Below, piece after piece: positions 1 through 20,689 of a stretch of 20,689 nucleotides of DNA. Below the pieces are notes generated by a model. It had not been told where the DNA came from. It worked only from the letters and a program-made list of their open reading frames with translations, and made no database searches. Source of the stretch: Polyangiaceae bacterium (GTDB lineage: Bacteria > Myxococcota_A > Polyangia > Polyangiales > Polyangiaceae); contig JANRKO010000036.1 in the NCBI GenBank assembly GCA_033763455.1, positions 1 to 20,689 on the forward strand, given 5' to 3'. The translations under genes were made by a program, and so were the position numbers. Numbering within the stretch: position 1 is the stretch's first letter; each line of letters starts with the position of its first letter.

Positions 1-138
1 CACCATTTGGCCAAGACCTGCGCGATGTTTCCTCCGAACGCAATTCCAATAAACACAAACCGAAGAGCCGGATGCGGGAAATTCGCAAGTCCGGTTCTGT
101 AAGGAGCACCGGGTGGCAACACCCGGTGTTTACTTGAT
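1..138 (+). mobile_element. 3' end of a group II intron (domains V and VI; the rest lies upstream of the window)
   Basis: Domain V at 65-97 (GAGCCGGATGCGGGAAATTCGCAAGTCCGGTTC) has the AGC catalytic triad at 66-68, a GAAA loop and a 2-nt bulge. Domain VI at 101-135 folds as AAG-GAGCACCGGGTG-[GCAA]-CACCCGGTGTTT-A-CTT, with bulged branch-point A132 as the 7th nucleotide from a terminal AY (AT, 137-138). Confidence 0.93.
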
Positions 139-835
139 GACAGCGTTGCCGCCCAATCGAATCGTGGAAGCCAGTTTCTCGGCTGGAGCCAAACATGCCA
201 GTTTGTTCCCTCCACCGCTGGGCGTGGAAGTAGCGTTCGCAGGGCGCTCGAACGTCGGTAAAAGTAGCTTGTTGAACGCCATTATGGGTCGAAAGAACCT
301 AGTGCGCACCAGTTCAACGCCCGGCTGCACACGGCATGTTGGTTTCTTTAAAACGCGCTCCGCCGATGGGGCAGTGATAACTTTGGTGGATTTACCGGGG
401 TACGGCTACGCGAAACGTTCGAAGTCCGAACTCAAAGAGTGGAAGGAGCTGGTTGAGGCTTACCTCTTTGAACGGCCCTGTTTGCAGACCGTGGCTCTGC
501 TCGTCGATTCTCGACGTGGCCCCGAAGATCTAGATTTTCAGCTCATTGAAGCGTTGTCGGATCGGAAGACTGAGTTTCGCAAGCAGCTACCGCTGATCTT
601 GGTCGCCACCAAGCTCGACAAAATGCCGCGCTCACAACAAGCGCCGGCACTGCTGGCTATTCGTAAGGCGACCAAGCTTCCAGTAATGGGGTTCACCACC
701 GAAGATCCCGCATACATCGAGGCCCTCTGGACTGGAGTGCGCGCCAAGCTCGGGTTCGACGCTACGGGGTCTTCGGCCGTTGACTCGGAAGCGGCTAGCG
801 CCAATTCTGCTGAGACGCTCGGACGCGAGACCTAA
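137..835 (+). CDS. engB: Ribosome biogenesis GTP-binding protein YihA/YsxC (EngB)
   Basis: Motifs EVAFAGRSNVGKSS (G1), TSSTPGCT (G2), DLPGYGYA (G3) and TKLDK (G4). ATG at 137 preferred because the ORF-track GTG at 113 lies inside intron domain VI. Confidence 0.95.
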   Translation: MTALPPNRIVEASFSAGAKHASLFPPPLGVEVAFAGRSNVGKSSLLNAIMGRKNLVRTSSTPGCTRHVGFFKTRSADGAVITLVDLPGYGYAKRSKSELKEWKELVEAYLFERPCLQTVALLVDSRRGPEDLDFQLIEALSDRKTEFRKQLPLILVATKLDKMPRSQQAPALLAIRKATKLPVMGFTTEDPAYIEALWTGVRAKLGFDATGSSAVDSEAASANSAETLGRET

Positions 836-881
836 CAAGCTTGGTTTAGGAAGCTCGCACGCGAGCCGTAACAAACCCGGG

Positions 882-1592
882 TTACGGTACGAAGCCGAAG
901 GCCTCAACTTCGCTGAGCTCACGTTGGCAATCCCCCGCTATCGCAAAGCGATAGGGGCTGTTGGGAATGATGAAGCGCCAAGCTGGGCCGGCCTTGCTGC
1001 GGTAATATTCAATGCGCGCGGGGCGGTCGGTGGGGGCGCCTTTTTGCTTGCCGAAGGCCCAAATTTGGCTGAGCGTGCAGCGAGGCTCAGGCAGGCCATC
1101 GGAGTGGTCCACCGAACACGAAGCCTGGGAGTTGTCGGGCTCGGCCACAATTCCAAGCTTCTGAATGTGCACCCTTTGCCGACCGCAATACGTATGGCGC
1201 GGCAGTGTGCCGTGATCTCGCGGAGGCTGCGGGCCATGCCCTGGTGGGCTCTGAAAGGCGTAGCGCACGTCGGGTGAACCGGCCGAAAAATCAATTGTGC
1301 CCGCGCTCGACACGCCATCGGCAACCATGCCCCGAAGTAGATTGCGCTGGGTTAACGCCCTCGCTTTTGCCAGCGTCGCTACAGGGTCCACATGTTTCTG
1401 CCACCCCACCACGCCCTCGGTCGTGGGAGGCCCCGGCGGTTGGCTCTCTTCGGGTTGAGCATGTTCCCTAGCCCATAGCGAAAACAACAAAGAAGCGACG
1501 AACGATCCGCCGATGATGAGCAGGCCCAGGCGACGATCGTTGCGGTAGTGGAAAGGGGCGACACGTGGCCGCGGCCCGGGTTCGGTGAGCAT
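882..1592 (-). CDS. Hypothetical membrane-anchored protein (single N-terminal TM helix, Cys-containing extracytoplasmic domain)
   Basis: Long ORF with hydrophobic segment LGLLIIGGSFVASLLFSLWA preceded by basic residues, a Pro-rich linker and four Cys. ATG at 1592 chosen as start. No family recognised. Confidence 0.7.
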   Translation of the reverse strand: MLTEPGPRPRVAPFHYRNDRRLGLLIIGGSFVASLLFSLWAREHAQPEESQPPGPPTTEGVVGWQKHVDPVATLAKARALTQRNLLRGMVADGVSSAGTIDFSAGSPDVRYAFQSPPGHGPQPPRDHGTLPRHTYCGRQRVHIQKLGIVAEPDNSQASCSVDHSDGLPEPRCTLSQIWAFGKQKGAPTDRPARIEYYRSKAGPAWRFIIPNSPYRFAIAGDCQRELSEVEAFGFVP

Positions 1593-1753
1593 TGGGCCCC
1601 CTATACCTCGCGATCCGCGGCAATTCACCCGGAGTTCCGCACTTTTGCGCTTCCTCTTCCGAAAGCGCCCAACAAAGCTCGTTTGCCTCGAAAGGCTGAT
1701 TGCGATCGAGCACGCCCCGCGCTAAAAGCTCGGCCCCCCAGAAACCAGGCAAC

Positions 1754-1825
1754 GGGCGCATAACTCAGCGGTAGAGTGCCACCTTCACACGGTGGAAGTC
1801 GTAGGTTCAAATCCTACTGCGCCCA
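1754..1825 (+). tRNA. tRNA-Val (anticodon CAC), no encoded CCA
   Basis: Acceptor stem GGGCGCA/TGCGCCC, D arm ACTC-AGCGGTA-GAGT, anticodon arm CCACC-TTCACAC-GGTGG (CAC at 1786-1788), T arm GTAGG-TTCAAAT-CCTAC, discriminator A1825 followed by CAA. Confidence 0.97.
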
Positions 1826-1833
1826 CAAAGTTA

Positions 1834-1851
1834 GCCGAGCAGGGGCTCGGC
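1834..1851. terminator. GC-rich hairpin between convergent tRNA-Val and beta-helix gene; possible terminator
   Basis: GCCGAGC-AGGG-GCTCGGC perfect 7-bp stem; only a weak T-rich tail on the minus strand (TAACTTTG). Confidence 0.35.
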
Positions 1852-1895
1852 ACGAAGCCGTGATGGTGGCCGAAGAGCTGCCCCCCGAGTGAGGC

Positions 1896-3650
1896 TCAGG
1901 CGCGCGCACGGCGCCGCGACGCACACGCAGCGACGGCGAGCCCCGCTACAGCTAGCAGTGAGCTCGACTGCCCGGGTGGCGAAACCAACCCGCACCCACT
2001 CTTGGCCTGACCTCGCGACGCGCTCGTACCAGGGCCGCCACTGCCGGGTACCTGACTCCCCGTAGCCCCGCCAGCGGCTCGCGCGCCTCCCGAAGCTGTG
2101 CCCGGGTTGGGAAAGACCGAGACAGAACCGCCCGCCACAGCGGGACCCGCGCCACCGCTGGAGGCGACCGTGCCTCCACCGCCGGAAGCACTGTTCACGC
2201 CACCCGTTGAACTGCCGGGAGCACCGCCCACTTGCGAGGCCCCACCGGAGCCAGAAGATGCGCCGCCGGAACCTGAAGCGGCGCCACCCGAACCGGATGG
2301 ATCACCGATTGGGCCCGTCATGCCGTCGGGACCTTGGAACTCGAGTGCACCGATATCTGGAGCGCTCCCAAACGGTACCCCGCGACCCAACAGATCTTGG
2401 GTGTACCCGAGCACAGCACCGGCGTCGATGGCAGGGCTCCCAGAAAGGAGATGGAGGTTACGTGTGGCAACGTCCACGAATTTCGGATCTCCAACGACCT
2501 CACCGGCACCAAGGGCAACACTGCCCAGGGGATCTGGGTTTCCAGGGGCAAAATACACGTTGTTGCTGTGAACAGACCCCACTGGCAGCCCATCTCCGTA
2601 GACGAGAAGATCATCGCGCACGAGGAAGATGTTGTTCTTCAAGCTGAGGCCAGTAACGGCTCCGGCGTAGAGCACGGTTTCTTCGGCGGGTTCACCGCTC
2701 TTGAGAATAACGGGCGCATTGATGCGACGAATCGTATTGTTCTCAAAAGTGATGTTGGTGGCCTCATGAAACAGAAAGCCCTGCAACACGTCGTCAACGA
2801 GATTGTAGGAGAGCTTCAGGTTCTTGCCGCCTCCATTTACGGGCGTAACCTCGATAAAACCAACGTTACCAATCGACACATTGTGGTGAACGTTGAGATC
2901 TTGGATAAGTGCACCGCCCCCTGGCGCATTTTGACTATCCACCTCAATGGAGCCACCGTCGCCCCCAAAGGCGCTCAAATCCCCCAAGACGGCGTAATTT
3001 TCAAAGCGATTGTACGCGATCTCCACGCCACTCGTGCTAACGAACACCCCGATTGGCCCCCAGAGATCGCCCTGCAACATGCGTGTGCAGTCGTGAATAT
3101 GGTTGTGGGTAATCAGAGCATTCTCTCCCCCAACGCGAATGCCAATCGGAGCGTTTTTGAAGTCACTGTTCGTGACCACCGCATGGTTCGCACCGGGATA
3201 GATGTGTACCGCCCCGGTGACACCAACAGCTCCGTAGTCCGGAGCTGGCGCCCCGTCGGCAAACCCAAGGCCATCGATCACCACGTAGCTTCCGTGCACA
3301 ATGATGGAATTTCCGTTGTTGTCAGCAAAGCTCGCATTGGTGAAAAGGGGGAGCGGGCCGCTACCGTAAGAAGTCAGTGTGATGGGGGCATTCGCTGTTC
3401 CCGAAGCAGTCACGTCGAGTGACCCTGTAAACGTGCTCCCGCGCGCGAAAAGCAAGCGGTCGCCAGCCGTTAAGCTCTGGCTCTGCGCCTTGCTGAGAGT
3501 TTTCCAGGGCGCACCCATGTTACCCGCCCCGCTATCGTTGCCGGCTACGGAATCTACATAGTAGTCGGCCGCACTGGCCGTGGCAGGGGCGGCCAGCAGC
3601 GCCAATGCCAGAAACGTCAGATTTACCCCAAACCTTTGGCTATTTCGCAT
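1896..3650 (-). CDS. Secreted right-handed parallel beta-helix (pectin-lyase-like) protein with choice-of-anchor-Q-like motif, Gly/Ser linker and MYXO-CTERM-like tail
   Basis: Signal peptide (LALALLAAPATASA), YYVDSVAGNDSGAG...PWKTL start, N/I-rich beta-helix rungs, LLSGSPAIDAG...PDIGALE motif, and C-terminal SGC-linker-hydrophobic helix-RRRAR. Confidence 0.85.
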   Translation of the reverse strand: MRNSQRFGVNLTFLALALLAAPATASAADYYVDSVAGNDSGAGNMGAPWKTLSKAQSQSLTAGDRLLFARGSTFTGSLDVTASGTANAPITLTSYGSGPLPLFTNASFADNNGNSIIVHGSYVVIDGLGFADGAPAPDYGAVGVTGAVHIYPGANHAVVTNSDFKNAPIGIRVGGENALITHNHIHDCTRMLQGDLWGPIGVFVSTSGVEIAYNRFENYAVLGDLSAFGGDGGSIEVDSQNAPGGGALIQDLNVHHNVSIGNVGFIEVTPVNGGGKNLKLSYNLVDDVLQGFLFHEATNITFENNTIRRINAPVILKSGEPAEETVLYAGAVTGLSLKNNIFLVRDDLLVYGDGLPVGSVHSNNVYFAPGNPDPLGSVALGAGEVVGDPKFVDVATRNLHLLSGSPAIDAGAVLGYTQDLLGRGVPFGSAPDIGALEFQGPDGMTGPIGDPSGSGGAASGSGGASSGSGGASQVGGAPGSSTGGVNSASGGGGTVASSGGAGPAVAGGSVSVFPNPGTASGGARAAGGATGSQVPGSGGPGTSASRGQAKSGCGLVSPPGQSSSLLAVAGLAVAACASRRRARA

Positions 3651-3822
3651 AGTTAACGGTGACAGCCCACCCCCCTCCTCAGCAACGGACTCTTTGTGCG
3701 AAACCCCCGCATTTCGTCGCGTCTGAACCGCTTAGCGTGGAACCTCCGCGGACCACGGATTGTCTCCGAACGCTGGCGCGTGGCAGAGGCTATGAGTGAT
3801 TTCTGAGCAACCGCGCCCCGTG

Positions 3823-4422
3823 ATGAGCAAGCACAAGGCCCCTGTCTACCTCGTAGGGATACTCGTGGGAGGCCGCGGCTCGCGCATGGGCGACAGAAAG
3901 AAGGGCCTGCTGCGAACACGGGAGCTTGGCGAGCCCACCATTCTCACACGGTTAGACCGAACTATCACCGAAGCGCTCGGAGCCGTTCCGCGGGTGCTTG
4001 TCGGGCGGAGCGACGGTTATGAGGCGTACACCTTTCCGACAGTGACGGATGAGCCCGAAGATGTGGGACCACTCGGGGGGCTGCATGCGGCCCTCTTGTA
4101 CGCAGCGCAACGGGGAGCGTCGCAACTTATCGCTTTGGCGTGTGACTTGCCCTACCTAGAAGCAGAAGTGCTTCTCGCGCTTGCAGAACACTCCGAGGGA
4201 GCCAAGGCTGTGGCACCCCAAGCCGCAACCGGGATCTTTGAGCCACTCATTGCGCGCTACAACGTAGCCGAGTCGCTCCCTGCGGTGGAGGCCGCCCTCG
4301 GCTCGGGGCGTTACTCACTCCAACAAGTATTGCGAGCTCTCGCGTGCGAGCCTTTAGAGCTCTCCCTGGCCGCTCGGGCTTCTTTGCGCGATTGGGATAC
4401 GCCCGCCGACATGGAGCGATGA
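3823..4422 (+). CDS. mobA: Molybdenum cofactor guanylyltransferase (MobA-like NTP transferase)
   Basis: Motifs LVGGRGSRMG..KG, GPLGGL, ACDLP, EPLIARY and terminal DWDTPAD (NxNTPED-like). Confidence 0.82.
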   Translation: MSKHKAPVYLVGILVGGRGSRMGDRKKGLLRTRELGEPTILTRLDRTITEALGAVPRVLVGRSDGYEAYTFPTVTDEPEDVGPLGGLHAALLYAAQRGASQLIALACDLPYLEAEVLLALAEHSEGAKAVAPQAATGIFEPLIARYNVAESLPAVEAALGSGRYSLQQVLRALACEPLELSLAARASLRDWDTPADMER

Positions 4423-4425
4423 ACC

Positions 4426-7400
4426 ATGACAAATGCCCTGAGAACATTTGAAACGCGCTGGGATCGCCTGCAGGCAAACCTCACCCGGCTCAAGGGCTAT
4501 AGGAAGGATGCTCGCTGGTCTTGGAGCCAAAACGATGCCCCCTTCGAGCCGGTGGAGCTCCCCGCAGGCTGGGACGGAGCTGGGCGCCGCGTGCGCTTCG
4601 CTACGACCTACACAATTCCAGAACAGGTTGCAGGGATCCGTACGGCTGGGTCCGAGCTCAAGCTCTATAGCCATTTCACCACCGTCACCACGACCATTCG
4701 AGTCGACGGCGTGCAACGTTTTCGAGAAGCGTACTGGACTGACTTTCGCTTGCCAGAGGTTATTGTGACCCCAAGCGCGGTACCAGCTGCCACCCATCAC
4801 GTTGAGCTCGAATGCGAACCTTTCGAGGGCAGTGCCGGCATGGTGCCGCTCGACTTCATGCTCTCGGCTGTAGAAGCTAACATTGCGAACCTGGAAACGG
4901 TATTGGAGGCCGCGCGCGTGGTCTTGGCGCTGGATCCAAAGGCTGCCGAGCTTGCGCTCGCGGAGCTTGAAAAGCCTGCGTTTGAGTGGCCTGAGCTATC
5001 TGCCGCCTGCGCTCGCGCTCGCGAACTTCTCCTCCCTTTCTCCGCAAGCATCAAGCAGCGTCGTGTGTACGCCATGGGGCAGTGCCACATCGACCTCAAC
5101 TTCCTCTGGCCCATGGAAGACACGGTGCTCACGGTTGTCTCCAGCTACCGCGCCATCTGCGACATGCTCGATGAATTCCCCGAGCTTGTTTTCACGCACA
5201 CGCAAGCGGCCACCTACGAAATTTTGGAGCGCCACGAGCCCGCGCTGTTAAAGCGGATCGAGGCGCATGTTGCCAGCCGCAAATGGGAAGTTTTGGCGGC
5301 AACCTGGACTGAGAGCGATACGAATCTGCCCAGCGGGGAGGCTTTGATCCGCCAGTTCTTGTATGGCCAAGCCTATTGCGCCAAGCGTTTCGGAACTCGC
5401 GCCAAGATCGCTTGGTACCCGGACGCGTTTGGCCACTCCTTCAATTTGCCCCAAATCCTGAAGGGCTGCGGCATTAGCAACTATTTCTTCTGGCGCTGTG
5501 GCGATCAGTCGAAGCCGCTCTTTACTTGGAAAGGCCTCGACGGCACGGAGGTAACAGCGTTCAACTGCGACTACTATCTGCGCCACGTCAGCGCGCCTCG
5601 CGTTGGCAAGTTCTCACGCCTGTTGGCGGAACGCTTCGAAATCCAGGAAAGCCCCTACGTTTTCGGGGTCGGCAATCACGGCGGCGGCCCTTCGCGGGCT
5701 GACATCGAGCGCTTGCGCCAGTTGCAGGCAGATCCGCTCATGCCCACGCTCGAGTTTTCATCCGCTCAGCGCTACTTCGACACAACCGTGGCACACGCCG
5801 GCAAGCTCCCCACCATCTGCCGCGAGTTGAACTTTGTGTTCGACGCCGCTTACTCTAGCCACGCGGACATCAAGTGGCATAATCGACGGTGCGAGAACTT
5901 GCTGTACGCGTGCGAGGCAATTTCTGCCCTTCAACGCGGCGGCTCGCCCTATCCCCGCGCCGCTCTACAACAAGCTTGGAAGCACAAGCTCTTCAATGAT
6001 TTCCACGATTTCCTAGGCGGAACCTCGATCCGCGAGGCATACGCTTACGGCCTTGCGCGCGCGGAAGAAGTGGAAGCCCTGGCTCAAACCGAGCTTGAAG
6101 CGCGACTGCTGACGGCGCAACGCCAACACGCGGGACCCGGCGAACAGGAGCTCGTGGCCATGAATCCCCTGCCCTGGCCGCGAACGGCAGTGGTGAAGCT
6201 TTCAGGCTGTAAGGCGGGGTTTACTGGTGTACGCGACGATGCTGGGCAAACGCTCCCTGTTCAATACGTCGACATCGACACCCTCATCTTCGTTGCACCC
6301 TTCTCGGCCACCGCCATCCGCAACTTCGTCTTAGTGTCGAGCGACCCTGCACCGAACGCTCCGGAAGCATCACCTGCACCCACCCTTGATGAGGCAAACC
6401 TCACACTCAGCAACGAATTGCTGACGCTCACCTTGTTGCCGGACGGAACCATCAAGACACTTCTGGACCGGCGCACGGGCTCTCCGATCCTACACACCCA
6501 AGATTCCCTCGAGGTCCCCGTGTGTTTCTCGGACTACGCCGAGGTCACACGCCCGCACCTGAACAACCACCTAACGGTTCAGCACGAAGCACCTGTGGAC
6601 GGTTCGGCCTGGTTTCTTGGAAGAATTGCGGGGCACACCGCGCTCACCACGCCGATCAGCATCTCCTTCGAAGCAGGCCCCGTTCGCGCGGCGGCACACA
6701 TCGTTTACCGCTACCAGGAGTCCACCTTGCGTCAGACGCTTTCCCTGTATCGAGGGGTGCCGTGGGTGGAAATAAGCTGGGATATTGATTGGAGGCAGGT
6801 AGGCCATCGCGACACCGGAACCGACATTCTGCGTTGCAGCTTCACGCCACTCGTGGAGCACAGCCGCGCCCACTTCGAAATTCCGTGCGGGGCCATCGAG
6901 CGCGAAGCGAACGGCCGAGAAGTGCCGACTCAGCGCTGGCTCGCACTCTCCAACCAGGAGCGTGGGTTCGCCATTTTGAACGACGCCAAATACGGCTGCA
7001 GCGTGCAGGGGCGCACCATGAGCCTCACCATGCTACGCACTGCCTACTGGCCCGACGCCACCTCAGATGTGGGCCGTCACCAATTTGCCTACGGCCTCTA
7101 TCCCCTCATGGGTTCTTTCGAAACTTCCGATGTGGCGCGCCGCGGAGTCGAATTCAATCAGCCAATCCTAGCTGTGGCTCCAAAAACTGGCACCGCAAAC
7201 GTCAACTCGACGACTTGGGTAAGCGTGGAAGTTGAGCCTCAGAACGTTGTGGTAAGCGCCATAAAATGCGCTGAATCCTCCAACGCGCTCGTAGTTCGCA
7301 TCTATGAAAGCCACGGCCTCCCAACGGTGGGAACGCTCCGCCTTGCGCCCGCCCCCAAACGCATCCGCAAGCTGAATCACCTTGAAGAAGCGACACCCGA

Positions 7401-7488
7401 AGGCACATCAACCTTGAGTCAGAAAGGCGATATCACTACATTTTCACTTCGCCCGTTCGAAATCTGCACCCTAGAATTGGAGTATTAG
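4426..7488 (+). CDS. Alpha-mannosidase, glycoside hydrolase family 38
   Basis: Zn-binding CHIDLNFLWP, SGEALIRQ, nucleophile motif WYPDAFGHS, FGVGNHGGGP, NDFHD..GGTSI and C-terminal LRPFEICTL. Confidence 0.93.
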   Translation: MTNALRTFETRWDRLQANLTRLKGYRKDARWSWSQNDAPFEPVELPAGWDGAGRRVRFATTYTIPEQVAGIRTAGSELKLYSHFTTVTTTIRVDGVQRFREAYWTDFRLPEVIVTPSAVPAATHHVELECEPFEGSAGMVPLDFMLSAVEANIANLETVLEAARVVLALDPKAAELALAELEKPAFEWPELSAACARARELLLPFSASIKQRRVYAMGQCHIDLNFLWPMEDTVLTVVSSYRAICDMLDEFPELVFTHTQAATYEILERHEPALLKRIEAHVASRKWEVLAATWTESDTNLPSGEALIRQFLYGQAYCAKRFGTRAKIAWYPDAFGHSFNLPQILKGCGISNYFFWRCGDQSKPLFTWKGLDGTEVTAFNCDYYLRHVSAPRVGKFSRLLAERFEIQESPYVFGVGNHGGGPSRADIERLRQLQADPLMPTLEFSSAQRYFDTTVAHAGKLPTICRELNFVFDAAYSSHADIKWHNRRCENLLYACEAISALQRGGSPYPRAALQQAWKHKLFNDFHDFLGGTSIREAYAYGLARAEEVEALAQTELEARLLTAQRQHAGPGEQELVAMNPLPWPRTAVVKLSGCKAGFTGVRDDAGQTLPVQYVDIDTLIFVAPFSATAIRNFVLVSSDPAPNAPEASPAPTLDEANLTLSNELLTLTLLPDGTIKTLLDRRTGSPILHTQDSLEVPVCFSDYAEVTRPHLNNHLTVQHEAPVDGSAWFLGRIAGHTALTTPISISFEAGPVRAAAHIVYRYQESTLRQTLSLYRGVPWVEISWDIDWRQVGHRDTGTDILRCSFTPLVEHSRAHFEIPCGAIEREANGREVPTQRWLALSNQERGFAILNDAKYGCSVQGRTMSLTMLRTAYWPDATSDVGRHQFAYGLYPLMGSFETSDVARRGVEFNQPILAVAPKTGTANVNSTTWVSVEVEPQNVVVSAIKCAESSNALVVRIYESHGLPTVGTLRLAPAPKRIRKLNHLEEATPEGTSTLSQKGDITTFSLRPFEICTLELEY

Positions 7489-7491
7489 CCC

Positions 7492-8193
7492 ATGAAAACG
7501 TTCGTCATTACGGGCGCCACGAGCGGCGTTGGCGCGGCCCTCGCCCATCACCTTGCACACCAGGGGCACACCGTATTCGCTCTCGCCCGCAACGCTCAGA
7601 AGTTAGCAGCGCTTGCGCTCAATTTCCCTGACAAAATCCGTACCTGTCCGTGCGACGTTCGGGATCGCCAAGCCGTGGCGCGGGTCGCCGAAGGGATCTT
7701 GAAGGGCGGCGCCCAAATCGATGTACTGATCAACAACGCCGCCATCTTTGACATGCGGCCGTTCGTCGAACAATCCCTAGATGTGGCCGATCAGATCCTC
7801 GAAACGAATCTTAACGGCACCATCTATTGCACCCACGCGTTTTTGCCGCACCTGATCAGCAAGAAGCAGGGTGTCATCTTGAACATCGCGTCGGTTGCCG
7901 GCACCCGCGGCATCGAAGATCAAGCCGTATATTGCGCCTCCAAACACGGCATGGTCGGTTTTGGGGACGCGTTGGCGCAGGAATTGAAGCCGCACGGCGT
8001 ATTGGTCTGCACCTTGTGCCCAGGTGGCATCGATACTGAGCTTTGGCGCGAAGGCTCCGTTCGTTATCCGGGGGATATCAGCTCCGCCATGACCACAAAG
8101 AACCTTGTAGATCTCGTCGACTTCGTACTGAGCCAGCCGAACAACGTGTTGTTCAAAAAGCTCATCTTCTTCCCGACTGGGGAGTGGCACTGA
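7492..8193 (+). CDS. SDR family NAD(P)-dependent oxidoreductase
   Basis: TGATSGVG Rossmann motif, NNAA, catalytic Ser and YCASK, PGGIDT. Confidence 0.92.
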   Translation: MKTFVITGATSGVGAALAHHLAHQGHTVFALARNAQKLAALALNFPDKIRTCPCDVRDRQAVARVAEGILKGGAQIDVLINNAAIFDMRPFVEQSLDVADQILETNLNGTIYCTHAFLPHLISKKQGVILNIASVAGTRGIEDQAVYCASKHGMVGFGDALAQELKPHGVLVCTLCPGGIDTELWREGSVRYPGDISSAMTTKNLVDLVDFVLSQPNNVLFKKLIFFPTGEWH

Positions 8194-8524
8194 ATGTGCG
8201 AAGGTGGTCTCAAGTCGCTTGCGGCTCCACGCGCATCCTCTAGCTACCTCGTTTGAAAACGCATTCTGGTTCAGCGTGCACGGAATTCTCTTCGCCAAGT
8301 TCGCCAAGCCCGAAGCACGGGTAGGCTAGCAAGTTCCTTCTGGTGAACACTCGGAACGGTCAGCCTTACGGGGATGGTCGACAAAGTGGCGCGCCCTTGC
8401 ACTGGCGCGGAGGTGGCTCAACCTCCGGCCGCCCCCCAAAATCCGCCTCAACATCTACGCAATAGCTCGGTCCAAGGCTCCGGGATTGACGGCGCCCCGC
8501 TTCGGCGCTTGGTTTGCGGCCCTC

Positions 8525-10066
8525 ATGAACCAAAAAGCCCAGAGCCAGGAAAAGACCGCTATCAGCCCCCGCCGGGATCAGGACTTCCCCGAGTGGTACC
8601 AGTCTGTGGTGCGCGAGGCCGATCTCGCAGAGAACTCGGATGTGCGCGGCTGCATGGTGATCAAGCCGTGGGGCTACGGGATCTGGGAAGGCATCCAGCG
8701 CCGGCTGGATCGGGTGTTCAAGGACACCGGGCACAAGAACGCGTATTTTCCCCTCTTCATCCCACTCTCCTACTTGGCCAAGGAAGCCGAACATGTCGAG
8801 GGCTTTGCCAAGGAGTGCGCGGTGGTAACGCACCATCGCTTGGAAGCCGCACCCGGCGGCGGGCTACGCCCAGCCCCGAGCGCCGAGCTCGTAGAGCCAC
8901 TCGTAGTGCGGCCCACTTCTGAAACGATCATCGGTGCGAGCTTTGCCAAATGGGTGCAATCGTATCGCGACCTGCCAATTCTTATTAACCAATGGGCCAA
9001 CGTGGTGCGCTGGGAGATGCGCCCCCGCGTTTTCCTACGTACGGCGGAATTCCTCTGGCAGGAGGGGCACACGGCACACGAGACCGAAGCGGAGGCACGC
9101 GAAGAAACCGCGCGCATGCTGCGCGTCTACGCTGACTTTGCTCGCGACTATCTCGCTGTGCCGGTTTTTACTGGAAAAAAGACCGATGGCGAGCGTTTTC
9201 CCGGGGCGGTGGAGACCTTGTGTGTCGAAGCTTTGGTGCAGGATCGGAAAGCAATTCAAGCTGGAACGTCACACTTTCTGGGGCAAAACTTCGCGCGTTC
9301 CAGCGGCATACGCTTCCTCTCTCGCCAGAATCAGGAAGAGCATGCTTGGACCACAAGCTGGGGCGTGAGCACGCGTTTGGTGGGCACCCTAATTATGGTG
9401 CACGCCGACGACGACGGAATGATCGTGCCGCCGCGTGTGGCGCCCACGCACGTGGTGATCTTGCCCGTAACGCCGAAGCCTGAGACGCGGGATGCCGTGA
9501 TAGCTGCGGCACGCGAACTCGCGGACCGCATCCGCGCCGAGCAGTTCAACGGCGCTCAGATAGAGGTGGAGGTAGATGCTCGTGATCTGCCGGGTGGTAC
9601 GAAGAGCTGGGAGTGGGTCAAAAAAGGCGTCCCAGTTCGCCTGGAGATCGGGCCGCGCGACATCGAAAAGGGCACGGTGGCGCTCTATCGGCGTGACCAG
9701 CCGGTTAAGGAGAAGACGTTCCCGGAGGTTGCTGGAGTGCCCGCCGCTTTGCCTGGGCTCCTGCAAGGCATTCAGGATGCGTTGTACGCACGCGCGCTCG
9801 CACTCCGCGAGGCCCACACCGTGCGCGTGGACACCGAACAGGACTTCTACGCCTTTTTTACACCCAAAAACCCAAACAAACCCGAGATCCACGGCGGCTT
9901 TGCCCTGGCCCATTGCGCACCCACCCGTGAGCTTGAGGAACGCCTGAAGGCCGACCTCAAGGTGACGGTTCGCTGTATCCCCGACGACGCTAATCCGGAG
10001 CCAGGTACCTGCATTTTTACAGGCAAGCCCAGTGCCCAACGGTTAGTCTTCGCCAAATCTTATTGA
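8525..10066 (+). CDS. proS: Proline--tRNA ligase (archaeal/eukaryote-like type, no insertion editing domain)
   Basis: Motifs DFPEWY, VRPTSET, QWANVVRWE..PRVFLRTAEFLWQEGHT, QAGTSHFLGQNF, TSWGVSTR and conserved C-terminal FAKSY. ATG at 8525 preferred over TTG at 8486. Confidence 0.97.
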   Translation: MNQKAQSQEKTAISPRRDQDFPEWYQSVVREADLAENSDVRGCMVIKPWGYGIWEGIQRRLDRVFKDTGHKNAYFPLFIPLSYLAKEAEHVEGFAKECAVVTHHRLEAAPGGGLRPAPSAELVEPLVVRPTSETIIGASFAKWVQSYRDLPILINQWANVVRWEMRPRVFLRTAEFLWQEGHTAHETEAEAREETARMLRVYADFARDYLAVPVFTGKKTDGERFPGAVETLCVEALVQDRKAIQAGTSHFLGQNFARSSGIRFLSRQNQEEHAWTTSWGVSTRLVGTLIMVHADDDGMIVPPRVAPTHVVILPVTPKPETRDAVIAAARELADRIRAEQFNGAQIEVEVDARDLPGGTKSWEWVKKGVPVRLEIGPRDIEKGTVALYRRDQPVKEKTFPEVAGVPAALPGLLQGIQDALYARALALREAHTVRVDTEQDFYAFFTPKNPNKPEIHGGFALAHCAPTRELEERLKADLKVTVRCIPDDANPEPGTCIFTGKPSAQRLVFAKSY

Positions 10067-10184
10067 CGCGTCCTCTGCACCAAGAGGCGCTAGAGCCTCC
10101 CTGTGGCGCGTCGTTCATAGTTCGCGCGAAAGATGCTAGGGTCCACAACAAGAAGGCCCACTCTTCAACCAGGGAGCTCACTCC

Positions 10185-11096
10185 ATGCCCCATTCTATTT
10201 CCGGCATCCACCCTCTATTCTACGTCTCCGCGTTCGTGGGGCTCCTGGCCACCACAGGTTGCTCGTCGAGCAACTCGGACGGCAATGGCACCCTTGGTCT
10301 GGGGACGGGTGCTGCAGGCGCTAACGGCGCACTTGGAGGGAACGGCGTAGGCACGGGTGGCAAAGGCTCCAACGGGAACGGCAGCACACCAGGCGGTCTC
10401 AACGTCGGTGCGGGCGTGGGCGCCGAAGCTCCGGTGGATGGTCAGTGCAATCCCAAGTTAATCGGCGTGCTGAGAGATTTCGGCCCCGAGCACCCTGATT
10501 TTGAGCACTACAACACCGGCTTGGCCCAAGGCATGGTGCAGGTAAATCTTGCAAATGGAGTACCGGTACTTGCGAACGCATCACCCAAAGGCAAACAGGC
10601 AGTAACCGACGCTCAGAGCTACTCGGAGTGGTACGACACCAAACACCCCGCCTCAAAAACCTATCCATTCGATCTGGACGGCGGCTATCTGCAGAAGAGC
10701 GTCGATGCGGCGGGCCGCACCGTCTACGAATCCAAGGCCTTCTTTCCGCTAGACGGTAAACCCTCGATGCAGAGTGGGTTCAAGGACGGCAACAACGTGG
10801 AGCGCAATTTCCATTTCACGCTCGAGCTCAACACCACGTTCGCTTACAACGGCGGCGAGGTCTTCTCATTCAGCGGGGACGATGACCTCTGGGTGTTTAT
10901 CGATGGTAAGTTGGCGGTAGATATCGGCGGCGTACACGGCGTTCAATCCGACTCCGTGGAGCTAGACACGCTGGGTTTGACCCGGGGCAAGGAGTACCCG
11001 CTGTCGGTATTTCACGCAGAACGCCACACAAGTGCGAGCAATTTCAAAGTGACCACCAGCATCAAGTTCACCAATTGCGGCATTATTCTGCGCTAA
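10185..11096 (+). CDS. Fibro-slime domain-containing lipoprotein (PA14-related)
   Basis: Lipobox-like LLATTGC, Gly-rich linker, RDF..HPDFE, NFHFTLE, FSGDDDLWVFIDGKLAVDIGGVH and FHAERHT..SNF. Confidence 0.92.
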   Translation: MPHSISGIHPLFYVSAFVGLLATTGCSSSNSDGNGTLGLGTGAAGANGALGGNGVGTGGKGSNGNGSTPGGLNVGAGVGAEAPVDGQCNPKLIGVLRDFGPEHPDFEHYNTGLAQGMVQVNLANGVPVLANASPKGKQAVTDAQSYSEWYDTKHPASKTYPFDLDGGYLQKSVDAAGRTVYESKAFFPLDGKPSMQSGFKDGNNVERNFHFTLELNTTFAYNGGEVFSFSGDDDLWVFIDGKLAVDIGGVHGVQSDSVELDTLGLTRGKEYPLSVFHAERHTSASNFKVTTSIKFTNCGIILR

Positions 11097-11194
11097 AGTC
11101 TGCGTCCCCGAGCCAGGCGGCCCCCGGGTGCGCGCATCCCGCGTGTTTCTGGGGGGTAACCCATCGGCGTAAGCGGCCGTTCCTTGTACGTAAG

Positions 11195-12172
11195 ATGTCG
11201 GCGACGCCCAAAGCAGCCCCCAAACCTCCTCCACTCCCGGCGAGCCAACGCCAGATCTTTGAGCAGATCCGTGAAGATCTGTGGTTCGGCGATGCAGATC
11301 CTAACCGCACCGAGCTCTCTGCGGCCAAATCAATGGCCGCAGCAACGGGCAAAGCCTTAGGCTTGAAGCCATTCCCGGTAGTGGCACAAAAAGTATTAAG
11401 CCTGCTTTCAAACCCTGACACACACACTTCGAAAATCACCGACGCGATCGAAAAAGATCCGGGCCTCACCGTAAAGCTGCTCCAGGTTACCAACAGCGTG
11501 ATGTACCGAGGAGCCACGGACATCACCAACATCTCGGACGCAGTGGTGCGCTTGGGGCGCAAAACCGTCATGGAGCTCGTAGCGGGAGTCGCTGCCATGG
11601 GCATGTTCAGTGACACTCAAGGCAGCGGCCTCACCATCCGCAACCACTGCGCGCGAGTGGCTGCCATTGGGCGCGTTTTGAGTACTGAATGGAAGTACAA
11701 GAAGGTCGATAGCATCTTCATTTCCGGGCTTTTGCACGATGTTGGCAAGCTACTCATGATGCAGGTGGGCGATATTGACTACAACAAGCTGGATCAAACG
11801 GCCGTGCATACGCCGGACGAAATCCATCTGCACGAGCGCGCACAACTTGGCTTTGACCACGCCGTGCTTGGTGCTCATGTTCTCGTTGCCTGGAAGATAC
11901 CCGATTCGATTGCCAGCATCGTGGCGCTACATCATCAGCCGGGTCGGGCTTACGCCGGAGACCCAGAGAAGGGCCTCCCCGTAGCACTCCTGCGCCTGGC
12001 GGATAAGATTGAGTACCAACTCCTTCAGGACACCGCTCTAGACGACGCCTTCGCGCGCGCAGTGGCCGCTGACGACGCCGCGACGTATGCCGAATATTCA
12101 GCGGACATGTTAGTCGCGATGTGGCCGAAGTTCGTCGAAAGCACTGCGGAGATCGTGTCTATTCTGAAGTAG
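11195..12172 (+). CDS. HDOD domain-containing protein
   Basis: LKPFP, DPGLTVKLLQVTNS, AVVRLG, GLLHDVGKL, GFDHA..G....W..P and HHQP. ATG at 11195 avoids overlap with the upstream gene. Confidence 0.9.
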   Translation: MSATPKAAPKPPPLPASQRQIFEQIREDLWFGDADPNRTELSAAKSMAAATGKALGLKPFPVVAQKVLSLLSNPDTHTSKITDAIEKDPGLTVKLLQVTNSVMYRGATDITNISDAVVRLGRKTVMELVAGVAAMGMFSDTQGSGLTIRNHCARVAAIGRVLSTEWKYKKVDSIFISGLLHDVGKLLMMQVGDIDYNKLDQTAVHTPDEIHLHERAQLGFDHAVLGAHVLVAWKIPDSIASIVALHHQPGRAYAGDPEKGLPVALLRLADKIEYQLLQDTALDDAFARAVAADDAATYAEYSADMLVAMWPKFVESTAEIVSILK

Positions 12173-12181
12173 CTCCCGGCT

Positions 12182-13687
12182 TTAGGGGCCACGCCACACA
12201 GCAAAATACCCATCGCTTTTGCCCCCGCCCGGCACACTCTGAACCGCATCCACTCCGAGCAATGGTGAAGCTGTTGTTGCGCTCTCTTTCAGAGCTTGCG
12301 TAATCGCTAAGGCCATCCGCCCGCCACCTGTAGCGACGGAGACGCCTGTGGTACCTCCGCCGGTTGCTCCATCAAATACCGTCCACGCGAGGCGTTGGCT
12401 AAAATCCGCAGAGACCACGAGCATGAACCCGCCGCCTAGGTATGCACTGAAGGCAGGCAAGCCGTTCACCGTTTTGCTGGCCGCATCTTGAACACAACAA
12501 GCCGCAGCGCCCGTGAGTAGGATGTTCCCCTTTTCGTCGGCTGCAATCGCGATGGGCCGGGCGGCGTTCCCCTTCTCCCCCTTGTCTGGTGAGAGGCGGG
12601 TTACCAGGTATTGGCTCATCTCCAGCGTGCCATCTCCAGGCTTGAAGCGAGCGTAAAACGCGATCGGCGCGGCGCCATTCAGATTGTACGGATCGTTGTA
12701 TTTATCGAATTTCTTGACGGGCGCCATCGCCGACAAATCCTGGGGCGAGCGCCGATGCACGGTGTTGCCACCATGGCTTTCGCCGGCGTAATACAACATA
12801 CCGTCCCGGCCCATTGCCACCGAAAGCCCACGGCTATCGGCGCACTCATTCACGGCGCCAACCTCCGTATGGTTCCAATCATACGCTTTCCAGCTGAGCG
12901 CGCCGTTGTATTTGTAAGCGCGCAAGAAAGGGATCTGCAGCTGGGTGCACGGCGCGCCGTCATCCTGCTTGAAGCCCACCACAAATACATTCTGGGTGCC
13001 GCTATCAATCGCAATGTCGTTGACGGTGCTGCCGCTAACGTCGAATTCGCCGAGCAACGCGCCTGCCACATCAAAAACCGAAACGTGCTTCCCGGAAAGC
13101 GCGGCCACGGTTCCATCAGCCGCGACCGAAACTCGCTGAGCCGCACCTTGTAGCGGCTTGCTCCAGAGCAGTTGGCCGCCCAGGGGAGCCAAAAGCCCCA
13201 CGCCTAAGTCGCTCGCGACCGCGATATTCCCGAGCTTCGCGTCCGCCTGCATGTCATTCATCACGTTCCCCCAACGGGTGACTGACACAACCTTGCGACC
13301 ATCAGCGCTCAAGTGCAAAAGGGCACCGTCACCTCCAGAAGCGAGCTCCACGGGCGTCGTACCGAAGTTGTTCTGGCTTATCTTGCCCGCCCACAACACC
13401 TGACCATCGGGCGCAAAATCGACCGCGGAAGCGTTGTCATCAGCTGGGCCCGCAAGGTAGCTGGCCGCACACACCTTAAGTGCATTGCCGGGCACAAACT
13501 CGGGGCAAGGAACACCCGGATCGGAGATGACCGTGCGCGTCCCCATGGCACTAGGATCGCCCCCTCCAGGAGCGCCACTCGCTCCGCCACCTGCCTCATC
13601 AGCACTCTGGCTGTTTCCACACCCACCCAGTGCCAACGCGACCAATAACAGCCCCTGGTTCCCCAATTGCCCGTATCCGCTTTGCAT
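12182..13687 (-). CDS. Hypothetical lipoprotein, probable beta-propeller
   Basis: Lipobox LALGGC; repeated blade-like motifs (AVDFAPDG, VSVAADG, IAIDSG, VAMGRDG, IAADEKGN). ATG at 13687 chosen. Confidence 0.75.
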   Translation of the reverse strand: MQSGYGQLGNQGLLLVALALGGCGNSQSADEAGGGASGAPGGGDPSAMGTRTVISDPGVPCPEFVPGNALKVCAASYLAGPADDNASAVDFAPDGQVLWAGKISQNNFGTTPVELASGGDGALLHLSADGRKVVSVTRWGNVMNDMQADAKLGNIAVASDLGVGLLAPLGGQLLWSKPLQGAAQRVSVAADGTVAALSGKHVSVFDVAGALLGEFDVSGSTVNDIAIDSGTQNVFVVGFKQDDGAPCTQLQIPFLRAYKYNGALSWKAYDWNHTEVGAVNECADSRGLSVAMGRDGMLYYAGESHGGNTVHRRSPQDLSAMAPVKKFDKYNDPYNLNGAAPIAFYARFKPGDGTLEMSQYLVTRLSPDKGEKGNAARPIAIAADEKGNILLTGAAACCVQDAASKTVNGLPAFSAYLGGGFMLVVSADFSQRLAWTVFDGATGGGTTGVSVATGGGRMALAITQALKESATTASPLLGVDAVQSVPGGGKSDGYFAVWRGP

Positions 13688-13816
13688 GAGCCACTCCGAA
13701 GCAAGCTGCGTAAGCCAGGGAGCATAGCCGAGGTGGCTGTATTTCGCGAGTTGCACCCCCTTTGGCCGCCTAGGCCGGGGCTCGGAGCCGCGAGGTCGAA
13801 GCCGCGCGAGAGCGCT

Positions 13817-15079
13817 TCAAACACTAGGCCTGGCGGTCGCCACCTGGCGCCTATTCAGCTTTCTCTCCAGCAAAGCTGCCACAAGAGGCACCACACACGC
13901 GACACACAGGGCCGCCACAGCGACCCCTTCCATGCCAATCAGTGATCCGTTGGGCGCTGCCACTAGCACCGCTGAAGCAAGGATCGCGCCGAGCGCAGAG
14001 AACAGGTGCTGAGTGGCAGACTGCGCGGACATGAAGCTCGCTCGCTGTTCAGGACGTGGCACACGCGAGGCCAACGCCTGAATAGGCACCATGCGCACGC
14101 TCCCAGACAACATGTAGACGGTGAAAACCAAGAGAATGGGCATGCCGAGGCCCGGACGGATGAAGCCAAAATACAGCGCGAAAGCTTGGAAAGCCGTTCC
14201 TAGAATCACCATGGGCAACGCGCCAAAACGATCGACGAACGCCCCCACCAAACGCATTGCGACAAAGCTCGCCGCTCCCCCAACAAGATAGAACATACCC
14301 ATTTGTTCGCGTGGAAAGCCAAGATTGTGCTGCAAGAATGCCGAGATATTCGGCACCACCGCAAAAACGCCGAGCATCACCAACGCGCTATTTCCGAGTG
14401 AGAGCAGCGTTGTGGAATCCCACAGCGACACGCGTGGCCCCGGCTGTCGCACTCGCGACAAATGCCCTTTAAAAGACGGAAGCAGCCGAACCGCCAAAAA
14501 CGTTAACACAAGCCCGATACCTGCAACCGCAAAAAACGGAACACGCCAACCAAAGCGACGCGCAGCCTCTAGCCCCGCGGGCACGCCCAAAACAGAGGCC
14601 ACCGAAAAAGCGCCCATCACAGCCCCAAGCGCCTTACCCCTGCGCTCCGGAGGCACAGCATCGGCAACTACCGCCAACGAAAGCGATGTGGCTGGGCCAC
14701 CGAATGCTCCCGCCAACACGCGCGCCGCCAGCAAAGATGGCAGCCCCGTCGCAAAACCACCGAGCGCCGTGCCCACCACCAACCCCAGCATGGAAAACCC
14801 AAGTGCGAGCCGACGGTCAAAACGATCCAAAAATGTCGACCCAACCACCCCTGCCACGGCCGCCGCTGCAGTATAACTTCCACCCACAACTCCGATGTGC
14901 GAGGTCGCGATACCCAGGGCCTTGGCGAAATCCGGACCGAGCGGCATCACCATCATGAAATCCAACACATTCACGAACTGAATGGCCCCCACCAGGAAAA
15001 TGATCCGACGTTCTAGAGCAAGGTTGGCGGTAACGCCGGTGGCGTTCGGGGGTGAATCAGGCAGCATCCGAGCTCGCAT
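13817..15079 (-). CDS. MFS transporter (DHA1-like)
   Basis: About 12 hydrophobic segments, motif A (LDRFDRR; VDRFG), ARVLAGAFGG and PPERRGKALG. Start is 15079 or 15067 rather than the ORF-track 15349. Confidence 0.92.
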   Translation of the reverse strand: MRARMLPDSPPNATGVTANLALERRIIFLVGAIQFVNVLDFMMVMPLGPDFAKALGIATSHIGVVGGSYTAAAAVAGVVGSTFLDRFDRRLALGFSMLGLVVGTALGGFATGLPSLLAARVLAGAFGGPATSLSLAVVADAVPPERRGKALGAVMGAFSVASVLGVPAGLEAARRFGWRVPFFAVAGIGLVLTFLAVRLLPSFKGHLSRVRQPGPRVSLWDSTTLLSLGNSALVMLGVFAVVPNISAFLQHNLGFPREQMGMFYLVGGAASFVAMRLVGAFVDRFGALPMVILGTAFQAFALYFGFIRPGLGMPILLVFTVYMLSGSVRMVPIQALASRVPRPEQRASFMSAQSATQHLFSALGAILASAVLVAAPNGSLIGMEGVAVAALCVACVVPLVAALLERKLNRRQVATARPSV

Positions 15080-15137
15080 CCTTGCGCCCGCAAGGCCCCG
15101 CGTACAGGGGTCGAACTGATAAATACCCGCAAATAGC

Positions 15138-15669
15138 CTACGGGCAGGCGGCGATGCCTGCCGGCGTTTGGGCAAGCTCAACCGGAGCACACACCCCCAG
15201 TTTCCCGAAAGTCTGCTCCAAATCACGGTTGGCAAAAGGATCGCACACGGCGGAAGGTTGGCTGCATTGGGAATTGCAGTCGCAGAGCTGCCCACAAAAC
15301 CCAGTGTCCCCAAGCGTGCCCTCCGCAGACGCAAACGTGCACGCACCACTCGGCGTGGTCGTATTCTGACAATCGTAAGATTGACCGAATTTACAGCGCT
15401 GCGAACACACGGCGTAGCTCTGAGCCAGGCTCACGCAAAGGCCATCGCACATGGGAGCTGCCGGATCACAAGCTTTGCCAAAAGTGTCCTGCGCTCCGCC
15501 AACGTCGACGCAGACGGCCTCTTTGCGGTCACATTTCCGAGCCCCGCAGTCCGCGTCTACTTCACAGATGGGTCGGCAGAAACCCGCTGTTGTGCTTTGC
15601 CCAGGTATCCTCCTCGCAACCCGCGGCGCTTACCACTGCCAATGCCAGAAAAATGCTCCGAATCCTCAC
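15138..15669 (-). pseudogene. Frameshifted or internally deleted Cys-rich lipoprotein gene
   Basis: GTG at 15669 gives MRIRSIFLALAVVSAAGC-EEDT (lipoprotein signal). A different frame, open 15629-15138 with no start codon upstream of 15452, encodes GFCRPICEVDADCGARKCD...CDGLC...CP. The frames switch near 15605. Confidence 0.7.
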
Positions 15670-15769
15670 AGCTTCGCAGCCTATTTTGCCTACTGAGCCA
15701 GAGCAAGGGTTCCGTTTATCGACCGACCTTCCTTGGCGTCGTGATGAGCAATGCTAAGGTGCGCGGGCT

Positions 15770-16996
15770 GTGAAATTCGGTCGCGAAAATGCCGATGGGC
15801 GCTACGAGCGCGGCCCGTTTCGGCGCGTGTTTGCAGGGTTTGCCCTAGGTAGCCTTGCGCTCGCCTGTTCAACCCATGCCGAGCGAAGCGGGCTAAAATC
15901 CGAACGTTTGATCGACGGGGATCTGGCACCGGCCGAGTCTGGCACGGTCTGGCTCACACACCCGGGTCAAGCGTTCCTCTGCAGTGGGGCCATCGTGCAC
16001 CCGAGGCTCGTTGTAACAACGAAGCACTGTGTGTTCGCGTCGCGCACAGAAGGTGATGAACCGCTCAGCGCTTCAGGTTTTCGCGTGGGTTTCGGTCCAG
16101 ATCAAGAAAGCCAGGAGTTTGGCTCCGTTACTGCGAGCGATTGGGTGGGCGCACCTCTTGTCACATCCATCGCAAGTGCCGTTGCTGCCGGGCAAGACGT
16201 CGCCGTCTTGGAGCTGAGTACCCCCGTTCCCGCGGGCACACACGTTCACTCTATAGCTTGGAATTTCACTCCCTTGGCTCAGCAGCAATTCCTGATGGTC
16301 GGTTTTGGACTCTCATCGCTCACCCTGGGAACCGTCGGAGCTCGAAGGTCGGCAACGGGCACCATCACAGGTTTTTCTCCACAAACAGGCATTGTGCAGC
16401 TGGCGGGAAAGAGCGCTTGTTTCGGCGATTCAGGCGGCCCCATCCTCTTCGGCACGAACCAAGAATGGGTGGGCACGATAAGCCAGATAGGTGGCTCAAG
16501 TGCCGATCAATTCTGCGATATTGGCCTTACCTTCGGGGCCACCCTCCTAAATCCCGAGGTGCGCGCCCTGCTCCAACGGGCGTTAGCCCAAGTGGGATCC
16601 GGCGCAGGCGGCGCACCAGCCATTGGCGAAGGCGGCAAGGGTGGCGAAGCCGGCGCGGGCGGCACCTCACCTCTAAACGTTAACCAGGGTGGAACGCCGG
16701 CGGGGGGAGCACCTGGGATGCCGCTCGATCCCAGCACGGGCGCACGCGCTCCGGTGCACGTGGGAACGCTGGCTCCGCTTCCGGCGGCTTCCGGTGGTTC
16801 TCAAGGTACTGCGGAAGCCAGTGGGGGCGCGAGCGGTGCCGCGAGTGGGGTGAACGGCGGCGGGCCTCAATTAGTGGCTAAAGGGGGCTGCTCGTTGGGT
16901 GGGGGTGGAGGCATGGGCGGGGGGCTTGGGGTGCTCTTGAGCTTGGGGTTGGGTTTCAGGGCAAGACTGACTCGACAGCGGCGAGCACGCTGTTAG
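15770..16996 (+). CDS. Trypsin-like S1 family serine protease with Gly-rich linker and MYXO-CTERM-like tail
   Basis: CSGAIV..TTKHC (His), DVAVLEL (Asp), CFGDSGGP (Ser); N-terminal LALAC; C-terminal GGCS-linker-hydrophobic-RQRRAR. Exact start uncertain. Confidence 0.9.
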   Translation: MKFGRENADGRYERGPFRRVFAGFALGSLALACSTHAERSGLKSERLIDGDLAPAESGTVWLTHPGQAFLCSGAIVHPRLVVTTKHCVFASRTEGDEPLSASGFRVGFGPDQESQEFGSVTASDWVGAPLVTSIASAVAAGQDVAVLELSTPVPAGTHVHSIAWNFTPLAQQQFLMVGFGLSSLTLGTVGARRSATGTITGFSPQTGIVQLAGKSACFGDSGGPILFGTNQEWVGTISQIGGSSADQFCDIGLTFGATLLNPEVRALLQRALAQVGSGAGGAPAIGEGGKGGEAGAGGTSPLNVNQGGTPAGGAPGMPLDPSTGARAPVHVGTLAPLPAASGGSQGTAEASGGASGAASGVNGGGPQLVAKGGCSLGGGGGMGGGLGVLLSLGLGFRARLTRQRRARC

Positions 16997-17115
16997 CCAA
17001 TAGCGCTATCTGGGAGCTATGGGGGCCAAGCATCACACATGCTCGTTAAGGAAGCCTTCAGTTCGCTTGAAGACACCGCGGGTCTTCGAGCACAAGAGCG
17101 ATTTGGATCGAAGGC

Positions 17116-17158
17116 TTCGGCTCAGTCGCCGAGCAAGTCTTCGAGCTTGCTCGAAAGG
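17116..17158. repeat. 43-bp direct repeat, left copy (matches 20360-20402); remnant 3' end of an Rpn/DUF4351-type gene
   Basis: TTCGGCTCAGTCGCCGAGCAAGTCTTCGAGCTTGCTCGAAAGG is 41/43 identical to the right copy; the minus strand reads LSSKLEDLLGD*. Confidence 0.9.
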
Positions 17159-17288
17159 CGGCGGCGGAGTGCAATGCTGACGCTACGATACGCGTGGACC
17201 TGATTTGCGATGCCTACGCGGAATTTCCGCCGGAATCATGCGGCCGCAATTTTGTATGGGCTTACGATAGCAATTGGGCGCGTAACAG

Positions 17289-17969
17289 CTACTTTTCCAC
17301 GATCATTTCGATCTCAGTCGAGCCCATAGTATGCGCCTCTTGGCCGTCTCGAACGAAAAACCTCTGACGCAAGGCATACCCGGGGGTGAATACACGAGCC
17401 TCGTATTCAGAGTCACGCTTCAATTTTTCGCAGCCCACGATTGGCTTACTTGTCTCTGCGTCTTCTCCGTAAACCCAACTTGGAGACGACTTCCCGAGCT
17501 TGATGTCGCAGACGGTACGCCTTTCATTGTTTGAGATCTTCAGAAAGGTCACCAACGTTGGCGACCCGAGACTTCGATCTGCCAAGTCCAACGAAAACCG
17601 TGGTGGTGAGCTACCTTGCTCAATGCGAATGTGCGCACGTGAGAACTTGGCGCCACCTGCTATGGCACCTTGCCTATCGACAAATACGCCACCTCTACGG
17701 ACTGCTTCCGCGAGGGCTAAATCGTGTGCGGTGCCGCTGGCGATAGGCGGTACCCAACCAGTACGGGGCGCCTCAGCATCAGGGCCCGCATTGATGGCGC
17801 TACCTGGACTGGGAGGCAAAAGGACAATACCTGGTGCGGCACTTCGGTCCCCGGGCGAAGGTGAGCCGCGCTCGCACGATAACGATAGAGCGGCAGCTAC
17901 GAGGGTTGTTCCGATGCTAGCGCCGAGCAAACCGGGAATCGATCCCAAAGTAGTCTCCCAGTGCCTCAT
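17289..17969 (-). CDS. Hypothetical lipoprotein, putative immunity protein for the upstream RHS toxin
   Basis: ATG at 17969 overlaps the toxin 3' end; hydrophobic stretch ending LVAAALSLSC, Pro-rich linker, two-Cys beta-rich domain. Immunity role inferred from position only. Confidence 0.6.
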   Translation of the reverse strand: MRHWETTLGSIPGLLGASIGTTLVAAALSLSCERGSPSPGDRSAAPGIVLLPPSPGSAINAGPDAEAPRTGWVPPIASGTAHDLALAEAVRRGGVFVDRQGAIAGGAKFSRAHIRIEQGSSPPRFSLDLADRSLGSPTLVTFLKISNNERRTVCDIKLGKSSPSWVYGEDAETSKPIVGCEKLKRDSEYEARVFTPGYALRQRFFVRDGQEAHTMGSTEIEMIVEK

Positions 17970-19184
17970 GTGAGACACTCTCAGCAATAGATTCCAGTGA
18001 AAACCGGGGATCTGTCCAGTAGCTGTCCTTGTAGTAAGTTCGTTCCAGTGCCCCAGTAACCGCGTACCGTTTCTCCTCATTAGGCCACCACGCATTGTCT
18101 CGAAGGATTCTACGATCCATGGCCGCTTGGCTACCGTAGAATTTGCTCTGCGCCTCATGGACGAGCTCGTGTGCGACGACTACGACCTTATCAGCATTGC
18201 TAAGGTTTGCGAATTTGTCCCCGTGCGAGTTCACTAGAATTTTCCCCGCCTTCCCACCAGTTCCACCAACGTGGATCGCCATAACGTCGTCTCCCAAGTG
18301 GCTCAGATCCGCCTGCGCGAACGTAACCTTCGACACGTCCATTTGCCGTCCCTTTCCCCCGCAATCACCCAACGCCGCCTGAAAACGTTCCGCATAGGCG
18401 GTGCTCAGGTGATTTCCATCAAACAGTGCTCCTTGGGGTAGCTTGGATGCATCGAAGACTTGAGCCACCACGTCCTCAGAGAACGCCAACACCAGATCAG
18501 GCCCCTCACTCTTCTGCGCCTGCTCCTTGATAGTCCCAACCGCCGTCCCCACCCCATACCCAATCCCGCCACCGATCGCGCCATTCTTCGCGGCGTTCCC
18601 CACGCCTTTCCACGTAGGACCACCGTGAAACGATGACGTCGCAACGTAGCTTGCCGTGCCGGATGCCGCACCCTTGTACACCCCGTCAGCCAACGCCGAC
18701 CCGGTATCAGGCAAGTTGCTAGACACAGCTCCGCTCACGGCCCCAGATACAGCCGCGTCCCTCAAGCCCGAACTCGTTACCTTCTCCCCGTTGAGCCCCT
18801 GTTTCAGGGCATAGCTACCTGCCGACACAGCGGGCGCGCCCCAAGGTCCGAGGTACATGCTCGCCCAGGCCGCGGCTCCGTCCACGAACGCATCCGACTA
18901 GTCGACTTTCCGTTCTGCACAAGCTGCGTCACCGCACTCGTGACGAAGCCGACCCCAAACGCCGCGAGATCATCCCAGCCGGCATAGTTCCCATCCGGAT
19001 CCACCCCCATCAGCGGCGTGCAGTGCACGTAGGCGTACGGATTGAGATCTCCACCCAGATCATGAATCGTCACCGCATCGGGACTCATCCACCTCCCCAG
19101 CGCTGTCGAGTAATACCGAGCTCCGAAGTACGAGAGGCCGACTTCGATGTCCTCCTCTTTCCCCGTGAACTTATACGGCTCTCG
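17917..19184 (-). pseudogene. Orphan RHS repeat-associated core plus C-terminal toxin (Gly/Ala-rich region and HExxH metallopeptidase-like domain), disrupted
   Basis: REPYKFTGKEEDIEVGLSYFGARYY...GRWMSPD...LNPYAYV...PLMGVDPDG core with no upstream start (in-frame stop upstream). 1-nt frameshift near 18908 and in-frame TAG at 18900-18898 (restored NGKVDWSDAF). VVAHELVHEAQ in the C-terminal domain. Confidence 0.88.
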
Positions 19185-19221
19185 TTTTGATGCTCCCTCG
19201 TGGTTGCAGAGAATCGGCGGC

Positions 19222-19320
19222 CGCTAGCGCTTGCTTCGCTACGCGCTAGCGAGGCCCTCTTGTCTGTGCTCGCGCGTGATGCTTGCTCGCGTGTGGCTGC
19301 CCGGCGCGCTGCGCGCAGCC
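19222..19320. repeat. REP-like GC-rich palindromes next to the RHS truncation point
   Basis: CGCTAGCGC (19222-19230) / GCGCTAGCG (19243-19251) around a GCTTCGC core; GGCTGC (19295-19300) / GCAGCC (19315-19320). Confidence 0.4.
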
Positions 19321-19447
19321 GAGGTACCTAACGGCTGGGGTGAGAATAGGGGGCGCTCGGAGAGCGTGAATATCCGTCTGGCGCACACATAAGACCTCAG
19401 AAGGAACGCACTCGACCTTGCCGCTCATTTGAGCTAGATTGTCGAGA

Positions 19448-19678
19448 ATGCAGGCTCACCGCATCCGTGTTGTCATCCCGAGCAATCACCAGCTTACGGT
19501 TCGGCTGCCTAGTGACGTGCCGACAGGGGCGGCGGAGATCATCGTTCTCACAGAGTCGCCGGTTGCTGCCTCCCCTCCGGCAGGGTTTCTCGATTGGTTG
19601 GACAACTGGATTGCCTCGCTCCCGCCGAGCCCGGCCGTTCCGCTGCATGCCCTCCGCCGTGAGAATCTCTACGAATGA
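19448..19678 (+). CDS. Putative antitoxin of a VapBC-like type II toxin-antitoxin pair
   Basis: 76-aa ORF with beta-rich N-terminus (LTVRLPSDVPTGAAEIIVL), C-terminal LRRENLYE typical of PIN-associated antitoxins, and ATGA overlap with the PIN gene. Confidence 0.75.
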   Translation: MQAHRIRVVIPSNHQLTVRLPSDVPTGAAEIIVLTESPVAASPPAGFLDWLDNWIASLPPSPAVPLHALRRENLYE

Positions 19679-20120
19679 GCGTCGTCGTCCTCGACACGAA
19701 TATTCTCCTCAGGCTCACCAACCCATCAGCGCCCGAACACCTTGCCTGCAGGGCTGCGATCACCAACCTTGCAGAAACTGGAGCTGTTCTCGCCATTGTG
19801 CCCCAAGTGCTGGTTGAGTTCTGGGTTGTCGCTACTCGGCCCGCGGAAGTAAACGGGCTCGGTTGGACGCCAGCTCTCACCCACACGGCCATCAGCGGAT
19901 TCCTGAGCCAGTTTCAGCTTGTGCCGAAACGGGGCAGGCATTCACCTGTTGGCTGGACTTGGTGTCTGTCAATCGGATCCAAGGAAAACGAGCCCACGAC
20001 GCCCGCATCGCCGCCGTCATGCTTGCCTCAGGAGTGACAGAGCTACTGACCCTCAATACAGATGACTTCGAGGGGATGCCGGGTCTCACTCTTCGAAGTC
20101 CACTTGCTATTCTGCGATGA
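19675..20120 (+). pseudogene. vapC: PIN domain (VapC-like) toxin, frameshifted
   Basis: VLDTNILL, QVLVEFWVVATRP..NGLG in one frame and GKRAHDARIAAVM...LLTLNTDDF in another; one base missing near 19926 (restored LVPETGQAF). Confidence 0.88.
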
Positions 20121-20245
20121 CAAGAGGCGCCTTTGTGGACATTTGGATATCTCCGGGGTGTCAAAGAAGAACAGACTTGCTCGAACCCGCGCGGCTGAGC
20201 GGTTAACATGCAACGCTAGAACTTAGCAACTTAGCAGAGCCGGAG

Positions 20246-20306
20246 GCCTAATGGATCGTTGAAGCAGTCGACCGATGCGGCCTCTGCTTAACGTTTGGTA
20301 TTAGAG
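20246..20306 (+). other. Degenerate integron attC-like site
   Basis: GCCTAAT-GGATC-GTTGAAGC-AG...CT-GCTTAAC-GTTTGGT-ATTAGAG shows the R''/L''/L'/R' layout with one extra base in L'', 61 bp long; the core is AAT/ATT instead of AAC/GTT. Confidence 0.45.
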
Positions 20307-20359
20307 CCCAGAGGTCGTGCTAGTGAATTCCGAATGCTCGCGCAAACTGCGCAGAACGT

Positions 20360-20402
20360 TTCGGCTCAGTCGCCGAGCAACTCTTCGAGTTTGCTCGAAA
20401 GG
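20360..20402. repeat. 43-bp direct repeat, right copy (matches 17116-17158)
   Basis: TTCGGCTCAGTCGCCGAGCAACTCTTCGAGTTTGCTCGAAAGG overlaps the stop codon and last codons of the Rpn-like gene. Confidence 0.9.
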
Positions 20403-20689
20403 ATGATCTTCTCCGCCAACCGGTCGAGTTGTTCAAGCGACGCCGCACGCACTCGCTCTTGGACCGCTTCGTTCGGAGGACCAAACTTGAGCTGAATCTG
20501 CTTCAAGACGGTCTCAGCCTTGCCCTCAGCTTTGCCCTCAGCTTTGCCCTCAGCCTTGCCCTCAGCCTTGCCCCTGGCTTCCCCTGCTGCCTCTCCGAGT
20601 TCTCGTTCTTTTTTGAGCGCAAGCTCGTAGAAATACTCTGCTTCGGCGCGCTCGTGAGCGAGGCGGGCGATCTCCGGATCTGAAGAGAG
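20366..20689 (-). CDS. C-terminal part of an Rpn family / PD-(D/E)XK nuclease-family putative transposase with DUF4351-like tail (partial, runs off the window)
   Basis: Not in the ORF track. Minus strand reads LSSDPEIARLAHERAEAEYFYELALKKERELGEAAGEAR(GKAE)x5TVLKQIQLKFGPPNEAVQERVRAASLEQLDRLAEKIILSSKLEELLGD*. Confidence 0.82.
   Translation of the reverse strand, partial: LSSDPEIARLAHERAEAEYFYELALKKERELGEAAGEARGKAEGKAEGKAEGKAEGKAETVLKQIQLKFGPPNEAVQERVRAASLEQLDRLAEKIILSSKLEELLGD
20513..20572. repeat. Tandem 12-bp coding repeat x5 (GKAE)
   Basis: CTCAGCYTTGCC repeated five times. Confidence 0.95.

Follow-up and report, generated by a model that had tools for sequence, protein, structure and literature searches.

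A group II intron ending within the engB start codon of a Polyangiaceae bacterium: indications of an intron lineage, apparently undescribed, with start codons as its target

The ribosome-assembly GTPase EngB is essential in model bacteria, and the usual view of bacterial group II introns is that they persist by keeping out of genes, or else by homing to a single specific site. The question arises as to why the 3' end of such an intron lies within the first codon of engB in the 20,689-nucleotide stretch of Polyangiaceae DNA analyzed here (the window), and how the gene may be expressed from such a locus.

The intron boundary and the engB start

Window positions 63-138 on the forward strand match the whole of the Rfam model RF00029, Intron_gpII (model positions 1-77; 54.1 bits, E 2.5e-08), for a gathering score of 40 bits. 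The AGC triad, the two-base bulge and a GNRA-type loop are all present in the domain V helix. In the single-strand fold, A132 is the single bulged A of domain VI and AU at 137-138 comes next, the terminal AY of the model corresponding to A137-T138; the last base of the intron thus lies 6 nt past the branch point, within the 6-8 nt expected between a bulged branch A and an AY 3' end. The 33-mer of domain V (65-97) is identical in seven public loci. In domain VI, two pairs differ between the window and the copies of the La2 MAG by compensatory changes, A-U to C-G at 108-127 and C-G to U-A at 110-125 (window to La2). Six copies from three genomes align through G139 and are unrelated beyond it, exon position +2 being A in five of them; since the six-copy alignment stops at G139, the boundary there is independently supported.

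The first-pass annotation had placed domains V and VI, the branch point A132 and a splice site after T138, inside the engB ATG at 137-139, and had suggested the comparison with Intron_gpII. Its positions are right to within one base according to the Rfam match (54.1 bits against 40), the fold and the sequence, and the splice site within the ATG is borne out by all three. Only 138 nt of the intron, starting 62 nt before domain V, are visible at engB. Four contigs of another MAG start at the same intron base, plus or minus one, and the 5' edge of the window is probably a contig break within a multi-copy intron.

The identity of the downstream gene is given by NCBIfam TIGR03598 (169.8 bits, cut-off 124.45) and a Pfam MMR_HSR1 match, and its G1 motif, GRSNVGKSS, is unchanged across 21 aligned sequences (the window EngB and 20 relatives). 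The closest relative (P0122, 84-88% identical) begins with MAELPANRIVEASF and the window protein with MTALPPNRIVEASF; the two N-termini align, which puts ATG137 at the native start position. The possibility, raised in the first-pass annotation, that engB natively starts at a different codon is therefore not what the relative indicates, although the start of P0122 could itself be intron-made, should the same insertion be present there. A scan of window positions 1-2000 for sigma-70-like promoters gave 0 sites.

Table 1. Features at the junction of the intron and engB, in window coordinates
Feature	Position	Strand	Basis
Group II intron, 3'-terminal 138 nt (end of domain IV/ORF, domains V and VI)	1..138	+	RF00029, identity to the complete relative L007
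Intron protein (IEP) ORF, last 44 codons and TGA, open at its 5' side, through domains V and VI	3..137	+	ORF list
Domain V: AGC triad 66-68, GAAAU loop 78-82, two-base bulge 88-89	64..98	+	RF00029, single-strand fold
Domain VI with bulged branch-point A132	100..136	+	RF00029, single-strand fold
AAGGAG, Shine-Dalgarno-like, in the 5' strand of domain VI	101..106	+	read from sequence; invariant in 6/6 copies
TGATG: IEP stop 135-137 overlapping the engB ATG 137-139 by one base	135..139	+	sequence
3' splice site 138/139, inside TGATG	135..139	+	sequence; TGATG invariant in 6/6 copies
engB (yihA/ysxC), 232 codons and stop, first two bases intron-derived	137..835	+	TIGR03598, MMR_HSR1, relatives' N-termini

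Copies at other start codons and a complete relative

In each of the six DNA copies, drawn like all the junction sites from few related genomes, the junction consists of an intron AT and an exon G, and the resulting ATG opens a long ORF (232, 80, 617, 108, 435 and 373 codons). As a control, 388 of the 1523 ATGs in the same loci (25%) are followed by 80 or more open codons; multiplying the chance fractions for the six individual lengths gives 1.6e-07. One MAG holds four copies that are identical over 138 nt and lie before four different genes, their 3' flanks being without similarity beyond +2. A seventh AT/G junction comes from a protein record, P0241, retrieved by a search designed for such junctions, that is, for host proteins with an intron-derived N-terminal extension (one match, three candidates). 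The genes downstream of these seven junctions are mutually unrelated. The GH44 host ORF begins with what reads by eye as a lipoprotein-type signal peptide, and P0241, which matches no Pfam family, has a glycine-rich loop that, read by eye, suggests the N-terminus of a Ser/Thr kinase. Pfam and NCBIfam give no protein family for four of the seven host ORFs, whose native starts are judged from ORF length only. The 80-aa host ORF of locus L001, which we took to resemble a VapB-type antitoxin, was rejected as such, with 0 families in either database.

Two more loci, in a Planctomycetota MAG (L003) and a Thermoplasmatales MAG (L006), share the identical domain V 33-mer and were rejected as members of the lineage: their domain VI is different, their D1-D4 family is different or absent, and their junctions read AC/C and AT/C by eye. 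Start-codon targeting by this intron lineage, proposed as a strategy in the first-pass annotation, is well supported by the AT/G junctions with long ORFs in six of six DNA copies and by P0241. The literature searched contained no start-codon lineage besides the IIB1 clade compared below, and the results point to a lineage that is apparently undescribed and has start codons as its target.

A complete intron is present in another Polyangiaceae MAG (L007), 92% identical to the window stretch over 131 nt. It measures 1957 nt, has a GUGCG 5' end at 8118 (GUGCGUCACG) and carries 501 nt between this end and the ATG of the IEP. Its ribozyme matches RF02005 (D1D4-6) with 109 bits (threshold 49) and RF00029 with 54.1 bits. 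The IEP is a 484-aa RT/maturase (TIGR04416, 328.6 bits, cut-off 300) whose sole reverse-transcriptase family match in Pfam is RVT_1; Pfam gives no match to an endonuclease (HNH) domain in it. YADD is conserved without exception among the 40 aligned IEP homologues. Most IEP homologues are located on contigs of around 2 kb, i.e. intron-sized repeat contigs, and relatives on plasmids reach 42.7% identity at most (tblastn, limit of 5000 records). The GUGYG end and RT/maturase ORF that were expected upstream are thus found in L007, the window itself containing only the last 44 codons of the IEP. As part of the explanation favored below, the intron would be retromobile and endonuclease-less, its ribozyme being IIB-like (D1D4-6) and its RT/maturase some 474-484 aa long. 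The lineage is compact and mostly metagenomic, and is found here in Polyangiales-type Myxococcota.

The only 5' exon seen, that of L007, ends in GT, one of the endings (AT, GT or TT) that had been anticipated (n=1). As this is not AT, the target seems to be NTG. A blastn search with the L007 intron against the collected loci and the window gave 3' ends only; at their far ends, neither the window nor L005 contains a 5' part of the intron. Candidates for EBS1 and EBS2, sought by comparing domains I-III of L007, L008 and L009 with their 5' exons, were rejected because they were short or coincided with stems that the Rfam model shows as conserved; one of them, CCGGGGU in L009, occurs unaltered in L007 as well, where the exon offers no complement to it. 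Recognition of NUG via EBS1 and EBS3 is therefore a conjecture, as neither EBS1 nor EBS2 could be assigned.

An intron reading frame that runs into the host gene

The stop-start overlap TGATG is found on the same strand in six of six copies. The C-terminus of the window ORF recurs in the L007 IEP, whose last 24 residues are encoded by domains V and VI. Among the best 120 IEP homologues, all 120 translate domain V in frame, 117 have an xT C-terminal end (FT 104, ST 8, LT 5), and in 118 the tail measures 23, 24, 25 or 26 aa, its length varying only by whole codons. As a sign of coding constraint, the IEP frame also has a third-position bias, with 4-5 synonymous codons vs 1-3 in the other frames. 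Tail residues 458-484 of the IEP are predicted to be disordered (pLDDT <50), while the remainder averages >80. The literature searched contained no description of an IEP whose ORF extends across domains V and VI.

TGATG overlaps are described as a recognized setting for termination-reinitiation (PMC6728339). Taking the geometry and the conservation of the frame as its basis, we infer that translation of the host gene may be coupled to that of the intron protein. The position of the UGA could also be a by-product of a structurally constrained domain VI. The passage of ribosomes across domains V and VI would disrupt the fold of the ribozyme, and a single molecule could not undergo coupling and splicing simultaneously.

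Mechanism, alternatives and comparison with known introns

The explanation that we favor, with a probability of about 0.7, is that the window begins with the 3' end of an endonuclease-less intron inserted in a start codon, in which the AUG is rebuilt and the intron ORF ends at UGAUG. The RNP would reverse-splice into NTG start codons, the exon +1 G pairing with EBS3 and the (A/G)U at -2/-1 with the 5' end of EBS1. Insertion would put an intron of about 2 kb between engB and its promoter and ribosome-binding site. Splicing would then give back the native leader and the NUG start, while on unspliced RNA ribosomes that end the intron protein at UGAUG may reinitiate on engB. Such termination-reinitiation would account for the conservation of the frame across domains V and VI, and would make a position before a probably essential gene less costly. 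In their review, Zimmerly and Semper (2015; PMC4424553) name only homing sites, terminators and attC as bacterial target specificities. The present intron may represent a fourth, a proposal that we put at a little short of even odds: a generic reading of NUG by the 5' end of EBS1 and by EBS3, through which the first codons of many genes are colonized, and an RT ORF ending on UGAUG from which the ribosome is passed on to the host gene. If this is true, each insertion would be a bicistron made by a retroelement and reversible by splicing.

Other explanations have to be weighed against this one. The intron and its targeting may be as described but the TGATG be without a role, engB being expressed from spliced mRNA only; the ORF extension would exist either because its C-terminal residues serve the IEP or because the first in-frame stop happens to be the fixed UGA. 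That UGA does lie within the conserved 3' end ...UUUACUUGAU, at a position constrained by the ribozyme, the basic tail (KHKPKSRMREIRKSGSVRS) could aid nucleic-acid binding, and efficient splicing is generally presumed to be a requirement for group II introns in housekeeping genes (PMC4424553). However, the frame is kept despite changes in the length of domain VI (117 of the best 120 homologues, in whole-codon steps), which a neutral termination position would not predict, in six of six DNA copies the rebuilt AUG lies right against the stop, and the predicted disorder of the tail is weak evidence in the same direction. We regard a TGATG without function as somewhat unlikely. Translation of unspliced engB might instead start from the AAGGAG in domain VI and GTG113, in the engB frame 6 nt downstream, giving the protein an 8-residue N-terminal extension (MATPGVYL). 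The AAGGAG is invariant in six of six copies, and G104 and G106 are in G-U rather than Watson-Crick pairs in the domain VI fold. Against this, both AAGGAG and GTG113 are enclosed within the helix of domain VI, the significance of the motif is uncertain because purine-rich 5' strands are a general property of domain VI (Rfam consensus), and the protein collection contains the window EngB in its 232-aa ATG form; a start at GTG113 seems to us quite improbable.

The intron could also be a dead 3' remnant, incapable of splicing, with the expression signals of engB within or upstream of it. Just 138 nt are visible, they include AAGGAG and the in-frame GTG113, and most bacterial intron copies are described as truncated or inactivated (PMC4424553). 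Nevertheless, the start base shared with four contigs of another MAG indicates that the assembly broke off within a multi-copy repeat, as opposed to a truncation of biological origin, the IEP frame is undamaged over its 44 visible codons and fits the family consensus, pairing in domain VI is kept through the two compensatory changes, and IEP homologues lie mostly on intron-sized contigs. We consider a dead remnant highly unlikely. That there is no targeting at all, the adjacency to start codons resulting from coincidence or survivorship after homing or random intergenic insertion, appears barely credible. With the exon +1 G fixed, presumably by EBS3, every insertion would create an ATG in any context, and in DNA of 60% G+C a quarter of ATGs are followed by 80 or more open codons; yet all six junction ATGs open long ORFs (the 1.6e-07 product above), the EngB start aligns with its relatives, the four identical copies have no common 3' flank, as opposed to the conserved flanks of the conventional introns L008 and L010, and an exact AT/G in every copy is beyond what survivorship alone gives.

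If start-codon targeting is accepted, a second, unrelated lineage at the start codons of many genes would make start codons as such a retroelement target. Having many natural target sites in one genome provides a source for deriving recognition rules, and the overlap of the IEP ORF, domains V-VI and the host AUG ties translation to the folding of the ribozyme and the expression of the host gene in a way that is open to direct testing. An intron that seeks out start codons generically could possibly serve as a tool for gene targeting or expression control.

The nearest precedent for insertion at start or stop codons is the IIB1 clade of Michel, Costa, Doucet and Ferat (2007), which includes Avi.groEL and EcKTE56.groEL. 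According to PMC12584367, these introns lie within or beside the initiation and termination codons of protein genes, Avi.groEL being located after the second base of its codon and ahead of the third, and rebuilding a functional codon (UAA to UAG); the same paper states that how they find codons is unknown and that a stop-codon member is the only one studied. Insertion within an initiation codon, a membership feature of that clade, is found here. Unlike the present intron, with RVT_1 only and no HNH match, its members have a CL1-lineage RT with an endonuclease domain; they carry a subdomain Ia of 300-700 nt near the 5' end, whereas L007 has no such insertion, and EcKTE56.groEL measures 3228 nt against 1957 nt for the L007 intron. 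The clade is described from proteobacteria and homes to one conserved site, whereas the present lineage occurs in Myxococcota MAGs and, within a single genome, before no fewer than four different genes. The L007 IEP scores 168 bits with the class C GsI-IIC RT, its best PDB match, vs 116 bits with the 6me0 chain, which we take to be the CL-type T.el4h RT. The first-pass annotation had invoked the Avi.groEL-type lineage; with no endonuclease domain and no large 5' insertion, this intron belongs to a different one.

Group IIC introns likewise use a generic genomic feature with many sites per genome (PMC12584367 and PMC4424553), but insert after terminator hairpins or attC, outside coding starts, whereas the feature here is the start codon. 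Ordinary TGATG/ATGA gene pairs have the same one-base overlap geometry (PMC6728339); here, however, the upstream ORF is that of a retroelement and passes through the ribozyme core, and the pair is made by insertion and undone by splicing. Membership in group g2, to which Myxococcus and Sorangium introns with a FADD motif are assigned in PMC3552965, was rejected, the IEP having YADD.

Introns of S. meliloti pSymB and pHRC017 and of a Legionella anisa plasmid (L008-L010) share the D1-D4 Rfam family (92-145 bits), and their IEPs, 34-43% identical to that of L007, are also without an endonuclease domain. Their ltrA ends upstream of domain V (by 88 nt in L008), whereas the present IEP runs through, and their 3' junction is not at an ATG, unlike that of the present lineage. 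The flanks of L008 and L010 agree over about 25 nt on the 5' side and about 5 nt on the 3' side, i.e. a long conserved target. A test of L010 as RmInt1, with the published IBS1 joined to GUGYG, gave no match. The 5' end of L007 is similar to those of these D1D4-6 introns and aligns with L008 (GUACGUCAUG) and L009 (GUGCGACAAG). The D1D4-6 model starts 56 nt past the 5' end in L007 and 34-35 nt past it in L008 and L009, L007 having about 22 extra nt near its 5' end, with the hairpin CUCGGGGGACGUCCCCGAG.

The intron end and the start of engB

Bases 1-138 of the window belong to a group II intron and form its 3' end. Rfam RF00029 (Intron_gpII) matches positions 63-138 on the + strand over its full model length, at 54.1 bits (gathering score 40), and an RNA fold computed for positions 1-160 gave both expected hairpins (see the table). 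A137 and U138 come directly after domain VI and are aligned by the model to the terminal AY, while a 232-codon ORF starts at ATG 137-139 and encodes EngB/YihA/YsxC (TIGR03598, 169.8 bits for a cut-off of 124.45; Pfam match MMR_HSR1). The first-pass annotation, which had placed domains V and VI, branch point A132, the splice site and the ATG by inspection, and had proposed the Rfam comparison, was right on all these coordinates to within one base.

Features of the window and of related contigs
Feature	Position	Strand	Details
Window, domain V	64-98	+	AGC triad 66-68, two-base bulge 88-89, GAAAU loop (RNA fold)
Window, domain VI	100-136	+	single bulged A at 132 (RNA fold)
Window, 248-codon ORF	882-1628	minus	between engB and tRNA; no Pfam family; putative gene
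Window, tRNA-Val (anticodon CAC)	1754-1826		called by ARAGORN and by Rfam (72.3 bits); roughly 0.9 kb downstream of engB
Window, right-handed beta-helix protein	1896-3650	minus	584 aa
Window, other genes			GH38 mannosidase, SDR, ProRS, HDOD protein, MFS transporter, trypsin-like protease
L007, D1-D4 ribozyme	8174-8453		RF02005, 109 bits, threshold 49
L007, IEP ORF	8619-10073		484 aa; TIGR04416 328.6 bits (cut-off 300), Pfam RVT_1
L007, domains V-VI	9999-10074
L003, domain V of group II intron	8304-8336		Planctomycetota MAG
L006, domain V of group II intron	10001-10033	minus	Thermoplasmatales archaeon, I-plasma
L008, group II intron	1990-3887		Sinorhizobium meliloti plasmid
L010, group II intron	691-2586		Sinorhizobium meliloti plasmid

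The window EngB was aligned with 20 relatives, picked from at least 120 in the protein collection. P0122, the closest among the relatives listed (84 to 88% identical), has the N-terminus MAELPANRIVEASF, against MTALPPNRIVEASF in the window, and most of the others begin no more than a few residues away from this alignment column. This agreement suggests that ATG 137-139 occupies the native engB start position, as the first reading implied, although the P0122 start might likewise have been made by an intron, should this insertion be present at its locus. Alternatively, engB may start at an in-frame GTG at 164, downstream of this ATG. In the window EngB, the NCBIfam profile match begins at residue 13.

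An AAGGAG at 101-106, in the 5' strand of domain VI (GUAAGGAGC, positions 101-115), lies 6 nt upstream of GTG113, a codon in the engB frame. The two elements are invariant across the six copies compared below and buried in the domain VI helix, with G104 and G106 in G-U pairs. They could be an intron-borne initiation site adding 8 residues, or just the usual purine-rich strand; we give them little weight, because domain VI 5' strands are generally purine-rich.

Copies of the intron and a complete relative

Searching genome contigs with the exact 33-base domain V gave seven loci. The DNA copies compared were the window, four contigs of one Polyangiales (La2) MAG (L001, L002, L004, L005) and L007, from a Polyangiaceae MAG. 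In all six, a G comes directly after TTTACTTGAT, and a long ORF follows (232, 80, 617, 108, 435 and 373 codons). These ORFs encode EngB, a GH44 glycoside hydrolase, whose N-terminus reads by eye as a lipoprotein signal peptide, and an HD-domain protein; three of the six gave no family match in Pfam or NCBIfam. As a control, the 1523 ATGs of these six sequences were counted; 388 (25%) begin ORFs of at least 80 codons, and the product of the ATG fractions reaching each observed ORF length is 1.6e-07. The copies are alignable through G139 and unrelated beyond, with A at +2 in five of six; the four from one MAG are identical over 138 bases ahead of four different genes. By contrast, the two copies of a conventional relative (L008 and L010) match each other in their flanks, over about 25 bases on the 5' side and about 5 on the 3' side. 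A protein search with the peptide encoded by the intron end in the host-gene frame returned, out of three candidates, one protein, P0241, which reads ...ATPGVYL-M and then, by eye, an apparent kinase N-terminus; Pfam found no family in this 118-aa fragment. It is a seventh junction, but one that came from a search aimed at junctions of this kind. The start-codon position is a property of the intron lineage, and the AT|G junction with a long ORF in six of six DNA copies supports the idea of start-codon targeting put forward at first reading.

The four contigs of the Polyangiales MAG each break off 64-65 bases upstream of domain V, at the window's first base, plus or minus one, and homologues of the protein that the intron encodes (IEP, the RT/maturase) lie almost all on contigs some 2 kb long, as large as the intron by itself. 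Such breaks are what de Bruijn assembly produces at repeats with several identical copies. Because of the shared break base and the intron-sized contigs, we take the left edge of the window for a probable assembly break within a multi-copy intron, rather than for a biological truncation.

L007 shares 92% identity with the window across 131 bases, and its contig continues for 10 kb upstream of domain V. This sequence holds a D1-D4 ribozyme and a complete IEP, in which no endonuclease domain was matched. GUGYG candidates occur upstream at 8116 and 8118 only. In plasmid introns of the same Rfam D1-D4 family, the 5' end is GUACGUCAUG in L008 and L010 (boundaries set by comparing these two copies) and GUGCGACAAG in L009 (Legionella anisa), 34-35 nt ahead of the D1-D4 model start. 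The L007 sequence GUGCGUCACG at 8118 aligns with these ends, and the intron is therefore 8118-10074, or 1957 nt. With the 5' exon ending ...GCGACGT, the ligated exons read GTG ACT GCT; uninterrupted, the host gene would begin with GTG, and the AT of the intron would make it ATG on unspliced RNA. The upstream GUGYG and RT/maturase ORF expected by the first-pass annotation are thus present in this relative, and of the AT, GT or TT foreseen as the 5' exon end, GT is found in L007, the sole 5' exon seen.

At 8153-8171, L007 carries about 22 extra bases relative to two other D1D4-6 introns, a small palindromic hairpin (CUCGGGGGACGUCCCCGAG) in roughly the same place as the large subdomain Ia of the IIB1 start/stop-codon clade. 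The L008 and L010 elements are one S. meliloti intron on two replicons, with 5' GUACG instead of GUGYG; its identification as RmInt1 was ruled out by the published IBS1.

The intron reading frame through domains V and VI

The IEP frame of L007 crosses domains V and VI, and its TGA (10071-10073) overlaps the ATG (10073-10075); the window keeps this frame open from base 3 as far as TGA 135-137. A stop upstream of domain V is the usual arrangement, and the ORFs of the plasmid relatives (L008-L010), unlike those of this lineage, end ahead of it. We examined the best 120 of 7420 IEP homologues with E <= 0.001 (8000 scored candidates), 54 to 100% identical. All 120 contain the in-frame translation of domain V, and 117 end in xT (FT 104, ST 8, LT 5), corresponding to ...UUU ACU UGA; the other three end in LA, AP and RS. 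Counted from KSRM, the tail measures 23, 24, 25 or 26 residues in 118 of 120, so that domain VI length shifts only in whole codons. In the 60 bases upstream of domain V, compared among three distinct DNA versions, substitutions favour third positions of the IEP frame, where 4-5 codons are synonymous, as compared with 1-3 in each of the two other frames.

For the L007 IEP, AlphaFold2 with an alignment of 40 sequences gave a model with a mean pLDDT of 83.7, confident to about residue 450. Residues 458-484, encoded by domains V and VI, have pLDDT below 50, a weak indication that this tail may have no fold of its own. Against 1.84 billion cluster representatives, the last 75 IEP residues gave 66 matches at E <= 0.001, of which 11 reached E <= 1e-10; the lineage is compact. 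P0290, a 679-aa representative whose residues 2-38 match residues 1-37 of this query, may be a gene call beginning inside an intron ORF and continuing into something else.

Relation to known introns and possible mechanism

Gomes et al. 2025 (PMC12584367) describe the start/stop-codon clade reported by Michel et al. 2007 as proteobacterial and IIB1, with a CL1 RT bearing an endonuclease domain and a subdomain Ia of 300-700 nt; its groEL member lies between bases two and three of the stop codon, and its way of finding codons is stated there to be unknown. The present intron has the same position within the codon, but is without the large 5' insertion and the endonuclease domain, and occurs in Myxococcota MAGs, in several unrelated genes of one genome. 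The codon position linked at first reading to the Avi.groEL-type lineage is therefore common to both, whereas membership in that lineage does not hold. The IEP scores 168 bits against the GsI-IIC RT and 116 bits against 6me0, which we take to be CL-type T.el4h. It has YADD instead of the FADD reported for group g2, which includes Myxococcus and Sorangium introns (Toro and Martinez-Abarca 2013, PMC3552965). Zimmerly and Semper (2015, PMC4424553) give three target specificities for bacteria, namely homing sites, terminators and attC. In the literature, we found no account of this lineage, of an IEP ORF running through domains V and VI, or of an intron stop overlapping a host-gene start, with the proviso for all three that Michel 2007 and Simon 2008 could contain relevant cases. 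The present intron is a second start-codon-associated lineage, endonuclease-less, and its distinctive trait is that its own reading frame is fused to the host start codon. The original observation at engB is confirmed and its interpretation supported.

The intron position, the rebuilt ATG and the TGATG overlap, conserved family-wide, are observed features. As to how they arise, we conjecture that the RNP reverse-splices into NTG start codons, the G being read by EBS3 and the preceding (A/G)U by the 5' end of EBS1; this recognition is conjecture because EBS1 and EBS2 were not identified when complements of the 5' exons were sought in domains I-III of L007, L008 and L009, and because there is a single 5' exon. 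The host gene would be expressed from spliced RNA. On unspliced RNA, ribosomes finishing the IEP at UGAUG might reinitiate on the host gene, by analogy with overlapping gene pairs of the same stop-start geometry (PMC6728339), and translation through domains V and VI would have to compete with ribozyme folding.

Two of the loci found with domain V, L003 and L006, carry group II introns that match the window at every base of the 33-base domain V but diverge from it in domain VI, in the D1-D4 family (D1D4-4 in L003, none in L006) and at the junctions. The sequence of this core helix thus recurs unchanged in different domains of life, within introns that are otherwise unrelated.

The remainder of the window is ordinary chromosomal content. 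The beta-helix protein has a long Gly/Ser/Ala-rich C-terminal tail with a hydrophobic stretch at its end, and looks secreted or anchored.
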